Source of the DNA: a virus
Lineage: Duplodnaviria; Caudoviricetes
Virus record (IMG/VR): IMGVR_UViG_3300014091_000001
Span: 22,392-86,391 of that record
Length of the DNA: 64,000 nucleotides
Direction: 5' to 3' (one strand)
In this document: piece after piece, positions 1 through 64,000 of the stretch
Layout of the letters: every line of letters begins with the position of its first letter
Position numbering within the stretch: the stretch's first letter is position 1
The notes under the pieces: model-generated
The model's input: only the letters and a program-made list of their open reading frames with translations
Databases searched by the model: none
Told to the model about the DNA's origin: nothing
Program-made: the position numbers and the translations under genes

Positions 1-15
1 GCTGGCGTCATTTCC

Positions 16-507
16 TTACTCCGCCCAGTTATAAACGATACGAAGCGTAGGACGAACTACAGTGGTCACGTCCTCGCTGCCGAAATCAATAGCATCTGAG
101 TAAACCTTGCAGTGCAAAAAATTGCGCTTGAGGCCTGCGTCACTGCCACTGTTAGATTCAGCGGTAGCCTGAAATTCGATATCCACATATTCTTTGCCAT
201 AAACCATTTGGCGAACGGCCTGAAACACATCGCCTTTAATGGTCTCCGCGCATGTAACCTGAAATTCACCAGAGTTACGAATCGGACCGTGCTGGTTAAA
301 TTTCATTCCGCCCGGAGCGAAGTCTTCAACATCTTCGCGGGTCATTTCCGGGATTTGAGTTGTTCGCACCAGGATAGACAGGTGTTCATAACCCTTAATA
401 CGCATCCAGAACTCAGCACTGACAAGCTTTTCACCAGCAGCAATACTCTGATTCAGGCGTTTTTTCAGAAAGCCCACATCGGCTTTGGTATTGGAAAATC
501 CAGACAT
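16..507 (-). CDS. bplB: P1 BplB-like tail tube/baseplate structural protein
   Basis: Motifs VRTTQIPEMTREDVEDF, KFNQHGPIRNSGE and KVYSDAIDF..EDVT..VRPTLRIVYNW match P1 BplB as I recall it; same position next to pmgG-21-22-23. Confidence 0.85.
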   Translation of the reverse strand: MSGFSNTKADVGFLKKRLNQSIAAGEKLVSAEFWMRIKGYEHLSILVRTTQIPEMTREDVEDFAPGGMKFNQHGPIRNSGEFQVTCAETIKGDVFQAVRQMVYGKEYVDIEFQATAESNSGSDAGLKRNFLHCKVYSDAIDFGSEDVTTVVRPTLRIVYNWAE

Positions 508-551
508 ATAAACCCCTCAGTTATCAAGACAGCAGTTTCTGCCCGAAGGGT

Positions 552-573
552 AGGGTAGGGGGTTTGTGATTTG
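552..573 (-). promoter_or_regulatory. Candidate late promoter (CAAATCACAAA-N5-TACCCT) upstream of bplB
   Basis: 18 bp TAGGGGGTTTGTGATTTG (556-573) is identical to 12161-12178 upstream of the PAAR gene; related copies precede other structural operons. Confidence 0.55.
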
Positions 574-583
574 CGTATGAGGT

Positions 584-1216
584 TCAAATGAACATGTAGG
601 GGATATCCGACTGGTTTTGTACGGCCATACCGGAGCACTGGAGCGTTACGGTGTTGTGGGTGAAATACCCCTCCGATGTTCGAGGTACATCAAGCTGATA
701 ACTTACATGCTGAATTACCACGTCCATAAGTTTTAAACGCCGTCCTATATCAAGCACAACAGGCGTGGGGCGGCGACCGGGTGCTGCGATAGCTTTGAGC
801 TCCGGGGAGGCCATTTGTAATAATGTTGAAATGGCCGCGTTGACTTCAATCTGAGCATTGGAAGTGGCAAGCAGATCTATAACCAAATTAAAAGTTGGCG
901 GTTGTTGACCTTCCCAAATTAACAGGCTGTTAAAAGTGGTCTTTGATGTACTACCGGTTGCGGCCTGGACAGTATCGCCAACTTTTCCTGCAGCACTACT
1001 TACTGCACCGGCCATGCCGCCAAGACTGTCATTACCAAAAGGCGACTCCCACATAGCCTGTAAATCGAAACTACTACCTTGTCCGATATAGCCTACAACC
1101 ATATGGGCTGGTGAAGTGATATAGCACTTGAGAAACGGACTGATACCGTCCGGCATGATAGCGCCACAAATCATGTGGGAGACTCCTTCAGAAGCCACCA
1201 GCTGAGCTGGTGGCAT
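584..1216 (-). CDS. pmgG: P1 PmgG-like morphogenetic (baseplate/tail) protein
   Basis: MPDGISPFLK, GYIGQG, WESPF, NSLLIWEG, SPELK, LDIGRR motifs resemble PmgG; synteny. True start is probably the internal Met (MICGAIM). Confidence 0.8.
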   Translation of the reverse strand: MPPAQLVASEGVSHMICGAIMPDGISPFLKCYITSPAHMVVGYIGQGSSFDLQAMWESPFGNDSLGGMAGAVSSAAGKVGDTVQAATGSTSKTTFNSLLIWEGQQPPTFNLVIDLLATSNAQIEVNAAISTLLQMASPELKAIAAPGRRPTPVVLDIGRRLKLMDVVIQHVSYQLDVPRTSEGYFTHNTVTLQCSGMAVQNQSDIPYMFI

Positions 1217-1222
1217 TCGAGA

Positions 1223-1924
1223 TTACAATCCGCGTTTTTTACGGATCTTTAAAGATTTAAGCCGGTGAAGTTTAGCCGTTGACGTTTGCGCTTTGCGGCG
1301 GGCTTTTTTTAACGCCGCTTTTTGTTTGGATGTGCGACGAACTTTGCGGATACGTTTACGAATAAGGGTGACTTTACCGCCGCGCACAACACGGATTTTC
1401 GGCGCTTCAAACAACGCGTCTTCATCATCCCCTGCAATGGTGTATTGGCTGATCGCATCATCTTCATCATCGACGTCATTCAAAGCGTCATACACGGCGC
1501 TTGCCGCATCATCATCTTCATCGTCAATCATGCTGGTAACGTCGTCCTGGCTGGCGCCCATCGAAATAGCGGCATATGCCAGGTCAGAGAGAGCGTCGTT
1601 GTATGCATCGACTTGTTCGTCTGTGTATTCAGCGTCTTCGTCCAAATCATCCAGATCGGCTAAGGAGATAGCCAGGGCGCTGAAGTCTGCCCAGGTTGGC
1701 TCACCATCAGTCGCCCACTCCAGTAAAAGAGAGGCCGCCAAACCACGACGGTCTTCTTTAACACGGCGATCGAGCGCTTCAAACATCGCCATTTCTTTGT
1801 CTTCTGCACCTTGCCCACGCTTACGAGCACTTTCCAACATAGCGTCGGCCGCTTGCGTTTCCGCTTCCGGCGCAAAGGCTGCTTTAATTAATGGGTTATA
1901 CCGCATGTTATTTTTATTAATCAT
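1223..1924 (-). CDS. gp21: P1 gp21-like structural protein (acidic core, basic C-terminus)
   Basis: Acidic DDEDDDAA stretch followed by VVRGGKVTLIRKRIRK..QKAALKKARRKAQT, as in P1 gp21; synteny. Confidence 0.8.
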   Translation of the reverse strand: MINKNNMRYNPLIKAAFAPEAETQAADAMLESARKRGQGAEDKEMAMFEALDRRVKEDRRGLAASLLLEWATDGEPTWADFSALAISLADLDDLDEDAEYTDEQVDAYNDALSDLAYAAISMGASQDDVTSMIDDEDDDAASAVYDALNDVDDEDDAISQYTIAGDDEDALFEAPKIRVVRGGKVTLIRKRIRKVRRTSKQKAALKKARRKAQTSTAKLHRLKSLKIRKKRGL

Positions 1925-1935
1925 GATATTTTCTC

Positions 1936-3516
1936 TTAACGGAACAGCATAGGTTTACCGACAATGCGTCGAGATGAACCGGTAGGACATACCGCCCAAT
2001 CCAATGCCCACAGATCAATGTCTTTCTGCGTAAGGCTCAAACGGAATGGTTCTTCGCCCTGAGAAGCGTCGCGCGGTTTGACCAAAGCATTTGCCGCTGA
2101 GAAACGTTCCAGAAGATCGGTCATACCTTCCATCAGGGTTGTATAAGTAACGCCGTCCGGCTCATGTTTGGCTTCTTGAGCAATCTGGTAGAAACCACGC
2201 GCAATAGCATTCATCAAAGAGCTGATATGCTGCAGCCGCAGATGGTTGTTTTTCGCGTAGGTGGTTAGCGAATCGTCAATGAAAACATCTCCCTGGTCAT
2301 TTACTGCGACAGGGTTGATACGCGCCGTAGCAAAGGATTCCAGATCAATTTCATCGAGATTAGGAATTGGCTCAATGTTTTGACGGCTGATAATGCCGCG
2401 TGAAACGCCTGCAGGGGAGTAGTGCCACCCGCCAACATCCGACACCATGGCAACACCTTTCGCTTTCGCCACAAATGCTTCACAAGAAATCCCGTAACAG
2501 ACTGAAACGCCGGAGAATTCATCGCGGCAATAGTAAGGGAAGTAATAACGTGCTGGCTGGTGAGAACCGCCAAAGCCATGGGCTTTAGCTTCATCAACGG
2601 CCTGCGTTGAGAGTTGCGCGCCTTTCAGGTCGTAAAACATATCAACACGTATATTTTCAGCGTATTGAACAAGCGCAGCTAATACGGTTGAGTCGTAACA
2701 GCCCAGCGACAGTAAGGCTGTGAAGCTTACCGTCGATTTTTTCAACACCGACAGCGCAGTGATATAATCAGCTGCTTTCACCTGATTAAAATCACCGTCG
2801 CTACCGCCTACAAAGGCCGCATTTTTTACTTCAATAGTCGTTGCCTGCGCTATTTGCTCCTGAGCATCATCACTCACCAGGGCTCGTAAACGCTTAGAAC
2901 CATTTTCCAGAGCTGTAGCCAGAAAACCCGGATTACCCATATCCGAACGAGCTTCGAGGCCAAAGGAGACTTGATGTGATTCGAGGATCGCTACAGTACC
3001 GGCCTCGTCGGTTTCAGTTAACGAAAGGATGAGGAAACCATCCGCGCTTTCATCTTTGGTAAGCGTTAACGCGCGGTTGGTGGATGCATCGCCATCATCA
3101 ATATAAATCATGGCCAGTGCATCCACGGGCAGAACCGGCACGGCGCCCGCATTAAAATTAGTACCGCTCGCTTCAACCGCTTTTGCCTCAGCATTAACAG
3201 TCAAAACGATGGCCGGAATTTTCATTCCCGGCGCGGGTACGCGCACGACGTAGCCATTGCCGCCTTTAGTCGCACGATCAACGTGGCGTAATGGCTCGAA
3301 TGCCGCCCCTTGACGCGGATGGATCGCTTTGCCTAATACCGATTGATAATTATCAGCGTTAACAAATAAAACCTTTCCGATCTTCCCACGGCGGCTTAGT
3401 ACCAGGCCTGCGAAAGCGGATGCGCCACCAGTCGCGACCGATGCGGTTGCATCAGCATTGACAGGCATAATAGCAGTGCCGGATGCCTGCCCAACAGCAA
3501 AAGGAATTTGTTTCAT
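1936..3516 (-). CDS. gp22: Contractile tail sheath protein (P1 gp22-like)
   Basis: 526 aa; sheath C-terminal motifs (WHYSPAG..RG, RINPV, IDDSLT, HEPDG); lies between 21 and 23. Confidence 0.85.
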   Translation of the reverse strand: MKQIPFAVGQASGTAIMPVNADATASVATGGASAFAGLVLSRRGKIGKVLFVNADNYQSVLGKAIHPRQGAAFEPLRHVDRATKGGNGYVVRVPAPGMKIPAIVLTVNAEAKAVEASGTNFNAGAVPVLPVDALAMIYIDDGDASTNRALTLTKDESADGFLILSLTETDEAGTVAILESHQVSFGLEARSDMGNPGFLATALENGSKRLRALVSDDAQEQIAQATTIEVKNAAFVGGSDGDFNQVKAADYITALSVLKKSTVSFTALLSLGCYDSTVLAALVQYAENIRVDMFYDLKGAQLSTQAVDEAKAHGFGGSHQPARYYFPYYCRDEFSGVSVCYGISCEAFVAKAKGVAMVSDVGGWHYSPAGVSRGIISRQNIEPIPNLDEIDLESFATARINPVAVNDQGDVFIDDSLTTYAKNNHLRLQHISSLMNAIARGFYQIAQEAKHEPDGVTYTTLMEGMTDLLERFSAANALVKPRDASQGEEPFRLSLTQKDIDLWALDWAVCPTGSSRRIVGKPMLFR

Positions 3517-3533
3517 AACAGTAAATCCTTAAA

Positions 3534-3551
3534 GGCGTCCCGAAGGACGCC
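3534..3551 (-). terminator. Hairpin between gp23 and gp22 (terminator or processing stem)
   Basis: GGCGTCC-CGAA-GGACGCC perfect 7 bp stem. Confidence 0.4.
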
Positions 3552-3558
3552 ATTATTT

Positions 3559-5313
3559 TTATTTGGTTGTTACGGTCTGCTGCGCTACCGGAGCGTTGGC
3601 GTCGTCAGCCGGTGCGCCCTGAATTTTGAGGCCACTCTGCACGTCGTAAGCGCCAACTTTTTTGTTGGTAAGCTTGAGTTTGCAGAAATAGTTTTCACCG
3701 GAACGCGGATGCATTTCGTTCAGCGCGGAACCCCATAGCGTCGTGCGGTTGATCAACGATGGGTTAGTTTCATGAACGTAAGGGATAGCCGGTACCGCAT
3801 CACCTGAAACCAGGCCAGCTTCACCGATTTGCTCACCACGTCCGTAGAACAGAATATCGCTACGCCCAAAATTGCAACCATCGTTAGTAAATTGATCGCA
3901 AACCATGTTCGGCACTTCATAGATACGATAAATACCAAACAGCATGCCGATATACTGGATATACGGCGTCTGCACATAGTCAGGGTCCATCACAAAGTAT
4001 TGAGGCGGCAGAGACTTAATGAAGTTGGCTGCGTCGCCACCAGCGTAGCCACCACGAATACCGACTTTACGAGTCAGGTTAACCATCTCGGTGCTGAGTT
4101 CGCTTAAACGATGGCGGATCATGCCTACCCATGATTCGTATTGCTGGGCTTCAGGTAACGCCACGTCGAATTCGGAGTCGCGAACACAATGGAATGCCAT
4201 GATACGAAGGCGCATCATGTCCTGCTCATGACTCAGCCAGTTACGCATGGCAGTAAACTGGATAGAGGCCATATTCAGACCAAACTCACGGCTGGCGTCT
4301 GACGCGGACATGACGGAATGCTCTGACGCGATCACATATTGAGATGGCGACATAGAGTATTTACGCATTGTCTGGTTGATAACCGGGATCAACTCGGGCG
4401 CTTTTTCGATATTGATTTCACACTGCGCACAGAGTTCGGTACCTGCAGCCGGTCCTTCAGTGAACACAACACTAATGGTGCCAGTGTCATAGTCCACCTT
4501 ACAGGTGGCTGCAAATGCGTTGCCGTTCGCATCTTTATCGTTGAAGTACAGGTTGCCATCACCATCGTCCACTTTGGACATACGACGGTTAATTAACAGC
4601 TTGGTGCGGCCAGCCTTAATAGGCATGTTCTTGCCTTCCAAATCAGCGATTTTGAAGGTGAACGTTTTCTTGGAACCATCAGGCTGCGCGTTTTTCGGGA
4701 AAATATAAAAACGCTTGAGTTGGGCGTAACTGCCTGCACGTTGCATGTGCAACTCGTCGCCCTTTTTGAAGGAGCCAAACTCAGTGCCAGCGATATTGAT
4801 CAGTTCATACACTTCGGCAAGGTCGCGGTCGCAAGGCACAAACGTACATGCATCGCTGGTGGCTGCACCCAAAGAAACCGGCAGAATCAACGCAACATAT
4901 TGCGCCATGCGCATAATGCCGTCAGAGGTGCTCATGTCCGAAGCTACAGATTCAAACATGGCGCGGCCATTGCCTTCATGTTTTTCGCGGGCCGCTTCCA
5001 GCATCAGGTTTTCAGTGCAGCGCTGGGCGTTTGCCAGAACGTCCGCAGGCGGCAGACAACCGTTACGACGTTCATAGTCGATCATCGCAGAGGTCCAGCC
5101 TGCAGCGACGGCACGAACAAAACGGCGATCCACATTTTCAAACATTGGGTCTTTCATAGCGCAATCGGTAGCGATTGCCGCCAGCTCATTCTGATCAGTG
5201 ATCAGAGTTCCGTTCCCATTACGTTGAATATCTACAGTAAAAGCCATTACTCGTGCGGCGCGGTTGTTAATGTCTTCAATGCGCGCGCGGGCAGGCGCAA
5301 TATCTTTGCTCAC
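3559..5313 (-). CDS. gp23: Major capsid protein precursor (P1 gp23-like)
   Basis: 584 aa, GTG start; ILPVSLGAATSDACTF, INIEKAPELIP, NRTTLWGS motifs typical of P1-family capsid; synteny. Confidence 0.88.
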   Translation of the reverse strand: MSKDIAPARARIEDINNRAARVMAFTVDIQRNGNGTLITDQNELAAIATDCAMKDPMFENVDRRFVRAVAAGWTSAMIDYERRNGCLPPADVLANAQRCTENLMLEAAREKHEGNGRAMFESVASDMSTSDGIMRMAQYVALILPVSLGAATSDACTFVPCDRDLAEVYELINIAGTEFGSFKKGDELHMQRAGSYAQLKRFYIFPKNAQPDGSKKTFTFKIADLEGKNMPIKAGRTKLLINRRMSKVDDGDGNLYFNDKDANGNAFAATCKVDYDTGTISVVFTEGPAAGTELCAQCEINIEKAPELIPVINQTMRKYSMSPSQYVIASEHSVMSASDASREFGLNMASIQFTAMRNWLSHEQDMMRLRIMAFHCVRDSEFDVALPEAQQYESWVGMIRHRLSELSTEMVNLTRKVGIRGGYAGGDAANFIKSLPPQYFVMDPDYVQTPYIQYIGMLFGIYRIYEVPNMVCDQFTNDGCNFGRSDILFYGRGEQIGEAGLVSGDAVPAIPYVHETNPSLINRTTLWGSALNEMHPRSGENYFCKLKLTNKKVGAYDVQSGLKIQGAPADDANAPVAQQTVTTK

Positions 5314-5361
5314 AGTTCAGCCCCTATTCGGGCGCGGTGCGAGGTTACTTTTGACTCTTAC

Positions 5362-5383
5362 AGTAAATCCACTTTGTACTTTG
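5362..5383 (-). promoter_or_regulatory. Candidate late promoter upstream of gp23 (CAAAGTACAAA-N5-TTTACT)
   Basis: 11-mer is identical to the one at 24467-24477; the -10 is weaker. Confidence 0.45.
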
Positions 5384-5454
5384 CAAAGTTAAAAATTATA
5401 GAATTTTTATTTATACGCCTTAGAATTAATATTATTTTAGTGTGACTTATTCAC

Positions 5455-5865
5455 TTGGAGAATTACATGTCATACGAGGTGTTTTACCGGTACCCGGGCG
5501 GCGGAAACAGCCATTATCTGAAAACAGCGTCGCGTCGTATTGCGCATTCGCATTTGCTGGACATTCTTGATGAGGATGAGGTTAGAAGCCTTGCCTCGCA
5601 TGTCGTAGTGCATTACGGTGGAAGGCCTATTCTTGACGCGCCAGCCTCATTGGATAGCGACAGTATTTTGCAGTCTGTAGACTATCCCCGCATTGGTCCT
5701 CCGCGACGCATTCAGAATCCGGTCACGCTTGCAGTCTATATTCCGAAAAAAGCTGCAGATTTCATTCGTGCCCGGGGGAACGGTTCACCTTCCGAAGGCC
5801 TGAAACGCATTCTTATGGAAGTAGGTGGCGATGAGATAGCGCGATGCTACCGGAGCGGGGAATAA
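5455..5865 (+). CDS. Hypothetical protein, possible C-terminal ribbon-helix-helix DNA-binding motif
   Basis: Open 136 aa ORF; C-terminal VTLAVYIPKKAADFIRARG..SEGLKRIL has an RHH-like pattern; operon with next gene. Confidence 0.55.
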   Translation: MENYMSYEVFYRYPGGGNSHYLKTASRRIAHSHLLDILDEDEVRSLASHVVVHYGGRPILDAPASLDSDSILQSVDYPRIGPPRRIQNPVTLAVYIPKKAADFIRARGNGSPSEGLKRILMEVGGDEIARCYRSGE

Positions 5866-5870
5866 GGCAT

Positions 5871-6170
5871 ATGTCCAGAACAGAGTATGAACGGCATAGT
5901 GTAGAGCGTAAATTGCGACTGCAATACATTGAGGCGATGTATGTGGTTACAGGCTCGATAAAACGTGAGGATATCTGTTACATGTTTTCCGTGGCGGAAG
6001 CTTGCGCATCGAGAGATATGCGACGTTACCACCAGCTGAACAAAGATACTTATCTCAATCACCGGAACAAAACATGGACCGTATGTGATGATTTCAAACC
6101 GGTTGCAGGGTTGTTGCACATGCCTCACCTTGAATTCATAAAAACTCTAAAATATCTTTTAAATCAATAA
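5871..6170 (+). CDS. Stand-alone CapW/BrxR-type winged-HTH protein (no WYL domain)
   Basis: RLQYIEAMYVVTGSIKREDICYMFSVAEACASRDMRRYHQL resembles the N-terminal wHTH of WYL regulators; ATG at 5871 just after previous stop. Confidence 0.6.
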   Translation: MSRTEYERHSVERKLRLQYIEAMYVVTGSIKREDICYMFSVAEACASRDMRRYHQLNKDTYLNHRNKTWTVCDDFKPVAGLLHMPHLEFIKTLKYLLNQ

Positions 6171-6258
6171 GTCATTCCGGGGCTGGCGAACATTTACGCC
6201 AGCTTAGGACGTATTCGACTTAGCTGCAAAATCTAGTCACATAACCTTACATCCTCTA

Positions 6259-6278
6259 TACTGTATTTTTATACAGTA
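6259..6278. promoter_or_regulatory. LexA (SOS) box
   Basis: TACTGTATTTTTATACAGTA fits the enterobacterial CTGT-N8-ACAG consensus directly upstream of umuD. Confidence 0.92.
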
Positions 6279-6287
6279 TTAAATCAT

Positions 6288-6728
6288 TTGGATGTGATGC
6301 TTATGTTACTGATAAATACAAAAAACAATCCTGAGCGCCTTTCAATCCCTCTTTTTCTTGAGCGGTGTGCCGCTGGTTTCCCGAGCCCCGCGCAGGACTA
6401 TGTGGAGGCTGAACTTGATTTAAACGAATATTGCATTCGACACCCGGCAGCTACTTTTTTTGTTCGCGCTAGTGGCAACAGCATGAATGATTTAGGCCTT
6501 AAAGACGGCGATCTCCTTGTTGTTGATCGTTCACTGAGGCCGGAACACGGTGATATCGTCATTGCAGAGGTTGACGGTGGATTTACCGTTAAGCAATTAC
6601 TAACCCGGCCAACACTTGCTCTGCAGCCCATGAACCCCGCTTATTCCGTAATTTATCCAGACCCGGATACCCTTTTCATTTTTGGCGTAGTGACTCATTT
6701 CGTACACACAACCAGGGGAAAAGCCTGA
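6288..6728 (+). CDS. umuD: Pol V subunit UmuD (S24 autopeptidase)
   Basis: [12 protein letters not shown] cleavage site, FVRASGNSM (Ser), FTVKQL (Lys). Start probably ATG 6297 or 6303. Confidence 0.95.
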
Positions 6729-7999
6729 TGTTCGCCCTGGCGGATGTGAACAGCTTCTATGCCAGCTGTGAGAAGGTTTTCCGGCCAGACCTTCGTTACA
6801 AGCCAGTTGTCGTTTTATCTAATAACGATGGGTGTGTTATAGCGAGGTCGAAAGAGTCGAAACGGCTGGGTATAAAAATGGGGGTGCCGTGGTTCCAGCT
6901 AAAAAACATGCAATTCCCGGAGCCGGTGATCGCATTTTCAAGTAACTATGAGTTATACGCCAGCATGAGTGCGCGAGTTATGAATTGCCTTGAATCGTTA
7001 TCGCCTCGCGTCGAGCCCTACTCAATTGATGAAAGTTTTGTTGACGTGCGGGGCATCGATAACTGCATGTCATTTGAAGCCTTTGGCCACGAACTTAGAG
7101 ACCATGTGTACCGTTCAACAGGGCTAACGATCGGTGTTGGTATTGGTCCCACTAAAACACTGGCTAAAGCCGCTCAATGGGCCGGGAAAGAGTGGCCTCA
7201 ATTTCATGGCGTGCTGGCCTTAACCCGGAGTAACCGAAACAGGATAGACAAAATGCTGTCATTAATGCCCGTTGGTGAAGTTTGGGGCATAGGCAGTCGT
7301 ACAACTAAAAAACTGAGTGCGCTCGGTATTACCACAGCTCTGGATCTGGCAAGAATGCATCCGGCGTTTGTTCGTAAACATTTCAGTGTAGTTATGGAAC
7401 GAACCGTGCGGGAGCTGGGTGGCGAAAGCTGTATTGAACTGGAAGAGGCGCCGCCAGCAAAACAGCAAATTGTCTGTAGCCGCTCTTTCGGACAGCGTAT
7501 TACCACTTATGAGGAAATGAGGCAGGCAGTGTGCCAGTACGCTGAAAGAGCAGCTGAGAAATTACGACTGGAAGGCCAGTATTGCCGTCATATTGCCACG
7601 TTTATCAAAACATCATCGTTTAATGCTCATGAGCCCTACTACGGCAATGTGGCGAGTGAAAAGCTGGCCGTTGCCACCCGAGATAGCCGCGACGTGATAA
7701 AGGCCGCTATACGAGCCTTAGATCGCATATGGATGGACGGTTATCGATATGCAAAGGCGGGGGTGATGCTGAACGATTTTGTACCGACCGGTATTAGCCA
7801 ATTAACGTTGTTTGATGATGTTCAACCAAGCGCAAATACTGATCAGTTAATGAAGGTTTTGGACGGTATTAATAATTCAGGCTTAGGCCGCGTCTGGTTT
7901 GCTGGTCGGGGTGTTGCTCCAGACTGGCAGATGAAGCGAGAAATGCTTTCACCAGCATACACCACAAGGTGGAGCGAAATCCCTCGAGCTCAGTTTTAA
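6728..7999 (+). CDS. umuC: Y-family DNA polymerase V subunit UmuC
   Basis: [39 protein letters not shown] motifs; full length 423 aa. Confidence 0.96.
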   Translation: MFALADVNSFYASCEKVFRPDLRYKPVVVLSNNDGCVIARSKESKRLGIKMGVPWFQLKNMQFPEPVIAFSSNYELYASMSARVMNCLESLSPRVEPYSIDESFVDVRGIDNCMSFEAFGHELRDHVYRSTGLTIGVGIGPTKTLAKAAQWAGKEWPQFHGVLALTRSNRNRIDKMLSLMPVGEVWGIGSRTTKKLSALGITTALDLARMHPAFVRKHFSVVMERTVRELGGESCIELEEAPPAKQQIVCSRSFGQRITTYEEMRQAVCQYAERAAEKLRLEGQYCRHIATFIKTSSFNAHEPYYGNVASEKLAVATRDSRDVIKAAIRALDRIWMDGYRYAKAGVMLNDFVPTGISQLTLFDDVQPSANTDQLMKVLDGINNSGLGRVWFAGRGVAPDWQMKREMLSPAYTTRWSEIPRAQF

Positions 8000-8201
8000 G
8001 TGTGTGCTGACGGGATAAAGATGTGCGCTGGCGGGAGGTGCTTTGAAAATGTGTGTTGGCGGGAAAGTATTGACTCTACAGTGTGTGCTGGCGGGAACAA
8101 AGGCGCTTTAAAGGGCTTCGTAGGGTAATATTAAGTCCGTAAAAAGCCAGCCATCCCACCAGCGCACATTTTTGCATGATGATATCCCGCCAGCGCACAT
8201 C
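7999..8201. repeat. Auxiliary (incA-like) iteron array: four direct plus two inverted 19 bp iterons
   Basis: Copies of about ATGTGTGCTGGCGGGA at 7999, 8020, 8048, 8080 (+) and 8152, 8183 (-); cf. P1 iteron GATGTGTGCTGGAGGGAAA. Confidence 0.85.
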
Positions 8202-8212
8202 TTCTTTATGTT

Positions 8213-8461
8213 TTATCCACATATCCACTTGATAGATCCAATAAATAGATCCCAAAGAGATCCCATATAGTACCAAACAGATCCCGGACGCCTGAGAGCC
8301 GCGCCCCGCCTGGCTTAAAGACCTTTTTAGATGTGTGCTGGTGGGATAAAGGTGTGTGCTGGCGGGATGAATATGTGTGCTGACGGGTTGAAAATGTGTC
8401 TTGCCGGGATGTAAGGTGTGTGCTGGCGGGATATGCGATCCTTTTATCCACACTATTCACA
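8213..8461 (+). other. P1-type plasmid origin (oriR)
   Basis: DnaA box TTATCCACA 8213; AGATCC(A/C) heptamers at 8234, 8247, 8258, 8279; GC-rich spacer about 8285-8311; five iterons at 8330, 8351, 8372, 8393, 8415 (21-22 bp period); DnaA boxes 8444 and 8453. Confidence 0.92.
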
Positions 8462-8486
8462 AATCACCTCCGGTTAAGGCAACTGC

Positions 8487-9353
8487 ATGACTGATAAGAC
8501 TTTTATTTCCGACGCGCTATTCAGCGACATGGAAAAGCGGGAAAAACAGTTAACAGTTAACTCTAACAACACCGTTCAGCCGGTGGCGTTAATGCGTCTC
8601 GGCGTTTTTGTACCTAAACCCACGAAATCCCAGGGGAACAATAACATTGTGGATGCCTCTGAGTTGTTTTCTCAACTGGAGATAGCGCGGGCAGAAGGGT
8701 ACGACAACGTAAAGATTGGCGGGCCTCGCCTCGATATGGATGTGGATTTTAAGGTATGGATAGGGGTGATCTTCGCTTTCAGTAAATACGGGCTTAAAGC
8801 GAATAAAATCCAGCTTAAATTCACAGAATTTGCTAAAGGGTGCGGCTTTAGTGCAAAACGCATGGATGGTCGGTTAAGGCTCTCCATACACGAATCCTTG
8901 GGCAAGTTGCGTAACAAATCGATCTCTTTTAAGCGCGGCGAGGATGCGCGCGGGAGTTATCAAACAGGTTTGCTTAAAACCGGCTATTTTGATGCGGATC
9001 GTGACATTGTTGAGCTGGAGGCGGATGAAAAGCTATGGGAGCTTTTCCAGCTTGATTATCGGGTTTTGCTTCAACAACATGCCATTAAAGCGTTACCGAA
9101 GAAAGAAGCTGCCCAGGCGATATATACCTTCATTGAAAGCCTGCCAGCCAGTCCGATTCCCGTTGCCTTTTCACGGCTGCGTGAGCGCCTTTCCCTGGCT
9201 TCCAGTGTAAGCGAGCAAAACCGAACAATTAAAAAGGCGTTAGAGCAGCTGCAAAAGATAGGTTATCTGGAGTTCACGCTCACGAAGAAAGAACGTGAGA
9301 ATTATTTGATTATTCATAAAAGAAACCCAAAGTTAAAACCGACAGATCTGTAG
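8487..9353 (+). CDS. repA: Plasmid replication initiator RepA (P1/IncY-type)
   Basis: NTVQPVALMRLGVFVP, GPRLDMDVDFKVWIG, ADEKLWELFQLD, AQAIYTFIESLP motifs; adjacent to the iterons. Confidence 0.95.
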   Translation: MTDKTFISDALFSDMEKREKQLTVNSNNTVQPVALMRLGVFVPKPTKSQGNNNIVDASELFSQLEIARAEGYDNVKIGGPRLDMDVDFKVWIGVIFAFSKYGLKANKIQLKFTEFAKGCGFSAKRMDGRLRLSIHESLGKLRNKSISFKRGEDARGSYQTGLLKTGYFDADRDIVELEADEKLWELFQLDYRVLLQQHAIKALPKKEAAQAIYTFIESLPASPIPVAFSRLRERLSLASSVSEQNRTIKKALEQLQKIGYLEFTLTKKERENYLIIHKRNPKLKPTDL

Positions 9354-9404
9354 CGCCCTTATATGCACAGATTTATAAAAACCATTATTAAAAGGGTCGC
9401 ATAA

Positions 9405-10343
9405 ATGGTTACTTCTACCACAGCGCATTTACCAATACCTAAATCATGGGATGAATTTGAGGATATTTGCAAAGATGCTTTTTCTCTTAGATGGAATAGT
9501 CCTGATTTACAAAGGCATGGCCGGTCAGGTCAAAAGCAAGATGGCGTTGACATATATGGTCACGACCATCTTGCTGATTTTGTAGGAATACAGTGTAAGA
9601 ATACGCATTCAGGTATTAATAAATCCGTAATAGATGAAGAAATTTTGAAGGCGGAGAAATTTCGTCCTGAACTTGATGCACTGTACATAGCTACAACCGC
9701 TCCAAGAGACACGGAGATTCAGCGCCATGCGAGAGACGTTTCCGAGGCAAGAAAAAAAGGAAACAAATTTCCAGTAAATGTTGTTTTTTGGGACGATCTA
9801 ACTCTCGATCTGAGTCGAGATGATACAGTTATTAGAAAGCACTTTCCTATGTTTTTTGTGGAAAAAAAGCTTACAAAGGAAGAGCAATTACGCAATAGAG
9901 ACATTTCAAACTTGAAATCGTTATTGAAGTTGATTGAATTTAACGTAACCCTCAGAAGATTAAATAGGGACGCTAAATATATACATCATTTGCTAGTCGA
10001 AGAATTTCATAACGTACTCAATTTACGCCTTTCGTCTGTGTTTTATCTTAATGATAAAAAGCTTATGAAAATGATAGATGATATGATTTTAGAGTGGTGG
10101 GAGCTCCACCATTTATGCGGCAAGGCGCCATATGATTATATTGATCATATCTCTGCTTTTTCTTTTACCATGCCCGGCGATATCTGTCGCAATAAAGAAG
10201 AGGATGCCTTGTATGAGCAAATTTCTAACCAAATGAAAACACTAATGAAATCTATCACTTCTTTTTGCGATTTTCTTCATTCAAATTACCATGAGATTGA
10301 TTTGAACATTACCAATCTTGAAGCACAAAGATTTTATAGCTGA
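9405..10343 (+). CDS. PD-(D/E)XK (Mrr-like) endonuclease domain fused to an unknown C-terminal domain; candidate defence gene
   Basis: PKSWDEFEDIC..GRSGQKQDGVDIYG..GIQCK; AT-rich relative to the flanks. Confidence 0.7.
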   Translation: MVTSTTAHLPIPKSWDEFEDICKDAFSLRWNSPDLQRHGRSGQKQDGVDIYGHDHLADFVGIQCKNTHSGINKSVIDEEILKAEKFRPELDALYIATTAPRDTEIQRHARDVSEARKKGNKFPVNVVFWDDLTLDLSRDDTVIRKHFPMFFVEKKLTKEEQLRNRDISNLKSLLKLIEFNVTLRRLNRDAKYIHHLLVEEFHNVLNLRLSSVFYLNDKKLMKMIDDMILEWWELHHLCGKAPYDYIDHISAFSFTMPGDICRNKEEDALYEQISNQMKTLMKSITSFCDFLHSNYHEIDLNITNLEAQRFYS

Positions 10344-10359
10344 ACCGGTTATAAACGCA

Positions 10360-10385
10360 GGGAGGCGCTTCTTGCCTCCCTCTTT
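10360..10385 (+). terminator. Intrinsic terminator after the nuclease gene
   Basis: GGGAGGC-N7-GCCTCCC followed by TCTTT. Confidence 0.6.
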
Positions 10386-10463
10386 ACTATTACAGTATTA
10401 CTGTATTACTGTGTTAGCGCCATATTGTAATCGTTACGCAACATATTACGTTCGTTACACTGC
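10383..10463. repeat. 8 bp-period TAC(A/T)GTAT repeat array, candidate centromere of the ParFG-like system
   Basis: TTTACTAT TACAGTAT TACTGTAT TACTGTGT then degenerate copies; same unit occurs upstream of parA (13843-13866). Confidence 0.5.
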
Positions 10464-10714
10464 TCTACCGCGTCATAGAGCGTTTCAGTGTATGCCGGAT
10501 ATAGCTCCAGATATTCAGGGCTATCCTCTGGTATCAGACACGGCTGGTAAGGCATCGGCTGGCTTTTGGGAAGTGTTACCACCTTCGTTGTTGTTATGAC
10601 TTTTGGTGTTGATGTGTTTTGCTCGTTCGCGCTGCATCCTGACAATATTATCAGGCACACGAAGATTTTGAAGGCCCGCGCGCTTAATTTCGGTTGTGAT
10701 GCTAATGATGGCAT
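10406..10714 (-). CDS. Outer-membrane spanin lipoprotein (Rz1-like; P1 Mlp analogue)
   Basis: Lipobox LSGC after a hydrophobic stretch, Pro-rich mature part, overlaps the 3' end of the i-spanin gene. Confidence 0.7.
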   Translation of the reverse strand: MPSLASQPKLSARAFKIFVCLIILSGCSANEQNTSTPKVITTTKVVTLPKSQPMPYQPCLIPEDSPEYLELYPAYTETLYDAVEQCNERNMLRNDYNMALTQ

Positions 10715-11033
10715 TTCGGCTTTCCTCGCTCAGTTTTGATAGCCTGGCTTCCAGTTCGTTTTGTTTTTGAATATGTGATTGCAGAGCCGTATCACGCTCT
10801 TTGAGCGTGGTTTCGAGTACGCCGATGTGGTCCTGCTGCTGAGCCAGGGAACTTGTCAACGTGGTTATTTGCTCCTTCTGAGACGCGTTTTCTTCGTCCA
10901 GAGCCTTTTTGTCTCCTTCAAGGCTGGCAACGTACTCAAAGTGGTTCGTTATGCTGCTGTATGCCTGAATAAGCGCGTAGCTGAACACCGCCAGGACGAT
11001 TGCCACCAGCGGCGCTTTAACTCCTGAAAACAT
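10521..11033 (-). CDS. Inner-membrane spanin (Rz-like; P1 UpfA analogue)
   Basis: N-terminal TM helix followed by a long coiled coil; overlapped by the lipoprotein gene. Confidence 0.7.
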   Translation of the reverse strand: MFSGVKAPLVAIVLAVFSYALIQAYSSITNHFEYVASLEGDKKALDEENASQKEQITTLTSSLAQQQDHIGVLETTLKERDTALQSHIQKQNELEARLSKLSEESRNAIISITTEIKRAGLQNLRVPDNIVRMQRERAKHINTKSHNNNEGGNTSQKPADALPAVSDTRG

Positions 11034-11042
11034 ATGTCACTC

Positions 11043-11846
11043 CTATTTCAATGCGTCGATAACGCCTGGTGGCATGATCGCGGCAATAGCCGGGGCCATA
11101 ATGGGATCAGCCGCCAGCCCGACTGTTAACGTAATTGCGACGGCATTGTTTAACGACTTCTTGGCCGTGGCAGTTGCCTGGTTTACCTGGTTTGTGTAAT
11201 CCACAGTTAAGCCGGTATGTTGATTTAGTGATGAAAACAGCCCGTCCAGGGTTTGCGTTGCCACTCGCAGATCGTCAATTTGTTTGGTCGTTAATGGTGG
11301 GGGCGCTCCAGCGCCGCCAGTTCCACCAGCGCCGCCAGTTCCACCAGCGCTGCCACTGCCTGACGTTGTTTCATCTGGCGCCGTAACTACCACGTCATTG
11401 ATTGACTTCATGGCTTTAACCAGGTCAGCGAGGGTTATTGCGTGTAATGCATTACGCAACGCGCGAGTGGTCACTACGTCATTAAGTGCCGCGACAAGAG
11501 GGAAAACCGGAATCGGGTTAAGTCGATTACCCTTCGCGTGGCATTCCCAGCCAATTTTCATCTGTAACAGTTCAGAGGGGGTTAGATAGGGCGTTATCGC
11601 CTTACTGAATCCACCTGCGGCACTGCCAGCCTGCGTTAGCTGGCTGGCGTAACCTGGGATTTTTAAGATGTATTGTGTGATGGTTGAAGGGTAGTCAGCG
11701 CCATCCACCAGCAACGGCTTTAGGGTATTGGCCAGCTCGCTTGCCAGCGTCACGGATTCGCCGCATACCGTAACTGGAATGGGGGTAACTGCACCCTCTG
11801 CATTGAGGATGCAAAACGCAGTAATTTGTTTGTTGTCGTCCAGCAT
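11043..11846 (-). CDS. P1 UpfB-like virion-associated protein with a Gly-rich insert
   Basis: ATG at 11846 overlaps the PAAR stop (TAATG), so the 11945 start is probably too long; position between PAAR and spanins as in P1. Confidence 0.6.
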   Translation of the reverse strand: MLDDNKQITAFCILNAEGAVTPIPVTVCGESVTLASELANTLKPLLVDGADYPSTITQYILKIPGYASQLTQAGSAAGGFSKAITPYLTPSELLQMKIGWECHAKGNRLNPIPVFPLVAALNDVVTTRALRNALHAITLADLVKAMKSINDVVVTAPDETTSGSGSAGGTGGAGGTGGAGAPPPLTTKQIDDLRVATQTLDGLFSSLNQHTGLTVDYTNQVNQATATAKKSLNNAVAITLTVGLAADPIMAPAIAAIMPPGVIDALK

Positions 11847-12130
11847 TAGACCACCTGAAAAAATGGATCGCCGGTTGCGACGACTGAACCGCAAGAAACC
11901 GGGTCCGAAACACACACAATGGGTTTCCCGTTCACCGTAAACCACGGGCGGGTAGATACGGCTACGCCGCTATGGGATGAATTACCGTCTGAATGGTCCG
12001 GGAACAGGTTTCCGTCCACCAGCACTGCCTTGCCATTAATTTTCAGAAATGGTTCCGCCTCAGCGGTTTTCCGTGGCGGGAATCCGCCATGCCCGGAACA
12101 GATTGAGTCGATAGTTCCTGCTGCGCTCAT
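11846..12130 (-). CDS. PAAR spike-tip protein (P1 UpfC-like)
   Basis: CSGHGGFPP, INGKAV..DG, H..H, VNGKPI..V.DPVSCGS: PAAR signature. Confidence 0.88.
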   Translation of the reverse strand: MSAAGTIDSICSGHGGFPPRKTAEAEPFLKINGKAVLVDGNLFPDHSDGNSSHSGVAVSTRPWFTVNGKPIVCVSDPVSCGSVVATGDPFFQVV

Positions 12131-12156
12131 AGTGCCTCCTGAAAAGATTCAGGGGC

Positions 12157-12178
12157 AGGATAGGGGGTTTGTGATTTG
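12157..12178 (-). promoter_or_regulatory. Candidate late promoter (CAAATCACAAA-N5-TATCCT) upstream of PAAR-upfB-spanin operon
   Basis: Shared motif with 552-573 and 24456-24477. Confidence 0.55.
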
Positions 12179-12181
12179 GGC

Positions 12182-12211
12182 AAAAAAAAACCCCGCCGGA
12201 TAGCGGGGTTT
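12182..12211 (-). terminator. Intrinsic terminator after the HTH antitoxin
   Basis: CCCCGC/GCGGGG stem with a 9-nt U tract on the minus strand. Confidence 0.75.
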
Positions 12212-12214
12212 GTA

Positions 12215-12589
12215 TTAGTTCAGCGTCAGTTGGCTGGGGCGGCAATCGTATAACTCTGCCAACTTTTCCAGTGTGGCAGAACGGGGATTAGCTGATTTCT
12301 CCAGTTGAGAAATAGCGGATTGTTTGACGCCCAGCTTTTCCGCTACATCAGCCTGTGACAGACGGCGAAAGATACGCCAGGCTGCTTGTAGCGTAACTTG
12401 GTTATCCACCATGATGCTTATCACATCATGTGGAACGGTTTCATCATCATTGTCTCCGCTGGCAAAAGGAATAGATTGATAGTCCTCGTCACGATCAGCG
12501 GCATTCAACAAGTCTTGATACATTTCAATAGGAAGAACAACGGAGGTGCGATTTCCTTGTTCATCAAACATGTACTGTATCTTTTGCAT
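12215..12589 (-). CDS. Xre/HigA-type HTH antitoxin
   Basis: RTSVVLPIEMY..L N-terminus; LQAAWRIFRRLSQADVAEKLGVKQSAISQLE cro/C1-type HTH; downstream of a RelE-like gene. Confidence 0.8.
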   Translation of the reverse strand: MQKIQYMFDEQGNRTSVVLPIEMYQDLLNAADRDEDYQSIPFASGDNDDETVPHDVISIMVDNQVTLQAAWRIFRRLSQADVAEKLGVKQSAISQLEKSANPRSATLEKLAELYDCRPSQLTLN

Positions 12590-12741
12590 AATCTCTAATC
12601 TCTAGTATTCAAAGTATTCACGATAGTCTTTGATAGTCGTTTCAGGGTTTAGATACTCATTATGGGTATTACATTAAAATTTCATGGATAACTTACTTTT
12701 TAAAGATAGAGTTTTTTCAATACAGGATTATGGTTAATTTC

Positions 12742-12779
12742 AGTCAGAAGTGGGGGGGAAGCCCCCCCAACTTCTGACT
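12742..12779. other. Long GC hairpin immediately after the RelE toxin stop
   Basis: AGTCAGAAGT-G7-AAG-C7-AACTTCTGACT; no U tract. Confidence 0.75.
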
Positions 12780-13036
12780 TAGTACGTCTTACTTGTCCTT
12801 CGTAAAACCTCCTGAATCTCAATGATTTTTGGGCCGTTATCAAACTCAAAAATCACCCTGTAATCACCAATCGTGAGTCGATATTTCGAACCCATGTCGG
12901 TGAGTTTTTTTATATCCAGATTTACCGAAGGGAAGCCGGTAAGCATGGCTACCTTGTCCTTCACGGTTTTTTGATATCTGGTATCTATTTTCGAGAGCTG
13001 TTTAATGGCTCTTTGAGTCCAGTTTACCTTAACCAT
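12779..13036 (-). CDS. RelE/HigB-family toxin
   Basis: VNWTQRAIKQLSKI, DIKKL, YRLTIGDYRVIF, IIEIQEVLRR: RelE pattern. Confidence 0.88.
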   Translation of the reverse strand: MVKVNWTQRAIKQLSKIDTRYQKTVKDKVAMLTGFPSVNLDIKKLTDMGSKYRLTIGDYRVIFEFDNGPKIIEIQEVLRRTSKTY

Positions 13037-13255
13037 AAGTCCCCATTTTTAAAGAGCTTATCCACAAGGGATGTATGTAATATAAGTCTTTATACTTATA
13101 ACGTCAAGATAGAATCTTATGTTTTTATAAGTGTTTCGGCTCGCCTATCATTTGTGTGATGTAAGTGCAACTCTACGATTCTGAAAGTGAATAGGCCTTG
13201 CAATATGAAGGCCAATTGTTATTCTTTGCGCCGCAGGTCACATTACCTGTCGGGC

Positions 13256-13279
13256 GTGGAAACCCGGAAAAGCAAAAGA
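13256..13279 (+). promoter_or_regulatory. C4 target sites a1 (GTGGAAA) and b1 (GCAAAAGA)
   Basis: Exactly complementary to TTTCCAC (13415-13421) and TCTTTTGC (13400-13407) in the downstream C4-like RNA. Confidence 0.75.
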
Positions 13280-13356
13280 CGGTTCAGAGCGTCAGAAATG
13301 ACAGCTGCTCTGTACCGTAGCGTCAGCGCACCCAAAAAACGGCTAATGCCGTTCGA

Positions 13357-13440
13357 ATTATGGTGGCGCTGGCAGGGCAGCTTACGGGCTGGCCGGTATT
13401 CTTTTGCGCCGGTATTTCCACTCCTGTCAGTGTCACCACC
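13357..13440 (+). ncRNA. C4-type antisense RNA
   Basis: ATTATGGTGGCGCTGGCAGGGCAGC..GCTGGCCGGT-loop-GCCGGT..CCTGTCAGTGTCACCACC closely follows the P1/P7 C4 fold; followed by CCGGTGGTGA (13461-13470), an alternative partner for TCACCACC. Confidence 0.8.
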
Positions 13441-13497
13441 ATTTTCCGTAAAGTAACTTCCCGGTGGTGATAGCAATACCAAACGAGGGATTTTACC

Positions 13498-13761
13498 GTG
13501 TCTTATCTTGCCCCTATCCTTGCCCCCATCTTACACCCCTTAGTTGCGTCCTCCGGCGATACCGGCTTAGACATGAATGCGGCAATTACTGGCCTCTTTC
13601 ATGGGTACAATTCTGAATATTGCCGCCGCCAATGCTGGACACCTGCTGAACATGTGACCCTTGAAGGGGAACAGATGGTATTCAATGACGCTGCTGGTGG
13701 AATGACAGCTTATCTCCCATCTGTAGCTGATCTACTCGCGCTGGATTGGATTCTGGTATAG
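13498..13761 (+). CDS. Tad2/DUF2829-like small protein
   Basis: LDMNAAITGL..YCRRQCW..AYLPSVADLLALDWILV parallels the DUF2829 pattern (F.EAL..LK.G..V.R.GW ... W.PSQTD.LAEDW); GTG start with GAGGG RBS. Confidence 0.6.
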   Translation: MSYLAPILAPILHPLVASSGDTGLDMNAAITGLFHGYNSEYCRRQCWTPAEHVTLEGEQMVFNDAAGGMTAYLPSVADLLALDWILV

Positions 13762-13806
13762 CCCCCACAAAACAGTAAATCCTGATCTCTGTCATACAAA
13801 AATGCA

Positions 13807-13870
13807 TTGCCAACCTAATACTGTCACATCATAATCTTGTACTACTGTATTACACTATTACAATGTGACA
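13807..13870 (+). promoter_or_regulatory. parA promoter with operator repeats
   Basis: TTGCCA(13807)-N17-CATAAT(13830); TACTGTAT TACACTAT TACAATGT at 13843-13866; TGTCACA/TGTGACA inverted pair. Confidence 0.6.
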
Positions 13871-13889
13871 GGCTTAACGGGGGGAGTGA

Positions 13890-14516
13890 ATGATAGTACT
13901 GCTGGGTTCACAAAAGGGCGGCGTAGGGAAATCAACGCTGGCCGTCAGTATTGCCGCTTATCTAATGGAGTTAGGTAAAACAGTTATTATTGTTGATGCC
14001 GACGATCAGAAATCAGCATTAACCTGGTATAACAACCGGGACGAAAACATGCCTCGCCTGCCTGTAGTTGCAGCTACCGGCAATATTAAAAATACCCTTA
14101 TCGAAATGGACAGGCATTACGATTTTGTCATTGCTGATAGCGCCGGACGCGATAGCTCTGAGCTCCGCTCTGGCCTGCTGGCTGCTGACATTTTCCTGTC
14201 ACCCCTCCGCCCCTCTCAGATGGATCTTGATGTGGTTCCGCATACGTGCGAGGTGTTCACCACGGCGAAAGACTTTAACGAGAAAGTTAAGGGTTATCTG
14301 GTTCTCAACATGACACCAACAAATATGTTTGTGAATGAAGGGAATCTGGCGTCGGAAGTTCTGAAAGACTTCCCGGCTATGATGCAGGCTGAGACGCGCG
14401 TTTGCGATCGCAAAGTTTTTCGTGATACCTGGGCAACCAGTACCACTATTTTTGAAGCCGAAAACGAAAAGGCAAAAGAAGAGATTCGCAATCTGGTTAA
14501 TGAGGTGATTTTGTGA
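13890..14516 (+). CDS. parA: Type Ib (ParF-like) Walker-box partition ATPase
   Basis: QKGGVGKST deviant Walker A, DADDQ, IADSAG; 208 aa with no N-terminal HTH. Confidence 0.93.
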   Translation: MIVLLGSQKGGVGKSTLAVSIAAYLMELGKTVIIVDADDQKSALTWYNNRDENMPRLPVVAATGNIKNTLIEMDRHYDFVIADSAGRDSSELRSGLLAADIFLSPLRPSQMDLDVVPHTCEVFTTAKDFNEKVKGYLVLNMTPTNMFVNEGNLASEVLKDFPAMMQAETRVCDRKVFRDTWATSTTIFEAENEKAKEEIRNLVNEVIL

Positions 14517-14812
14517 GAAATCGAAGCCACACCCCACCGCCGCCGCGTGACGAAGACGAATTTATTAAGCTTGGGACAGCCTCCCAGCCAGTTGCTACCG
14601 CTGGTGGCGCTAAAGCCCGAACAAAAACGTTCCCTGTTACCGTGTCACTGACAGAAGCCAACCTGAACGATGTGAAAACACACCTCCAGTACGCTGCTGT
14701 ACAAGGTGAAGTGAGCATGTCGCGTACTGACGTCATGAAGGCGGGATTACTGGCGCTAAAAGAGTTTACGCCAGAACAGATACTGGAATTTATGCGTAAA
14801 GTAAAAGTTTAA
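14513..14812 (+). CDS. ParG-like ribbon-helix-helix centromere-binding protein
   Basis: Small ORF overlapping parA stop; flexible N-terminus, then TFPVTVSL..SRTDVMKAGLLAL. Confidence 0.65.
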   Translation: MRNRSHTPPPPRDEDEFIKLGTASQPVATAGGAKARTKTFPVTVSLTEANLNDVKTHLQYAAVQGEVSMSRTDVMKAGLLALKEFTPEQILEFMRKVKV

Positions 14813-14838
14813 AAAAGGCCGCGTATGCGGCCTTGTTT
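14812..14838. terminator. Bidirectional terminator between par and dmt
   Basis: AAGGCCGC-GTAT-GCGGCCTT flanked by A and T runs. Confidence 0.7.
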
Positions 14839-14923
14839 GCTTGAAATTCTCTACGGTCTGCGGTCGCCTGAAACTGAGGACGTAAGAGCCAGCGTTTAGC
14901 GATCTGGTTTAAATCGGCATGTT

Positions 14924-16939
14924 TCATTGGAGTACCCCGATAATATCTAAAGCCAGCTCACGTTTATCGCCTTTGCACGACATTGAGCGCCGCGCAAACA
15001 GGTCACGCACGTTAAAACCGGCCTTTGTGTACGCCTCAATCAACGCCGGATGCCCTGAGTTAGTTACCACTACTCGCGCGCCGCGCTGGTGAGCCGCAAC
15101 CATCTCATTCAGCAACTGCCAGTGATGCTCATCGGTAAACGGCTCCTGGGTGTATTGTGTGAATCCTGTAGTTTCGGGAAGGGACATATACGGCGGATCG
15201 CAAAAAACAACATCATCTTTTCCCGCCAGGCGGATAGTGTCCACGAACGAGCGGCAAGCGAACTCGCAAAGGTGTGCCATCGCACTGAATGCCACCAGCT
15301 CGGCCTCGGGGAAATATGGCGCTTTGTATTTGCCATACGAGGTATTGAACTCGCCTTTTTTGTTGTAACGCGTAAGCCCGTTAAATGCGTGTCGGTTCAG
15401 GTACAGAAACGCTGCTGCCCGCTCCACAGATGTATAATGCATGCTATTGAAATGGCTTTTGATATCTTTGAAAGCGCTATTGGTATTTTGGGTTTGAAAC
15501 ATCAGGCGGGCTTTATCAATGACTGCTCCAGGTCTTTGCTGCAATGTTTGGTAAAGACAAATCAGATCAGCGCCGGTATCGCCCAAAATGTACCGCTCAA
15601 AGCCTGGTGCATTCATAAAAATTGAACCTGCCCCTACAAACGGTTCAATCAGGCGTTTACCGCCGCCAACAGAGGGCAGAATCTGGTCAAGCTGAGATGA
15701 TTTGCCGCCAGCCCATTTAAGGAAAGGCCTGTTACGCTCAGGCTTGTTGCTGGTGGCCGGTGCCTTACGTGAAGGCCGTACCGGTACTGGAGTGTCAGTC
15801 ATAATTGAAGCCCTAAGAGCATGAGTGATTCGTTTCATGAGCCAGCGCATAATCGGCACGGCCATCGAGTTACCAATTGCTTTGTAGCGGGGGCCATCAG
15901 TTGCCGGTTTCCCCTTATAAAGAACATTGGTGTGGTAGTCGGGGAAGCCCTGCAATCGCTCGCACTCAAGCGGCGTGAGTCGGCGAACCTTTAAACGAGG
16001 TATGGCATCAGAGCGGTAAGGGAAGGTGATAAATGTTTCAGTATCAAAGTCGATGCGCTGGTTACTGGTAGTCAGAGTTGTAGAAACTCTGATTGCACCT
16101 CCTGTATTACCCCCACCAAAAGCGATCGGCGTTAGTCCTCCTGAAAAGGGGTTGTTACCCCTTCGGTGAGCACACGATGTAGCAGTGCGGGTAACGTTCG
16201 ATTCCGGTTTGTGGCTCGGCGAAGTAGCCCTTCGCATGCTTTCGAACTCAGTAAGTACCTTGATGGGATCGAATCCGTTTCGAGCACTTGCGATAACGAA
16301 ACAACGTCTGCGTCGTTGGGCCACTCCGAAAAATTGGGCATCGAGTAACCGCCAGGCAACGGCGCGCTGCTGTCCATAAGCACCACCAGCGTGGGGCCAT
16401 TTTGCAGTATGGATACGGGCTGTTTTTTTCCATCGCCAGAATTTGCTGTTTTTACCGGCGTCAGGTCGTGAACCAGGTTCGATTGCTTCATCTGCGCCAG
16501 CCAGTCCGGCAATGAAATTTCCAAAGGCATTGTCGTGGCTGGAGAGGACGCCAGGGACGTTTTCCCATACGATGATGCATGGCGATTTTCCCTGGGCTTT
16601 TCTAACGTCGTCAATGGCATTTGCCAGCTCCACAAAGGCTAAAGTTAATTGGCCGCGCGCGTCTGAAAGACCGGTGCGCATACCCATAATGCTGAATGCC
16701 TGGCAGGGTGTGCCGCCTACCAGAATATCGGGCGCTTCTACTTCACCGGCGCGAATCGCGACGGCGATTTTTGTCATATCGCCTAAGTTTGTGACCTGGG
16801 GCCAATGATGCGCCAGTACAGCACACGGGAACGGTTCAATTTCGGCGAACCATGCCGGGCGTAAGCCCATTGATTCCCAGGCTATGCTGGCGGCCTCAAT
16901 ACCACTGCATACCGAACCGTAAGAAAGGGGGGTATTCAT
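14924..16939 (-). CDS. dmt: Dmt-like fused C5-cytosine plus Dam adenine methyltransferase
   Basis: N-terminal SVCSGIEA, GGTPCQAFS, WENVPG, GNSMAV; C-terminal FLKWAGGKS, IEPFVGAGS, FCDPPY. Confidence 0.9.
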   Translation of the reverse strand: MNTPLSYGSVCSGIEAASIAWESMGLRPAWFAEIEPFPCAVLAHHWPQVTNLGDMTKIAVAIRAGEVEAPDILVGGTPCQAFSIMGMRTGLSDARGQLTLAFVELANAIDDVRKAQGKSPCIIVWENVPGVLSSHDNAFGNFIAGLAGADEAIEPGSRPDAGKNSKFWRWKKTARIHTAKWPHAGGAYGQQRAVAWRLLDAQFFGVAQRRRRCFVIASARNGFDPIKVLTEFESMRRATSPSHKPESNVTRTATSCAHRRGNNPFSGGLTPIAFGGGNTGGAIRVSTTLTTSNQRIDFDTETFITFPYRSDAIPRLKVRRLTPLECERLQGFPDYHTNVLYKGKPATDGPRYKAIGNSMAVPIMRWLMKRITHALRASIMTDTPVPVRPSRKAPATSNKPERNRPFLKWAGGKSSQLDQILPSVGGGKRLIEPFVGAGSIFMNAPGFERYILGDTGADLICLYQTLQQRPGAVIDKARLMFQTQNTNSAFKDIKSHFNSMHYTSVERAAAFLYLNRHAFNGLTRYNKKGEFNTSYGKYKAPYFPEAELVAFSAMAHLCEFACRSFVDTIRLAGKDDVVFCDPPYMSLPETTGFTQYTQEPFTDEHHWQLLNEMVAAHQRGARVVVTNSGHPALIEAYTKAGFNVRDLFARRSMSCKGDKRELALDIIGVLQ
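16132..16635 (-). CDS. Alternative-frame beta polypeptide nested in the C5 MTase part of dmt (M.EcoHK31I-beta-like); start uncertain
   Basis: MPNFSEWPNDADVVSLSQVLETDSIPSRYLLSSKACEGLLRRA resembles the alt-frame subunit of split C5 MTases. Confidence 0.6.
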   Translation of the reverse strand: MWSWQMPLTTLEKPRENRHASSYGKTSLASSPATTMPLEISLPDWLAQMKQSNLVHDLTPVKTANSGDGKKQPVSILQNGPTLVVLMDSSAPLPGGYSMPNFSEWPNDADVVSLSQVLETDSIPSRYLLSSKACEGLLRRATNRNRTLPALLHRVLTEGVTTPFQED

Positions 16940-18081
16940 TGGCTCCCGGCCTCGTTTAGGGCATAAGAAATTCGTGCGTCAGATATTGCAACGTAGTGGG
17001 GTTCCCGCTCTATGCCGGTAAAGTCAAAGCCGCCCTGGACGGCGCCAACTCCCGTTGAACCGCTACCCGTAAAAGGATCGAGAACATGGCCGCCTGCGGG
17101 CGTGATAAGCCGTATCAGATACAGCATTAGGTTGACCGGCTTTACGGTTGGATGGTTATTGCCGCTGGTGGCTGTGTTCTCAATCTGGCGAAGCGTTGAA
17201 CCATGTGAAAATTGCGGACCTGGGCTTTTCAATCCTCGATGCCGCTCGGAAGGGGAGGATTTTGCGCAATAGAAGAATCGTGCGGCGCTGCCCTTGTCGC
17301 CATGATGTAAGGTTCCTACGCGCTTGCGCATGTTCAATACCTGACCAGTAGCCGCTGCGGAAGGCTCGTTACCGGTCACGGGGGCAAGAGCACCAGCTTG
17401 TGCCGGGAATAGACTGGTTACAGGCTCACTACCATCATGAATAAGGTTTGCTGGCCATCGCCCCGCTGACTGCGCATCGACACTCCCTTTACTGATTCGG
17501 CAAGCATCAATATTTAGCGCTCCGGTTCCATACCGTCGCATGTTCTCTGCAACGGTGCCTTTAAAGGGCTTCCGTGCGACGGTAATAGGCTCCAGTGCAG
17601 GTTTCAACGCAGTGCCCCAGCCTTTCAGTTCATCTTTCAGGTTAAGTGACTTAGGGAAGCCACTACCGTAAATCCATGCGAAAAGCGCATCGACAGAAAG
17701 TACCTGCGAGAAAAGTTTGATTTGGTCGGGATTGAGCGAGTTAAGAAAGTTTCTGAAAACCTCTTCGGTATCGTAAAGCGACGCCATCATATCGCGCAGC
17801 TCAAAACCTGCATCCTCTATACGAACGGCCATTCGGTGTTGGGTGCGCGTTCCTGCAAAAGCCAGCAAGTGTCCACCTGGTTTCAAGACGCGCAAGCATT
17901 CCGCCCATATTTCCGTAGTCGGCACGTCGTAGTCCCATTTCTTACCCATAAACGACAGACCGTAAGGAGGATCGGTAACTATGGAATCAAAGGTGTTGTC
18001 TGGCAGAGTTTTTAATACGTCCAGGCAGTCACCGGTAAATAGGCGAGTTTTAACGCTCACATTCACCTCCCAGCGCCTCAA
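16936..18081 (-). CDS. Amino-MTase (N6-A/N4-C, beta class)
   Basis: DSIVTDPPYG, HPTVKPVNLMLYL, VLDPFTGSGSTG, IERE. Confidence 0.9.
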   Translation of the reverse strand: MRRWEVNVSVKTRLFTGDCLDVLKTLPDNTFDSIVTDPPYGLSFMGKKWDYDVPTTEIWAECLRVLKPGGHLLAFAGTRTQHRMAVRIEDAGFELRDMMASLYDTEEVFRNFLNSLNPDQIKLFSQVLSVDALFAWIYGSGFPKSLNLKDELKGWGTALKPALEPITVARKPFKGTVAENMRRYGTGALNIDACRISKGSVDAQSAGRWPANLIHDGSEPVTSLFPAQAGALAPVTGNEPSAAATGQVLNMRKRVGTLHHGDKGSAARFFYCAKSSPSERHRGLKSPGPQFSHGSTLRQIENTATSGNNHPTVKPVNLMLYLIRLITPAGGHVLDPFTGSGSTGVGAVQGGFDFTGIEREPHYVAISDARISYALNEAGSQ

Positions 18082-18958
18082 TTAATGAGGCCACCAGCGC
18101 GCTAAACTCCGCTTTAAAGAGAATAAAATCAGCGACGATGCGTGAGTGGATATCTTCACGCTCAATGTCGTCATTCTGGTCGCGAAGTTCGTCGGCGTAA
18201 TGCACCGCCTTAATCGTCATATCGTCGGCAAGACGGAAAGTAATGCGTGATTGCCAGTCCAGCGAAAGCGTGGTTGCCACCTTGCCAGCCTCAATATGAG
18301 TTGCTATTTCATCAGTGAAAAGATCCTGCTTGCTGACGCGTAACGCCCCACCAGCCTCTAATATCGCTTTCAGTACAGCCTCTGTTCCCACGCCGTAACC
18401 AGCGGGCATTTGATTGGTTTTCAGCCAATCTGTAATGGTTAATTCAATGGGGGTTTCCATCGTCAGTGGTACAACCGGCAATGAGCCGAGGGTTTTACGC
18501 AATAACGCGAGTAAATCTTCGGCGGCACGGGCGCTGGAGGCTTCAACGTAAACCAGCTGGCGTTCGATATCGATCCAGAGGTAATTGCATACAGATTTGG
18601 TAAACGCGCGGGGAAGTAGTGAGTGCAACACTTCATCCTTGAGGCTAACACGCTCAGCGCGGCGTACTTTCCGTCCCTGGTCCGCTTCAATTGCAGCTAT
18701 ACGTTCCGCTACGGCCTCGTTTACTACGGCTGGTGGCAGGATTTTGAACTGGTGCTGACAGCACAACAGGACACTGCGCTCATGCTCAATGAAAAGGCCT
18801 TCTGGCGTAACGTTTACCCAACCTCTGCGGCCCATATCCTGTGAACCGCAAGGGGTAAAGATGTACGGTGTCAGTTGTTCCGTAAGCTTTTCTTTGTCCA
18901 GCGTAAATTGACGGGACAGTCGGTAAATACAGACGTTTTTAAGAAACGGTGTTTTCAT
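18050..18958 (-). CDS. rdgC: Recombination-associated protein RdgC (P1 HrdC)
   Basis: FLKNVCIYRL, FTPCGSQD, ILPPAVV, SLLPRAF, LLRKTLGSLP, EIATHIEAGK motifs. Confidence 0.93.
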   Translation of the reverse strand: MKTPFLKNVCIYRLSRQFTLDKEKLTEQLTPYIFTPCGSQDMGRRGWVNVTPEGLFIEHERSVLLCCQHQFKILPPAVVNEAVAERIAAIEADQGRKVRRAERVSLKDEVLHSLLPRAFTKSVCNYLWIDIERQLVYVEASSARAAEDLLALLRKTLGSLPVVPLTMETPIELTITDWLKTNQMPAGYGVGTEAVLKAILEAGGALRVSKQDLFTDEIATHIEAGKVATTLSLDWQSRITFRLADDMTIKAVHYADELRDQNDDIEREDIHSRIVADFILFKAEFSALVASLIEALGGECER

Positions 18959-19022
18959 TACAAATTACCCAATACACATGTTCAGGGTAATTTAACAAAT
19001 GTTCCTTAGAATTACTGTTATT

Positions 19023-19679
19023 TTATTTCGAAAAAGCAACCGATGTTGCCTTACCCGTGAGTGGGCCTGCGGCTTCAAAGTCCAGTTTCGCACCGGCTTT
19101 CATCCCCATTTCTGCGCCGGATTCAAATAGGATCTTGCCGCCTGCTTTGGCGATGATATCTCCGGCCATATGAAGTAATAAATTACCCGGCCCTATGAGA
19201 TACATTTCCCCGGCCTCGTTAATTCCAACTCGCGCACCAGCGGCGGTATTGGCTATCTCATAACCCCCACCAGCGGTGCGAACCTCAAGAAGGTTGTTTC
19301 GATGGACAACGAAGTCCTCTGACGAGGCTATTTTCGGGCGCGCCGGGGCTCCTTCGATTTCGCCCGGCGTCCACGGCTCTCCCTGCCCGGATACTTCCGG
19401 CGCAACGTTAGGTACACCGCCTGGAGCGTCCTGTGCCCCGCCCACGATCAGCGGCCTGCGCGTATCTGGTTTTCCCCGGGCATCGGTGTACGGAAATTCC
19501 ACCCATACCAGATCGCCGGTTTTGGTGGGTGTAAATGCGTTACCGATCCCCAGCATGTATTCGGCCCATGGCAGACTTTCATCGGGTACGGCATTCCAGT
19601 CCGGCAATAATCGAACCTGCGCGCGCACCAGTCCGCCAGGGTGTTTGGTTCCTACTATTAAAGCGCGGCACTTACTCAA
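19023..19679 (-). CDS. gp5: Baseplate spike protein (P1 gp5-like, OB-fold)
   Basis: VRAQVRLLPDW, LPWAEY, GDLVWVEFP..GDTRRP-type motif, C-terminal beta repeats; synteny 5-6-24-7-25-26. Confidence 0.75.
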   Translation of the reverse strand: MSKCRALIVGTKHPGGLVRAQVRLLPDWNAVPDESLPWAEYMLGIGNAFTPTKTGDLVWVEFPYTDARGKPDTRRPLIVGGAQDAPGGVPNVAPEVSGQGEPWTPGEIEGAPARPKIASSEDFVVHRNNLLEVRTAGGGYEIANTAAGARVGINEAGEMYLIGPGNLLLHMAGDIIAKAGGKILFESGAEMGMKAGAKLDFEAAGPLTGKATSVAFSK

Positions 19680-20661
19680 TGTTTGGCACTCCCAAAATCA
19701 TGCGCGTGGTATATGAAATACGGTCCTCAAAATGGGCCACACGCTCAACGATAAAGTTCTTTGGTAGTGACTCATCTACTCGATTCTGGTTGTCGTAGCG
19801 ATGAATCAACACTCCGATCACCATGCCAGCGGTGATATCCGGGTTTCCGGTGGCTTCAATGTCCAGTTTTGGTATAAGGATCTGCTGCATGTTTTTTAGT
19901 GTGGACATATCCGCATCTGAGACATATTTAACCGGCAGCGCCGCATCCCCAGCTTCCAGATACCCGTCAGTCATTGAATACCCAACAAACCGGTATTGGC
20001 GGCTTTCAGTGGTAGCAAAATCATTGTTCAGATTCTGCAATCGGCTGATCGTGTAGTTTGCTGCTGGGTTGTTCGCCTCATAAATATATGCAGCTTTGGT
20101 TTTAATGAGTCGGGACATTTCTTTCACACAAAATTTGCCACGCGCCATCCATACCAAAGCGCCGTTATCGCTCGCCATTTGACTTAAAACCAGTGACGGC
20201 TTTTCACCCATGTTTAGGTGATACGTGCTCGCTTTTTTGAATGAATCTGCATCGACAGTCATTCCATCCGCTAACTCACGTAAAATGTCTCCTGGTTGTC
20301 TATTGGCATAAAGCCGCGCCGCTGCAGTTGGGGTTTTCAGGCGCTTTAAATCTGCGCTAACGGCGGTGATCTGAATAACATCACCCCTGGCTGGTGCAGA
20401 CGTCACAAAAAAGGTCTCTTTGATAGTTCCGCGAGTGCCGGTGGGGTCGCCGAACTCGGCCACAAGCGAGGAACCATAACGTGCATGAAAATCATCAGTA
20501 ATTGAGCCCGTTGCATCCCTAACCTCAAGGCGTATCAGAGGGCCGGTAAGCCGGGTTTTTTCGATGTACAACGTACTGTTTACCCATTCGCGCGGTATGA
20601 CCTGGCCATTAAGTGTGGCTGACTGCAAAAAGTATTGCTGGAGCTGTGCCATATCTATCAC
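19672..20661 (-). CDS. gp6: Baseplate hub/tail protein (P1 gp6-like)
   Basis: 329 aa, GEKPSLVLSQMA, GNPDITAG, VERVAHFE; synteny. Confidence 0.7.
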   Translation of the reverse strand: MIDMAQLQQYFLQSATLNGQVIPREWVNSTLYIEKTRLTGPLIRLEVRDATGSITDDFHARYGSSLVAEFGDPTGTRGTIKETFFVTSAPARGDVIQITAVSADLKRLKTPTAAARLYANRQPGDILRELADGMTVDADSFKKASTYHLNMGEKPSLVLSQMASDNGALVWMARGKFCVKEMSRLIKTKAAYIYEANNPAANYTISRLQNLNNDFATTESRQYRFVGYSMTDGYLEAGDAALPVKYVSDADMSTLKNMQQILIPKLDIEATGNPDITAGMVIGVLIHRYDNQNRVDESLPKNFIVERVAHFEDRISYTTRMILGVPNIE

Positions 20662-21422
20662 TCCATCATTGTGCCGGATGTTTCAAAACGGATGCGCTTG
20701 GCATCCACTTCCCAGGCGATATAAACATCTGCCATAACAGTGATCATTGCCTGGGCGGCAAAAACGCGATTTTCTGTAAGCGGAGGTGAAATATCGGTAA
20801 ATCCGGTGCTTTTTGCTTCGGTTATGCAGCAATCTATTTCCGCCTGGACATTAAGGAGCGTCTCGAAGGCTTTAAAGCTGGTGTTAGACAGGAATTGCAT
20901 ATCACCGGCAAAGGCATTGCACATCAGGCCCAAGGTCGTTTTTTCTGCGGAAATGAATGAGATGTTATATGTGAGAGTGGCTTTGGTGATTTCCAGCTCG
21001 GCGACAGGCGTAAAATTGTCTTCCGCATACAGCATTCCAGCATTACGACGGTTGCGCTGGTTATCGTTGCTTTCATAGGCCAAATCAAACGAGCGGGAGA
21101 CATTCACTACCGGCAGCGCGTCACGGTTAACAATCACCTTTTTAGGCACCCGGTTACGTCCGGCAGCTGCACGGCGTAGCGCCGCCAGGAATTCAACCAC
21201 TGAATCATATTGACCGACGAAAACTCGCTCATCCGGCTCGCGGGCGAGAAAGGACGCAAATCGTGCTCTTGCCGGATCAGGATGCGTCACAACAACACGG
21301 CTAAAAGTAGCATCAATTTTTGATGCGACGGCTTTATCAACAGCTGAAAATCCCGTCACTTCAAACTTACCTGTTCGCGTTAATTCCCATTCACGATGGC
21401 GCGCAAGTAGCTCTTTATTCAC
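20658..21422 (-). CDS. gp24: P1 gp24-like tail completion protein
   Basis: GTG at 21422 overlaps the gp7 stop; LPVVNVSRS motif; synteny. Confidence 0.65.
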   Translation of the reverse strand: MNKELLARHREWELTRTGKFEVTGFSAVDKAVASKIDATFSRVVVTHPDPARARFASFLAREPDERVFVGQYDSVVEFLAALRRAAAGRNRVPKKVIVNRDALPVVNVSRSFDLAYESNDNQRNRRNAGMLYAEDNFTPVAELEITKATLTYNISFISAEKTTLGLMCNAFAGDMQFLSNTSFKAFETLLNVQAEIDCCITEAKSTGFTDISPPLTENRVFAAQAMITVMADVYIAWEVDAKRIRFETSGTMME

Positions 21423-22156
21423 TTCACTATCCCTCCCTCGGTTGAATCCAGGTTGCGCGCAGGTATGCAGTAATACAGCGAACCGACATGCTGAGTACCA
21501 AAACTGAAAATACGATGCACATACCACCAGCGTTGCGCCAGGTTGCCGGAAGCCATTTCCTCATTCCAGGTAAGGATCGAGCCGACACAAACCCCTTCGG
21601 CAGCGATGCGTAACAACTGAATTTCTTCGGCAAGTCCGTCCTGTTCACCGTCAACGTCTACAGCCTGAAATGAGTCCCGTTCATCAGGGCAATCAACTAC
21701 TTTTACTTTGATGGGTTCCAGGTAACGTAAATCGCGCTGGTTATTACTGATTTCAGTGAAAGATGGACCTTCCAGCCCTGTATCATCATCAATCTCACCA
21801 ACGTCTTCAGGGTCGGGCCGGAATAGAAGTGCGTCGAAATTGTCCGGGTCCATTTCAATCACTCTGATCCAGTCTTTGCGGACCATCGCGTTTAGCGGCG
21901 CATGCCCTTTAAATCGTGGTTTTAAGCTGGTGTCCTGCTCGCGTGAGGCAAGATCCGTAGGCAAACTTGCGCTATCAGGCTCGGCATCGTTATCGTCAGC
22001 AACGGCGTCCTGTTCCGGCTCGTTGTCGATGTGTGGCGGCGGGGAAACTTCCGCGTCCAAATCGATTATCTTTTCTTGTGGGGATTGTTCTGGCTGCGGC
22101 TGGGCGACAACGGGTTTATCCTCGTCGTCATACCACTCGTCGTAGGGTCCGGTCAT
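21419..22156 (-). CDS. gp7: P1 gp7-like tail stability protein
   Basis: Acidic N-terminus, RKDWIRVIE, RWWYVHRIF..G...GSLYYCIP; synteny. Confidence 0.7.
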   Translation of the reverse strand: MTGPYDEWYDDEDKPVVAQPQPEQSPQEKIIDLDAEVSPPPHIDNEPEQDAVADDNDAEPDSASLPTDLASREQDTSLKPRFKGHAPLNAMVRKDWIRVIEMDPDNFDALLFRPDPEDVGEIDDDTGLEGPSFTEISNNQRDLRYLEPIKVKVVDCPDERDSFQAVDVDGEQDGLAEEIQLLRIAAEGVCVGSILTWNEEMASGNLAQRWWYVHRIFSFGTQHVGSLYYCIPARNLDSTEGGIVK

Positions 22157-23358
22157 TGTGAATTACCTTTGTTTTTCACGTATTCAATAAAGCGCTTATC
22201 CGCCTCAGTGCGGGAAACCCCCATCGCCACCAGCGCATCGGTAAAGGCTTGTTTTTGCACTTTGAACTGATCAGCTAATTGCTGCTGTAGCAACTTGCTT
22301 TTCTCTTTTTCCTGTTTGAGTTTCTTCTCTTTCTCGGCTGCGCGGGCGCGCTGAGATGCGCTCATTTTTTTGGCTTTAACAAGCTGCTTGCTCAGCTGGT
22401 CCAGCTTCTTAGCGTCTCGACCAATCTGTTTACCCAACGCCAGCTGGCGCTTCTGATAGCGCTCAAACTCGACTTTAGCGGCGTTTTTATTGGTCAAAGA
22501 ACTGCGATTCTTTCCAAACAGCTTGCGATCTTCATCAGTGAAATGCTGTGTGGTACGACGGCGATCGTCACCAAAAGCTACGCGGGCCGCCGCTTTCAAC
22601 ATTGCTTTGCCGATAACCATTTGCCAGCTGGTGGATTGAAGGCGCGTCATGGCATGGATCACATGCTTGCATGCGACACCACTGAGGTTAGGGTTTCGGA
22701 TTTTCGGAAAGGCATATTCTTTCGGCGGGGCCAGGGCGAAATTCCCTGCTGTAGCAATATAGCGGTACCAGTATTGATGGCGTCCGCAATCGCAATCAAA
22801 AGAGATACGACCGGCACAAAGTCGCTTAGCTACCTTAATGGCGTTCTTTTCATCGCTCAGGTCGTCGATGAGCTCGTCCCATTCTTCGAAGCGAACCTTG
22901 ACGCGGTGATGTTGGTCCTCACTCCGTTCGGAGGCCTCCACACTTACTGAAATGATATTGTGTTTAAGTGCCGATGGCGTTGCCCGCTTAATGCCAGAAC
23001 CGTCGTCTACTTTGTTGTTGGCGCGTTTTATATCAATATCGAGACTCGCGGCCACAAGTTGAGCATACGTGATCCCCGCCACGCCAGAATTGAATTGCTG
23101 GCGCGCTTGCTTTCGCTGATTGGTGAAGTTCTTCAGGTCGTCTTCGGTAAAAAAGGTGCCGTCTTTCTTTTTCTTGCCCAGCGCAATAATGTCGTCAGCT
23201 GATTTATTTTTAAGCGTAAGCGGGGTAAGTGTGCGACGCGCGGCGCGGCGCTTTCGGCGTTTGTCGTCCTCAATCTGATTGAAGAGACGCTCGAACTGCT
23301 TTGAAGACAAGCCTTCTGTCAGATAGCGCCCGTTGCTGGCGCGGAGGAACTCAGCCAC
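22153..23358 (-). CDS. gp25: P1 gp25-like protein with SWIM-type CxC...CxH motif
   Basis: FDCDCGRHQYWYRYIAT...PKIRNPNLSGVACKHVI. Confidence 0.75.
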   Translation of the reverse strand: MAEFLRASNGRYLTEGLSSKQFERLFNQIEDDKRRKRRAARRTLTPLTLKNKSADDIIALGKKKKDGTFFTEDDLKNFTNQRKQARQQFNSGVAGITYAQLVAASLDIDIKRANNKVDDGSGIKRATPSALKHNIISVSVEASERSEDQHHRVKVRFEEWDELIDDLSDEKNAIKVAKRLCAGRISFDCDCGRHQYWYRYIATAGNFALAPPKEYAFPKIRNPNLSGVACKHVIHAMTRLQSTSWQMVIGKAMLKAAARVAFGDDRRRTTQHFTDEDRKLFGKNRSSLTNKNAAKVEFERYQKRQLALGKQIGRDAKKLDQLSKQLVKAKKMSASQRARAAEKEKKLKQEKEKSKLLQQQLADQFKVQKQAFTDALVAMGVSRTEADKRFIEYVKNKGNSQ

Positions 23359-23677
23359 TTATCAACTCCGGGGCGCCGGAATAATCGCGCATACGGTCCC
23401 GCAACCACGTTAACGAGGGCAGAGTGAGCGTTTTGCCTACTGGCATAGATTCTGTTTCTGATTCGTGGCCTACCAATAGTCGGAAAACCCAGCGTAAATC
23501 TGCATTTTCATAGGCTCTGTGAGCGGCCAGGTCGGAACGTTGTGCCTCATCAGGCTTAATGGTGTATGGGAAATTATCAACGTTAAAGCTGGTGGCCCGC
23601 GCGATCACTTCTTGATGGAAAAGCGCCAGTAATACAGCGTCCTCAATTGTACGATCATCCAGTCGGTTGTAACTCAA
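23351..23677 (-). CDS. gp26: P1 gp26-like baseplate protein (LysM/gpX-like)
   Basis: YTIKPDEAQRSDLAAHRAY...LRWVF...GKTLTLPS; synteny. Confidence 0.7.
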   Translation of the reverse strand: MSYNRLDDRTIEDAVLLALFHQEVIARATSFNVDNFPYTIKPDEAQRSDLAAHRAYENADLRWVFRLLVGHESETESMPVGKTLTLPSLTWLRDRMRDYSGAPELISG

Positions 23678-24330
23678 AGCACCACCTCATCATCGCTGAT
23701 ACGGGTGCCTGCCAACGTTTCAGGTACTGCAGCGGAACTAACTTTGTGCTGGTGACTAACGATTTTTGCAAAGACACCCAAAAGACCATTTTTTGATTCG
23801 TCTTCAACGGTACCCGTCATTGCGGCAATATAATCTGCGGAGGCAACAGGATGGTAGATCGTTGCAAAACAGCAAAGGATTGTGAGGACATGCTCAGGAC
23901 GAATATCCGGCCAGTTGATTCGGTAGACCTCTTCGCCTTTAGCGTTGAATTCAACTTCAACAATGTTTGCAGGAATGTCATATGCCCCGGAATTTTTTGG
24001 GGGTAGTGAAATGGTTTTCTGACGCCGCATTTCATTGTACCGCTCGATACCCACCACAACGGCGGCACGTCCATCAGTAAATCGCGATTTCAGGGAAACA
24101 TGATTAGCGCCAGAAGCTGCTGAAATGGCTCCGCTAATCTCATCCACCAGCACCTTAAACCCGTTTTTGCGTAGGGTATCGATGGCAGGGGTAAGTTTTG
24201 TACGCTGATTTTCCAGGTTGGCCGGTAGGCTCTTAGGGGCAGACATGATCAGGTTGTCGCCTTTCAGAACGGCGGTGACATACATAGGCCTGTCAGTCGT
24301 TAGCGTAATTACGGCGATTTTCTGGTCCAT
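23674..24330 (-). CDS. pmgR: P1 PmgR-like morphogenetic protein
   Basis: MDQKIAV..., INWPDI..EHVLTILCCFAT..VASADYIAAM recalls the P1 protein; symbol assignment is from memory. Confidence 0.55.
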   Translation of the reverse strand: MDQKIAVITLTTDRPMYVTAVLKGDNLIMSAPKSLPANLENQRTKLTPAIDTLRKNGFKVLVDEISGAISAASGANHVSLKSRFTDGRAAVVVGIERYNEMRRQKTISLPPKNSGAYDIPANIVEVEFNAKGEEVYRINWPDIRPEHVLTILCCFATIYHPVASADYIAAMTGTVEDESKNGLLGVFAKIVSHQHKVSSAAVPETLAGTRISDDEVVL

Positions 24331-24455
24331 TTTCTGTTCCTTTAAAAAGCAAAAAGGCCGCTAATGCGGCCCCTTGCTGGCTATTGGTTCCCGTCCGCGC
24401 TTAGCAGGAAGTTAATTTGTCAAAAGTACCCTCAAGGGTTCCAATGGCTGCGAAG

Positions 24456-24477
24456 ACTTTAAGCGGTTTGTACTTTG
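24456..24477 (-). promoter_or_regulatory. Candidate late promoter (CAAAGTACAAA-N5-TAAAGT) for the tail operon
   Basis: Same consensus as 552-573 and 12157-12178. Confidence 0.55.
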
Positions 24478-24555
24478 TGTTTTCATCGGTCAATAAATTT
24501 TTGTCATTTTATTTTTCGTTATCTTGATTAGCGCTTATCAACGCATCCCGGGCCA

Positions 24556-25137
24556 TTACGCGGCATCCAGAGTCAATCCTGCCTGTTCATAAGCTACCTG
24601 CAATAACTCTTCCTCACTGGCATTAAGGGCTGTAAACATCGCTTTCCCACCTGTACTCCCGCAGGCATGGACAGGTACAAGCCATGGAAACCGATCACGT
24701 ATGTCCTGGGGGGCCGCTTCCTGGTGATGCCAGCTGCAAATCGGCAGTACCCGACCGTGGGCGCCGGGTTTTACGCGCCCATCTATATGATGCAGGCTGA
24801 TCACAGGCTGAAACTGTCCGTGCAGCGAGCAGGCGACACAGGGCAGGCGGGCGAGGGCATCCATAACACGCTTTTCAGCGGCAGTAGGAGTGCGGCCTTT
24901 AAGCCCACGCCCACGGCTGGTTTTTTTGCGCCGACCGGCTACAACGGCATTTTTGGGCTTTAACGCTGCTTCACGCCTCTTTTCCCGTTGGCGCTCTCGC
25001 TGCCGCTCTGCTGCAGCCTGGCGTTTTTCCTTTTGATGTTGCTGATAAGCCGGGTCAGCCATTTTGGCTTTTGCACGTTCACGCTGGCGCTCTGCTGCGC
25101 AGCGTTGCTTTTCGTATCTTTCATTCGTTGCGTCCAT
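24556..25137 (-). CDS. ref: Ref, RecA-dependent HNH nuclease (recombination enhancement function)
   Basis: Basic N-terminus, GLKGRTPTAAE, LPCVAC, SLHHIDGR, LPICSWHHQ, PWLVPVH. Start moved to ATG 25137. Confidence 0.92.
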   Translation of the reverse strand: MDATNERYEKQRCAAERQRERAKAKMADPAYQQHQKEKRQAAAERQRERQREKRREAALKPKNAVVAGRRKKTSRGRGLKGRTPTAAEKRVMDALARLPCVACSLHGQFQPVISLHHIDGRVKPGAHGRVLPICSWHHQEAAPQDIRDRFPWLVPVHACGSTGGKAMFTALNASEEELLQVAYEQAGLTLDAA

Positions 25138-25310
25138 TTGCCTACACCCAATAAAAAATATCCTTAGATTTTTGATCACTTTATCTATAGCAGTAAAGCG
25201 ATACATGTTTATCCAAGTCATAAATACAAATTATAAAAATAATATTTCCTTAGAATCTCTCTATCTGTATTATGGAAAAAATTAAGGGATTGAGTTGATA
25301 GGGGAAAACC

Positions 25311-25781
25311 TTGCCAGACATTATCTGCTTTGATTTGTGCGACACGCTTGCCGACACAAGCCACCGTACCCATCTGATACCACCAGCGAGCATCGCGCAC
25401 CATGCCTCAAGCTGGGACCGGTTTAGCCTTGCCTGCGGCGGCGACGCACCTATAACCGCCACCATTCGCTTGCTGGTGGCACTGAGTGAGAAGTTCAGGA
25501 TCTTCATCTGGACAAGTCGCGGAGATATTGCCCGGGCTGAAACGGTCGCATGGCTGGAACGGTACGGCGTACCTTACGACCGTTTGATTATGCGCGGCCC
25601 GGATGAACACCGTAAGCCGGAAGATGTAAAAGCCGACTGGCTACGGGCGATAGGACCAGAGCACATTTGTTGCGCGTTTGATGATAACGACGATGTGGTG
25701 CGCATGCTGCGCAGCATGGGAATTACCTGTCTCCAGGTAGCAGATTTCAGGCCTCTTGTTTACAGCCAGGAGGCACTATGA
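25311..25781 (+). CDS. pap: HAD-family phosphatase (P1 Pap / PNK 3'-phosphatase-like)
   Basis: FDLCDTL (second Asp of the DxDGT motif is replaced), WTSR, LIMRG..E.R, FDDNDDV. Confidence 0.8.
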   Translation: MPDIICFDLCDTLADTSHRTHLIPPASIAHHASSWDRFSLACGGDAPITATIRLLVALSEKFRIFIWTSRGDIARAETVAWLERYGVPYDRLIMRGPDEHRKPEDVKADWLRAIGPEHICCAFDDNDDVVRMLRSMGITCLQVADFRPLVYSQEAL

Positions 25782-26095
25782 ACCGCTTCAACGAATACGA
25801 TCACCTTCCTGACACTGCGATTAACTTCCGCCTATCCCGCCTCAAGGACATTACCGGCCCTGTGCCGAACTACTGCAATGACCCGGCCGCTGGGTGGGCG
25901 CTTATTTGCGAACATCGCCTGGACCTCGAATGGGGTAAGACCGGCATGACGCGCAGACAAGCAACTGTGTCAGCCCGCAAAAACGGGATAAGCACCTTTT
26001 ACAGCCATGAAAACCCGTTTCGAGCTGCAGCCATTGTAATGCTGAAACTGTGGAGCTGGCTTGAAAAACAAAAACTTAAAGGAAATACAGAATGA
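25778..26095 (+). CDS. NinX/DUF2591-like phage protein
   Basis: PNYCNDPAAGWALI...HENPFRAAAIV motif. Confidence 0.7.
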   Translation: MNRFNEYDHLPDTAINFRLSRLKDITGPVPNYCNDPAAGWALICEHRLDLEWGKTGMTRRQATVSARKNGISTFYSHENPFRAAAIVMLKLWSWLEKQKLKGNTE

Positions 26096-26445
26096 TTGCT
26101 TCACGACATGAGATCGCTTTTGAAATCCTGCGCACGATGAACACCTCAGATGTTATGTCTGTCCCGGATTTAACCCACAAAACCCGTAAATCCAACTCTA
26201 CGGTTGAGCTCATTATTGCTCCGTTACGTCGTGCAGGTTTAGTTACCAGCCAGCGCGGTCCTGGTGGGGGATACCGCCTGGCGCGGCCTCTTTCTGAAAT
26301 TTCTGTCCAGGATCTTCTTAGCGCATTAAGCACACCGGCTAACAAATCGCGAGCCCCAGGTTTACTTGCGGCCCTGATGCCGCAGATACGCACAACGCCC
26401 CTCTCAGACCTTGCCGAACGACTGGCATCGCCTTCCGCCATTTAA
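26092..26445 (+). CDS. Rrf2/IscR-like winged-HTH regulator, lacking Fe-S cysteines
   Basis: LRRAGLVTSQRGPGGGYRLARPLSEISVQDLL is the Rrf2 wing signature; no Cys in the protein. Confidence 0.8.
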   Translation: MIASRHEIAFEILRTMNTSDVMSVPDLTHKTRKSNSTVELIIAPLRRAGLVTSQRGPGGGYRLARPLSEISVQDLLSALSTPANKSRAPGLLAALMPQIRTTPLSDLAERLASPSAI

Positions 26446-26458
26446 CAAGGTACGCGTA

Positions 26459-26983
26459 ATGAAAACTCGTTCAATTGTATTCAGTGATTTGATGATCGAC
26501 GCCATCAAACTTGGCATTAAAAGTCAGACACGACGCGTCATTAAACAGAAACATATCGGAGACCTTCACCCGCAGGTAGCCGGTTCTGATTCTGAAAAGC
26601 CAATCATTATGCCTGCAGAGCCGGAGCAGGCCTCAATGCTTGGCTGGCTTTTAGCGAACAGCCCGTATGGCAAGGTTGGCGACCGCCTGACCTGTAACGA
26701 TCTGATACTGGAAATCACCGATTTGCGCATTCAGCGGGTGCGAGATATTAGTGCGCGCGACGCGGTGCGTGAGGGGCTACATACCTTACCTGCTTCCGGT
26801 CGATACTGCCTCCAGCCCGGCATGCAGTATTTTGGCGAGGCAAGTCATGACTCACGCGAAGTGTTTTCCTGGCTTTGGGACGATATAAACGGTGACGGCA
26901 GCTGGAACCAAAACCCTTGGGTTTTTGTGATCGAATTTCAGCGTGTTACCGGGAGCACCAGTGTTAAAGGCGGTGAGGCATGA
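26459..26983 (+). CDS. ASCH/PUA-like phage protein
   Basis: SIVFSDLMIDAIKLGIKSQTRRVIK...RIQRVRDIS..DA..EG...W..NPWVFVIEF. Confidence 0.65.
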   Translation: MKTRSIVFSDLMIDAIKLGIKSQTRRVIKQKHIGDLHPQVAGSDSEKPIIMPAEPEQASMLGWLLANSPYGKVGDRLTCNDLILEITDLRIQRVRDISARDAVREGLHTLPASGRYCLQPGMQYFGEASHDSREVFSWLWDDINGDGSWNQNPWVFVIEFQRVTGSTSVKGGEA

Positions 26984-27621
26984 GCGAACGCTTTTATATG
27001 ATTTGCTTGCGCGAAACCGTGGGCAATAACGCATCTTTTCATCGTCACAATGGCAGTGGGTACAGCACTAACGTTAGCAAGGCGCATGTTTATACCCTGG
27101 CTGACGCTCAAAGTAGCTGGGAATGCGGACGTGATATTGATTTGCCTATATCAGCGGAAGCGGTCGATACCCTGACTGTTTACCACGTTGATCACCAATA
27201 CATCCCATATCAAAACGTCATTGAATCTGGCTGCAGCCAGTATGTTGCCTTTGTTAAGGGTGACTGGAACGGTAACGACGTTTACTGGTTATCGGATCTT
27301 TTACCGACTGATGATTTTAGTAAAGCCAGAATATTCACTCAGCCAGACGTTAACGAAACCAATCTTGTCTGGTTGCCGTTTGCAGTAGCCGACGAGAAAA
27401 AACGGCTCACATTCAACATAAACCAACTCAATCGCCGAACCATGATTCAGGCGGCTGGCCTGCGCATGCCTGAATGGCTGAAAAAACAGAACAGACGTAA
27501 GAAAAACGCTTCCGGCAAAGTGCGCTGGAACTGCCCGCACTGCGGAAAGATATCGTGGCAATTTAACCCGTATGACTTCGAAGGATGCGCTGATTTAACC
27601 TGCGAGGAATGGCAACGATGA
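26980..27621 (+). CDS. Conserved hypothetical phage protein with C-terminal CxxC
   Basis: 213 aa ORF, overlapping start/stop coupling, WNCPHCG. Confidence 0.7.
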   Translation: MSERFYMICLRETVGNNASFHRHNGSGYSTNVSKAHVYTLADAQSSWECGRDIDLPISAEAVDTLTVYHVDHQYIPYQNVIESGCSQYVAFVKGDWNGNDVYWLSDLLPTDDFSKARIFTQPDVNETNLVWLPFAVADEKKRLTFNINQLNRRTMIQAAGLRMPEWLKKQNRRKKNASGKVRWNCPHCGKISWQFNPYDFEGCADLTCEEWQR

Positions 27622-28196
27622 ACACTATAAGTGCTGTAACGGTAGAACGTGACGAAGGCGGATTCTGGCTACACCCTGTGCTGGACAAACTGCTAGGGGA
27701 ACGCGAAGGCTTCCAGTCTGGTGAGTTTGAGGCCTGGTTAGACGCTAATAACCTTGAGGCCGCATATGACTATTGGAGTGAAGAAGACACCGACACGTAT
27801 CGCGCCTATGTGGTCAGTGGTTCTTTTGCCGCCTGGCAACCCGAGCCGCCTGCGGGGAGCGGCTGGTTTATTAGCTCGATCCATGACAGCGAAGAGGATG
27901 GCCCGCTTTGTATTTGGCTGCGAAACCGCTTATGTGGCGATGATACCAGCAAAGAAAACCTTGCTCAGCGGATCGCAGAACTGGAATCGCTTTTGCTGGT
28001 GGACGTCCCGGAGACCGTCTGGCCTGCCGAGGTGAATCTTGCCTTCTCTAAGGTCCAAAAGGCCGAAAAAGTCCTTGCTCACCACCAGCACCGCCTGAAA
28101 TATCACATCAATCGCATGTTGCTTGAAGGCTTGCCACTTCCGTCCGTAATTACTGCCGCCAGCTCGCTGGCCGATGCTATGGAGGATCGCCAGTGA
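27609..28196 (+). CDS. Hypothetical phage protein
   Basis: VERDEGGFWLHP...WQPEPP.G.GWFISSIHDSEEDGP, a common enterobacterial phage domain; translationally coupled. Confidence 0.7.
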   Translation: MATMNTISAVTVERDEGGFWLHPVLDKLLGEREGFQSGEFEAWLDANNLEAAYDYWSEEDTDTYRAYVVSGSFAAWQPEPPAGSGWFISSIHDSEEDGPLCIWLRNRLCGDDTSKENLAQRIAELESLLLVDVPETVWPAEVNLAFSKVQKAEKVLAHHQHRLKYHINRMLLEGLPLPSVITAASSLADAMEDRQ

Positions 28197-30025
28197 GCAG
28201 CATTCGCGAACTAATCCGGGAAATTATCGTTGATAACTTTGCTGGTGGCGGTGGCGCGTCAACCGGCATTGAGATGGCAATTGGCCGCAGCGTTGACATA
28301 GCAATTAATCACGATGAAAACGCTGTGGCGATGCACTCAACAAATCATCCGCGCACATTGCATTACTGCGAAAGCGTATACGACGTTAATCCGCGCCTGG
28401 CTACCGCAGGGCAGCGCGTGGGCCTCGCATGGTTTAGCCCTGACTGCCGCCATTTTTCCAAAGCAAAAGGTGGCAAGCCAGTTGAAAAAAGTATTCGCGG
28501 TCTCGCATGGATTGTCATTCGATGGGCGCTTGAAGTGCGGCCCCGGGTAATGATGCTTGAAAATGTGAGCGAGTTTCAGACCTGGGGACCGTTACTGCGT
28601 GAAATGCCCGTTCTTACCCATGCAGAGAGGCTTTTGCTTGATTTGGTTGGGCCACCAGCGCCGGTTGAACATACCCCTGACCGTTCGCGCGCGGGTGAGA
28701 CATTTGCGGCTTTCGTAGGCATGCTGACAACCGGCATTAACGCGGACCATCCCGCACTGCTTGAATGTTGCCACTTCCTGAATATTGATCCATCCAGCGA
28801 GCAGGCGATGAGTCTGGTTAACGGGCTGGGTTATGAGCTTGATCATCGTGAGCTACGCGCCTGCGACTACGGCGCGCCGACGATCAGGAAACGTTTCTTT
28901 ATGGTTATGCGTTGCGATAAGCAACCTATCGTATGGCCGGACGCCACTCATGGCGACCCTAACAGCGAAGCGGTAAAAACCGGACAGTTGCGGCCGTGGC
29001 GTACAGCGGCGGAATGTATAGACTGGTCCATTAAATGCCCGTCAATTTTTGAGCGTAACAAGCCACTAGCCGCCAATACGCTTAAACGCATCGCTCGCGG
29101 TATTCAGCGTTTTGTCGTGGATAGTGCATCCCCGTTCATCGTTAAGTGCAACCACACCTCAAACAAATCGAATTACGACTGCTTTCGGGGCCAGTCATTA
29201 GCAGAGCCGCTGCAAACCATCACTAAAACGCACGGTTACGCTATAGCCGTCCCGTATCTTACAAAATTCCGAACCGGCGCGACCGGCCAGGAGCTTACAG
29301 AACCGGCGCCGACCATTACGGCTGGCTCATCGGTGAGGCCTGGCGGTAACGGGCATGCCCTTGGACTGGTTGAGGCCGAGCTTTCTCCGTTCATTTCCCG
29401 CCAGTTTGGGGCAAGCATTGGTCACAGGATTGATGAGCCTAGCGCGACGATTACCGCTGGCGGCGGCGGTAAATCACAGCTGGTGGCTGCAAATCTCGTT
29501 AAGCACTTTGGCGGGAACTATACAGGCGCAGGCGTGGATCTGGATGGACCGTCTCACACCATTACGACAACCGATCATCATGCTCTTGTCGCCTCCCACC
29601 TCATCATGATGTACAGCGCCTGCCCGGACGGGCAGACCGTCGAAAAACCTATGCCGACTGTAACGGCTGGTGGCCTTCATGCTGGTGAGGTCCGCACGTT
29701 GCTGGCGGCTGAAAACTACGACGAGGCCCGTGCAGACCAGGTAAGCGCATTTCTCCAGGAGCATGGAATCAGTGAGTTTGTGACCATCAAAAACGTTGTG
29801 TATCGCATCGTAGATATCGGCATGCGCATGCTGCAACCCCATGAGCTTTACGCGGCGCAGGGCTTCCCGGACTGGTACATCATCGACCGGGATTATCGTG
29901 GCGTGAAGTACGCAAAAGATAAACAGGTAGCGCGCTGCGGTAATGCGGTACCGCCGCCGTTCGCTGAATCATTAGTTAGAGCCAATTTACCCGAATTATG
30001 TGGAATCAAGGAGCAGGCAGCATGA
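28193..30025 (+). CDS. C5-cytosine DNA methyltransferase (phage type, long TRD)
   Basis: DNFAGGGGAS, WFSPDCRHFS, LENVSEF, YGAPTIRKR, RMLQPHEL, CGNAVPP. Confidence 0.92.
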   Translation: MSSIRELIREIIVDNFAGGGGASTGIEMAIGRSVDIAINHDENAVAMHSTNHPRTLHYCESVYDVNPRLATAGQRVGLAWFSPDCRHFSKAKGGKPVEKSIRGLAWIVIRWALEVRPRVMMLENVSEFQTWGPLLREMPVLTHAERLLLDLVGPPAPVEHTPDRSRAGETFAAFVGMLTTGINADHPALLECCHFLNIDPSSEQAMSLVNGLGYELDHRELRACDYGAPTIRKRFFMVMRCDKQPIVWPDATHGDPNSEAVKTGQLRPWRTAAECIDWSIKCPSIFERNKPLAANTLKRIARGIQRFVVDSASPFIVKCNHTSNKSNYDCFRGQSLAEPLQTITKTHGYAIAVPYLTKFRTGATGQELTEPAPTITAGSSVRPGGNGHALGLVEAELSPFISRQFGASIGHRIDEPSATITAGGGGKSQLVAANLVKHFGGNYTGAGVDLDGPSHTITTTDHHALVASHLIMMYSACPDGQTVEKPMPTVTAGGLHAGEVRTLLAAENYDEARADQVSAFLQEHGISEFVTIKNVVYRIVDIGMRMLQPHELYAAQGFPDWYIIDRDYRGVKYAKDKQVARCGNAVPPPFAESLVRANLPELCGIKEQAA

Positions 30026-30468
30026 CCAAGATTATAAAAATGACGTGCGTCAAATCAGACAACCCTGCGTGGTTTACGGTTGGCTCAAATTATGAGGCGG
30101 AACCGCGCGGGACGGACTTATGTATCTGCGGTGACAACCTTGTTTCTGATCTTAACGTCTCAGACAGGTATGAAATGAGCCGCCGCGAAGATGGGATCTG
30201 GTTTCTCATTGGCTTTCAGCAGACAGTGCTGTTTCGCGCCGTTGAAGACGTCGTTCAATCATTCAAACTCCCGGCCATCGATATCATTAATGCCCTTGAT
30301 TACCGCATAAAAAATATACGGGAATCGATCGACCACTTAACAGGGAAGCAGCCAGAAGAAGCTGAGTCGCTTAAAAGGCTGGTGGACGAACTAATTGCTG
30401 CAGGGGAAGCACGCAGCGCCATTAAACGCAGTAACACCTATGTCGTTTCAGAGGAAGTGAAGGGATGA
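30022..30468 (+). CDS. Hypothetical protein
   Basis: ATG overlapping MTase stop; RBS GGAG. Confidence 0.6.
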   Translation: MTKIIKMTCVKSDNPAWFTVGSNYEAEPRGTDLCICGDNLVSDLNVSDRYEMSRREDGIWFLIGFQQTVLFRAVEDVVQSFKLPAIDIINALDYRIKNIRESIDHLTGKQPEEAESLKRLVDELIAAGEARSAIKRSNTYVVSEEVKG

Positions 30469-30809
30469 GCAAGTATCGCAAGGGCGCAGTATATCTTCGT
30501 CATTTAAAACCAACCGACAAATCAACGTCATTTCAGGTTTCTATCCGGCTGGCATATTTCAACGATAAAAATATCTGGAAACACCCGGAACGGGTAACTC
30601 CCGTCGTCCTGGTGCAACATGGATGCAAAGGCGTAATGGAAGTGTTTATGACCCGGGAAGATGCCTTGCGACAGCTTATGATGTACCGGGAGCGCCGTGC
30701 TCGTAACACTAAACATAATGCAAAGCGCGGCCAACGCCAGACAAAAGGGGATTTAAGCAAGGCGTTTCGCCGCTGGGCATTTAAGCATCGTAGCGGCGGT
30801 GCAAAGTGA
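30465..30809 (+). CDS. Hypothetical basic protein
   Basis: Coupled ATGA junction; 114 aa. Confidence 0.6.
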   Translation: MSKYRKGAVYLRHLKPTDKSTSFQVSIRLAYFNDKNIWKHPERVTPVVLVQHGCKGVMEVFMTREDALRQLMMYRERRARNTKHNAKRGQRQTKGDLSKAFRRWAFKHRSGGAK

Positions 30810-31117
30810 GCCTCTTTCAATGCGACGTTTGTGGATGCCGTGAAAATACAGCGTACTCATTTCAGGGGTTTCACCTTTGGCCTCAGTTGTTCGACTGGTC
30901 TTATGCCCCGGAACGGAGGGGGAAGTGTCTGTGCAGCGTTTGCGGACCGGAAAAATTCAAAGATGGCAGGGCGACCGGTTGTGGCAAATGGCATGACACC
31001 TTCCCGCGCATATTCCTCCCGAAAGGCATGTTTATCACCAATGCTGTAGGCAACCTGGCGCATCGAGATACAGGTGAAGAGAGTTATTCAAAGTATTCGA
31101 CGGAGACCGAGCAGTGA
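30806..31117 (+). CDS. Small Cys-rich (zinc-binding) hypothetical protein
   Basis: FQCDVCGCREN...CLCSVC; coupled GTGA junction. Confidence 0.65.
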   Translation: MSLFQCDVCGCRENTAYSFQGFHLWPQLFDWSYAPERRGKCLCSVCGPEKFKDGRATGCGKWHDTFPRIFLPKGMFITNAVGNLAHRDTGEESYSKYSTETEQ

Positions 31118-31734
31118 ACACAACCGAACTAATTGCCAGCCTGCGCGGGCGTTACGCGGAGCCAGAGGCGCCAAAATGTCACATTTGCGGGGCTGAAATG
31201 ACGATCCAGTCCGCCTCATCAATCCGCATCACCTACGGCTGCACAGGCGCGACCTACGACGACAGCGGCTGTCATTATGCGCCAGGGCGGAATATAGCGG
31301 ACGACCACTACGCCGATTCCCGCGTAACCGTAGCAAACCGCGCTGATCCTGACGTTCTGGCGCTGGTAGAGGCGCTGGAGAGTGCGCAGCGGGGTGAGCA
31401 GCAATGGAAAGCGGCAGTTGAGGCGTTCTGCGCTGATGATGCCGAATGGCACAAACTCACCACGTCTAACAATAAGCTGATTTCTACGCTGGCTACAGCG
31501 CTGAGCAAACAGGCAGACCGCATCGCTGAGCTGGAGGCGCGGACGGTCACTGTGCAGTTGCCAGCGCACAAATATCGTGAATGCGTCAATGGCCTGCTGG
31601 AAGAAGCTATTGCTTACGCGGGGACGCAACAGCTTCGTGAGCGCCTCTCTTCGAGGTTGGCTAATTTCGTGCAGCCGGATCATCCGCATACTCGATGTGC
31701 GGTCGGAATCAAATGCGAAGTGAAGGGGGAGTGA
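31114..31734 (+). CDS. Ead/Ea22-like protein
   Basis: PKCHICG zinc knuckle, ADPDVLALVEALE, RIAELEARTV. Confidence 0.7.
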   Translation: MNTTELIASLRGRYAEPEAPKCHICGAEMTIQSASSIRITYGCTGATYDDSGCHYAPGRNIADDHYADSRVTVANRADPDVLALVEALESAQRGEQQWKAAVEAFCADDAEWHKLTTSNNKLISTLATALSKQADRIAELEARTVTVQLPAHKYRECVNGLLEEAIAYAGTQQLRERLSSRLANFVQPDHPHTRCAVGIKCEVKGE

Positions 31735-31934
31735 TGGCAGATACAACCGCAGAATGGAGTTTTTCACTCGACACTCAATGCCCGCAGTGCAAACACGTTT
31801 TCGATTTGCGTCAGGAACTTGTAGATAACGTTTCGTCTATTGATATTTGCGAAACGGACACCGTTGCTACGCGGGATTACGAGACGGCATGCCCTGAGTG
31901 TGGTCATGAATTTACATGCGATTTTGTTTACTGA
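31734..31934 (+). CDS. Small zinc-ribbon protein
   Basis: QCPQCKH...ACPECGHEF; start at ATG 31734. Confidence 0.65.
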   Translation: MADTTAEWSFSLDTQCPQCKHVFDLRQELVDNVSSIDICETDTVATRDYETACPECGHEFTCDFVY

Positions 31935-31944
31935 GGTCTAACCC

Positions 31945-32172
31945 ATGACATTCACAAGGGAGCAACTAATCGAGCGTATCGCTGAGCAAAAAACCACATT
32001 AGTAAGCATGCTGGGGGTGATGCCTCAGCTTTTGCAAAATGCATCGGTTTCTCGGGCAATGGCGGCAGCAGAAAAGGATCTGCGGATTCTTGAAATTGCC
32101 CTGACAGCACTGGACTCCCGCGCAGCTGTAGAGCCAGCGACAGTGAATAAGGATGATGGCAATGGGAATTGA
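31945..32172 (+). CDS. Hypothetical protein (Eae/Ead-like N-terminus)
   Basis: MTFTREQLIERI...LRILEIAL; RBS GAGG. Confidence 0.6.
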   Translation: MTFTREQLIERIAEQKTTLVSMLGVMPQLLQNASVSRAMAAAEKDLRILEIALTALDSRAAVEPATVNKDDGNGN

Positions 32173-32368
32173 ATACTGGCCTGATCAGCTTTGGCCAAAG
32201 CCACCTCGGCGCTGAAAGAAGCCGCCTGGCTGGTAGCTTCACGCGGCCACCAGCTTCAAATTAAACCGTTTGTATTGACATACAGATTGAAGAGGGCCAT
32301 TATTTCCGTACTGGCCGCATTTGCGGCCATACGCCCCGGCGTTTCCGGGCAATTAAGGAATACCCCTC

Positions 32369-33037
32369 ATGAGACCAATGCGTAAAGATGCGTTCATTTC
32401 CCTGATCACCTCCCTACTGGAACAAAATATTAAAATCACTTTCGTGATGGTCCCAGGCCACTTTATCGGCTTCATGAAATGGATCGATCTTGACGGCGAA
32501 GAACGTCAGGAAGTGCTGTTTAACAGCATTCATAGCAACGAGAAACAATCCGAGTTTCATCGTCAACGCTTCATGGCGTGGTATGACGCAGCCGTAGCGG
32601 CGCACCAGGAAAAGCAAGCTATTGAGAGTAAGTGCGATAAAGAACCTGCGCATGCTGTAGCGCTGGAAACGGCTACTATATCGGTGCCGGTAGCTACGTT
32701 GCTAAATCAAACGGCATGGGGGCCGGTCAAAGCCATTCGAGCATCGATGGTAGATGAGCGCTGCCAGCTCGCCTGCGGCTCTGCCACGGCGCTGGCACTA
32801 CAAGGACATATCGGCATCCATTTTGAATGGAAGGTGGATTACGGTGGCGTAATGGCGGGACTGCCGTGTGTTGTCTCCTTTGAGGGTGAGCCACGTATTA
32901 TTAGTGGAGTTAAGATACTGACGAATAAGCCAGTAATGGAGATACTGGAAACTCTGGATGAGTCGCAAGACTTTACCGGCCAAATCCTGAAATATTGCCA
33001 TGAAAAGCTTGCCATCCCGCACCCGGAGGGAAGCTAA
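32369..33037 (+). CDS. Hypothetical protein
   Basis: 222 aa ORF with RBS AAGGA. Confidence 0.65.
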   Translation: MRPMRKDAFISLITSLLEQNIKITFVMVPGHFIGFMKWIDLDGEERQEVLFNSIHSNEKQSEFHRQRFMAWYDAAVAAHQEKQAIESKCDKEPAHAVALETATISVPVATLLNQTAWGPVKAIRASMVDERCQLACGSATALALQGHIGIHFEWKVDYGGVMAGLPCVVSFEGEPRIISGVKILTNKPVMEILETLDESQDFTGQILKYCHEKLAIPHPEGS

Positions 33038-33053
33038 AGCTAAGCGAGAGTTA

Positions 33054-33326
33054 ATGAAAAAGTATCAGACGTTGCACGGTAACAATAATGCATTAAAAGA
33101 GGATGATCCTGCGACCGCCTACATTCAGCAACGCGTCACAATGGCGCGTAAAAACCGCTATGTGGCCCAGGCGCGAAGAGAAGGGCTAAGCCTGTCTGAA
33201 TGGATACAGAAACACTGTGACGCGGCTTGCGATGCCGCCGATTCGGGAACTGAAAGAGAAGATAATGGAAGAAATGACACGGGAAACACAGCAGGCGGAA
33301 CGTCGCGCAAAGCTGGTAAAAATTGA
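33054..33326 (+). CDS. Small RHH/HicB-like DNA-binding protein
   Basis: YIQQRVTMARKNRYVAQARREGLSLSEWI. Confidence 0.6.
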   Translation: MKKYQTLHGNNNALKEDDPATAYIQQRVTMARKNRYVAQARREGLSLSEWIQKHCDAACDAADSGTEREDNGRNDTGNTAGGTSRKAGKN

Positions 33327-33489
33327 CGAACTCATGCAGCAGGTTGAAGTTTTGACGGTAGAACTGATCGAAGGTTACACCGAAGAACATGATGGTAAAT
33401 TCAGCGCAATTCACCCGCGCATGGGCTTCTCTATGATGCGGAAACAGCTGGTGGAACTACGTCGTGGGTTTCTGAGGGCAAAATTATGA
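33265..33489 (+). CDS. Hypothetical coiled-coil protein
   Basis: Probable start at ATG 33265; coupled to next ORF. Confidence 0.5.
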   Translation: MEEMTRETQQAERRAKLVKIDELMQQVEVLTVELIEGYTEEHDGKFSAIHPRMGFSMMRKQLVELRRGFLRAKL

Positions 33490-33716
33490 AAACTGCATTC
33501 AAAAATTACGCAACCCGTACTGAGGCTATTACCTCGCTGCAAATCGGTGACTCCATCCTTCTGGCTCCGTATAACGAAGGTGAATATGCCCGTGAGCAAG
33601 CCAGCATTAAATCATGCGCTGTACGCAAGGGAATGCACGTTGAATTGAAACAGGTGCTTATTGTCATTGAAGGTGAGATCCCTCAAAGCTTGATTCGCGT
33701 CACTCGCACATCGTGA
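33486..33716 (+). CDS. Hypothetical protein
   Basis: Coupled ATGA junction, 76 aa. Confidence 0.6.
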   Translation: MKTAFKNYATRTEAITSLQIGDSILLAPYNEGEYAREQASIKSCAVRKGMHVELKQVLIVIEGEIPQSLIRVTRTS

Positions 33717-33916
33717 AATAGTGGCCGCATTCCATTTAATGATTCCTGGCGGGTAAAACCCGCCTTGGTTGTTCTCACTCTATCACTCCATCCATAGCTT
33801 TCATCTTCCCTCGATAGCTCTTCAAAATTATCAACTAACAAATTGCTTAAATGTATACAAGCATTAGAATCTATGCGATTAACATGTCGCACGGCTTCAA
33901 CCGTTAAGGGTTTAGG

Positions 33917-34210
33917 GTGGCTTTTTTTATTCAGCTTTACATTGCAATGGGCGCGGCGCAGCTCGCTTATGAAGTCCGTTACATGGTCAATAAATCGCCT
34001 GGGAAATCAAAAAAAGGGCTAAAAGGTTTGCTTGATGAGTATTACAGCCTCCTGGATGCAGTAAAGCTCTTACCACTTCCAACACAGCTTTTCGTATCAT
34101 TAATGGCAGCCTTGCTTGTATCTGTAGCCGGAGCGCTTGGGATCACGTTCGTGATTTTAAGCTGGCCCGCACTCGTATTAATGCGCGTCAATGGACGCAT
34201 AAAGAAGTAA
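33917..34210 (+). CDS. Small membrane protein
   Basis: Hydrophobic N- and C-terminal segments; GTG start with AGGG RBS. Confidence 0.55.
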   Translation: MAFFIQLYIAMGAAQLAYEVRYMVNKSPGKSKKGLKGLLDEYYSLLDAVKLLPLPTQLFVSLMAALLVSVAGALGITFVILSWPALVLMRVNGRIKK

Positions 34211-34362
34211 CGTTGCTTTATCGCGTGATGGCCGCAGCATATAACCGCCTGCATTTATTGATGGGTTTTATGCCCGGCCGGTCATGATATTGACAAGGAT
34301 TATTGATTTCGTTGGATGCGCTCAGGTAGATTCTCAGACCTGATAAGCCGTAAGGATACCCA

Positions 34363-34782
34363 ATGAATCGTCCAAAGGTTTTTGTTGCACTCGCTTTTCT
34401 CGCCTCTCCCTTAGCTGTTCATGCCACCAGCCATCCTGCATTTTTATTCGATTGTGGAAAATACAAAGTAACCGCATTCAAAGACATTCCGGCAGTCACG
34501 TTGAATGGCAGCAAGATGGATGATTACCAGCTGAAACAAAACAAACAGACGCCTGTTATCTCCTTTTCTGAATACGCAGCCGCTGGCGGCTCGCGCACAA
34601 ATTACGAGTTGTGGGTTTTGTCTGAGGCCGGTGTCCCAGCGCTGGGGCATCAGTGGGTTAATGCCGACAACCGGCCGAAACATAAAACACAGGTCGAATT
34701 CTGTAAGCCGGTACAGGAAACCACGGCGGAAGAACCCGGCCAGTCAATGCTGGAAATGCTGGCAGAAGACGCTGCAGGGTGA
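34363..34782 (+). CDS. Secreted/periplasmic hypothetical protein
   Basis: Signal peptide MNRPKVFVALAFLASPLAVHA; two Cys; RBS AAGGA. Confidence 0.7.
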   Translation: MNRPKVFVALAFLASPLAVHATSHPAFLFDCGKYKVTAFKDIPAVTLNGSKMDDYQLKQNKQTPVISFSEYAAAGGSRTNYELWVLSEAGVPALGHQWVNADNRPKHKTQVEFCKPVQETTAEEPGQSMLEMLAEDAAG

Positions 34783-34788
34783 AAAAAG

Positions 34789-34812
34789 AAAGCCCCTTGA
34801 AGGGGCTTTTTT
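34789..34812. terminator. Bidirectional terminator between convergent operons
   Basis: AAAGCCCCT-TGA-AGGGGCTTTTTT. Confidence 0.8.
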
Positions 34813-35491
34813 ATGCATTGGTCGTTGCGATTATTCGTCTTAGACGGGCCTTTTCAAACTCTTCCGCCAAAATCTCTACCGGAACGCCGGTAGCAGCGAA
34901 TTTATCGAGGGCTGGCGCACGGAAGAAACAAGGTGCGTTCGCCAATCTTTCGGATGTGCTTTCGGTAGGCATAATATAATGCAATTCAGGCTCATCGCTG
35001 GCCCGTTCGCCGATATAAATCCAGGCATTCTGCCCGATGCCTTGCGCTTGAAGGAAAACCATTGATATGGCCAGCGGTAGCGACTGGTGTTGGTACTGGT
35101 GGAGCTGGTGGCCGTTAGTCATGATATCGCCCCTGGATGGCTGAGGGTTATTTTCCACATGCCACTCACCCAGCAAACTATCATGCTGGAATACTACCGG
35201 TGATATCATCATCGGTGTAATTCGAAGCAGACTTTGCGAAAAGGCGCTATCTAACGCTGGTGACATTGCAGTGGCGTTAAGATCAGCAGACAAGGCCTCG
35301 ATATCATGTTCATTATAATCTTCACGCGGCAACCAGTAACGCAACTCGCCACGAATCCATACGACTTCTCCCAGCATTAGCGACGGTTCGAAACCAGTCA
35401 GAGCCAGTAACGCACGGTCAATATCCGGCTGGAGGATCTCCGCATCTAACACGGAAATGCTCATGTCCTTACAGATTTGATATTCCATCAC
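34811..35491 (-). CDS. Hypothetical protein
   Basis: 226 aa ORF coupled to upstream gene. Confidence 0.6.
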   Translation of the reverse strand: MMEYQICKDMSISVLDAEILQPDIDRALLALTGFEPSLMLGEVVWIRGELRYWLPREDYNEHDIEALSADLNATAMSPALDSAFSQSLLRITPMMISPVVFQHDSLLGEWHVENNPQPSRGDIMTNGHQLHQYQHQSLPLAISMVFLQAQGIGQNAWIYIGERASDEPELHYIMPTESTSERLANAPCFFRAPALDKFAATGVPVEILAEEFEKARLRRIIATTNA

Positions 35492-35949
35492 TGAGCCTTT
35501 TGGGTGCGCTTCACATATTTCGTCGGAGTGGCGGCTTTTACGGGCTCTACATCACTATTGCCATCAATGAGCGTCGGGATAGTAACCGCTTCCAACATTC
35601 CGTGCGCTACGATCATGCCTGGCTGTGGCTCAAAACTTTTACCGCCATTATCGACCACCAGCCGGAGGATAACTTCATTTTTATCGCCAGGAAGGACCAC
35701 GGCTACACCCTCCGCCAGGCGGGCCAGATGATCTCTGGCAAGGGAAGGGGCCGTGTAGAGTTTCAGGACATGGCCGTCCGGCACATCGAAAGCGAGGCCT
35801 GTATGGAGGAAGTAGGCCTTTCCGGGCTTCTCATTAGCGCGCAGCGTTACATGGATTTGTGCATCCATTACCGGGATCTGAATAGCCGCGCCGCTCATTT
35901 TCGGCATGGTCACGCTGTCATTAAGTCTGATTACGGTTAGGGAAGTCAT
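35488..35949 (-). CDS. Degenerate trimeric dUTPase-fold protein
   Basis: LHTGLAFDVPDGHVLKLY..PSL...GVAVVLPGDKNEVILRL...PGMIVAHG follows dUTPase motifs II-IV, but catalytic residues are replaced. Confidence 0.6.
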   Translation of the reverse strand: MTSLTVIRLNDSVTMPKMSGAAIQIPVMDAQIHVTLRANEKPGKAYFLHTGLAFDVPDGHVLKLYTAPSLARDHLARLAEGVAVVLPGDKNEVILRLVVDNGGKSFEPQPGMIVAHGMLEAVTIPTLIDGNSDVEPVKAATPTKYVKRTQKAQ

Positions 35950-36416
35950 TTGGAGGACGCCTCCTGGCGTTTAAATTTGTAATAGCGGCGAACCGCCGTG
36001 CGGGGCTTGCTTTCGAAGGATTCCAGTAACCCGCGCTCGATAAGACGCCGGGCGGCCTTCAAAAATACAGTGCGTGAAACCGGCACATCGTTGGCCGTGA
36101 TCTCGATGTGGGTGTTTAGCTTTTCCATGATCTGTATTTCTATTTTGCTCAACCGATGTGGCGTCATAGGCGCGATGAGAGATGGTTTCATGCGTAGCTG
36201 ATAAAATTGCTGACCGGTGCATTCCAGTATTTCATTCTCCACCAGCCCTTCCAGGGCTTTGCGAATGCTGAGTGTGGACGCGCCAGGCATCATCGCGGTA
36301 AAGGTACGACGGGAAACGTTTTTGCGAGATTGGGTCAGGAAGATATCGATGATTCGCGCCGCTTCCGATGGATAAAGCGATGCATATATCTGTAATTGTG
36401 GGAACACGCTTTTCAA
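35946..36416 (-). CDS. Putative winged-helix DNA-binding protein
   Basis: Two HTH-like segments (STLSIRKALEGLVENEIL; VFLKAARRLIERGLL). Confidence 0.5.
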   Translation of the reverse strand: MKSVFPQLQIYASLYPSEAARIIDIFLTQSRKNVSRRTFTAMMPGASTLSIRKALEGLVENEILECTGQQFYQLRMKPSLIAPMTPHRLSKIEIQIMEKLNTHIEITANDVPVSRTVFLKAARRLIERGLLESFESKPRTAVRRYYKFKRQEASSK

Positions 36417-36495
36417 TTTGTTATCCTGTATGTGGCTTTTTCAGAGCCAAATCGCACTGAGTAGGGGGGTGGCATATGCTGCCCCCTTATTCTTT

Positions 36496-36951
36496 TTAAT
36501 CCTGGGACCATCGCTCGCCGGTATCGACGCATACCATGCCGTGACAAACACGCCCCTGGTCAAGGCGAAACGCCAGCCCGCCATGCTTCATACGCTGACG
36601 TGCAAATTTAAGGCCGCTCAGATAAGCCAGTGGCATAGGCGAATCACTTACACCATCCTCTTCACATACGCCGTCCTCTGCATCGTTAACGCCGCGTGAG
36701 AATTCATTGAGGACTTCGCGCCGATCATCAAAGCGGATAACCTCGCCGTATTCCTCGTCCCGGCAGTATTCGATTACGCCTTGTTTAACAAGCGTGGCGA
36801 CGGTGCGGGCATGCATAAAGATTTCAGGTCCAAAATAAACGCCTCTTGATGAATCGACATAGGAGCTGTTGCTGTAACCAATAGGGTTATGGATATCGTG
36901 AGCGCTGGCGACGGCCACAAACAGGCGGGCCAGATTGTTGGTGAGGGACAC
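36496..36951 (-). CDS. Hypothetical protein
   Basis: Probable GTG start at 36951, just after upstream stop. Confidence 0.55.
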   Translation of the reverse strand: MSLTNNLARLFVAVASAHDIHNPIGYSNSSYVDSSRGVYFGPEIFMHARTVATLVKQGVIEYCRDEEYGEVIRFDDRREVLNEFSRGVNDAEDGVCEEDGVSDSPMPLAYLSGLKFARQRMKHGGLAFRLDQGRVCHGMVCVDTGERWSQD

Positions 36952-36955
36952 GGTA

Positions 36956-37276
36956 TTACCTCCGCTTATGCCGCAGGCCATAATCGGTACGGGCAGGGCC
37001 GGTAAATACGGCATCCACCAGCGTAACGACGCCTGAATGTTCACGCCGGTAGTAATCCAGCAGCTTACGGGCGGCTTTTTCAGTTAACTGATCGACATAC
37101 AGGCATGCAGCCTGGGGATCGGGATAGTCTTTTTCGAGTGTCAGGAGGGGAACAATGTCGGAAAGGGTACTGACGCCAAAGACGACAACTGGCATACCGC
37201 GCTTATAGCCTGCGGCAAACGAGATTTTGTGGTCGTCAATAACAAACTGCTTGTGGGTCAGAATCGAACCGGACAT
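36956..37276 (-). CDS. Hypothetical protein
   Basis: ATG with AGGAGG RBS; 106 aa. Confidence 0.65.
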   Translation of the reverse strand: MSGSILTHKQFVIDDHKISFAAGYKRGMPVVVFGVSTLSDIVPLLTLEKDYPDPQAACLYVDQLTEKAARKLLDYYRREHSGVVTLVDAVFTGPARTDYGLRHKRR

Positions 37277-37353
37277 TGTGCCTCCTGTCCGGTTAATTCT
37301 GACCTAATGATAAAGCGTATTCAAATAAAAAAGCCTTAGAATGTCGCTTATTA

Positions 37354-38382
37354 TCACTTTTCCATAATGTCAGACATAGCACTGTTTTTGTTTTTCAGCT
37401 TGCGCAGGTATCGCATGACTGTCTCAGGCTTTGCCCAAGTTCCTTCGTGCATGATTTGCGTCATGCTAACGTCACGCTCCGCCATATCCTGCGCGGCGCC
37501 GACACGGGCACTATGCCCGGACCACATAACGTAACGACCTTTATTGGCCGGTTCATCGGATTTCCCCAACAAACGCCATGTATCCTGGAAGATTTTTTCC
37601 ATTGCAGGTGTGGACATTGGCTTTTCTGTAACGGTCACGGTGCCATTTTTACGCACAGCAGAAAAAACAACGGCGTCTGGATGTTCGTAAAGCCCCGAAA
37701 CTTTCAGCCACTGACGTAAAACCCGGCTTGCTGGCAAGCTGAGGTGCTTAATAACACCCGCTGCCGTGAGTACCGTTTTCGTATGGGTTAGCTCCAGTAT
37801 TACCCGTTCGTCATTAACGCTCACGTCTTTAACCCGGATACGTGCAATCTCCTGAATCCGTAGCAACGTGTTATACGCCACAAAGAGGAAAGCGCGGTTG
37901 CGCAGGTCAGCCATACGATCAGACTGCCCAAGGATGTGGCTCGCGATCTGCAAGTCAGTGAACCGGAACGGTACGGCCTGGCCGGTTTTCTCTCCACCCA
38001 TTACAGAGCGGCGGCGAATCTTTTTAAGCGCCAGCAGCACTTCATTGCTGTTCTTCAGATCCGGCAGGCCTGATATGCGCATCAGCATATTCAGCATGGC
38101 GTAGTGCGTGTCTATCGAGCTGGACGCCGCGCCGGTTTCATGGAGGTGGATAAAGTAAGCGCGGGCGTGAGACGGGACCACCGGCAACGCGGGAATTTTC
38201 TGTTGCGCGCACCAGGCGGACCACGACCGGATAACCACCATCAACTTTTTGAACGTGTTTTCAGAATAGGCGTCGCGATCCGCCATGAAAGCACGTAGAT
38301 TTCTTTCCACCTCGCCGGGGGTCAGGCCAGTAAGTGCAGGCAGGCCAGAATCACCTTTTCCAGATACTGTCATTTCATCCAT
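37354..38382 (-). CDS. cre: Cre/Dre-family tyrosine recombinase (closer to D6 Dre)
   Basis: DLRNRAFLFVAYNTLLR, HTKT, PAMEKIF, GHSARVGAA.DM, GTW.KPET.MRY: catalytic R-K-H-R-W-Y all present. Confidence 0.95.
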   Translation of the reverse strand: MDEMTVSGKGDSGLPALTGLTPGEVERNLRAFMADRDAYSENTFKKLMVVIRSWSAWCAQQKIPALPVVPSHARAYFIHLHETGAASSSIDTHYAMLNMLMRISGLPDLKNSNEVLLALKKIRRRSVMGGEKTGQAVPFRFTDLQIASHILGQSDRMADLRNRAFLFVAYNTLLRIQEIARIRVKDVSVNDERVILELTHTKTVLTAAGVIKHLSLPASRVLRQWLKVSGLYEHPDAVVFSAVRKNGTVTVTEKPMSTPAMEKIFQDTWRLLGKSDEPANKGRYVMWSGHSARVGAAQDMAERDVSMTQIMHEGTWAKPETVMRYLRKLKNKNSAMSDIMEK

Positions 38383-38499
38383 AAATCACCAAAATTCTAA
38401 GGAATGTTGCGCTACGCGAATTCTGAGTAAAACTCAGTGGTGTAACGCTCGATTTTTCATGCAGCATAAAAATGATCAATTTCACTTGATAATACCCCA

Positions 38500-38531
38500 T
38501 AACTTTAGATAATGCCTATTATCTAAACCTA
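38500..38531. other. rox-like recombination site
   Basis: TAACTTTAGATAAT-GCCT-ATTATCTAAACCTA; 27/32 identical to rox as I recall it; about 120 bp upstream of the recombinase. Confidence 0.85.
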
Positions 38532-38779
38532 ATGATTTGGGTAAATTGTCTGAAAAGAGAGTGCGGTTAATTGACGAGAAATTCTAAAGGCTTTTGAATA
38601 TACATCTATCAAGCATAAGATGTACCATAGCTGTAAGCGCAGACTGACGAAAAAACAATCGCCTGACGCCTTACCAGACACACACGAGTACCGGTGTCAC
38701 GTTGGCTTACAAAGAATCTTACTTAAAATTCTAAGGGTATTGTAAGTTACGCTACACCAGAAAACGAAGGAGCGCCGCA

Positions 38780-39814
38780 ATGCCGGTATTTGACGATGCA
38801 ATGTTTGAACATCAGTACAAGGAGTTTTTAAAAGTAAAAACTGACTGGCTTGAGCTGGTGGGTTCGCTTGCCGTACATCACAGCAAAAATTCCCGGGATG
38901 AGTTAATTCGCCCGGTCGCATTTTCTAACGATGAAAGTGACTTTTATCGTGCTATTGATTTACATATTAGATGGAAAAAATTTGCTGAAATGGCCGATGA
39001 GCGACGCAAGAAAAAAAGCATTGCGATCCCAGCGTCCTTATATTCACCCGTTCCGTTAATGGTTATTGAACCAGAACGGTTTGGGTTGACGACGTTTAAT
39101 GCCACCACGACGACGACTAATACGCGTGAGGACATTTTGCAGCGTTATGAAAAGCAAAAATTAAAACTAAAGAAAATCCCATACACAGCTGACAGTATTA
39201 AAGCCCTGGATGAGGAAGCGGCATGGTTTGCCGCCCTGCCAGAAGGTAGGCTTTTCCGTTGCCGCACCAGCGGCTATGAGGACACGATCGCAGAGATAAT
39301 TTTTAAAGGAGAGCAAGAGTCCCATAAAACCCGTTACGGGGTTCATGGCGTTTTTGTTTATCATCCTAACTGGACTAAAGAAAACATTATTATTCAGGAA
39401 GGTCCATCCATTGAATATTCGGGAAAGTACGATTTAATTTCACCCGTGAAATGCTCACTTTTCCCTGGCAGCAAACTTTATGATATCGAAGATATAAATA
39501 TTGCGGACAAAAAGGCGCAACAAAGAGCGATTGTGGACCAGGCAATTCATGCCCGACGCTATAACTTCGAACGCCGGGCTAAATCACGCATGATCCGCGC
39601 TGAAACTCAGGAAAAGGCTGAAATTGTTGCAGGTCAGATCGAACAAGACCGGCAGAACATGATGAGACTCAACGAAATGGACCTGCAACTACTGGATAGA
39701 AAATTTGCGTCCGGTAATCTGAATGTGCTCAAAATGACTGAATTACGCGAAATGTACGGCGAAAAGCAGTCCCGCAGAGGAAAGAAATTCAAAGAGCTGG
39801 CTCAACGCGGCTAA
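38780..39814 (+). CDS. c1: C1-type primary repressor (with a C-terminal extension)
   Basis: QYKEF, IRPV, IAIPASLYSPVP, FRCRTSGYEDT, GVF, YDLISPVKC parallel P1 C1; convergent with pacB as in P1. Confidence 0.75.
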   Translation: MPVFDDAMFEHQYKEFLKVKTDWLELVGSLAVHHSKNSRDELIRPVAFSNDESDFYRAIDLHIRWKKFAEMADERRKKKSIAIPASLYSPVPLMVIEPERFGLTTFNATTTTTNTREDILQRYEKQKLKLKKIPYTADSIKALDEEAAWFAALPEGRLFRCRTSGYEDTIAEIIFKGEQESHKTRYGVHGVFVYHPNWTKENIIIQEGPSIEYSGKYDLISPVKCSLFPGSKLYDIEDINIADKKAQQRAIVDQAIHARRYNFERRAKSRMIRAETQEKAEIVAGQIEQDRQNMMRLNEMDLQLLDRKFASGNLNVLKMTELREMYGEKQSRRGKKFKELAQRG

Positions 39815-39844
39815 CCTTCAACGGGGCATCTAATGCCCCGTCCA

Positions 39845-41365
39845 TCAGTCCACCAGACTATCAAACTGTTCCAGCTCCGCCAGCGCGTCCGCGCGCTTCT
39901 CACCCATTTCAAGACCGGTTTCTTCATCAGCTGGCCGGTATGGCATTATCATTTGAAAGCAGTAGGTGTCCCAGCGGTCAGGAGACTTAATATTCAGCTT
40001 GGATCGCATGTGCTCCTTTTTCATCATCGCTACGCGACCGTCTTCCGCTAACGCCCATGGTATTTTCGATGCCTGTTCAGCAGTTTTCTTTGAATTGTCC
40101 AGGCGCATTCTGCCACCCTGCACAGCGTCGCGCGCTGCGAAGTTCGCCCAGGCGCGCTGGTTGACGAATCGCTCTTTATCCTGGCGAGAGAAAAGTTTCT
40201 TGGGGTTCCCCCAACGGATGCGAACTACGTTAATACCGCGACGCTCCAGCTGATCTGCAGTGGCAGAACCTACGCCGTCAGCATCGACGCCAATTGTGAT
40301 GTTAGGGAATTTTGAGGGGACGCATTCGTTAGCAATGTAGTCGCCAAACTCAGTGGGGTTCATATTCCCGGGCATCTCAATGACACCGAAGGGGACGACA
40401 CGCCGCTTGTCACGGTATCCGCTTACGCGAGAAATGTTCAGTACCGATTTATCGCGTCCGTTACCCACGTCAGCTGTAGCCACCCAGCCCCAGCCTTTTT
40501 CGACGTATACGCGGCGGCGCTGAGCGCGCTCACAGGCATCCAGCCCCAGCAGAAATCCGTTAATCTCGCTGGGGAACTGGCCTAACACCTTGACCATGTA
40601 CTCAACGGAATCACGGCCGCCATACTCGGCTAACTTCATAATGATAAAGTCGAGGGTTACGAACGGCGACTCTTCGGAGTTCAGAACAATGCTTGTCCAG
40701 ATACCGTTAGGGTTACTCGGTGTTTTAGCGAGAGAATGATGCGAGTCGTAAAAATAGCCACTCGGCCGCGTCGGCTGCGAGAGCATCAGCATCCTGTTAT
40801 CTTTCTCGGTCAGAGCGCCGGTCATTATGCCGATCGCTTTGTCGCTAATACCCGATGCCTCATCGAGAATCAGTAACAGATGTTTGGCATGCTCACCCGC
40901 TAACGATTCTTCATTACCCAGGCGATAACCCTTGCAGAGCACTTCCCATATGCCTTTACGGGTCCGCTCATAAAACATGGTATCCGTTAGGACAAAATGG
41001 TTTTGCAACCATGGATGCCGTTTTATTGCGTTGGTCCAGAACTGTTTGACGTATTTGAAAACGCCGGTTTTTACCTGCGAAATTTTGTTAGCGACAATTA
41101 CAACGCGCGCATCAGGATACAGGATGATAAAGATCATCAGCATCATGGCCGTCAGGGAGGATTTCCCGGTACCGTGGCCGGATGTGACCGTAGTCCTGCT
41201 ACCTATTTGCTGTACTGATTCAAGTATCTCGTCCTGTTGCCAGCTTGGCTCCATACCAAACAGCTCGACAACGGCCAAACCCCAATCATGGCGATACCGG
41301 ATCACCATATCGCGCCAGCGCGGGTCTTTCGTTACGCACTTTAGCTTCTTTTTGCCGGATGCCAT
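39845..41365 (-). CDS. pacB: Terminase large subunit PacB
   Basis: TSGHGTGKS Walker A, LILDEASG Walker B, ADVGNG RNase H-like, KSPDRWD. Confidence 0.93.
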   Translation of the reverse strand: MASGKKKLKCVTKDPRWRDMVIRYRHDWGLAVVELFGMEPSWQQDEILESVQQIGSRTTVTSGHGTGKSSLTAMMLMIFIILYPDARVVIVANKISQVKTGVFKYVKQFWTNAIKRHPWLQNHFVLTDTMFYERTRKGIWEVLCKGYRLGNEESLAGEHAKHLLLILDEASGISDKAIGIMTGALTEKDNRMLMLSQPTRPSGYFYDSHHSLAKTPSNPNGIWTSIVLNSEESPFVTLDFIIMKLAEYGGRDSVEYMVKVLGQFPSEINGFLLGLDACERAQRRRVYVEKGWGWVATADVGNGRDKSVLNISRVSGYRDKRRVVPFGVIEMPGNMNPTEFGDYIANECVPSKFPNITIGVDADGVGSATADQLERRGINVVRIRWGNPKKLFSRQDKERFVNQRAWANFAARDAVQGGRMRLDNSKKTAEQASKIPWALAEDGRVAMMKKEHMRSKLNIKSPDRWDTYCFQMIMPYRPADEETGLEMGEKRADALAELEQFDSLVD

Positions 41366-42579
41366 TACTCATCCTCCGGCTGTTCAATAGGGATCTCATC
41401 CTCATCACCGTATAAATCTGCGGTGGCCTCATAATCGATATCGAGGCTTTCATGATTGGACTCAAACTCCCCTTCACGGCGCGCCCCTTCCTGAGAAATA
41501 TCACCATAACCCCGCTCATCCACGATGCGCGCTACGGCCTCGCGCTTTTCTTGTATAAGCGCTTCACGATTGGCCTGGCGGGCGCGGTACCGGCGCGCCT
41601 CTTCTTCAAGCTGATCGTCGTCCACTTCGTCCATATCAGATACAGGAGGTTCGGAATCACGGATCTCTTTCTCAAGTCTCAGAGCTATTGAGGCGGGTAA
41701 TTTAACGCCGTGTTTCTCGATAAATTCTGCCGTTTCAAAGATATCCCACTCATGTTCCTCGCGAAGGACGAACGCCTCCGCTATAACATCGCCTTCGTTT
41801 ACTTTAAGCGCGTGTTTTTCTGCTTCTCGGCGGTTCTTATCCCGGCTGGTGGTGATGGCCTCAACGCGAGAAGCGTGGTCATTCATGAGGTAGCCCACCT
41901 CAATCAATAACTTGGTAAGTTTTAAAACAGGATGTGGCCCGCCTGGTGCTGGTTCGCTGTCCTCGTCGCGCCTCTTCGGTGGGTCAATCAGCGCCTGAAT
42001 TTCTTGCTCAAAAACCTGCACTGCGCGGGCTGTAGTGCGTTTTAGCAGGTCCATATGCGCGAGCGTATCCAGAAGGGACTTTGCGGCACTGCTTTCAAGC
42101 CCTTCCTCTATTACTTTGCTTGCAGATGAGTAATCAACCTGGCGAGGATAGCCACGTCGATTCGGTACCAGATTGACCTCGTTAGCCTCTTCGAACTGGC
42201 GTCCTTTTCCCCGGGGCTTTGTGGCATGCTTCGGCCCCTCAGAAATGATCATTTTGGCGCGTGTGCTTTTTTGACGCCTGGTAAGCGCCTTTTCCGGCGT
42301 TGTGTCGCGCGGCGTTTCCGCAACCTCCGCTAAAGCCTTGCTATGAGCGGCTTTGCGCCCTTTTCGTGTAATGATCAAATCGTCCGAGTGATCACTTTTG
42401 AGCTTGGCGGTTTTGGCTGTGGGCTTTTCTGTTTTTTGGCTTAACTGACGGCGAACGGTATTCGGGTTTAAACCGTAATGTTCCGCATACTCTTTGTAGG
42501 TTATGCCTCGCTCTTCCCTAAGTAATTCAAAGGCTTTGCGGTGTTCTTCCCAATCTACTTTAGCCATCGATAGCGCCAT
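41365..42579 (-). CDS. pacA: Pacase small subunit PacA
   Basis: VDWEEHRKAF...YKEYAEHYGLNPNTVRR HTH; directly upstream of pacB; contains TGATCA hexamers. Confidence 0.85.
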   Translation of the reverse strand: MALSMAKVDWEEHRKAFELLREERGITYKEYAEHYGLNPNTVRRQLSQKTEKPTAKTAKLKSDHSDDLIITRKGRKAAHSKALAEVAETPRDTTPEKALTRRQKSTRAKMIISEGPKHATKPRGKGRQFEEANEVNLVPNRRGYPRQVDYSSASKVIEEGLESSAAKSLLDTLAHMDLLKRTTARAVQVFEQEIQALIDPPKRRDEDSEPAPGGPHPVLKLTKLLIEVGYLMNDHASRVEAITTSRDKNRREAEKHALKVNEGDVIAEAFVLREEHEWDIFETAEFIEKHGVKLPASIALRLEKEIRDSEPPVSDMDEVDDDQLEEEARRYRARQANREALIQEKREAVARIVDERGYGDISQEGARREGEFESNHESLDIDYEATADLYGDEDEIPIEQPEDE

Positions 42580-42665
42580 CTAAAACGTCATGGGACGATG
42601 GTATGCGGTCTGTTTTTTGCAGTGATCACTCAAATGATCAAAAACACGATCATTAAAGTTGATCA
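42246..42665. repeat. TGATCA hexamer cluster, probable pac site
   Basis: TGATCA at 42246, 42372, 42389, 42623, 42635, 42660 and CGATCA at 42647; P1 pac consists of TGATCA hexamers at the pacA 5' end. Confidence 0.65.
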
Positions 42666-42785
42666 CCACCAGCGATAACGTTTTATCTCATTATATTTTG
42701 TTCTTTGCGTATGGACTTTTTCGGCCCGAATGGTAAATTTAGGGCGCGATTTAAAATCTGAAATTGTCCAATAAGGAATCTTGAA

Positions 42786-43847
42786 GTGACTAAAAACAGC
42801 AAAGTTTTTGTAGCAGTGGACGCCGGTTCTGGCAACGTAGCATTAACCTTTGAACGTGATGGCCAGATGGTTACTCAGGTTACACCCGCTCTTGTCCGCC
42901 AGGGCAACCAACAAACCATAGCCAGCGAAACCACTTCATCATGGGTAACTGAGGACCGTAATTATGCAGTAGTGAAACAGGGCACGGATTTAGTAGACAC
43001 TTGTGATCCTGATTATCAGATTTCCGCAGCACACCGCGTTCTGGTTATCGATGCACTCTCCCGCGCTGGGTTGACCAATTGTGATGTGGTCCTGGCAGAG
43101 ACATTGCCGGTAAATCAGTTTTACGCAGATAAGGGTGTTATTGACCACAATCGCATCGAAGCGAAAGTGAAAAGCCTTTTAACGCCGGTGCGCAATTACA
43201 ATGAGTCAGTAGCCGCGCCGCGTATCGTTCATGTGGAAGTTTTCCCGGAAGCAATTCCGGCAGTTGTGTCTGCACAGGCAGATGATCCGTCACTGGCAGA
43301 GGCGCAAAGTCTTTTAGTCGTAGACCTTGGGCGCTTTACGTGCGATTTGGCCGTGGTGGATAGCGAATTACAGGTAGTGAGCCGCAGGACTACAGAGAAC
43401 GGCGTTCATGTGATGATTAACAGGGTTCATGAGCTGCTCCAGGATTTTGAGGCCACCAGCCATAACCGTATCGATGCAAAGAACCTCAGCATTGAAAGCA
43501 TCGATCCTATAATCCGTCAGGGCTTTATAGGTTCACGTCTTGAAGCGGCGCGCCATAAACGCATCGACGTAACGCATATCATCAATCAGGCAGCGGGTGA
43601 GTTAAGCGAGATTATTCGTTCAGACATTCGCAAGTTACACCGTAACGTTCGCGACATTGATGCCATACTTCTGGTAGGCGGTGGCGCAAATTATATTGCC
43701 GGTAAGCTTCATGGTCTTGACGATCATACAGCTGAGTGGCACGACGTAGTTATCACCCCCGACTATCCTGAAATGAGCATTGTCCGTGGCGTATACATGG
43801 CGCTGGCGGCCAGTCGGGATGAAATTCTTGCAGAAATGAACGGATAA
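42786..43847 (+). CDS. parM: ParM/StbA actin-like partition ATPase
   Basis: VAVDAGSGNV, TCDPDYQ, AETLPVNQFY, FPEAIP, VVDLGRFTCD, LVGGGA. Confidence 0.88.
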   Translation: MTKNSKVFVAVDAGSGNVALTFERDGQMVTQVTPALVRQGNQQTIASETTSSWVTEDRNYAVVKQGTDLVDTCDPDYQISAAHRVLVIDALSRAGLTNCDVVLAETLPVNQFYADKGVIDHNRIEAKVKSLLTPVRNYNESVAAPRIVHVEVFPEAIPAVVSAQADDPSLAEAQSLLVVDLGRFTCDLAVVDSELQVVSRRTTENGVHVMINRVHELLQDFEATSHNRIDAKNLSIESIDPIIRQGFIGSRLEAARHKRIDVTHIINQAAGELSEIIRSDIRKLHRNVRDIDAILLVGGGANYIAGKLHGLDDHTAEWHDVVITPDYPEMSIVRGVYMALAASRDEILAEMNG

Positions 43848-43852
43848 ACATT

Positions 43853-44341
43853 ATGGGAAACCAGACAATTAAGATCACCGGGCTGGATGATTATGGCCCT
43901 ATTACTGCCGCACTGCAGGATGAGTACAACGGCCTGCAAAGTAACGCCTCTAAACGCCGCCTGATGCTTGATTGTCTGCGTAATGGGTATGCGCTTGAGG
44001 AAATGGGTCTTGGTGGCCTGGTGGACCTGTTAGAGCGTCAGAATTTTATAGCCATGTCCGAAGCTGAAAGGCGTAAGCGTTTCATCGGTCTTATCGGGGC
44101 GTTGATAGGCGAACTACCGGCGAGCCCTGCACCGGCACCTGCGCCAGCGTCGGCAAATGTACCAGTTAATGAGGTGCGAAATGAGCCGGTAATCAGCCAG
44201 GATAACCCACCAGCATTAAAAACCGGCGATGCGACCGCTACGCATAGCGACGATGATATGAGCACAACGCGAGTAGAAAGGTCGCCAACCAATAATCCAC
44301 CGTCTGCTATTAAGCTTCGCAACCGCTCACGGAAACAGTAA
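43853..44341 (+). CDS. ParR/StbB-like adaptor
   Basis: Follows parM; helical N-terminus and Pro-rich disordered C-terminus. Confidence 0.6.
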   Translation: MGNQTIKITGLDDYGPITAALQDEYNGLQSNASKRRLMLDCLRNGYALEEMGLGGLVDLLERQNFIAMSEAERRKRFIGLIGALIGELPASPAPAPAPASANVPVNEVRNEPVISQDNPPALKTGDATATHSDDDMSTTRVERSPTNNPPSAIKLRNRSRKQ

Positions 44342-44726
44342 TTCTGCGGCGGACCGCTTCATTCATAATCTCAAAAGCCATGCGCGAAAGTGCCTGGCTT
44401 TTTTCATACTCCTTTTCCTTCTCTTCCCGGGTTCCATTGTTGAACGGCAGATCGTCAAAGCAGACCTGCCGCCCTCCCCTGATCTTAAATTTGTAGCCCT
44501 TAACAGAAGTGAGCATGTATTGGCGTGGATATGCGCCAGGCTTGCACAAGCAAGCAGCAAAGGGGGATTTGAAAAATGTTCGAACAACGTTCGTCACGGC
44601 AGTATGATCAGCGGTCAGGTGCGGATAGGTCTCGGCCAGCGCGCACATGATTTCGGAAATAGTCATGTATCGATGCTCACGAAGCATGACGTTTGCAACT
44701 TCAACGCTTGTAATTCGTAACGGCAT
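44310..44726 (-). CDS. lpa: Late promoter activator Lpa-like
   Basis: ITSVEVANVMLR..YMTISEI...L..TYPHL resembles P1 Lpa; lies upstream of pacA as in P1. Confidence 0.65.
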   Translation of the reverse strand: MPLRITSVEVANVMLREHRYMTISEIMCALAETYPHLTADHTAVTNVVRTFFKSPFAACLCKPGAYPRQYMLTSVKGYKFKIRGGRQVCFDDLPFNNGTREEKEKEYEKSQALSRMAFEIMNEAVRRRITVSVSGCEA

Positions 44727-44904
44727 GGCGTCTCCCTATCGGCCTATGATAGAGATTCTAAGGAAAATTTATATTTTATCCAGTTTTTGGCGCACATTTT
44801 CACCGTAAGCGCCGTAGCAAGGTGGCTTAGTGAGCTGACATAGTTTTGGAAAGGCTGGGTGCATGCCAGTTCCTATTAAGGAGACTGGCATGCACTCATT
44901 ATGC

Positions 44905-45423
44905 TTAGTTGATTTGGCCGTTCGCGATGGCGGCCGCTTGACGGATAGCTTCTACATAGCTCCACGAAATGATGCCTAAACGTGGCGTAGTAGGATTCTC
45001 TTTGCTGCCGGGTTTACGGTTCGGAATAGCAAAATATTCACTGCTATAAGGAAGCTTAAGGCGGCGTTCAAACTTGAACTTTGTATCGTGAGATAAACCC
45101 GTAAAAACATAATCGGGATCAGTCTTGCGGATAACGATTTCAGTCGGATAAACGTTTTCGGGCTCGGTTCGCTGGCTCGTCCCTGGAATAGCTATAACGT
45201 AGGGTTTGCCATCCTCGACCGTAACACCGACCACAAGTGTCGGGCGAGGTTTTGGGCGGGCTGGTCGTTCGCCTTCTGCTGGAGCTTCCTCGTTAGGGAA
45301 GTAACTCCATACGATACTCCCAAGAGTTGGGGTATCAAAGAATGTATGGGTAACAGCTTTTTGTTGATTGTTCGTTAGACTGCTGGTACTACCGGTACTA
45401 CTTACTTTGACGTTATTAATCAT
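44905..45423 (-). CDS. PemK/MazF-fold toxin-like protein
   Basis: GSIVWSYFP...KPRPTLVVG...VIAIPGTSQ; follows an RHH-like gene. Confidence 0.7.
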   Translation of the reverse strand: MINNVKVSSTGSTSSLTNNQQKAVTHTFFDTPTLGSIVWSYFPNEEAPAEGERPARPKPRPTLVVGVTVEDGKPYVIAIPGTSQRTEPENVYPTEIVIRKTDPDYVFTGLSHDTKFKFERRLKLPYSSEYFAIPNRKPGSKENPTTPRLGIISWSYVEAIRQAAAIANGQIN

Positions 45424-45432
45424 ATTGATTCC

Positions 45433-45714
45433 TTAATATAGTTTCATGAATCGCTCCTCCGGTATGTGCTTAGCGGGACTATTGTCACGATAATACTGGA
45501 TTTGAGCGTCTGTAAAGTCCGCTTCTTCCGCTTCGTAAGCTGGCAGAAATTCATCTGCAAGTTTCCTGAGAGCAAGATGAAGTACATCTGTTTTGCTCAG
45601 GCCCGTTTCTTTAATCAGCTGGTTAAAGGTTTCGTCGCTGACTCCGTTGGGGGTATCCTGGCTTCTCAGCCTGAATAAAAAGCTCGATGCTTGTTTTTCA
45701 GTAGAGATATTCAT
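45433..45714 (-). CDS. Putative RHH antitoxin
   Basis: SFLFRLR...GVSDETFNQLIKETGLSKTDVLHLALRKLA, acidic tail. Confidence 0.65.
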   Translation of the reverse strand: MNISTEKQASSFLFRLRSQDTPNGVSDETFNQLIKETGLSKTDVLHLALRKLADEFLPAYEAEEADFTDAQIQYYRDNSPAKHIPEERFMKLY

Positions 45715-45974
45715 ACTTAATAATTCCTATAATCTCTTTTATGTATTTTCAATGTGTTAGCTGCTGGTTGGAAAAGAGAAAAACGCCCTGCCGCCGTCTA
45801 CACACTGAGTTGCTTTGTTCACTAAGATTTAGCTTTTACATTTTAGGCCTCCTTTATTGAGCAAAAATATTCACTATGGGTATGATATCACTTTGATATA
45901 CCCAAGTCAAATATTTTTTCATTTATGTGTTGACATTGCCTGACGCGGTTGTTATGGGATGGGGTAAGGAATGG

Positions 45975-46050
45975 TGGTGGCCCCTGCCGGGTTTGAACCG
46001 GCGACCTCGCCCTTATGAGGGGCTTACTCTAACCGCTGAGTTAAGGGGCC
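45975..46050 (-). tRNA. tRNA with CAT anticodon, probably Ile2 (lysidine; ileX/P1 trnI-like)
   Basis: 76 nt cloverleaf GGCCCCT...CTCATAA...GGTTCAAAC...AGGGGCCACCA; acceptor stem as in E. coli ileX; encoded CCA. Confidence 0.9.
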
Positions 46051-46205
46051 ATAGGTGATGTGGGTGAGACACCAGGGCGCTACCCCTGCTTATTTCCGGT
46101 CCGCTCAGTTTTAGTATTGACTGCCCAAGTGCAGCCCAGCCGACTGTATACCGGTCTTTCCTCCCGCCTGCGGTGCAGCTCGCTGGAGCACGTCTCAATA
46201 TCCTT

Positions 46206-46661
46206 TTAGCTGTTCTTTTCTATCTGCCGTATCAGTCGCTCATCCAGCTCACGGCGGTAGCCCAGCATGTAATCGAGCTGGCTGTTCAGGCTACCTTGCT
46301 CCAGAAAAGGCAGAGCGAGGAAGGCATCCGTTCCGATAAACGCCACCAGCTTTTGAATACGATCATTTAACTGAACCCGTTCACCCTTAATGCGTTGCGC
46401 GAACGGAGGAAGGTTTACATTGCCTACCAGCGTATGTGCGCTTTCAAACACTTCCTTTGGCAACCAACTTACATGACCAACGAATTCCGGCGTGTTGGCC
46501 GTACCGCTCTGGTTTTCGACTAAATAGCCTTCATCGTCGCCGTTCTCATTAGAAGGCAACTGCCAGCCCCGGAAAGAGTTATACGCGGCGCGAGTCATGG
46601 GCTTAGCAAAAGAGTAAACGGTGCCGACATAGAGCGGCATATCCTGGTACTTTTGTTTCAT
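46206..46661 (-). CDS. Two-domain phage protein (DUF2829-associated N-terminal domain plus crAss001_48-like helical domain)
   Basis: YVGT...AKPMTRAAYNSFRGWQLPSNENGDDEGYLVE...SWLPKEVFE then QRIKGERVQLNDRIQKL..F...QL.YM..Y...L..R. Confidence 0.6.
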   Translation of the reverse strand: MKQKYQDMPLYVGTVYSFAKPMTRAAYNSFRGWQLPSNENGDDEGYLVENQSGTANTPEFVGHVSWLPKEVFESAHTLVGNVNLPPFAQRIKGERVQLNDRIQKLVAFIGTDAFLALPFLEQGSLNSQLDYMLGYRRELDERLIRQIEKNS

Positions 46662-46689
46662 TACGTTGTCTCGGAGGGAAAGGATCAAG

Positions 46690-48810
46690 CTGGTGTAAAG
46701 TCGTCGCGCTGCCGATAACGTTTGACGCCGTTAAAGAAAACGGGATTAAACATAACAAGAGGCAGTAAGGTTATGAGCCGCTGCATTGTTTTTGATCTCA
46801 CCCATCCTATGGCTAAGCAGACTCGTGCTACCTGGCTAGGTGGGCTCAGGTAGCATCTGTTTTGCATAACAGCACAACGGGGTGAATCATCCCCCCGGGG
46901 TTTCACTTCCCCGATAAGGTTCCCCGCGCTTAACTCCACTCGGGCCGCTACGCGCTGCGGCTTGTGTGGCTACCCGCCTCAACCAGTCGCGATTCTGGAC
47001 AAAGGCAAGAATGATTCACTCCGTTGTGCGCCGGGCTTCCACCGACTCCCATCTGTTTTTTAAGCCACTCAGATATCGTCTGGGCTTGCTTACGGTGGCG
47101 GGACGCCTTCCTACATCTACACGGTTCGGATTCCCCGCATATCACGTCACGGTCAACGGCGCTTTTCCGTGGTCACTGCGCTTGCTTGTGGGCCAGGCGC
47201 TTATCTTCTGGTTGCCGTCTGTGCGGCTGCAATTCACCACAATCAAAAAGAGCGAACCACCTACACCATGTTTTGCCCAGCCCGATTGGGGTTCGGTGTT
47301 TTGTGCTGGTCGCAGGTTACAGTTTTTCACGCCCGCGCTCTTTGATTGTGGTGCCGGTGACGATTCCGGCCTGGCTCCTTCCTCAACGGGTTTTTATCCA
47401 TTACGGATTACCGTTTATTGGTCGCTCCATCGGTTTCTGTTATGGCTCCGGGTGCCTCCCGGTGTCCTCTGGCTGGTTATCCACCTTGGACGGGAACATT
47501 TCACAAAGCTCGGCCTAATGATTACCAACCTACCCTACTGCATAACCATTTTCCCGCATGCGCTTAGCTGCATTCGCCACAACATGTAAAGGCGCTGGGA
47601 GTGAATCTTATGCCCATCGCAACGCCCTTAGATGTTGGTATTCCGGTCCACCAGCCGACTGATAGCTGTAAGATCGTATTGGTTGAGTTAGTGTGTTCGA
47701 AGCACTAACCGGTGAAACCGGAATTGTGTGGTCGCTAAGCGCAGAGCGATTCCAGAAGAGGTGGAAGGAGCGCATAACGAACACACAATTTAAGTCTCAT
47801 TTGTGGCCCGTTAACGGGGGCCAGGCGGGTGCTTATTTAAGCCGCACGGGGCATTCTATGAGCGGGATAGACCATCAACCGCTTTCTCTGCCGTGACAGG
47901 AGGGGCTACTTGCCGTTCACCTTCCTCAGAACATACCCGTTACGCTTGTGACACCGTAACAGGAACGGCCCGTTCCGAACTAAGACGATGCGCCCGACCA
48001 GAACATTATCTTCTCTCCTGTAAGGGTTAGAAGAATCGGGCGCATCGAATCCTTAATGCAATTGTGGGTGGTTTCTGTCCTTGCGAAGCGTCGCCCCGTT
48101 AACACCATATCGCCACAGCCTGTGTTTCGGCTCTGCCACAACGTTAAGGACACGGCTTGACAACCTTGCGCCGCTTGGCCCGTTACGACGGCTCTCCGAC
48201 CTAAAAACCTCGCCGGTAGCTGGTGCAACACAGGTGCTGGCCACATTCCTGATCCGTGCCCTTAACGTTATGTCAGTGACAGTGACATAACGTGTCCGTC
48301 TTCCCGGACGTCCAAACCATTTGTACAGTGGTTTACTGCATCGCTATAAGAAATCATTCAATTGCCCCATTTCCCATTCTCGGGTGTGCTCGCCTGCGGA
48401 GTAGTACGCTGGCAGGGCTTTAAAGGTTTAGCCCGCTACAACCGTGGGTTAAATACGCCTCATGTGACACAGGCGGTGCTGCCTACTTACATGCTTTCAA
48501 AAACCAGTCACAGGCCGGGTGCCTCCCGGTGGTATCACTTAACGTTTCTGGTGCGCTGATACCGGTGCTGATAGACCATAGTGCTTTATGTCCAGAAATT
48601 ACCGCCCGCATAGGGTCATTCCTGATCCTGGTTTTTGCTGGTCGTACTAACAGGCTGTGCGAAAAGTGACTATCAAGATAGTTACGTCAGCACGACCAGC
48701 AAAAGCCAAAAAAATACGGGCTAACAACAAGCTAACCCGTAGTAAAGGAAGTTATTGCAATGGCTTTTCGTTGTCGGAATTGACTTTACTTAACCCCCAA
48801 TCAATATGCA
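46690..48810 (-). ncRNA. ORF-poor array of long stem-loops, candidate polycistronic sRNA region/leader
   Basis: At least nine inverted repeats of 9-20 bp and a duplicated ACCGGGAGGCACCCGG hairpin; no credible minus-strand CDS. Confidence 0.5.
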
Positions 48811-48840
48811 AGTAATTCTAAGGACTTTATTTATTATTTG

Positions 48841-50139
48841 TTATCTTACTGCGTTTTTACGCAATTTACTCCCGGCTATAACATTACTCATATAGGCCTC
48901 AATATCGCCGTTCACCTTGGCCCATTTGATACACCAGCTATTGATCGCAGGCGTGATTTCAGCTGCCATCTTTTCACCCACTCCGCTAATTTTTATAATG
49001 TTTTCGGGCAAAACTGAGGCTATATCAAGAATGGTTTCACAGCCCGCTTTTTTCAGGACGGAAAGCGTCTTAGACGATACGGGGAGCTCATCTATCGGAG
49101 CATCTTTTGCATCGAGAATTCGCTGGTGGATTTTAGGAAAATCCATTGCCAAGCGGGCCATAATTCGTTGATGTAAATCCTCATCGACCGCATGGTTCCA
49201 GGCGCTTTCGAAAATGCCGTAGCGCTCATAGATGGGATTGCCCCAAACACCAGGCACAACGTCCATCGCAAACAGCATTGCGGTGCGGATCTGATAGTGA
49301 AAGTTGGCAAGCTCTATTATGTGACCTTTATATTTCTGGTTTCGAGCGAGTAAGCCAAAGTGGAAACTGTAGATATACACCGCTACCTCCGTCCCTTGCT
49401 CGGTGGTAAAGGTGTAATGTGTGAGATCTTCCCGGCCATCATGAAAGTCAACGCGCTTTTTAAGATTCTCGTAAAGCGCTGTAATCATGTCCTTTTCCTG
49501 GGTTGCTTTCGTTGTTAGGGAGCGCGACGACGTAATTTCACGATCTGCAATGTTCAGCTTGCTCTGCAGGCTCTGGATGCGTTTGTTCAAATCCTTGCGT
49601 TCGGCGCGAAGACTGGAAACATCCTTTTCGAGACGCTTGCGCTCATCATGCATGCGCTCAGGGTTGATTCGTTTGTAATTATCAAAAGAAACGCGTAAGG
49701 AGTGAAGTGCCAGCCCGCCTGTAGTCACCTGCTCGGCCAGTTCTTTAAGGTCTCGCTCCCAGCCAATTTGTTTGCTTTCCAGCTCAAGCGTCTGCATCTT
49801 CATTGCGTTCTGTGCGGCTTCAACGCGGTCCTCTGCCTCCTGGCGAATACGGCTAATTTCAAACTGGAGGGGAGCAAGCTCACTATACTTGCGCTGCAGT
49901 TCTTCAAGCGTGTCACACAGTTGATTGTATGAGTCAGCTTCTTCGTTGAGACGCAAACCAAAGGCATTCTGCAACTGCTCAATGGTGGCAAGGCACGTTT
50001 CAAACGCTCGCCGATCAAGATCGTCTCCGCCGATACGGCGCTGCGTAAGTTTGAGTTGTGAGTAGACGCTCTGGAAAGCCATTTCAAGCATTTCGTCGGT
50101 GATACGTGAGTCTTGTTGCTCAAGGGTAACTGCGCTCAT
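48841..50139 (-). CDS. pmgS: PmgS-like coiled-coil protein with C-terminal alpha-CTD/HhH-like domain
   Basis: QRRIGGDDL..RAF, NEEADSYNQL match P1 PmgS as I recall; C-terminal PIDELPVSSKTLSVLKKAG..I...SGVGEK. Confidence 0.7.
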   Translation of the reverse strand: MSAVTLEQQDSRITDEMLEMAFQSVYSQLKLTQRRIGGDDLDRRAFETCLATIEQLQNAFGLRLNEEADSYNQLCDTLEELQRKYSELAPLQFEISRIRQEAEDRVEAAQNAMKMQTLELESKQIGWERDLKELAEQVTTGGLALHSLRVSFDNYKRINPERMHDERKRLEKDVSSLRAERKDLNKRIQSLQSKLNIADREITSSRSLTTKATQEKDMITALYENLKKRVDFHDGREDLTHYTFTTEQGTEVAVYIYSFHFGLLARNQKYKGHIIELANFHYQIRTAMLFAMDVVPGVWGNPIYERYGIFESAWNHAVDEDLHQRIMARLAMDFPKIHQRILDAKDAPIDELPVSSKTLSVLKKAGCETILDIASVLPENIIKISGVGEKMAAEITPAINSWCIKWAKVNGDIEAYMSNVIAGSKLRKNAVR

Positions 50140-50231
50140 TAATAGACCTTTTGTGATTGTGCGTTAGAATTACTATCATATTTAGCGGAATATTAATGTG
50201 TAATTCTCTATTGGTCTATTGTTTTGCGCAT

Positions 50232-50254
50232 AAAAAAGGGGCTTTCGCCCCTTT
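50232..50254 (-). terminator. Intrinsic terminator
   Basis: AAAGGGGC-TTTC-GCCCCTTT with U tract on the minus strand. Confidence 0.7.
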
Positions 50255-50269
50255 AACTTTTTTAGCTTC

Positions 50270-50563
50270 TCACTGGTTAAGCCAGACCACCAGCGCCAAC
50301 ACCAGAAAAGGAAAAATGCAACAAGCGCCCCAGGTTAAGCGGGTTAACAGGCGCGACGGTGCAACGCCGGTCGAGTATTCTTCTTCCACCATGTGCCCTA
50401 AGTAGCTCACGGCCATAACCACAGTGTTTTCACTGAGATCAAGGGCCATGTATGCACTTGCGATATCCCGCGCCGTAACCCGGGCCTTTTCGGTAGTGAT
50501 AATGACGCTGCGGCAGCGCGCACCTTCATCCATAAATGAAATATTATAATAGTGGTTAGGCAC
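50270..50563 (-). CDS. Small phage protein (tentatively P1 PdcA-like) with C-terminal TM
   Basis: HYYNISF...RVT..DI..A....L..N.VV...SYLGHM pattern; coupled operon. Confidence 0.55.
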   Translation of the reverse strand: MPNHYYNISFMDEGARCRSVIITTEKARVTARDIASAYMALDLSENTVVMAVSYLGHMVEEEYSTGVAPSRLLTRLTWGACCIFPFLVLALVVWLNQ

Positions 50564-51104
50564 TTATCGGCTCCCAATCAGATGTTGTCATGTCAGAAAC
50601 GCTGGGCAGATATGGGAGCTCACCGCCTTTGCCATCGTTATAAACAAACATCAAATCTTCACTGTCAGGCAGACCATGACGCTGGCGTAATTCCATGGCA
50701 TCCTCGCGGGAGGCAAGAGTTACAAACTCCTGCCAGCCAGCACGGCGCACCGCTAATACCAGTTTGTTACTCAAAGCTAATAATGCATTGTTAATGTCCA
50801 TCTCTGCCTTAATCCCTAAACTCATCGCTATGCTGTACTGCTCATGGGTCATTAACGGTAATGCATTCGCCAGTGCAGCGCGCAATATCCCGGTTAAGCC
50901 TTTAATTCCGCCGTAGTAATTTAACTTCCGCTCGTTCATGGCACAGCGTGACAGCACATCTTGCTTGTTTGGCTTGCCACCAGCGGTAAGAACCGTAGTT
51001 ATAAAATCAAGAACCTCTGAAACCTCTTCCCGTGATTTGGCACGACGCGCAACATCCATTACCACACGGTTAGAAATGAAAAAGCTCCGGCTAAATAAAC
51101 TCAA
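50556..51104 (-). CDS. Protein with C-terminal Tad2/DUF2829-like domain
   Basis: DINNALLAL..LAVRRAGW...VYNDGKGGELPYLPSVSDMTTSDW. Confidence 0.6.
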   Translation of the reverse strand: MSLFSRSFFISNRVVMDVARRAKSREEVSEVLDFITTVLTAGGKPNKQDVLSRCAMNERKLNYYGGIKGLTGILRAALANALPLMTHEQYSIAMSLGIKAEMDINNALLALSNKLVLAVRRAGWQEFVTLASREDAMELRQRHGLPDSEDLMFVYNDGKGGELPYLPSVSDMTTSDWEPISA

Positions 51105-51673
51105 CGCTCCCTCCAGTATTCGTCATTCGCATGCTGCGGCATGGCAGCGCCTGGAGATAAACAGGCATACTGTTTAATGGCCTCTATGGCCTCATCAGGT
51201 GAGAACGCCAACAAACAGTAATAGCCCTGCGCGTCTAACCTGCGCATATAGCCAATCTGTTCCTCGCTGGGTTTTCTTTTGCCGTGTTTAAGCTCGATGC
51301 GCATGCCGTGATACAGTCCAGATGGCAGATCCAAACTCATGTCGGGATAACCTGCTTTCTGGCCTTCTGCGGCCATATCATTCGCCGTTTTTTTTGTCCG
51401 GTATCCGCCGTTCGGAGTGGCGTGTAGGAGGGGGTAAAGTTCTGGATGCTTTCGCTCAATGAAATCAAAGATCTGCACCTGATCGTAATGCTCATACTTC
51501 CCTTTCCTCAACTCCGGCTTTTTGATCACTGCCGCCAGTGCCGCTGCATGAACCGATATTTTTGATGCGACATTAAGGAAAGTGAGCGGGCTGGCCTGCG
51601 CAGATCTTTTGCTCTGCGCGGTGCTTCCTTTCTTTTTTGTATAACCTTCAAGCCATTCACTTGTGAAACGCAT
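51101..51673 (-). CDS. VRR-NUC domain nuclease
   Basis: LLHATPNGG.R..AEGQKAGYPDM....GMRIELKHGK..PSEEQ. Confidence 0.88.
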   Translation of the reverse strand: MRFTSEWLEGYTKKKGSTAQSKRSAQASPLTFLNVASKISVHAAALAAVIKKPELRKGKYEHYDQVQIFDFIERKHPELYPLLHATPNGGYRTKKTANDMAAEGQKAGYPDMSLDLPSGLYHGMRIELKHGKRKPSEEQIGYMRRLDAQGYYCLLAFSPDEAIEAIKQYACLSPGAAMPQHANDEYWRER

Positions 51674-51808
51674 AATCCTTAACGCCTATATCATATTAAT
51701 TCTAAGAACTATAAATATTTATTGCATCATCAAGCAAGTTTAACAGGTAAACGAAACGCTAAGCGCGCTTTGAGTCAATAAGCGCGCAACGTGTATCGTT
51801 TTTCTAAG

Positions 51809-52048
51809 CTAACGGCGAGGTGCGGATGCCCCCTGCCAAAGGAAGGTTTCGGAAGCGCAGATTTTTTTATGGTCACGGCGAGCCTTACGCCGCTCGGCGC
51901 TGTCTTGCTGCAATGCCCGCCATGATTGTTTGATCGCAAATATTTCTTCACGGTTCGGTTCGCGTAAGTGGCTGGCGCGGAATTCTTGAATTTTGCCATC
52001 GATCCATTTCTGGCCGATGGCCGTAATAACGTACTTTAGACAAGTCAT
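51809..52048 (-). CDS. Hypothetical basic protein
   Basis: 79 aa, AAGG RBS; no recognisable motif. Confidence 0.4.
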   Translation of the reverse strand: MTCLKYVITAIGQKWIDGKIQEFRASHLREPNREEIFAIKQSWRALQQDSAERRKARRDHKKICASETFLWQGASAPRR

Positions 52049-52210
52049 TTTTTAAGCCTTTTCTACAAACATGTATCTTTAAAACAAGTTAAAAATCTAA
52101 CGAGGGAAAGTTATCACCGATTAGGATTTATCTTATTCGTTAGTGCTTTTTATTATAATTCCGCTTAGCCGAGATCATATTTTTTTACTTTATAATCAGC
52201 TAATAGCACT

Positions 52211-52234
52211 AAAAAACCGGCGTTTGCCGGTTTT
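52211..52234 (-). terminator. Intrinsic terminator after the 58-aa membrane peptide
   Basis: AAAACCGGC-GTTT-GCCGGTTTT. Confidence 0.7.
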
Positions 52235-52252
52235 CCACTTTGCGCCAGGCCT

Positions 52253-52429
52253 TTAAGCGGTAGCGCACCCATAGATGAGACTTAGCAGCCAAACGCTACC
52301 GAAGATTGAGAGTGTCAGCGGCAACCACACACGGATAAGGTTGTCGAAAAACTGGAAGGAAGAGGTGTCGCTCTGGTCGTGGTTTTGTGTGACCGGTTGT
52401 ACAAAATCACGTTGGGCAAAAGCTTTCAT
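52253..52429 (-). CDS. 58-aa membrane peptide missed by the ORF track
   Basis: MKAFAQRDFVQPVTQNHDQSDTSSFQFFDNLIRVWLPLTLSIFGSVWLLSLIYGCATA; AAGGA RBS; promoter TTGTAC-N17-TAGATT upstream; terminator downstream. Confidence 0.65.
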   Translation of the reverse strand: MKAFAQRDFVQPVTQNHDQSDTSSFQFFDNLIRVWLPLTLSIFGSVWLLSLIYGCATA

Positions 52430-52588
52430 GGTATAGTCCTTATGTTCAGGCGGGTTGTGGTCGGCAAAACTTTGACCCGCATGGATGGGAAGCCCGGCTT
52501 ATGCCGGGCTTTTTCATAATGCATATAAATCTAAGGCTTTTTTATATTATGTACAAGTTTAATTGCCACTTTTTGTTGTGTTTATTCT

Positions 52589-52843
52589 TTAATCACGTCC
52601 CCGCGACAGCTCCGAACATGCTTTAGCAAGTAACGAATCCCAGCCCTGCCTATCCAGTTCACGCACTAAATGCACCCTTTCGCCCGTTGCCGGGTTAATT
52701 AACCAGCACCACTCTTCTGGCTTATTCGCCAGGCGTAATGAAAAAACATGCTGCGCTGGCTTAAACTCCAATGTACAGCCACGCGCCTCGGCCAGAGCCT
52801 CCAGCTCGCTGGTTGTATAATAAATTCTGGTGCGTTTAGTCAT
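52589..52843 (-). CDS. lxc: Lxc-like co-repressor
   Basis: 84 aa, position darB-ulx-lxc as in P1; weak similarity. Confidence 0.5.
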   Translation of the reverse strand: MTKRTRIYYTTSELEALAEARGCTLEFKPAQHVFSLRLANKPEEWCWLINPATGERVHLVRELDRQGWDSLLAKACSELSRGRD

Positions 52844-52858
52844 GGGCTGAACCTTGTT

Positions 52859-53293
52859 TTAACCGAGTTTAAATTTTTCCACCGACTCGTCGTAGCTCAC
52901 ATATAAATACGGCTCCGTATCATCAGCAGAAGGCATTACGCTGAGCAGATGATCAGCACTGAACATATTACCAGTATCAATAATATCATCAGCATAAAGA
53001 TGTGCTGCGATTAGTGTTAACGCCGGTCGGCTCATGCTGTATATCGCGGCAACATCACTATCAACAACTTGCCCAATGGATAATACCCCCCTTTCCAGGA
53101 GCAACGTTTTTAATGCGGGCCACCATGGGCCAAATGAACGATATGCCAAAACATTAGCGATAAGACGCTGTTCAAGTCCATTTAAGTACCCTTCCACAAA
53201 TTCCGGTTCACTTCGCCCTTCCAGCGCATGCTCTTTGAGAACGGACTCGATGTATTCTTCTGTCGGTAAAACGGTATCAATTAATGTTGCCAT
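52859..53293 (-). CDS. ulx: Ulx (DarB incorporation helper)
   Basis: MATLIDT, YRSFGPWWPALKTLLLERG, RPALTLIAAHLY match P1 Ulx. Confidence 0.85.
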   Translation of the reverse strand: MATLIDTVLPTEEYIESVLKEHALEGRSEPEFVEGYLNGLEQRLIANVLAYRSFGPWWPALKTLLLERGVLSIGQVVDSDVAAIYSMSRPALTLIAAHLYADDIIDTGNMFSADHLLSVMPSADDTEPYLYVSYDESVEKFKLG

Positions 53294-53328
53294 AGGTGTC
53301 TCGCCCGGTCTTCCCGGGCGCTCCTGAA

Positions 53329-56300
53329 TTAGTTGAGTAACATCTGAATGTCGCTATGGATTTTTTCAAGCGGGAAGCTTGCCGGAACAATCCAGGCTGG
53401 CCGGGTGAACTCATTTCCGCTTACTGGATCGTCTTCGAAATTCCAGAATTGAGCCTGGTATTTTTCTTTGAGCATGCTACGGATATGCGCTGATTTCAGC
53501 GTTGCTCGCCCCGTTGAGTCAATCAGCACATGCGCCCCACCAGCTGGGTAATTAATTTTAAACGTGCGGTTCTTCCATTTACGCTGCCCTTCCAGTGGTT
53601 GTTGATTGGTGCTGGCCGTATAGCCATATTTTTCTGCTACCGACTGGCCATCACTCAGCTGTCTGGCATCGTCAGCTTTGCGGCTTTCTTCTTCCTGGCG
53701 CAACGCGTCCATTTCTTCGCTGGAAATTTCCCCGGCAAGCATTGCCATGTAAGCCTCAAATGACGGGGCAAACTCTTTATAACCATTGTATTTCAGTGCC
53801 TGGACCGCGTTACGTGCTGTGTCCAGAAGCTGCCTAACCCGCGAAACCGAAACGAACGTATCTGCATTAACTGTGCTTCGTGAATACGCGCCCACCAGCA
53901 CACCGGCCATAACCAGTTCTGGCAGTTTATGTGTCATTACTGTGCCAGAAGTTTCAACGCGGCCCATGAAGCCAGTCACGTTGATATCCTCCAGAATCCG
54001 CACCTCGGGCAGAGTTGTTTTCTCGTCCAGGCGCTCAAACTGAACATATAGCTGTTTTGCTGTGCGTTCTAATGCTTCTTTGACCTCTACAATCTTGGCG
54101 GCAACGCGCTCATTCAGAATCGTATCCACAAATGACCGGATTTGGGTGAGGTTGCTAAACCCCTTATTAAATTTCATTACCTTTCGAGCCGGTAATGCAC
54201 TTAGCCAGAAACGACTAATCCGATCGGTGTTGTTAAAAAACGCAGAATGAACATCGTTCTCTGAGGCTCCCGCCAGCTGCATGCCATTTTCTGACTCAAC
54301 GCTCTGGCGCGCCGCCTCAAAGATTTCCAGCGCATCTTCCATCGTTGCCTGTTCGCCGAAGCCTTCCAGCGCAGAATCATAGTCCTCACCAAACACCGCC
54401 GAAAACAGTGATCGCACCGAATACACCGATCCATTAGTTTTAGAGTATTCGTACATTGCCCGTTTCAGGCCTTCATCATTACTGTCTGGATAAACCAGAC
54501 GTTCCGGGTAATCAGTATTAAGCGCCCCACCGTTGATATGGACGGATTCTAAATGGCCTTCTTCGCCATAAATCAACCAGCCATCGCCTTTAACGCGCAT
54601 AAACCCTTCTTTTACCGCGTCGGTAAACTCAGCGCGACTCAGGGTTCCAACAATTTCAGATGCCCACAGTCCTGCGTTAGCGCGTCTGCGTGATGCGGCC
54701 ACGCTCTCCGTTACGTCTACTTGTTCCCGGACATTCTCCATAGAGACTTCGTAAACGGCACCAATTCTGTTTATGGCATAGGGCTTAATCGCAGCATACA
54801 TAACCGTAACTTCAACAGTGCCTTTGTCCGGCATAAGGCGCTGGATTTGTCCCACATAGCGGTCATTGCTGGCGATCCAGTAATAAGCGCCCTCTTTAAT
54901 CAATGAGCCTTGCGGTGTCTTAACATATTGGGATGGATTAAGAAGCACATCAGGGTCAACCTTGATAACCCCTGATTTAATACCGCGCTCCAGATCACCA
55001 CGCGCGCGCTTAACCATTGTTGAGGCGCTTTTTGCTCGGCTGAGAACGTTACGTGATTTTTTCACGTCGCTTTTGTATTCGGTCAGTTCTTCAATAGCCG
55101 TTTTAAGATAGGAGCGGGCCATTCGCCGGGAACCTGCATGATAAATATCTGCGCTGCGTTTGCCGTGCGAGGCGGCCCACTCGTTATAGTCGCTTTCCTC
55201 CTGGGCAACTTTCTGCCGCAACTCTTCAACCTTTTCCTCATGAGCAGCTAATTTTTGCTCAGCGGTTTCGAGCTGGCTGGCAAGAATGGCAGGATCTTCT
55301 TTTGCGGCCACGGAGGCACGGAGGAATACGTCTAACGCAGTTTCGGCTTCTTTCTCTGCGCGCATGCGCTCAGCTTCACGGCGGGCGGCCAGCTGAGCAT
55401 TAATTCGTGCCTGCCTTTCTTCCGGGTTAGCGGCCAACATCAAATTAATTTCGTCTTTCTCATCCACGTTGCCGTTTTTGTAACTGGAAACATCAGATGT
55501 CATTATCTGATTGATCCAGTCTTTCTTGCGTTGGAGTGTTTGCAGGCGGAATTCATCAAAACTCCCTTTGCCGCAGTAATAGTGAACATTAACGCTTTGC
55601 TGACTTGAGCCAACACGCGCACCGCGCCCGTTACGCTGGGCAATGCTCGCTGGAGTCCATGGCAAGGTGAGATGGTGAATATCAGTCGTACCTTTGTGAA
55701 GGTTAATGCCCACTTCCGCCTTCTTGTTACAGATAACGATCGGGGTGCGCCCCTCGTTATAATCGGCGGCAATTCCTTCCATGCCGCTTAGCGACATATC
55801 ATTCAGCGCGGACAGGTAATCGTCATATTTAGCCAGATCGACATAATATTTTTCCCATGCGCCGTCTTTGTAACTGCCATCCGCTCGCTCTGCGGGCTCA
55901 ACTGGTTTTTTGACCTTCTTAATTTTGGGACCATTAGCCTGCGCCACCGTAGACGCGTTAATAATCCCTATCTGGTTTTCCTCCAAACCCAGCGAACGGG
56001 CAATGATCCTCCGCAGTTTGTTGTGCTGACTTTTCTCATCCATGAAAATGATTTGCTTGCCGTTCTGCATACCGGCTTTGAGATTTTCTATCAGGGCAGC
56101 GTATTTTGGCGGGATGGGGTGAGTGACTGTATTCAGCTCGATACCGGCTGCGGCAATGGCTTTCATCACGTCCGCTTCAAGTTCAACACTTACCAGCAGT
56201 TCTACTGCGTCCGCTTTCTCTGTAACGGTCGTTTCAACAACCTTACTGGTACGGGTATCCACAAGCCCGGACTCATTTTCATCCATTTCGTCCGCATCAT

Positions 56301-59300
56301 CGGATTCTTTGCCACCTGCATACACCGGCAGGCCAGCGGCGATAGATTTAATTTTTTCTAACGTTTCAGGTGGGAAGCGGAATGTCAGCGACGAGCGATA
56401 CAGATCCGGGTCAATGACCATTTTATCCATGTCACGGATTACGGAGAAAATAAAGTCTTCGTCTTTGTTTGGCTGGATTGTTACAGAACCATCGTCATTC
56501 TGGACAATGGTCTGTTTTTGCCCGATTCGGCTTGCCCTTTCACGTAGCTCTTCATATAGGGTTCGCTGTTCTTCGGTGAGAGGAACCTCAACCGTTTTTT
56601 CATCCAGGTCAGGAATTTTGACGCTTTCTTTTACGTCAGCCGCTGTTTTTAACGTCGTCCATCGATGGAAAATACCGCGTAAACCATCCAGGTTTTTAAA
56701 GCCCACCAGCCCCTGTTTATCAACCAATTCCCCGGATATTTTTTGAACCACCACATTCGCGGTTTCACCGAACACCCGCACGAAATCATCCGGGGTGAGG
56801 ATGCCCATTGCTTTCCAGTCTTCAACCGGCACAACGTGACTAAGCATGTTGAAAGCATCAAGCGGGCTATTAACGAGGGGGGTTGCTGTCAGGAGCGTTA
56901 CACCGCGCCCGTTATATTTTTTCATTAACCAGGCGCTTTTAACTGCCATATCACGCGCTGTTTGCGCCACCGATGGGCTCGGCAGATACGCAAGCTGAGC
57001 CGTTTCACGACCTGCAGACAAAGAATTGCGGTAATTATGACCTTCATCGGCGATTACATTGTCAAAGTTCATATCCTCAAAATACGGAACCTGGCTTTTC
57101 TTCTCCGTTCCCGTATCAGCGGCTTTATCTTTGATTTTATTTTTCGCTAATTCTGCGCGATGCGAGGATTTGAGTAGGTCTGTGCGGCCCATGTCTACGG
57201 CGTTGTAAAGCGCCTGTGCGGAGTTTTCTTCGATAGTTTCCGGCCGCATTGGGATGGTCCCAAACTGCTCTTTCGTCATAATTACTGAGCGATAATTAGA
57301 CGTAGGAATACGGTTTAGCCGTTCCAGTACCGTAGCCGTGTCTGCGTCTTTGAGAACGTTACGCATCACGGGATTGCCGTCGCGATCGGTGACGGGCTCG
57401 TTATTCTCGTTTCGCACCTGTGATTGCTGGATCTTACCGTCGTCGCCGATTACCTCATCCAGGCCAACGAATAACATCTGATTAAATGAAGCATCGTCAT
57501 AAAAATCGCGAGCTTCGTGATACCAGTTTTGATATACGGCTTTCGGCACAACGATAGCTGTACGCTTTGAGCGGCCATGCTGAAAGTTAAACGCTTCCAG
57601 CGCGAGTGCTGTCGTCGTTTTACCTAACCCTGTACCAAACCCCATAATGCCGCGACCGTCTTCGGACAATCGACGCACTTCTGAGTTCTGGTAGTCCATT
57701 GGAATACGCGCACCAGAGATACCCACAAGGCCCAGGGAATCGCCAGAATGTTCAAAGGGGATGTAGTTATTGAATGCATCGTTATAGTCGTTCTCGATGC
57801 CGGTCACGTCGGGATGCGTTTTCAGCCAGTCGTTAAAGGATGATTCCAGTTTCCCGATCCGTTGCAGATACTTCGCGGCGTTGGCACCGCGCGGCTTGAC
57901 ACCATTCAGATAGTTTTCAAGCTGGTTCAAAAAGCCGTCGCTGTTTGACGCCTCTTTAAATTCTGCAACGCCTGATTTATTGGTGACAGTACGCAGTTTA
58001 TAGCCGGTAAAAACGCCGTCTTTACCGGCATAATCATCCCCGGAAACCAGATATCCATCTTCTACCTGAATATCCTGGGTGTACCTGAAATTGTCATAAC
58101 CCTGTTCGGCCAGAAATTCCTTGATCAGGCGGCGGTCCAACCATCGGGCGTTTAAGTTCACATAGATTTTATCAATGCCAACCGGCTTACGTTTCTCATC
58201 AATAAGCATCATTTGACGAACGTAATTCTGCTTTTGCGGGCCATCAGGGCAATTATTGATCAGCGCCGCCAGATTGCTGATTTTCCCGCGCACGTTTCCA
58301 CTGGTAGCGCGGGACATAGGCAGCACATTACCGTATCCATCAAGGGCGATATCCGGGAACCCAGCCAAATAATCCAGTAAGGCTTCGTCGGATTCTGGTA
58401 GGTGTGCGGTACAGAATTCACGGAATTGTTCGAGCGTCACCGGCACCAGGTCAATCTGGCTGAAAAGATGTGATATCACCTGTTCTGGATTACTGGCATC
58501 GACTGCTATCACTGCTGCGTCATTCATGCGGCCAGTCAACAAATCGGAAAGGTTATTATCGCGGGTAACGTTAGCCTGAAATGTCAGCCAGCCTTTGGCG
58601 GCGCCATGGGATAGTCCCGTTAGCCGTAGGCCGTTAGGAGAACCATATATAGCTACTTCCTGCTCTACCAAACGCGCCGCGTCAGCGAGTAATGGAGATG
58701 CGTCGCTACCCTGAGCAATCAGATTTTGCGCGTCGTTTATTGTCAGACCGATGAGCCCGCCACGCATGGCACGTTCGCGCTGGGCCGGTTTTTGATCGCG
58801 ACTGAATTTTAAAACAGCATGCTGGCGTTCTGACAGCATTGCCGGGTATACATCAGATACGGCATAGAGCTGTTCGGCGCTGAGCGATAAAAGACCATTC
58901 AGTGATTGGCATTTTGTCTGCAGCTCCCCGAACGTTTGGGCGCCAAAACGCTCCGCGTCGATGCCGCTTCTGTCCGTGGTACTATCACGGACCCAGCTTT
59001 CACCGTTGTAAACGTTCCATATCCCCCCCACCAGCCGCTTGTCGCCAACGCTTGCGCCTTGATAGGGATCGTTATTCACGTTCAGCAATTCCCACGCTAT
59101 CCGACTCTCGAAACGTCGGGATAATGCCTGTTTCATGCTGGCATTTGTAATGTGGCCGTCTTTTTTAACGGTGAGGATATTGTTAAAACTGGATCGCTCT
59201 GTTTCCCCGTGAACGAAACGCTTACCCTCGGCGGTAAACCATTTCCCTTTGAGAAACGTGGGCCACAAAACATTAGCATCAGTCAGGGTTTTATCATCTG

Positions 59301-60180
59301 AGTTACTGACTATCTCAGCCAGTGCTTGCGAGTGTTTTCGCAATACCCACACATCCACTACCGTAGCCGTACCGCTCTCGGCAAATGTCCCGGATGGCAT
59401 GCGGTGCGCGCCTAAAAACTCAGCGCGTCGCGCCACTTTGTCACGCAGTTTTTTATTGGTTCCCGTGCCGTCCGTCATGCCATTGGGCACAACCAGCACA
59501 ATCAGGCCGCCAGGCTTCACTTTATCGATAGTGCGCAGGATGAAGTAATGACCAACATTATTTTCTTTTTTATACGCCGGATCTCGTTCGGCAAAACCTG
59601 AACGGCTCTCCCCAAATGGGACGTTTCCAACCGCATGATCATAGGTATCATCGGGAACGGTTGATGCCAGGTCCTCAAACGCCCCAAGTCTTACATCATC
59701 TTCGGGATGAAGAAGCTGGTTAATGCGGCCGGAAACACTGGAGATCTCAGCGGCGGTCATGATTGCGCCTTTTGGTTTCGTTTCCTGGAATATGCCGGTT
59801 GCGGCGGACGGTTCCAGAACATGACCGGAATCCACGCCATAATCAGCCATGAGATCCCAAATCCCTTCGGCCATAAATTGTGGCGTGTAATACTCGTACT
59901 GACTGCCGCCGTCCGTTAAACCACCCTCACCGGTATATCCGGCCAACACCTTCCGCTGCTCATCCGTCAGCATGCTGCCATCCATATTTTCAGGCAATTC
60001 GTGTAACAGGCGCATAGCCGCATTGTTGGCTTCTCGCCGCGCGCGCTGAATACTCACGCCTTCCTCTTTAACGATGCCGAATTGCACTGCTTTCCGCTCT
60101 TTGCGCAAGCGAAGAACGACGTTAATCAGTTCCTCAAGCGATCCTGCCTCGTTTAATTGATCCACTTCAGTAATTGCCAT
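53329..60180 (-). CDS. darB: DarB antirestriction protein (N6-MTase-like plus SF2/SNF2 helicase)
   Basis: YEYYTP, LEPSAATG, GNVPF, GTGLGKT, IADEGHNYRN, LTATP, GINLH, IAQRNGRGARVG; 2283 aa. Confidence 0.93.
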   Translation of the reverse strand: MAITEVDQLNEAGSLEELINVVLRLRKERKAVQFGIVKEEGVSIQRARREANNAAMRLLHELPENMDGSMLTDEQRKVLAGYTGEGGLTDGGSQYEYYTPQFMAEGIWDLMADYGVDSGHVLEPSAATGIFQETKPKGAIMTAAEISSVSGRINQLLHPEDDVRLGAFEDLASTVPDDTYDHAVGNVPFGESRSGFAERDPAYKKENNVGHYFILRTIDKVKPGGLIVLVVPNGMTDGTGTNKKLRDKVARRAEFLGAHRMPSGTFAESGTATVVDVWVLRKHSQALAEIVSNSDDKTLTDANVLWPTFLKGKWFTAEGKRFVHGETERSSFNNILTVKKDGHITNASMKQALSRRFESRIAWELLNVNNDPYQGASVGDKRLVGGIWNVYNGESWVRDSTTDRSGIDAERFGAQTFGELQTKCQSLNGLLSLSAEQLYAVSDVYPAMLSERQHAVLKFSRDQKPAQRERAMRGGLIGLTINDAQNLIAQGSDASPLLADAARLVEQEVAIYGSPNGLRLTGLSHGAAKGWLTFQANVTRDNNLSDLLTGRMNDAAVIAVDASNPEQVISHLFSQIDLVPVTLEQFREFCTAHLPESDEALLDYLAGFPDIALDGYGNVLPMSRATSGNVRGKISNLAALINNCPDGPQKQNYVRQMMLIDEKRKPVGIDKIYVNLNARWLDRRLIKEFLAEQGYDNFRYTQDIQVEDGYLVSGDDYAGKDGVFTGYKLRTVTNKSGVAEFKEASNSDGFLNQLENYLNGVKPRGANAAKYLQRIGKLESSFNDWLKTHPDVTGIENDYNDAFNNYIPFEHSGDSLGLVGISGARIPMDYQNSEVRRLSEDGRGIMGFGTGLGKTTTALALEAFNFQHGRSKRTAIVVPKAVYQNWYHEARDFYDDASFNQMLFVGLDEVIGDDGKIQQSQVRNENNEPVTDRDGNPVMRNVLKDADTATVLERLNRIPTSNYRSVIMTKEQFGTIPMRPETIEENSAQALYNAVDMGRTDLLKSSHRAELAKNKIKDKAADTGTEKKSQVPYFEDMNFDNVIADEGHNYRNSLSAGRETAQLAYLPSPSVAQTARDMAVKSAWLMKKYNGRGVTLLTATPLVNSPLDAFNMLSHVVPVEDWKAMGILTPDDFVRVFGETANVVVQKISGELVDKQGLVGFKNLDGLRGIFHRWTTLKTAADVKESVKIPDLDEKTVEVPLTEEQRTLYEELRERASRIGQKQTIVQNDDGSVTIQPNKDEDFIFSVIRDMDKMVIDPDLYRSSLTFRFPPETLEKIKSIAAGLPVYAGGKESDDADEMDENESGLVDTRTSKVVETTVTEKADAVELLVSVELEADVMKAIAAAGIELNTVTHPIPPKYAALIENLKAGMQNGKQIIFMDEKSQHNKLRRIIARSLGLEENQIGIINASTVAQANGPKIKKVKKPVEPAERADGSYKDGAWEKYYVDLAKYDDYLSALNDMSLSGMEGIAADYNEGRTPIVICNKKAEVGINLHKGTTDIHHLTLPWTPASIAQRNGRGARVGSSQQSVNVHYYCGKGSFDEFRLQTLQRKKDWINQIMTSDVSSYKNGNVDEKDEINLMLAANPEERQARINAQLAARREAERMRAEKEAETALDVFLRASVAAKEDPAILASQLETAEQKLAAHEEKVEELRQKVAQEESDYNEWAASHGKRSADIYHAGSRRMARSYLKTAIEELTEYKSDVKKSRNVLSRAKSASTMVKRARGDLERGIKSGVIKVDPDVLLNPSQYVKTPQGSLIKEGAYYWIASNDRYVGQIQRLMPDKGTVEVTVMYAAIKPYAINRIGAVYEVSMENVREQVDVTESVAASRRRANAGLWASEIVGTLSRAEFTDAVKEGFMRVKGDGWLIYGEEGHLESVHINGGALNTDYPERLVYPDSNDEGLKRAMYEYSKTNGSVYSVRSLFSAVFGEDYDSALEGFGEQATMEDALEIFEAARQSVESENGMQLAGASENDVHSAFFNNTDRISRFWLSALPARKVMKFNKGFSNLTQIRSFVDTILNERVAAKIVEVKEALERTAKQLYVQFERLDEKTTLPEVRILEDINVTGFMGRVETSGTVMTHKLPELVMAGVLVGAYSRSTVNADTFVSVSRVRQLLDTARNAVQALKYNGYKEFAPSFEAYMAMLAGEISSEEMDALRQEEESRKADDARQLSDGQSVAEKYGYTASTNQQPLEGQRKWKNRTFKINYPAGGAHVLIDSTGRATLKSAHIRSMLKEKYQAQFWNFEDDPVSGNEFTRPAWIVPASFPLEKIHSDIQMLLN

Positions 60181-60198
60181 TTTTTAACCTTATGTATG

Positions 60199-60249
60199 CA
60201 AAACATAGACCCGTTAAAATCACAGCAATTCTAAGAGGTATGTATTTTC
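60199..60249. promoter_or_regulatory. Overlapping divergent candidate late promoters for prt and darB
   Basis: Plus: CAAAACATAGA-CCCGT-TAAAAT (60199-60220); minus: GAAAATACATA-CCTCT-TAGAAT (60249-60228). Confidence 0.5.
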
Positions 60250-60261
60250 CAAAGGTATTTA

Positions 60262-61953
60262 ATGAAAATGGCAAATAGTAAACCAACAAACGGGGCTATA
60301 AATGCCCTGAAAAGGTTGTTCACCAGCGCCCCCCGGACGCCCGTTTCTCATTTGCCTTTGAGTAGCGGCCATAACGTCATATCAAGATCCGGGCTGGCAA
60401 TGCTTTCAGGGCGGCCAAATGAAGCCCCGGGAGAATTAACATCCCAGGCTGACAGTCTCGGCATAGGCCTAACGCTTCCCGATGACCGTTTAGCAAAGTA
60501 TGAAATCCTTGAAGAAATGGCTAAAAGCGCGACGGTTTCATCGGCGCTTAATATTCATATCGCCCACGCCCTGGCCCCCAGCAAAAAGACAGGCCTTGCC
60601 TTTCAACTGGTGGCAAAAAATCCGGCAGATAAAGAGGCTGTCACTCGTTGCAATGAGTTAATGGATGATCTCGGTGAAATGATTAATGCAGGCCTTCCGG
60701 GGTGGGCGCTGCTTATGTCTATTTTTGGCGTTGCGTTTACTCGACCCTATGGCGAACAAGGGCGCGGGATAACTCATATCGAGTCGAGTTACTACACCCT
60801 GCCTTATTTCATTCAGGAGTTTCATCAGGGCGGCCAGTTGGCAGGATTTACAGGTGATTACCTTCTTACAGCTGACAACATGCAGCGTACCCTGGCTGAG
60901 CCATGGTTTATTGTGCCGGTTAAAAACCCTTACTGGACGCCAAGCCGCAACATCATTCCACTGACAACCGGCACCCGTGGCTACAGCCTTTTGAGTAACA
61001 GTCACAACCAGGGGCTAATGGAAACGCAGAATTACGGCACCAGCTTTCTTGAGCACTCGTATGAAGCATTCATGAACCTTTGCGGCGCACTTAATGCCCT
61101 AAAAGCCACGCGTTACAACGCGGCCAAAATCGATCGACTTATTGCGCTTACTACCGGCACTTTAGACCCTATAAACGCGGCGAACTATACGCGTGGAGTT
61201 AGCCAGTCGCTTAAACGAAACAGCGAAATGCTGGCGCGCCGGTCTGCGAAAGCAAACACGATGCCGACTGTGCTGAATCATCTCATCCCGGTTATGGGCG
61301 ATGGAAAAAATGGAATTACCATTGATACGCAATTCATTCCGGCAGACATAAGCGGCATAGAGGACGTCATGTTCCATCTTCGCCAGTTGTGCTCAAGCCT
61401 GGGTATTGATTCGACCATGCTGGGCTGGGCCGATCAGATGAGCGGCGGTTTAGGCGAAGGAGGCTTTCTACAGACTGCGATTCACTCAGCACAACGCGCA
61501 CAGTGGCTGCGGCAGGCCGCGCTGGACGCGATTTACCGCCTGGTCGATATCCATCTTGCGTATAAACACGGCAAAGTCTATATGCCAAACCAGCGGCCCT
61601 TTTACGTTCAATTTAATTCAATGAACACCGCGCTCATGCTTGAAGAGGCGCGCGATCGCGACGCCAGCGCTAACTACATAGCCATCCTGACGCAAATTCT
61701 CGACCAAATTCAACAAAACGCGAAACTGGCGGGCAGCGACACGTTCCTGCGCTACTTGTTTTGCGATCAGCTCAAAATGGACCAGCAAATGTTGGACAAA
61801 ATGTTGAGCGAATTTAAAGCCACGCCCGAACCAAATGAATCTGACGACCAGGACATGATGAATGAATCCGCGCCGGATCGTCATGACAACCCTGAGCACT
61901 GGAGTAGAACCCAGCTAATCAACTTCGCCAAATTTGTAATGAGTCAAAGTTAG
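60262..61953 (+). CDS. prt: Portal protein Prt
   Basis: 563 aa; LEEMAKS, KIDRLI, DTQFIPADISGIED, MLGWADQMSGGLGEGGF; divergent from darB as in P1. Confidence 0.88.
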   Translation: MKMANSKPTNGAINALKRLFTSAPRTPVSHLPLSSGHNVISRSGLAMLSGRPNEAPGELTSQADSLGIGLTLPDDRLAKYEILEEMAKSATVSSALNIHIAHALAPSKKTGLAFQLVAKNPADKEAVTRCNELMDDLGEMINAGLPGWALLMSIFGVAFTRPYGEQGRGITHIESSYYTLPYFIQEFHQGGQLAGFTGDYLLTADNMQRTLAEPWFIVPVKNPYWTPSRNIIPLTTGTRGYSLLSNSHNQGLMETQNYGTSFLEHSYEAFMNLCGALNALKATRYNAAKIDRLIALTTGTLDPINAANYTRGVSQSLKRNSEMLARRSAKANTMPTVLNHLIPVMGDGKNGITIDTQFIPADISGIEDVMFHLRQLCSSLGIDSTMLGWADQMSGGLGEGGFLQTAIHSAQRAQWLRQAALDAIYRLVDIHLAYKHGKVYMPNQRPFYVQFNSMNTALMLEEARDRDASANYIAILTQILDQIQQNAKLAGSDTFLRYLFCDQLKMDQQMLDKMLSEFKATPEPNESDDQDMMNESAPDRHDNPEHWSRTQLINFAKFVMSQS

Positions 61954-61961
61954 GAGCCAAT

Positions 61962-62987
61962 ATGAACACATTAAAAACTGTCACCGACCGTTTTTCGCTG
62001 ATTGATAAAGTGCGTCGCCATACCCCGCAGAATGACCGTAATTACATGATTCAGTCGGTGCGCGCGACGTTTAATGACCCGGAAGTACAAGAGCATATCA
62101 AGCTGGGTGAGCTGTATGGCTACTACGGCCACGGGCGGCGAGCAATGCAGTATGAAAAAAACGGCAACCTCACTCTGCCAGAAATCAGTGTGGTAATGAT
62201 TGACGGGAAGCCGGTCACTTTAACCAATGTCCCGTCTAACCGAACGGTTGCGGTTGACGTTGATGATAATGGCATTGTCACTCATACACAGGAAATACTG
62301 GATACGGAGCCCGGTAACATTGTTAAAGGCATGCTTGATTCGAATGCGGGCGGTTGGTCCTGGGCGACGGGCGGCAATGATGGTGCGCTCCGTTCGGTCG
62401 TAACCAGTTTTCATGGTTTCGATTATGTGACCGTTCCTAACTATATCAGCCTCGACAAAGCCAGCTTAATGCTTGAATCAGCAGCGACGCGCGCAGAACA
62501 AATGCATACTGCGTTGCTTAACGCCGGATACAGTGAAAACGCAGCAGCGGACCTGTGTATGCACTTCGAAAAAATGCGCGACAATCAGGCTATGCTTGAA
62601 GCGGTTGAGCGAACGTCACAACTGGAAGCGCGACTATGGGCCAGCACGGGACGATTGCAGGAGACTGAAAAACGTCTAAGCGACGCCAATATGATGCTCG
62701 AAAATCAGGGCGATGCCACGATTAGACGCCGCAAGATCATGCGCGATATGTTATCTGAACTTCCTGTTTTTCTTACTAAAGAACAAAAACAGGCGCTGAT
62801 TCGTATGGAAACTGACGATGATATTCGCATGCTCGCTGCAATGCTTGAATCTGTTGCAGGATCGTACAGTTCATCACTGCCGCTGAACGGCGGTAAAACA
62901 GGTAATTTACCGGCACCGTCAAACCTTCATGGGCGCAGTAAAGAAGACGACACACCATTTCCGTGGATCAGGTCTCGAAAGAAATAA
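61962..62987 (+). CDS. pro: Head maturation protease Pro
   Basis: GELYGYYGHGRR, VTHTQE, GGWSWATGG, GFDYVTVPNY; follows prt. Confidence 0.85.
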   Translation: MNTLKTVTDRFSLIDKVRRHTPQNDRNYMIQSVRATFNDPEVQEHIKLGELYGYYGHGRRAMQYEKNGNLTLPEISVVMIDGKPVTLTNVPSNRTVAVDVDDNGIVTHTQEILDTEPGNIVKGMLDSNAGGWSWATGGNDGALRSVVTSFHGFDYVTVPNYISLDKASLMLESAATRAEQMHTALLNAGYSENAAADLCMHFEKMRDNQAMLEAVERTSQLEARLWASTGRLQETEKRLSDANMMLENQGDATIRRRKIMRDMLSELPVFLTKEQKQALIRMETDDDIRMLAAMLESVAGSYSSSLPLNGGKTGNLPAPSNLHGRSKEDDTPFPWIRSRKK

Positions 62988-63136
62988 CAGCAATTCTAAG
63001 GCCTGTTGATAAAACCAGTATTGCCATCCATTACTGTCACCGATAGGATCGCGCATGCCACCAGGGCGCGATCCTTTTTTTATTTCGGATCTTCCTGGGT
63101 TTCGCGATTTGGCGTATGTTAAACGCCAGAAAGCAA

Positions 63137-63160
63137 AAAACCACCCTGGCAGGTGGTTTT
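63137..63160. terminator. Bidirectional terminator-like hairpin between pro and repL leader
   Basis: AAAACCACC-CTGGCA-GGTGGTTTT. Confidence 0.6.
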
Positions 63161-63591
63161 CGCCGGGTCTAAGACCCTGTGCGCTGACGTGATTCGCACT
63201 CACTCAACGCTGACAACACAATGCAAAAGGCTTTAAGTGCTGTCCGGCCAGTTTACAGGGCCAGATCTGCGCACTCAAGTATTATTTTTATACTTACCTC
63301 TCCCTTGTGTTTCAGCCTCCGAGATAACGATCATTCAGCGCCTAATTTACGGTGCGGCTTAGCCATACCTGTTACATGGGATGCATAACACTTTGAAAGA
63401 ATAAAAAAAGAAAAAAGCCGGAGGACGGCAATCCACCAGCTTTTTCAGAGACTTTGTTCACCGCTCAGGTTTGGCGACCACGCGGAGAACTTAAACGAAC
63501 CCACCCAGGTTCAAACTCAATCCGGCGCCCTGGCAGGCGCTGGCGGGGAACACTCATCCGTAATTCCCCCTAACAAACAAAGAGAATAATA

Positions 63592-63920
63592 ATGCATAAT
63601 CAGCAGCAAAGCCAGAGCAACGAGGCAGCAAATAATTCTAAAAACTCTACGCATTTCCTTGAATTACCAGAATTCTCGGCTTTCACTGATTTAGATAACG
63701 ACGCCCTGTGGTTAGAAATTCAGCGGACCTTTCCGACTGGTTATAAACTCAGTAATGCCCTTTCCTGTCTGCCCGCTTCATTCGTCAGCCGCACCGGCAA
63801 AATCATCGCTTCAATCATCGCTAATAAGGTAAATCCGGCTAACACCGGCGTATGTTATGCCAGCCGTAAAACGTTGGCTGAAGAGGCTGAGGTGTCACTC
63901 GCAACACTTGACCGCTTTAC
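63592..63920 (+). pseudogene. repL: RepL-like lytic replication initiator, interrupted
   Basis: GYKLSNAL...SRTGKII...YASRKTLAEEAEVSLATLDRF parallels the P1 RepL wHTH; homology stops abruptly at an IS-like end. Confidence 0.65.
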
Positions 63921-64000
63921 TGACCTGCCCCCAGGATTAGATACAACCTTCAGTTAGTAATGTCGGTTGGTTTTTCTTCATATTTCCCGTTTCGCCAGCC
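63921..64000. mobile_element. End of an IS3-family (IS407-group-like) insertion sequence
   Basis: Begins TGACCTGCCCCCAGGATTAGATACAACCTTCAGTTAGTAATGTC, a 5'-TG IS3-type terminal repeat as I recall for enterobacterial elements; runs off the window. Confidence 0.7.

Follow-up and report, generated by a model that had tools for sequence, protein, structure and literature searches.

A conserved and recurrent immI-type C4 antisense RNA cassette with a predicted Tad2-fold protein in place of icd-ant

In bacteriophage P1, the antisense RNA C4 blocks the icd-ant operon (annotation of NC_005856; PMC8198154), and in the IsrK - orf45 - anrP locus of Gifsy-1 the transcript can adopt alternative inactive and active folds (PMC4825925). 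A separate line of work concerns the Tad2 proteins: in a panel of 18 homologues, an inhibitor was found for every one of the seven signalling defences examined (CBASS, Pycsar, Thoeris), and many of the homologues acted on more than one defence (preprint, bioRxiv 10.1101/2025.08.24.671296). No publication was found which deals with C4 together with Tad2 or DUF2829, in agreement with the initial annotation of the locus described here, whose author knew of no description of this architecture.

The window analysed in this study is a stretch of 64,000 nucleotides (positions 22,392 to 86,391 of the IMG/VR record IMGVR_UViG_3300014091_000001; Caudoviricetes), to which all coordinates below refer; the features of the cassette lie on its plus strand. 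Our analysis supports the view that the locus is a C4 cassette of the immI type that carries a Tad2-fold protein in place of icd-ant, and that this arrangement is conserved and recurrent. The best explanation of the locus as a whole, to which we give about an even chance of being right, is that it is the immI-type C4 cassette of a distant P1/D6-like phage-plasmid, with a sponge-like cargo, in which silencing in trans has been lost or is weak. The observation made in the initial annotation (a C4 switch connected with a Tad2-like gene) is confirmed, and its interpretation (an immunity riboswitch repurposed to produce an immune-signal sponge only on entry or induction) is partly supported.

The C4-fold RNA noticed at the locus was recovered by the Rfam model RF01695 at 13356-13443, with a score of 76.0 bits (E 4.5e-13; gathering score 45 bits) over the full model (1-87), and it is the single C4 of the whole 86-kb genome. 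The minimum-energy fold of the isolated RNA (-42.6 kcal/mol) consists of a long closing stem and two inner hairpins, with the loop of hairpin 2 exposed and the linker single-stranded, which is the shape expected of a C4. The loop (b', 13400-13407) reads TCTTTTGC, and the linker word (a', 13415-13421) TTTCCAC. The RNA differs from its Leclercia copy at 2 of 88 positions; in the ORF next to it, synonymous sites have reached saturation. Since C4 is a trans-acting antisense RNA, the label "riboswitch" had to be abandoned. Hartmann et al. are said to have shown in 1995 that the 5' end of the P1 C4 is cut by RNase P out of a longer transcript. The 3' arm of the C4 examined here ends in CACCA and looks tRNA-like, which is suggestive only as regards processing by RNase P at this locus.

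Upstream of the C4, a probable sigma-70 promoter of the cassette, the counterpart of P51b of P1, can be read at 13198-13225 (-35 TTGCAA, 13198-13203; 16-nt spacer; -10 TATTCT, 13220-13225). It was missed by a consensus scan because merely 8 of the 12 consensus positions match, but its position and hexamers are kept in Leclercia and in the lineages L006 and L012, and its spacing to site a1 is 30 nt, compared with 32 nt in P1. No C1 operator was identified at this promoter. Site a1 (GTGGAAA, 13256-13262), an exact 7-nt complement of the C4 linker, is placed in the loop of a small hairpin (13251-13266), an arrangement shared across 15 loop specificities, and site b1 (GCAAAAGA, 13272-13279) is an exact 8-nt complement of the hairpin-2 loop. 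An exact-word scan of the whole genome found a single place where both words occur less than 80 nt apart on the right strand; with 5 and 4 exact copies per 86-kb strand, both would fall by chance in the 130 nt that precede C4 with a probability of about 5e-5. In the Leclercia relatives the loop is TCTTTCGC and is paired with upstream GCGAAAGA, so that, judged from the compared sequences, the change of the loop is tracked by a compensatory change of b1. The two exact upstream complements had been pointed out initially, and the relatives bear them out. The Rfam model c4-a1b1 (RF03163), which had been proposed as a check, gave no such confirmation: its match at 13219-13270 reached 23.3 bits (E 0.003), below the gathering score of 46.7 bits, the second hairpin, which contains a1, being present and the first being different. 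The Rfam isrK model was also sub-threshold on the a1/b1 region of the window, at 18.1 bits, and reached 47.4 bits in L012. Before processing, the C4 5' arm is predicted by the minimum-energy fold of the full transcript to pair with a further upstream element, CAGCGCACC (13324-13332).

The ORF downstream of the C4 (13498-13761, GTG start) encodes 87 amino acids, composed of an N-terminal extension of about 22 residues and a predicted Tad2/DUF2829-fold domain (residues 22-87, nt 13561-13758). We favour the GTG over the ATG at 13573 selected by the gene caller, because all cassettes start 49-56 nt after C4. The Pfam model PF11195 (Tad2-like; cut-off 25) gave 24.2 bits with the 87-aa form and 25.3 bits with the 62-aa form, and was matched by 15 out of 15 members of the subfamily to which the protein belongs (E 0.01 or better); the best four matches of the subfamily profile against the PDB were Tad2 proteins (E 0.003-0.009). 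An AlphaFold2 model of the ORF (pLDDT 84.3, pTM 0.72; an earlier fold from a 6-sequence alignment, with pLDDT 53, was unusable) contains the N-terminal helix, antiparallel sheet and short C-terminal helix typical of Tad2. All of the top 24 Foldseek matches were Tad2 (probability 1.00, TM 0.68-0.73), and Tad2 entries also headed the VIA-align results, ten of them at Z 9.2-10.6 (rmsd 1.4-2.1 A over 62-64 residues), with the next, unrelated entry at Z 4.5. As modelled, the product has the Tad2/DUF2829 fold, as had been suspected from its residue pattern. Homology with P1 Icd (hhalign probability 1.2%), and with Icd or AntA of phiKO2, was considered and rejected.

Four ligand contacts of SPO1 Tad2, W25, W73 (as Tyr), S76 and D79, correspond to W47, Y72, S75 and D78 of the ORF, which are invariant or nearly so among 30 sequences. 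Contacts N26, D67, H71 and T78 are lost (T48, A66, T70 and A77), and I63 and T65 are replaced by F62 and D64. The subfamily is characterized by the motifs CRR..W, Y.PS..D and DW, and some residues are invariant across lineages of 25-45% identity. With dN/dS of 0.09-0.17, the N-terminal part included, and saturated synonymous sites, the ORF is under purifying selection. We infer a sponge function from the fold and the four kept ligand-contact positions. It should be borne in mind, however, that the solved Tad2 proteins are longer than this domain by about 20 residues. By our reading of lengths and predicted secondary structure, the alpha-2 loop, which forms the Tad2 dimer unit, appears to be missing from it, and assembly into a tetramer with pockets between the subunits may therefore fail.

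The arrangement is not confined to this genome. Among roughly 42 C4 cassettes taken as a sample of those on viral contigs, 17 have a gene of the short DUF2829 subfamily directly 3' of C4, and six phage-plasmid genomes (our own and five others; four are 96-100% complete) contain one C4 each and lack the P1 Ant. In our genome no homologue of P1 Ant1 was found and the integrase-family cargo of icd-type cassettes is absent; as stated initially, neither icd nor ant follows the cassette, the next genes being parA and a small partner gene. A C1-type repressor is encoded at 38780-39814 of the window. A more ordinary Tad2-like gene is present elsewhere in the same genome, and the genomes with a C4-linked copy also hold ordinary Tad2-like genes away from C4, while the short subfamily was met in C4-gated operons only. 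With tblastn against annotated phages, the ORF and P0004 gave no match and P0005 one weak cyanophage match (E 0.04), the matches against plasmids were in two Leclercia records alone, and a search for related loci with the protein or its alignment as the query found nothing.

Both C4-icd-antirepressor operons of phage D6 have the subfamily at their end. The subfamily domain forms the C-terminus of D6_82, a Rha-type protein (hhalign 93.7%, E 2e-7), where it was missed by the Pfam Tad2 model and yet is the best match of the C4-linked profile in D6. The start of D6_17 overlaps the stop of the antirepressor gene (subfamily match 45%, E 2e-4, hhalign). In L012, a truncated 35-aa icd precedes the same gene as in the window; in P1 there is no DUF2829. 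The short DUF2829 subfamily has thus long resided in C4-gated operons, and in our lineage icd and ant were lost around it; the one-off event suggested by the word "repurposed" in the initial annotation is not supported.

Because the subfamily is fused to antirepressors, a switch-related role is a real alternative to sponge function. In this reading, which we regard as possible though somewhat doubtful, the short DUF2829 protein would be a part of the lysis/lysogeny switch, acting as an antirepressor, or together with one, on the C1-type repressor; it would possibly be a small-molecule-sensing module and the sole output of the immI-type operon left in the window lineage. An antirepressor is the canonical output of C4 cassettes, and the position of the subfamily at the end of both D6 operons, fused or coupled to one, agrees with such a role, as do the escape of the D6_82 domain from the Pfam model, the ordinary Tad2-like genes unlinked to C4 in the same genomes, the combination of a single C4 with no P1 Ant (and, in our genome, a C1-type repressor), and the loss of half of the SPO1 ligand contacts. 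However, the window subfamily keeps the core of the Tad2 pocket (W47, Y72, S75, D78) better than the fused copies of D6, and fusion or co-transcription with an early gene would also be expected of an anti-defence protein of the entry phase. Moreover, P1 has no DUF2829, and therefore the switch works without it, and we know of no Tad2-fold protein that binds a repressor.

The question of whether C4 acts on the ORF depends on the downstream sites a2 and b2. Over the 15 loop specificities compared, the complements of a cassette's own loops recur at four set positions, where 15-17 nt match; foreign loops match 8.5-8.8 nt on average and 13 at most. In the window, 15 nt match upstream and 8 downstream (Leclercia, 15 and 9), so the downstream value equals the background (mean 8.8), and the mismatch between a2/b2 and this C4 mentioned in the initial annotation is real. 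The expected place of a2, +4 to +8 after C4 (13444-13462), is decayed: a2 is an exact 7-nt word in other cassettes, GTGGA alone is left of it in Leclercia, L035 and L042, and none is left in the window. The leader (13472-13497), with the Shine-Dalgarno sequence GAGGG (13485-13489), covers the expected place of b2 (+34 to +39) but contains no b2, and loop pairing within it reaches at best -5.6 kcal/mol, versus -10.2 for b1. The leader differs from that of Leclercia at about 3 of 45 nt, conservation far above that of neutral sites, and can therefore be considered a conserved RNA element. Sister lineages L012 and L021 (Pantoea type) have exact a2 and b2, with b2 covering the Shine-Dalgarno sequence. 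Expression only on entry or induction, as proposed initially, is credible for these sister lineages, but is not supported in the window lineage, where the sites are at chance level.

Between these two places lies the element GGTGGTGAT (13463-13471), a copy of the C4 5' arm which can pair with the C4 3' arm (13432-13441) and which is common to all cassettes. The arm GGTGGTGA at 13463-13470 had been noted initially as an alternative pairing arm; it is indeed present, but it is standard in every cassette of the subfamily, and in the icd-type ones too. The arm copy co-varies in L022 (arm GTCACCGCC with GGCGGTGAC), and its pairing with the C4 3' arm appears in the minimum-energy precursor fold; for most cassette types this fold is more stable than that of mature C4, by 1-10 kcal/mol.

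Shuffle tests of single short sites are weak, as the true a1 and b1 are themselves reached by 10-17% of shuffles, and comparative covariation was relied on instead. An energy-based genome-wide scan for C4 targets was unspecific, and a trans target of C4 elsewhere in the genome was rejected, the exact-word scan having found no second a+b pair. Because a2 and b2 are at chance level, direct antisense silencing of the ORF by C4 appears doubtful in this lineage; the description of a C4 wired to a Tad2-like gene is correct at the level of the family.

Alternatively, C4 might still silence the window ORF without perfect complementarity, its linker binding GGUGGUGAUA (13462-13473) and its loop binding CAAACGAGG across the Shine-Dalgarno sequence; the protein would then be made on entry or induction only. 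The linker could form a duplex of 10 bp, including a single mismatch and two G-U pairs, whose energy of -9.0 kcal/mol is attained by 4.7% of shuffles. In addition, the leader shows strong conservation, G-U pairs in b2 keep the Shine-Dalgarno sequence in sister lineages (L018 type), and a conserved C4 requires some target. We nevertheless think it unlikely that such pairing operates here. The energy of the loop with the ribosome site (-5.6 kcal/mol here, -4.7 in Leclercia) is reached by 54% and 83% of shuffles, the downstream matched length is that of foreign loops, and a T/C change of the loop between sublineages is compensated in b1 and not in the leader. GGTGGTGA is kept where the linkers of the cassettes differ in sequence, and is therefore not an a2 site.

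According to the sponge explanation that we prefer, the promoter, a1/b1, C4 RNA and leader would form a cassette with the 87-aa protein and its 65-residue Tad2 fold as the sole cargo, and this protein would bind a nucleotide-type host immune signal, as Tad2 sponges do. In the ancestral cassette it would have been an early product of the entry phase. In the established plasmid-prophage, C4 would accumulate and bind a2, just 3' of its own sequence, as well as b2, which covers the Shine-Dalgarno sequence; it would thereby block translation, as for icd-ant in P1. In the window lineage the promoter, a1/b1, C4, arm-copy element and leader are conserved, with a2/b2 at chance level; here silencing by C4 in trans would be gone or weak, and the remaining control would be exerted in cis, by an alternative precursor fold and transcript processing. 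In that fold, a1/b1 would mask the C4 loops and the downstream arm copy would hold the C4 3' arm. Since C4 and a1/b1 are selected without a visible trans target, C4 probably still does something in this lineage that the model leaves unexplained.

Another reading takes the short C4-linked DUF2829 domain for a sensor instead of a sponge. It would bind a second messenger produced when abortive-infection immunity is triggered, either a cyclic nucleotide or an isomer of cADPR, and would signal to the prophage switch, so that the plasmid-prophage could induce and escape the cell before its death. The signal would be passed via the fused antirepressor in D6; the stand-alone protein found here would act on the C1-type repressor itself. 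We hold this reading to be very unlikely. That the cassette is a decaying immI remnant with a functionless ORF left after the loss of icd and ant is scarcely credible, since the decay of a2/b2, the truncated icd of L012 and the weak indication that the N-terminal extension derives from an icd start (PPIKYPLF in close relatives, PTQKLPKF in Icd-like leaders) stand against the low dN/dS in both parts of the ORF, residues invariant across lineages of such low identity, the conservation of C4, a1/b1 and leader, and the presence of the arrangement in complete genomes of several lineages.

Anti-defence proteins are usually treated as early genes of lytic phages, and their timing in temperate elements is little known. 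Here, a whole clade of phage-plasmids related to P1 and D6, with members in Leclercia, Pantoea and E. coli, uses a well-understood antisense switch, which is shut in an established prophage and opens on entry, to carry a Tad2-fold protein, sometimes as its sole cargo. Should the protein be a sponge, the arrangement would constitute a lysogeny-aware control of counter-defence, which leaves the signalling immunity of the host intact while the element is resident. If it is a component of the switch, it would represent a second, regulatory use of the Tad2 fold. A natural experiment on C4 control is offered by the lineages whose a2/b2 are intact (Pantoea type, L012 type) and the window lineage, in which they have decayed. 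Comparison of the 15 loop specificities, with their matched sites, strongly supports the four-site model, also as regards the poorly understood a1/b1.

Compared with immI of P1 and P7 (P51a/b, a1, b1, c4, a2, b2, icd, ant1/ant2), the cassette has the same order and spacing of promoter, a1/b1, C4 and leader, the same C4 fold (68.8 bits with the Rfam model in P1) and a start codon about 50 nt after C4. It differs in having neither icd nor ant, but a Tad2-fold cargo, and in that a2/b2 are unrecognisable. The closest C4 among annotated phages (82.8% over 87 nt) is that of the N15/phiKO2 anti-immunity locus (small processed RNA, icd, antA, antB), and phiKO2 shares the four-site logic, having complements of its own loop both upstream and downstream; the cargo there, however, is icd-antA-antB (with a Bro-N antirepressor), none of which is DUF2829. 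The Gifsy-1 locus is alike in that an upstream a1b1-type segment pairs downstream in the same transcript, but it carries a different cargo; after b1 the window lineage has no Rho-independent terminator, so that nothing points to a separate short RNA. The two D6 operons (D6_83/D6_82 and D6_19/D6_18/D6_17) have the same subfamily (CRR..W, DW) as their last cargo, together with ordinary Tad2-like genes elsewhere, but they keep icd and an antirepressor of the Rha/Roi type to which the domain is fused or coupled, whereas it stands alone here, and fewer of the Tad2 pocket residues survive in their copies than in that of the window. With the Tad2 sponges themselves (SPO1 Gp34.65, ModTad2, SptTad2, and HgmTad2, which is AcrIIA7; PF11195), the window protein shares the predicted fold, the positions W25, W73 (Tyr), S76 and D79, and the C-terminal DW. 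It is distinguished from them by its shortening around the beta2-beta3 loop and alpha-2, an invariant Arg-Arg pair of its own, the N-terminal extension, and the linkage to C4.

The RNA part of the proposed switch was confirmed in the window: a C4 RNA is encoded on the plus strand (13356-13443; Rfam C4, 76 bits; cut-off, 45) as the only copy in the 86-kb genome. In P1 nomenclature, a (7 nt) denotes the partner of the single-stranded C4 linker and b (8 nt) that of the hairpin-2 loop; the complementarity to upstream sequences reported in the initial annotation proved to be exact. On the same strand, a1 (GTGGAAA, 13256-13262), located in the loop of a small hairpin, is complementary to the linker (13415-13421), and b1 (GCAAAAGA, 13272-13279) to the hairpin-2 loop (13400-13407). 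An exact-word scan of the whole 86-kb genome revealed no second place with the a1 and b1 words together, and relatives with the C4 loop TCTTTCGC carry a compensatory GCGAAAGA at b1. The Rfam c4-a1b1 model, proposed earlier as a check, did not recognize the pair (23.3 bits, below the cut-off of 46.7). A putative promoter (TTGCAA-16-TATTCT), conserved in relatives and placed similarly to P51b of P1, is located 30 nt upstream of a1; since it was not among the sites listed by a consensus promoter scan, we only infer this role. Although synonymous sites are saturated between the window and its relatives, there is hardly any change in C4, in a1/b1 or in the leader (13463 up to the start codon), a pattern that indicates selection on the RNA parts.

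The 87-aa ORF of the cassette (13498-13761, plus strand) starts with GTG at 13498 and not with the ATG at 13573 selected by the gene caller. The GTG start is supported because every cassette has its start codon 49-56 nt past C4, an indel in the comparison with relatives keeps the frame, and the N-terminal part is under purifying selection (pN 0.20-0.29 vs pS 0.64-0.82); for the ORF, dN/dS is 0.09-0.17. A 12-nt tandem duplication at 13507-13530 (CTTGCCCCTATC / CTTGCCCCCATC), single-copy in relatives, lengthens the N-terminal extension by four residues (LAPI LAPI).

The assignment of this ORF to DUF2829/Tad2 was corroborated by structural comparison. The Pfam Tad2-like profile gave 24.2 and 25.3 bits (cut-off 25), and an exhaustive HMMER search with the ORF found few relatives, the genuine ones all being DUF2829. 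For an AlphaFold2 model built from a 30-sequence alignment (pLDDT 84.3), the best 24 Foldseek matches were all Tad2 structures (24/24), and in VIA-align ten Tad2 entries scored Z 9.2-10.6 (rmsd 1.4-2.1 A, 62-64 residues), compared with 4.5 for the next match. When the SPO1 Tad2 ligand contacts were transferred through sequence alignment, W25, W73, S76 and D79 corresponded to W47, Y72, S75 and D78 of the ORF, which are (nearly) invariant in the family; N26, D67, H71 and T78 had no counterparts. Solved Tad2 proteins exceed this domain in length by about 20 residues, and we place the difference around the alpha-2 loop, which forms their dimer unit. The subfamily also differs from Tad2 proteins in its own invariant Arg-Arg pair. 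A second and more ordinary Tad2-like domain (PF11195; 50571-50801, minus strand; 28.6-30.2 bits, full-length profile match) occupies the C-terminal portion of a frame of 181 aa (ORF 50556-51104) and has no C4 linkage.

The single most likely function of the 87-aa protein would be that of an immune-signal sponge, a reading favoured by the modelled fold, by retention of the pocket core and by the wide range of Tad2 activities (bioRxiv 10.1101/2025.08.24.671296). The initial annotation had likewise proposed a sponge, but the four lost SPO1 contacts, together with the fusion of the subfamily to antirepressors in phage D6, keep alive a switch-related role, which we regard as a serious though less likely alternative. 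Phage D6 contains two C4 RNAs above the cut-off, each with icd and then a Rha/Roi-type antirepressor downstream, and both operons terminate in the same short DUF2829 subfamily: one copy forms the C-terminal end of D6_82 (hhalign 93.7%), and the other is D6_17, whose start overlaps the antirepressor stop. The two ordinary Tad2 domains of D6 are situated away from these operons. The subfamily is therefore an old resident of C4-gated operons, around which icd and ant were lost in the lineage of the window. An intermediate is L012 (a sampled viral-contig cassette), in which a truncated 35-aa icd overlaps the start of the Tad2-like gene. The ORF itself is not an Icd homologue, P1 Icd being unrelated.

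That Tad2-like cargo stands in place of icd-ant held for the window (no icd or ant at the locus, no Ant in the 86-kb genome), and our survey of C4 cargo revealed that this arrangement is recurrent. A pattern scan of viral contigs yielded about 42 real C4 cassettes, 17 of which have the short DUF2829 family within 55 nt of C4. C4 above the cut-off also directly precedes the genes of three distant relatives of the ORF (P0002, P0004, P0005), located on contigs of three lineages that share a protein identity of only 29-45%. Five other genomes with C4 and a Tad2-like gene (4/5 being 96-100% complete) carry exactly one C4 each and no P1 Ant homologue; Pantoea members are named "Thoeris anti-defense Tad2 family protein" at NCBI. 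The remaining sampled cassettes contain an Icd-like leader and a tyrosine-recombinase-family protein or, in one case, a primase-helicase (L022, farther downstream). The canonical cassettes L017, L019, L030, L034, L040, L050, L051 and L057 have exact a1/b1/a2/b2 and an Icd-like leader, then a ~292-aa Phage_integrase protein (41-44 bits) and no antirepressor. Given this variety and the icd-antA-antB cargo of phiKO2, C4 cassettes can be considered portable switches, and the sample suggests that their cargo is more diverse than the P1/N15 picture.

Two groups of P1-like contigs illustrate the surroundings of such cassettes. Next to the C4-gated Tad2-like gene of L008-L011 and L041 (45-95 kb), the same strand encodes, downstream, an AAA_15/AAA_21 ATPase (513 aa) and a protein of 285 aa, which together look like a defence system; repL is upstream and divergent. 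In L012-L016 the C4 - truncated icd - Tad2-like cassette lies between lydA/lydB/darA and cin, adjoining an IS605-type tnpB. An IsrK-like terminator, absent from the lineage of the window, is retained there behind b1 (Rfam isrK 47.4 bits, cut-off 50).

The gene content of the 86-kb record (a Rep3-type initiator, ParA, a PAAR protein, RdgC, a fused Dam+Dcm methylase, a DarB-like 2282-aa protein, tail and capsid genes) is that of an apparent distant P1/D6-like phage-plasmid, and its closest annotated relatives are syntenic 90-kb Leclercia adecarboxylata plasmids (~77% identity). The 2282-aa ORF (53329-60180, minus strand), with N6-methylase and SNF2-helicase domains, resembles DarB, the anti-restriction protein of P1, in both size and make-up. 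A 344-aa C1-type protein (38780-39814, plus strand; 25% identity to P1 C1, E 6e-10), equal in length to the D6 repressor, is probably the primary immunity repressor; its relatives have the precomputed Pfam entry PF27008. On the promoter side of C4 there is a toxin-first, HigBA-like pair (12215-13036, minus strand; an 85-aa RelE/ParE-type toxin and a 124-aa HTH_3 antitoxin), and the shared intergenic region contains conserved palindromes (ATAAGT...ACTTAT, 13040-13140), probably the antitoxin operator. Ahead of parA, a promoter-like site (TTGCCA-17-CATAAT, 10/12 consensus positions) with long inverted repeats (TGTCACA...TGTGACA) at 13790-13880 is probably a par operator or centromere. Since the stretch from the 87-aa ORF to parA revealed no terminator, transcription from the C4 promoter could continue into parA. 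A tRNA gene is located at 45978-46050 (minus strand; Rfam tRNA, 62.9 bits).

The regulation of the cassettes was compared using 15 loop/linker specificities, with complements of the own C4 scored against foreign loops. Such complements occupy fixed places: a1 at about -100, b1 at about -85, a2 at +4 to +8 and b2 at +34 to +39, the last overlapping the Shine-Dalgarno sequence. Own-loop matches total 15-17 nt; foreign loops average 8.5-8.8 and do not exceed 13. The lineage of the window (the window, Leclercia, L035, L042) clearly departs from this pattern, with 15 matches upstream and 8-9, which is background level, downstream; the L008 and L018 types are intermediate. The a2/b2 mismatch noted earlier is thus real and limited to this lineage. 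What is new from the window is a lineage with decayed a2/b2, together with comparative evidence for a four-site architecture; a literature search found no publication linking C4 with Tad2 or DUF2829.

By analogy, the P1 mechanism can be extended, with some confidence, to the sister lineages, in which C4 from a resident element would cover the ribosome site and the protein would be made mainly off incoming DNA, ahead of C4 accumulation. Silencing of the gene until entry or induction is credible for these lineages but doubtful for that of the window, in which a2/b2 match only at chance level. Because neither the leader nor the rest of the genome showed a C4 target in trans, we think that the window's copy is no longer repressed in trans and that only the cis effects of the precursor fold remain.

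The “alternative arm” GGTGGTGA is present as described, but is not peculiar to this locus: it occurs in every cassette, the icd-type included, and in L022 it covaries with the C4 3' arm. In the predicted minimum-energy fold of the whole transcript, the linker and loop of C4 are bound in cis by a1/b1, while its 5' arm pairs with an upstream element and its 3' arm with the downstream GGTGGTGA copy. This precursor fold is predicted to be 1-10 kcal/mol better than the mature-C4 fold in the window and most other cassette types. The two predicted folds resemble the two structures which have been shown experimentally for IsrK-orf45 of Gifsy-1 (PMC4825925).

Follow-up and report, generated by a model that had tools for sequence, protein, structure and literature searches.

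A probable array of structured RNA cassettes in a gene-poor region of a P1-like phage-plasmid

Introduction

Phage small RNAs are known singly (DicF, STnc100, Pas and AgvB), and phage tRNA clusters are known too. DicF is freed from the polycistronic early transcript of the dicB operon in the Qin prophage by RNase III and RNase E, and the hairpin between nutL and N of phage lambda is an RNase III site. The tRNA cluster of T4 encodes stable structured RNAs (species 1 and 2) of ~120-140 nt, which are co-transcribed and co-processed with the tRNAs. Members of the STnc100 family have been detected as discrete small RNAs (bioRxiv 10.64898/2026.05.13.724894; PMC12370729).

We investigated a ~2.1-kb region without a credible gene (46690-48840) in a P1-like phage-plasmid. 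All positions refer to the window, which is the whole 64-kb stretch of DNA analysed. This region is very probably an array of structured RNA cassettes. In comparison with DicF, it comprises many modules, most of which exceed a base-pairing small RNA in size and complexity. Two modules have the closing stem and the 3' hairpin CACCGGGAGGCACCCGG of the STnc100/PasD family (RF02076; Zhu, Shabalina and Storz, bioRxiv 10.64898/2026.05.13.724894), and family members and array modules alike are found on phages, close to tRNAs and TerB/tciA-type genes, but this likeness concerns only two of ~12 modules. Unlike in the N leader of lambdoid phages, no canonical boxA-boxB pair was recognised in the array. 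T4 species 1 and 2 can be likened to it by description; T4 is a virulent phage with a different promoter logic.

Results

Inverted repeats and a common stem motif

The original prediction regarded the region as non-coding. In agreement with this, Pfam and PHROGs searches with the ten longest ORFs inside 46690-48840 gave no matches, and decayed genes are thus unlikely. Discrete stem-enclosed modules had also been proposed, and the repeat density bears this out. The region contains nine local inverted repeats of at least 12 nt, including six of at least 16 nt, as opposed to 1.0 ± 1.2 (maximum 5) in equal-size stretches elsewhere in the window (n = 112) and 0.3 ± 0.6 (maximum 3) in dinucleotide shuffles (n = 200). 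They include the following.

46872-46890/47011-47029, inverted repeat, 19 nt, 95%
47235-47254/47334-47353, inverted repeat, 20 nt, 90%
47713-47742/47770-47799, inverted repeat I1, from the repeat search
47986-47997/48036-48047, inverted repeat, 12/12
48133-48155/48254-48276, inverted repeat, 23 nt
48265-48278/48280-48293, inverted repeat, from the repeat search
48629-48651/48686-48708, inverted repeat I2, 23 nt, 87%

Most of the inverted repeats listed originally were recovered. The pair at 47581-47594/47623-47636 fell below the thresholds used, and the pair at 48133-48155/48254-48276 was absent from that list. A hairpin said to occur twice corresponds to a 17-nt direct repeat, CCGGGTGCCTCCCGGTG, with copies at 47448 and 48515.

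The stem motif CACAAY/RTTGTG occurs in 17 copies in the array, compared with 3.9 in shuffles (0 of 500) and 2.9 ± 1.6 elsewhere in the window. Most modules have closing stems of 19-23 bp based on this common motif, and double-stranded closing stems of this length are found in modules A, D and H and at 47708-47802 and 48626-48711. Judged from sequence, such ~20-bp stems flanking the units have the structure looked for in a polycistronic RNA processed by RNase III.

A mosaic of modules on the minus strand

Modules of 60-160 nt, all on the minus strand, make up the region as a mosaic. They are given below in 5' to 3' order along that strand, together with the elements at either end; fold z-scores, where given, were computed on the exact modules.

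48809-48823, minus strand, motif CCTTAGAAT(N3)TTG with a -10-like TAGAAT, candidate C1-type operator/promoter at the array head
48715-48741, minus strand, terminator-like hairpin followed by U7 (11 pairs and TTTTTTT), kept in relatives
48626-48711, minus strand, long hairpin with a 23-bp stem and a variable loop (z-score -6.9)
48495-48640, minus strand, STnc100-like module 1, closing stem AAAAACCAG/CUGGUUUUU and 3' hairpin CCGGGAGGCACCCGG (z-score -2.9)
48290-48494, minus strand, conserved non-coding segment, probably one or two modules
48133-48276, minus strand, candidate H RNA, ~140 nt, 19-22-bp closing stem and multi-helix core (z-score -4.2)
47980-48053, minus strand, hairpin with a Shine-Dalgarno AGGAGA and an 8-codon mini-ORF, MFWSGASS (z-score -5.2)
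47803-47945, minus strand, candidate G1 RNA, ~135 nt, predicted pseudoknot and terminal hairpin at 47806-47823
47708-47802, minus strand, long bulged hairpin AUUGUGUG.../...CACACAAU, kept in Leclercia, ET210 and L045 (z-score -6.6)
47440-47583, minus strand, module F (STnc100-like module 2), closing stem GUUGUGG/CCAUAAC and 3' hairpin CCGGGAGGCACCCGG
47346-47444, minus strand, module E, common to P1 and D6
47232-47354, minus strand, module D, 123-nt hairpin with invariant arms and a hypervariable interior (z-score -4.9)
47186-47247, minus strand, module C, small three-way element whose 5' arm is the 3' arm of D
47023-47086, minus strand, module B, 64-nt two-hairpin element
46869-47031, minus strand, candidate A RNA, ~160 nt, 19-21-bp closing stem CACAACGGAGUGAAUCAU/AUGAUUCACCCCGUUGUG
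46206-46688, minus strand, 160-aa ORF with a crAss001_48 domain (phrog_872), follows the array
45975-46050, minus strand, tRNA with a CAT anticodon, homologous to P1 trnI

By folding energy, G1, A, C, E and F are no more stable than shuffles, and the evidence for them is comparative. A sliding-window scan of MFE z-scores flagged few hairpins, and energy alone missed G1 and A. No independent homologues were found for 46690-46868, and only ~3 each for 47590-47700 and 48290-48494.

Other phage-plasmids, P1, D6 and lambdoid prophages contain the modules too, arranged in other orders. Each is present in one copy per genome, always co-oriented with the flanking genes. Lambdoid module sites lie downstream of cI/LexA-type repressor genes and upstream of exonuclease, RdgC or N genes. 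In P1-like elements the modules adjoin tRNAs; in lambdoid contigs they mostly do not. For finding related loci, DNA motif scans outperformed anchoring on pmgS, which detected three viral loci and none in genome contigs. This distribution establishes, at the level of sequence, that the putative cassettes are drawn from a pool common to temperate phages of Enterobacterales.

Three candidate RNAs outside Rfam

Modules H, G1 and A had no match in Rfam 15, either in the window or in 14 related loci. Covariation of the stems across homologues had been anticipated and was found in H, G1 and A. In an alignment of 20 distinct H homologues, 97.4% of the cells are paired, and double changes occur in 20 of the 33 pairs, compared with 10.2 ± 1.7 in shuffles (0 of 500) and at most 9 double-change pairs in slid controls. 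G-U pairs are many and A-C pairs few in H, indicating that the minus strand is the sense strand. Two loops of H each display GCRAGGUNGU.

G1 contains ~59 invariant positions among 24 diverse homologues. Its compensatory pairs are TCACGG/CCGTGA and (A/C)GCGG/CCGC(T/G), as well as those of the terminal hairpin. The predicted pseudoknot is supported by position-specific compensatory combinations (GACG/CGTC, GCTC/GAGC, GCCC/GGGC, GCAC/GTGC, GCC/GGC and GTC/GAC) and by one column pair with five pair types in 22 of 24 sequences. The longest-helix test of this pseudoknot did not discriminate cognate from non-cognate combinations (3.9 vs 3.1 bp). By DNA motif scan, the G1 motif was found at 47 IMG/VR loci and in six Enterobacterales genomes.

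For A, seven homologues with 85-89% identity display compensatory changes in the closing stem (CGG/CCG to CAG/CTG, and GGAGTG/CACTCC to GGCGTG/CACGCC) and in an inner hairpin (GCCGC/GCGGC to GCCGT/ACGGC to GCCAG/CTGGC). In relatives, a tRNA-like element directly follows the A module. Every internal gap in the H, G1 and A alignments has a length that is not a multiple of three, in keeping with non-coding sequence. The comparisons identify H, G1 and A as conserved RNAs with predicted folds and compensatory changes.

These observations bear on whether the region might be decayed coding DNA or a set of DNA-level repeats, such as MITE-like elements or recombination sites, that lack any function as RNA. 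D, with its invariant arms and hypervariable interior, does resemble a pair of terminal inverted repeats, CACAAY/RTTGTG could be a recombination joint, and the module order is shuffled. However, the compensatory changes in H, G1 and A are strong and are accompanied by a G-U versus A-C asymmetry and invariant loops, while the modules are single-copy, uniformly oriented and free of protein-family remnants. We consider this explanation highly improbable.

STnc100-like and other modules

The predicted likeness to small RNAs was found in two modules, which weakly resemble the prophage small RNA STnc100 and may be its diverged relatives. Module 1 scored 21.4 bits with the Rfam STnc100 model at 48514-48621 and module F 21.1 bits at 47441-47581; both are far below the gathering score of 47, and membership of RF02076 by score was rejected for these copies. 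Both have the closing stem and a terminal hairpin, CACCGGGAGGCACCCGG, adjoining its 3' strand, and module 1 has some compensatory pairs in a four-sequence alignment. The P1 homologue of module F (L001, 6081-6200; 88-91% homology) scored 33.4 bits, and two related arrays (L083 and L091) contain an STnc100 member at 61.8 bits, above the gathering score. Otherwise, Rfam searches of the window, at gathering scores and at E ≤ 10, returned only the tRNA and chance matches.

Several of the other modules also vary in a structured manner. In the long hairpin at 48626-48711, relatives keep the stem sequence while the loop has diverged. The stem at 47980-48053 covaries in relatives; AGGAGA..ATG is invariant and the peptide varies with the stem. 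The arms of D are 100% conserved in ten diverged sequences, whereas its 30-110-nt interior diverges. C, which also occurs in P1, D6 and other phages, has an inner hairpin that changes from GCCG..CGGC to GCTG..CAGC in homologues. Module E is 83-84% identical to P1 (L001, 5637-5734) and D6, and Klebsiella phages and plasmids, as well as an E. coli prophage, have copies of B with 91-95% identity. The segment at 48290-48494 has ~70% identity to its Leclercia, ET210 and IMG/VR relatives, from which it differs by many indels, and its RNAalifold helices display a few double changes among the ~3 independent sequences.

The array ends and the P1 ban leader

An element near 48814 had been proposed to head the region, and the motif at 48809-48823 proved to be a recurring operator- or promoter-like one. 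CCTTAGAAT has nine exact copies in the window, of which seven are in intergenic DNA, with an ORF on the same strand 10-270 nt further downstream. The motif pattern has 15 matches, compared with 5.4 ± 2.4 in shuffles. A promoter scan lists ATAACA-18-TAGAAT at the array head, and the head motif is kept in the Leclercia and E. coli ET210 relatives. By eye, it agrees at ~10 of 17 positions with what we take to be the P1 C1 operator consensus. The terminator-like hairpin at 48715-48741 lies ~70 nt downstream of this candidate promoter. It is possibly an attenuator or the end of the pmgS transcript, and it would halt transcription of the array unless read through.

At the other end, the tRNA had been taken as the end of the region, but the 160-aa ORF at 46206-46688 intervenes. 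ARAGORN found the tRNA at 45975-46050 only.

The original prediction knew of no counterpart in P1. This did not hold up, as the P1 ban leader (Pban/Op72, dicF-like, tRNA-Asn, tRNA-Thr, tciABC, tRNA-Ile, ban) has the same strand logic and shares modules C, E and F and the homologous CAT tRNA with the array. Three more long-stem modules belong to the P1 leader itself and are closed by CACAAC.../...GTTGTG stems like those of the array. The sense strand of this C1-controlled leader is the counterpart of the array's minus strand, and leader and array are both headed by a repressor-operator-like motif. In the P1 annotation, this stretch carries plp and upl on the opposite strand, with module E of P1 facing the plp gene from the sense strand of the ban operon. 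The literature search found no account of RNAs from the P1 ban leader.

The two loci also differ. The array is ~3 times larger, lacks tRNA-Asn, tRNA-Thr and tciABC, and contains H, G1, A, B and D, which are absent from P1. It follows pmgS, as in D6, while the P1 counterpart follows dmt. The P1 record at the ban leader carries three annotated tRNAs and a dicF-like region, recalling DicF, but the DicF model had no match in the P1 ban leader (E ≤ 5) or in 46660-48860 (E ≤ 10).

Lambdoid leaders and a possible cis-acting role

The position in lambdoid early-operon leaders fits cis-acting roles as well as released trans-acting RNAs. The modules (or G1, D, C and B as the key ones among them) could be cis-acting leader parts for downstream genes: nut-, put- or boxA-like elements for processive antitermination or against Rho, together with RNase III-sensitive hairpins for translational control. 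In lambdoid phages, the PL leader with the modules follows immediately on the repressor gene. A hairpin between nutL and the N start codon in an N-bearing E. coli prophage has 88% identity to C, and other array modules hold the same leader site in other phages. A terminator stands at the array start, and the RNA strand of the array has more G than C, as expected for a Rho-avoiding transcript. The invariant 3' arm of D, CGCUCUUUUUGAUUGUGGUG, begins with a boxA-like CGCUCUUU, but this is locked inside a 20-bp stem; the nearest hairpin, GCCGCACAGACGGC, is 19 nt away, while the boxB hairpin of a lambda-type nut site comes within ~10 nt of boxA. Moreover, ~12 different tandem modules in shuffled orders exceed the needs of one leader. 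We know of no use of N or put in P1-type phages, which also counts against this reading.

The put RNAs of HK022, which share the early-leader position and whose terminator read-through depends on the zinc-binding domain of the RNA polymerase beta-prime subunit, offer a closer test. In the E. coli prophage that has a copy of B, a PL-like promoter precedes this copy by ~45 nt, as for putL in HK022 (PMC9378689), and the repressor gene and the early genes lie on either side. In six related lambdoid phages, the genes downstream of G1 included no recognisable N-like protein. The window G1 and the strand of putL that contacts RNA polymerase (PMC9378689) have the word UGAACGGCAA in common, and a local alignment of the two gave P = 0.016 as a single comparison. 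Neither putR nor the second G1 class nor the whole array gave a significant local alignment, and BLAST found no similarity to HK022 put. In addition, G1 is predicted to form a pseudoknot, while put (~70 nt) consists of two stem-loops. We rejected put membership because the overall similarity is not significant, and kept the common word as a weak lead. The discrete small RNAs of the STnc100 family (bioRxiv 10.64898/2026.05.13.724894; PMC12370729) further argue against purely cis-acting leader parts, and we regard such a role for the modules as unlikely.

tRNA-like elements in relatives

Related arrays also contain tRNAs, tRNA-like elements and a solitary CRISPR repeat. At the same hot spot, L007 has a tRNA-like element with its anticodon arm deleted, and L006 and L056 have tRNA-like elements with 69-nt or similar inserts replacing this arm. 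The Serratia relative L006 also has the solitary CRISPR repeat, of type I-F. These altered elements might mean that the cassettes are tRNA-derived decoys or scaffolds against anticodon nucleases, CRISPR or other RNA-sensing defences, which would make the locus a non-coding counter-defence island. The perfect T-arm GGGTTCGAATCCC enclosed by the P1 module after tRNA-Thr, the closing stems GUUGUGG/CCACAAC, which equal the acceptor stem of the tRNA-like elements in relatives, and the early-operon position are all consistent with this. On the other hand, a tRNA covariance-model search of 46660-48860 gave no match even at E = 10, no CRISPR repeat was found in the window, and the argument is one of guilt by association only. 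A decoy function therefore seems quite unlikely.

Discussion

The explanation that we favour, and hold to be probable, is a tandem cassette array in a ban-like operon, transcribed as a repressor-controlled precursor from which RNase III releases the modules. The candidate promoter, overlapped by CCTTAGAAT as a candidate C1-type repressor operator, would fire on induction or infection and yield one long untranslated precursor. RNase III would cut the long closing stems, and RNase P and RNase E the tRNA, setting free stable RNAs of 90-160 nt. For the RNase III step taken by itself, we see the chances as evenly balanced, and our confidence in the functions of individual RNAs is lower still. The STnc100-like units may be base-pairing small RNAs. 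For H, G1 and A, with their invariant loops, duplicated motifs and the G1 pseudoknot, binding to a conserved host protein or to the transcription machinery is more likely. The common stem motif might double as a recombination joint for cassette exchange.

A bolder idea, which we offer tentatively and with some doubt, is that H, G1 and A are undescribed RNA classes in an exchangeable early-operon tool-kit, each disabling or re-programming a conserved host protein (RNA polymerase, Rho, Nus factors, an RNase or a defence nuclease). The CACAAY/RTTGTG stems, perhaps descended from tRNA-like acceptor stems, would then serve both for release by RNase III and as joints for recombination.

Against the background of phage small RNAs known singly, a 2-kb array of ~12 exchangeable structured-RNA cassettes would represent a different scale of non-coding investment. 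Three well-supported predicted folds outside Rfam recur in dozens of temperate phages, always in the first-transcribed position of an early operon. Part of the long-unexplained ban leader of P1, where the present annotation has plp and upl on the other strand, may likewise encode RNAs. H, G1 and A provide concrete candidate RNAs on which pull-downs, structural studies and assays of antitermination or anti-defence activity can be carried out.

Setting and composition of the array

The virus record is a P1/D6-like phage-plasmid. The array (46690-48840, minus strand) is flanked by a pmgS homologue and a 160-aa ORF, with a tRNA beyond the latter:

48841-50139, minus strand: pmgS homologue, RNA polymerase alpha C-terminal domain
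46206-46688, minus strand: 160-aa ORF, crAss001_48 domain (phrog_872)
45975-46050: tRNA with a CAT anticodon

The original prediction placed a processed cluster of small RNAs here from a list of inverted repeats, all of which were recovered except one pair; its duplicated hairpin also appeared in our repeat search. The array contains nine local inverted repeats of ≥12 nt (six of them ≥16 nt), against 1.0 ± 1.2 in equal-sized stretches elsewhere in the window and 0.3 ± 0.6 in dinucleotide shuffles. Fold z-scores of the exact modules (lettered below) are -4.2 to -6.9 for five modules, and those of G1, A, C, E and F are close to zero. The array-internal ORFs (the longest with 207 aa, plus strand) have no match in Pfam or PHROGs, and every internal gap in the alignments of H, G1 and A is a non-multiple of three. 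The stretch just upstream of pmgS (50137-50330, minus strand) weakly matches the Rfam model of the sok antitoxin RNA (21 bits; gathering score 59).

A mosaic of RNA cassettes

In BLAST searches against phages, plasmids and E. coli genomes, the whole array stretch was never matched. The matches are sharply delimited pieces of 50-160 nt, located in differing elements.

Modules of the array (minus strand) and the elements sharing them
46869-47031: A; Enterobacter and Serratia phage-plasmids, IMG/VR contigs
47023-47086: B; Klebsiella phages and one E. coli prophage (91-95%)
47186-47247: C; P1, D6, lambdoid prophages
47232-47354: D; Leclercia plasmids, many 40-50-kb viral contigs
47346-47583: E and F; P1 and D6
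47803-47945: G1; Pantoea, Enterobacter and Leclercia plasmids, 47 IMG/VR loci
48133-48276: H; Serratia, Pantoea and Salmonella plasmids, ~20 IMG/VR loci
48290-48740 and 47590-48060: remainder; only Leclercia, E. coli ET210 and the IMG/VR relative L045

Module orientation is constant across elements, while the order varies: C-E...F in P1, F-E-D-C in the window, and G1-D-C, G1-A, H-C or B-H in other phages. The minus strand of the array carries a co-oriented set of RNA cassettes that are conserved and structured, with partial homology to the ban leader of P1 and the PL leaders of lambdoid phages.

Three modules are supported by compensatory base changes, and Rfam 15 gave no family match for any of them (H, G1 and A), either in the window or across 14 related loci. 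The H consensus, from 20 distinct homologues, has 33 pairs, with 97.4% of cells paired. Both-sided changes occur in 20 pairs, compared with 10.2 ± 1.7 in shuffles (0/500 reach 20) and at most nine in slid controls. G-U pairs are many and A-C pairs few, so the H RNA is assigned to the minus strand; GCRAGGUNGU is present in two of its loops. G1 has about 59 invariant columns across 24 diverse homologues, three helices with compensatory changes and a pseudoknot between a loop and a downstream segment, which is found in at least six different complementary combinations. Two classes of G1 are distinguished by the 5' hairpin. In A (seven homologues), compensatory changes fall in the closing stem and one inner hairpin. 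Both arms of D are 100% invariant, and its interior is hypervariable.

A further conserved hairpin with a covarying stem (47980-48053, minus strand) displays an invariant AGGAGA (Shine-Dalgarno), a 7-nt spacer and the ATG of an 8-codon ORF (MFWSGASS). The peptide varies with the compensatory stem changes, and thus the RNA structure appears to be the constrained feature. This hairpin may be a ribosome-loading site.

The closing stems of most modules start with CACAAY and end with RTTGTG (reversed in F and C). The RNA strand of the array has 17 of these hexamers, where shuffles give 3.9 (0/500) and other parts of the window 2.9 ± 1.6. The stem CACAACAGGTAAG.G.A/...CTT.CCGTTGTG encloses H in many phages, and also frames a T-arm module in P1 and a different insert in the E. 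coli prophage L008. GUUGUGGUG/CGCCACAA is, too, the acceptor stem of tRNA-like elements 3' of A in relatives. Because RNase III needs 19-23 bp of duplex, the closing stems look like its release sites; a second possible role is as joints at which cassettes are exchanged.

Head of the array and its proposed control

CCTTAGAAT has nine exact copies in the window (5418, 19004, 25248, 37334, 38394, 38728, 44755, 48815 and 62993). Seven of the nine are intergenic, just upstream of same-strand ORFs, and A/T-rich sequence precedes each. It is likely an operator or promoter motif of the phage's C1-type repressor regulon. The copy at 48815 overlaps a -10-like TAGAAT, is kept in relatives and agrees by eye at ~10/17 positions with what we take to be the P1 C1 operator consensus. 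The copy at 44755 adjoins a region that folds very stably on either strand (44750-45000; 150-nt windows give z of about -5 to -6).

About 70 nt past the CCTTAGAAT/TAGAAT element at the array head is a terminator-like hairpin ending in U7; either passage through it is controlled or transcription actually begins further downstream. Just 3' of this terminator (48693-48708 / 48761-48776, minus strand), UGGCUUUUGCUGGUCG has two possible partners, the upstream CGACAACGAAAAGCCA and the 3' arm of the hairpin that comes next; this alternative pairing is kept in part in Leclercia. We propose that the array would be under repressor control and transcribed as a single precursor, from which RNase III would free cassettes that act in trans.

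Relation to the P1 ban operon and STnc100

The minus strand of the window corresponds to the sense strand of the P1 ban operon, which in the P1 record has promoters overlapped by a bivalent C1 operator, as well as a 'dicF-like region', tRNA-Asn, tRNA-Thr, tciABC, tRNA-Ile and ban. In P1 (L001), the annotated genes plp and upl have homologues of E and F on their opposite strand, and there are three long-stem modules of its own on the sense strand (5504-5590, 5727-5826 and ~6005-6085), one of which encloses a perfect T-arm. Together, these indicate a small version of the array in P1. Both plp and upl (L001:5473-6042), which face conserved, structured modules in the ban leader, could be artefacts of annotation. 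The D6 record (L002:4681-5386) has tRNA-Ser, tRNA-Thr and tRNA-Asn annotated on the incorrect strand; according to ARAGORN and Rfam they belong on that of tciA.

Module F and the one at 48495-48640 match STnc100 below threshold, each at 21 bits; for the P1 copy the score is 33 bits. The related arrays L083 and L091 contain a 61.8-bit member beside a tRNA. The prophage small RNA STnc100, a relative of PasD, is located in lambdoid prophages close to tRNAs and TerB-type genes (bioRxiv 10.64898/2026.05.13.724894), and experiments have detected it (PMC12370729).

Modules in other phages, prophages and phage-plasmids

Viral contigs of 40-50 kb and E. coli prophages carry the modules immediately 3' of a cI/LexA-type repressor gene, on the same strand and ahead of exonuclease, RdgC or N genes, in other words in the early-left (PL) leader. 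One prophage has C as the hairpin that separates a P22-type nutL from the start codon of N. The main alternative to release and action in trans is that some modules (G1, D, C and B) work in cis on transcription elongation or downstream translation. A boxA-like word in D is suggestive of this, but it is buried in a stem, and a search for put-like similarity yielded nothing significant.

The same hot spot in related phage-plasmids also has tRNAs. Three tRNA-like elements directly adjoining A- or H-type modules (L007:3159-3219, Pantoea; L006:3142-3266, Serratia; L056:9076-9202, an IMG/VR contig) have intact acceptor, D and T arms. Their anticodon arm is reduced to 3 nt in L007 and replaced by a ~69-nt insert in L006 and L056. 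Near RNA modules, ARAGORN also reports one tRNA whose anticodon is TTA (stop), in Pantoea plasmid pPSP-26e (L018:3215-3298), and another with a four-base anticodon, in an IMG/VR contig (L034:8214-8312). An intergenic gap of this non-coding hot spot in Serratia sp. JSRIV002 plasmid pJSRIV002_3 (L006:2194-2221) carries one CRISPR repeat of type I-F, which is perfect (41.6 bits with Rfam CRISPR-DR4) and has no further copy in the vicinity. This solitary repeat unit may be an RNA anti-CRISPR.

Small RNAs carried by phages in early operons beside tRNAs are a known kind of feature; the scale of the array, the modular exchange and the three uncatalogued complex folds are not. What was originally noticed is real and larger than could be seen from one sequence: the cassettes are families across many temperate phages.
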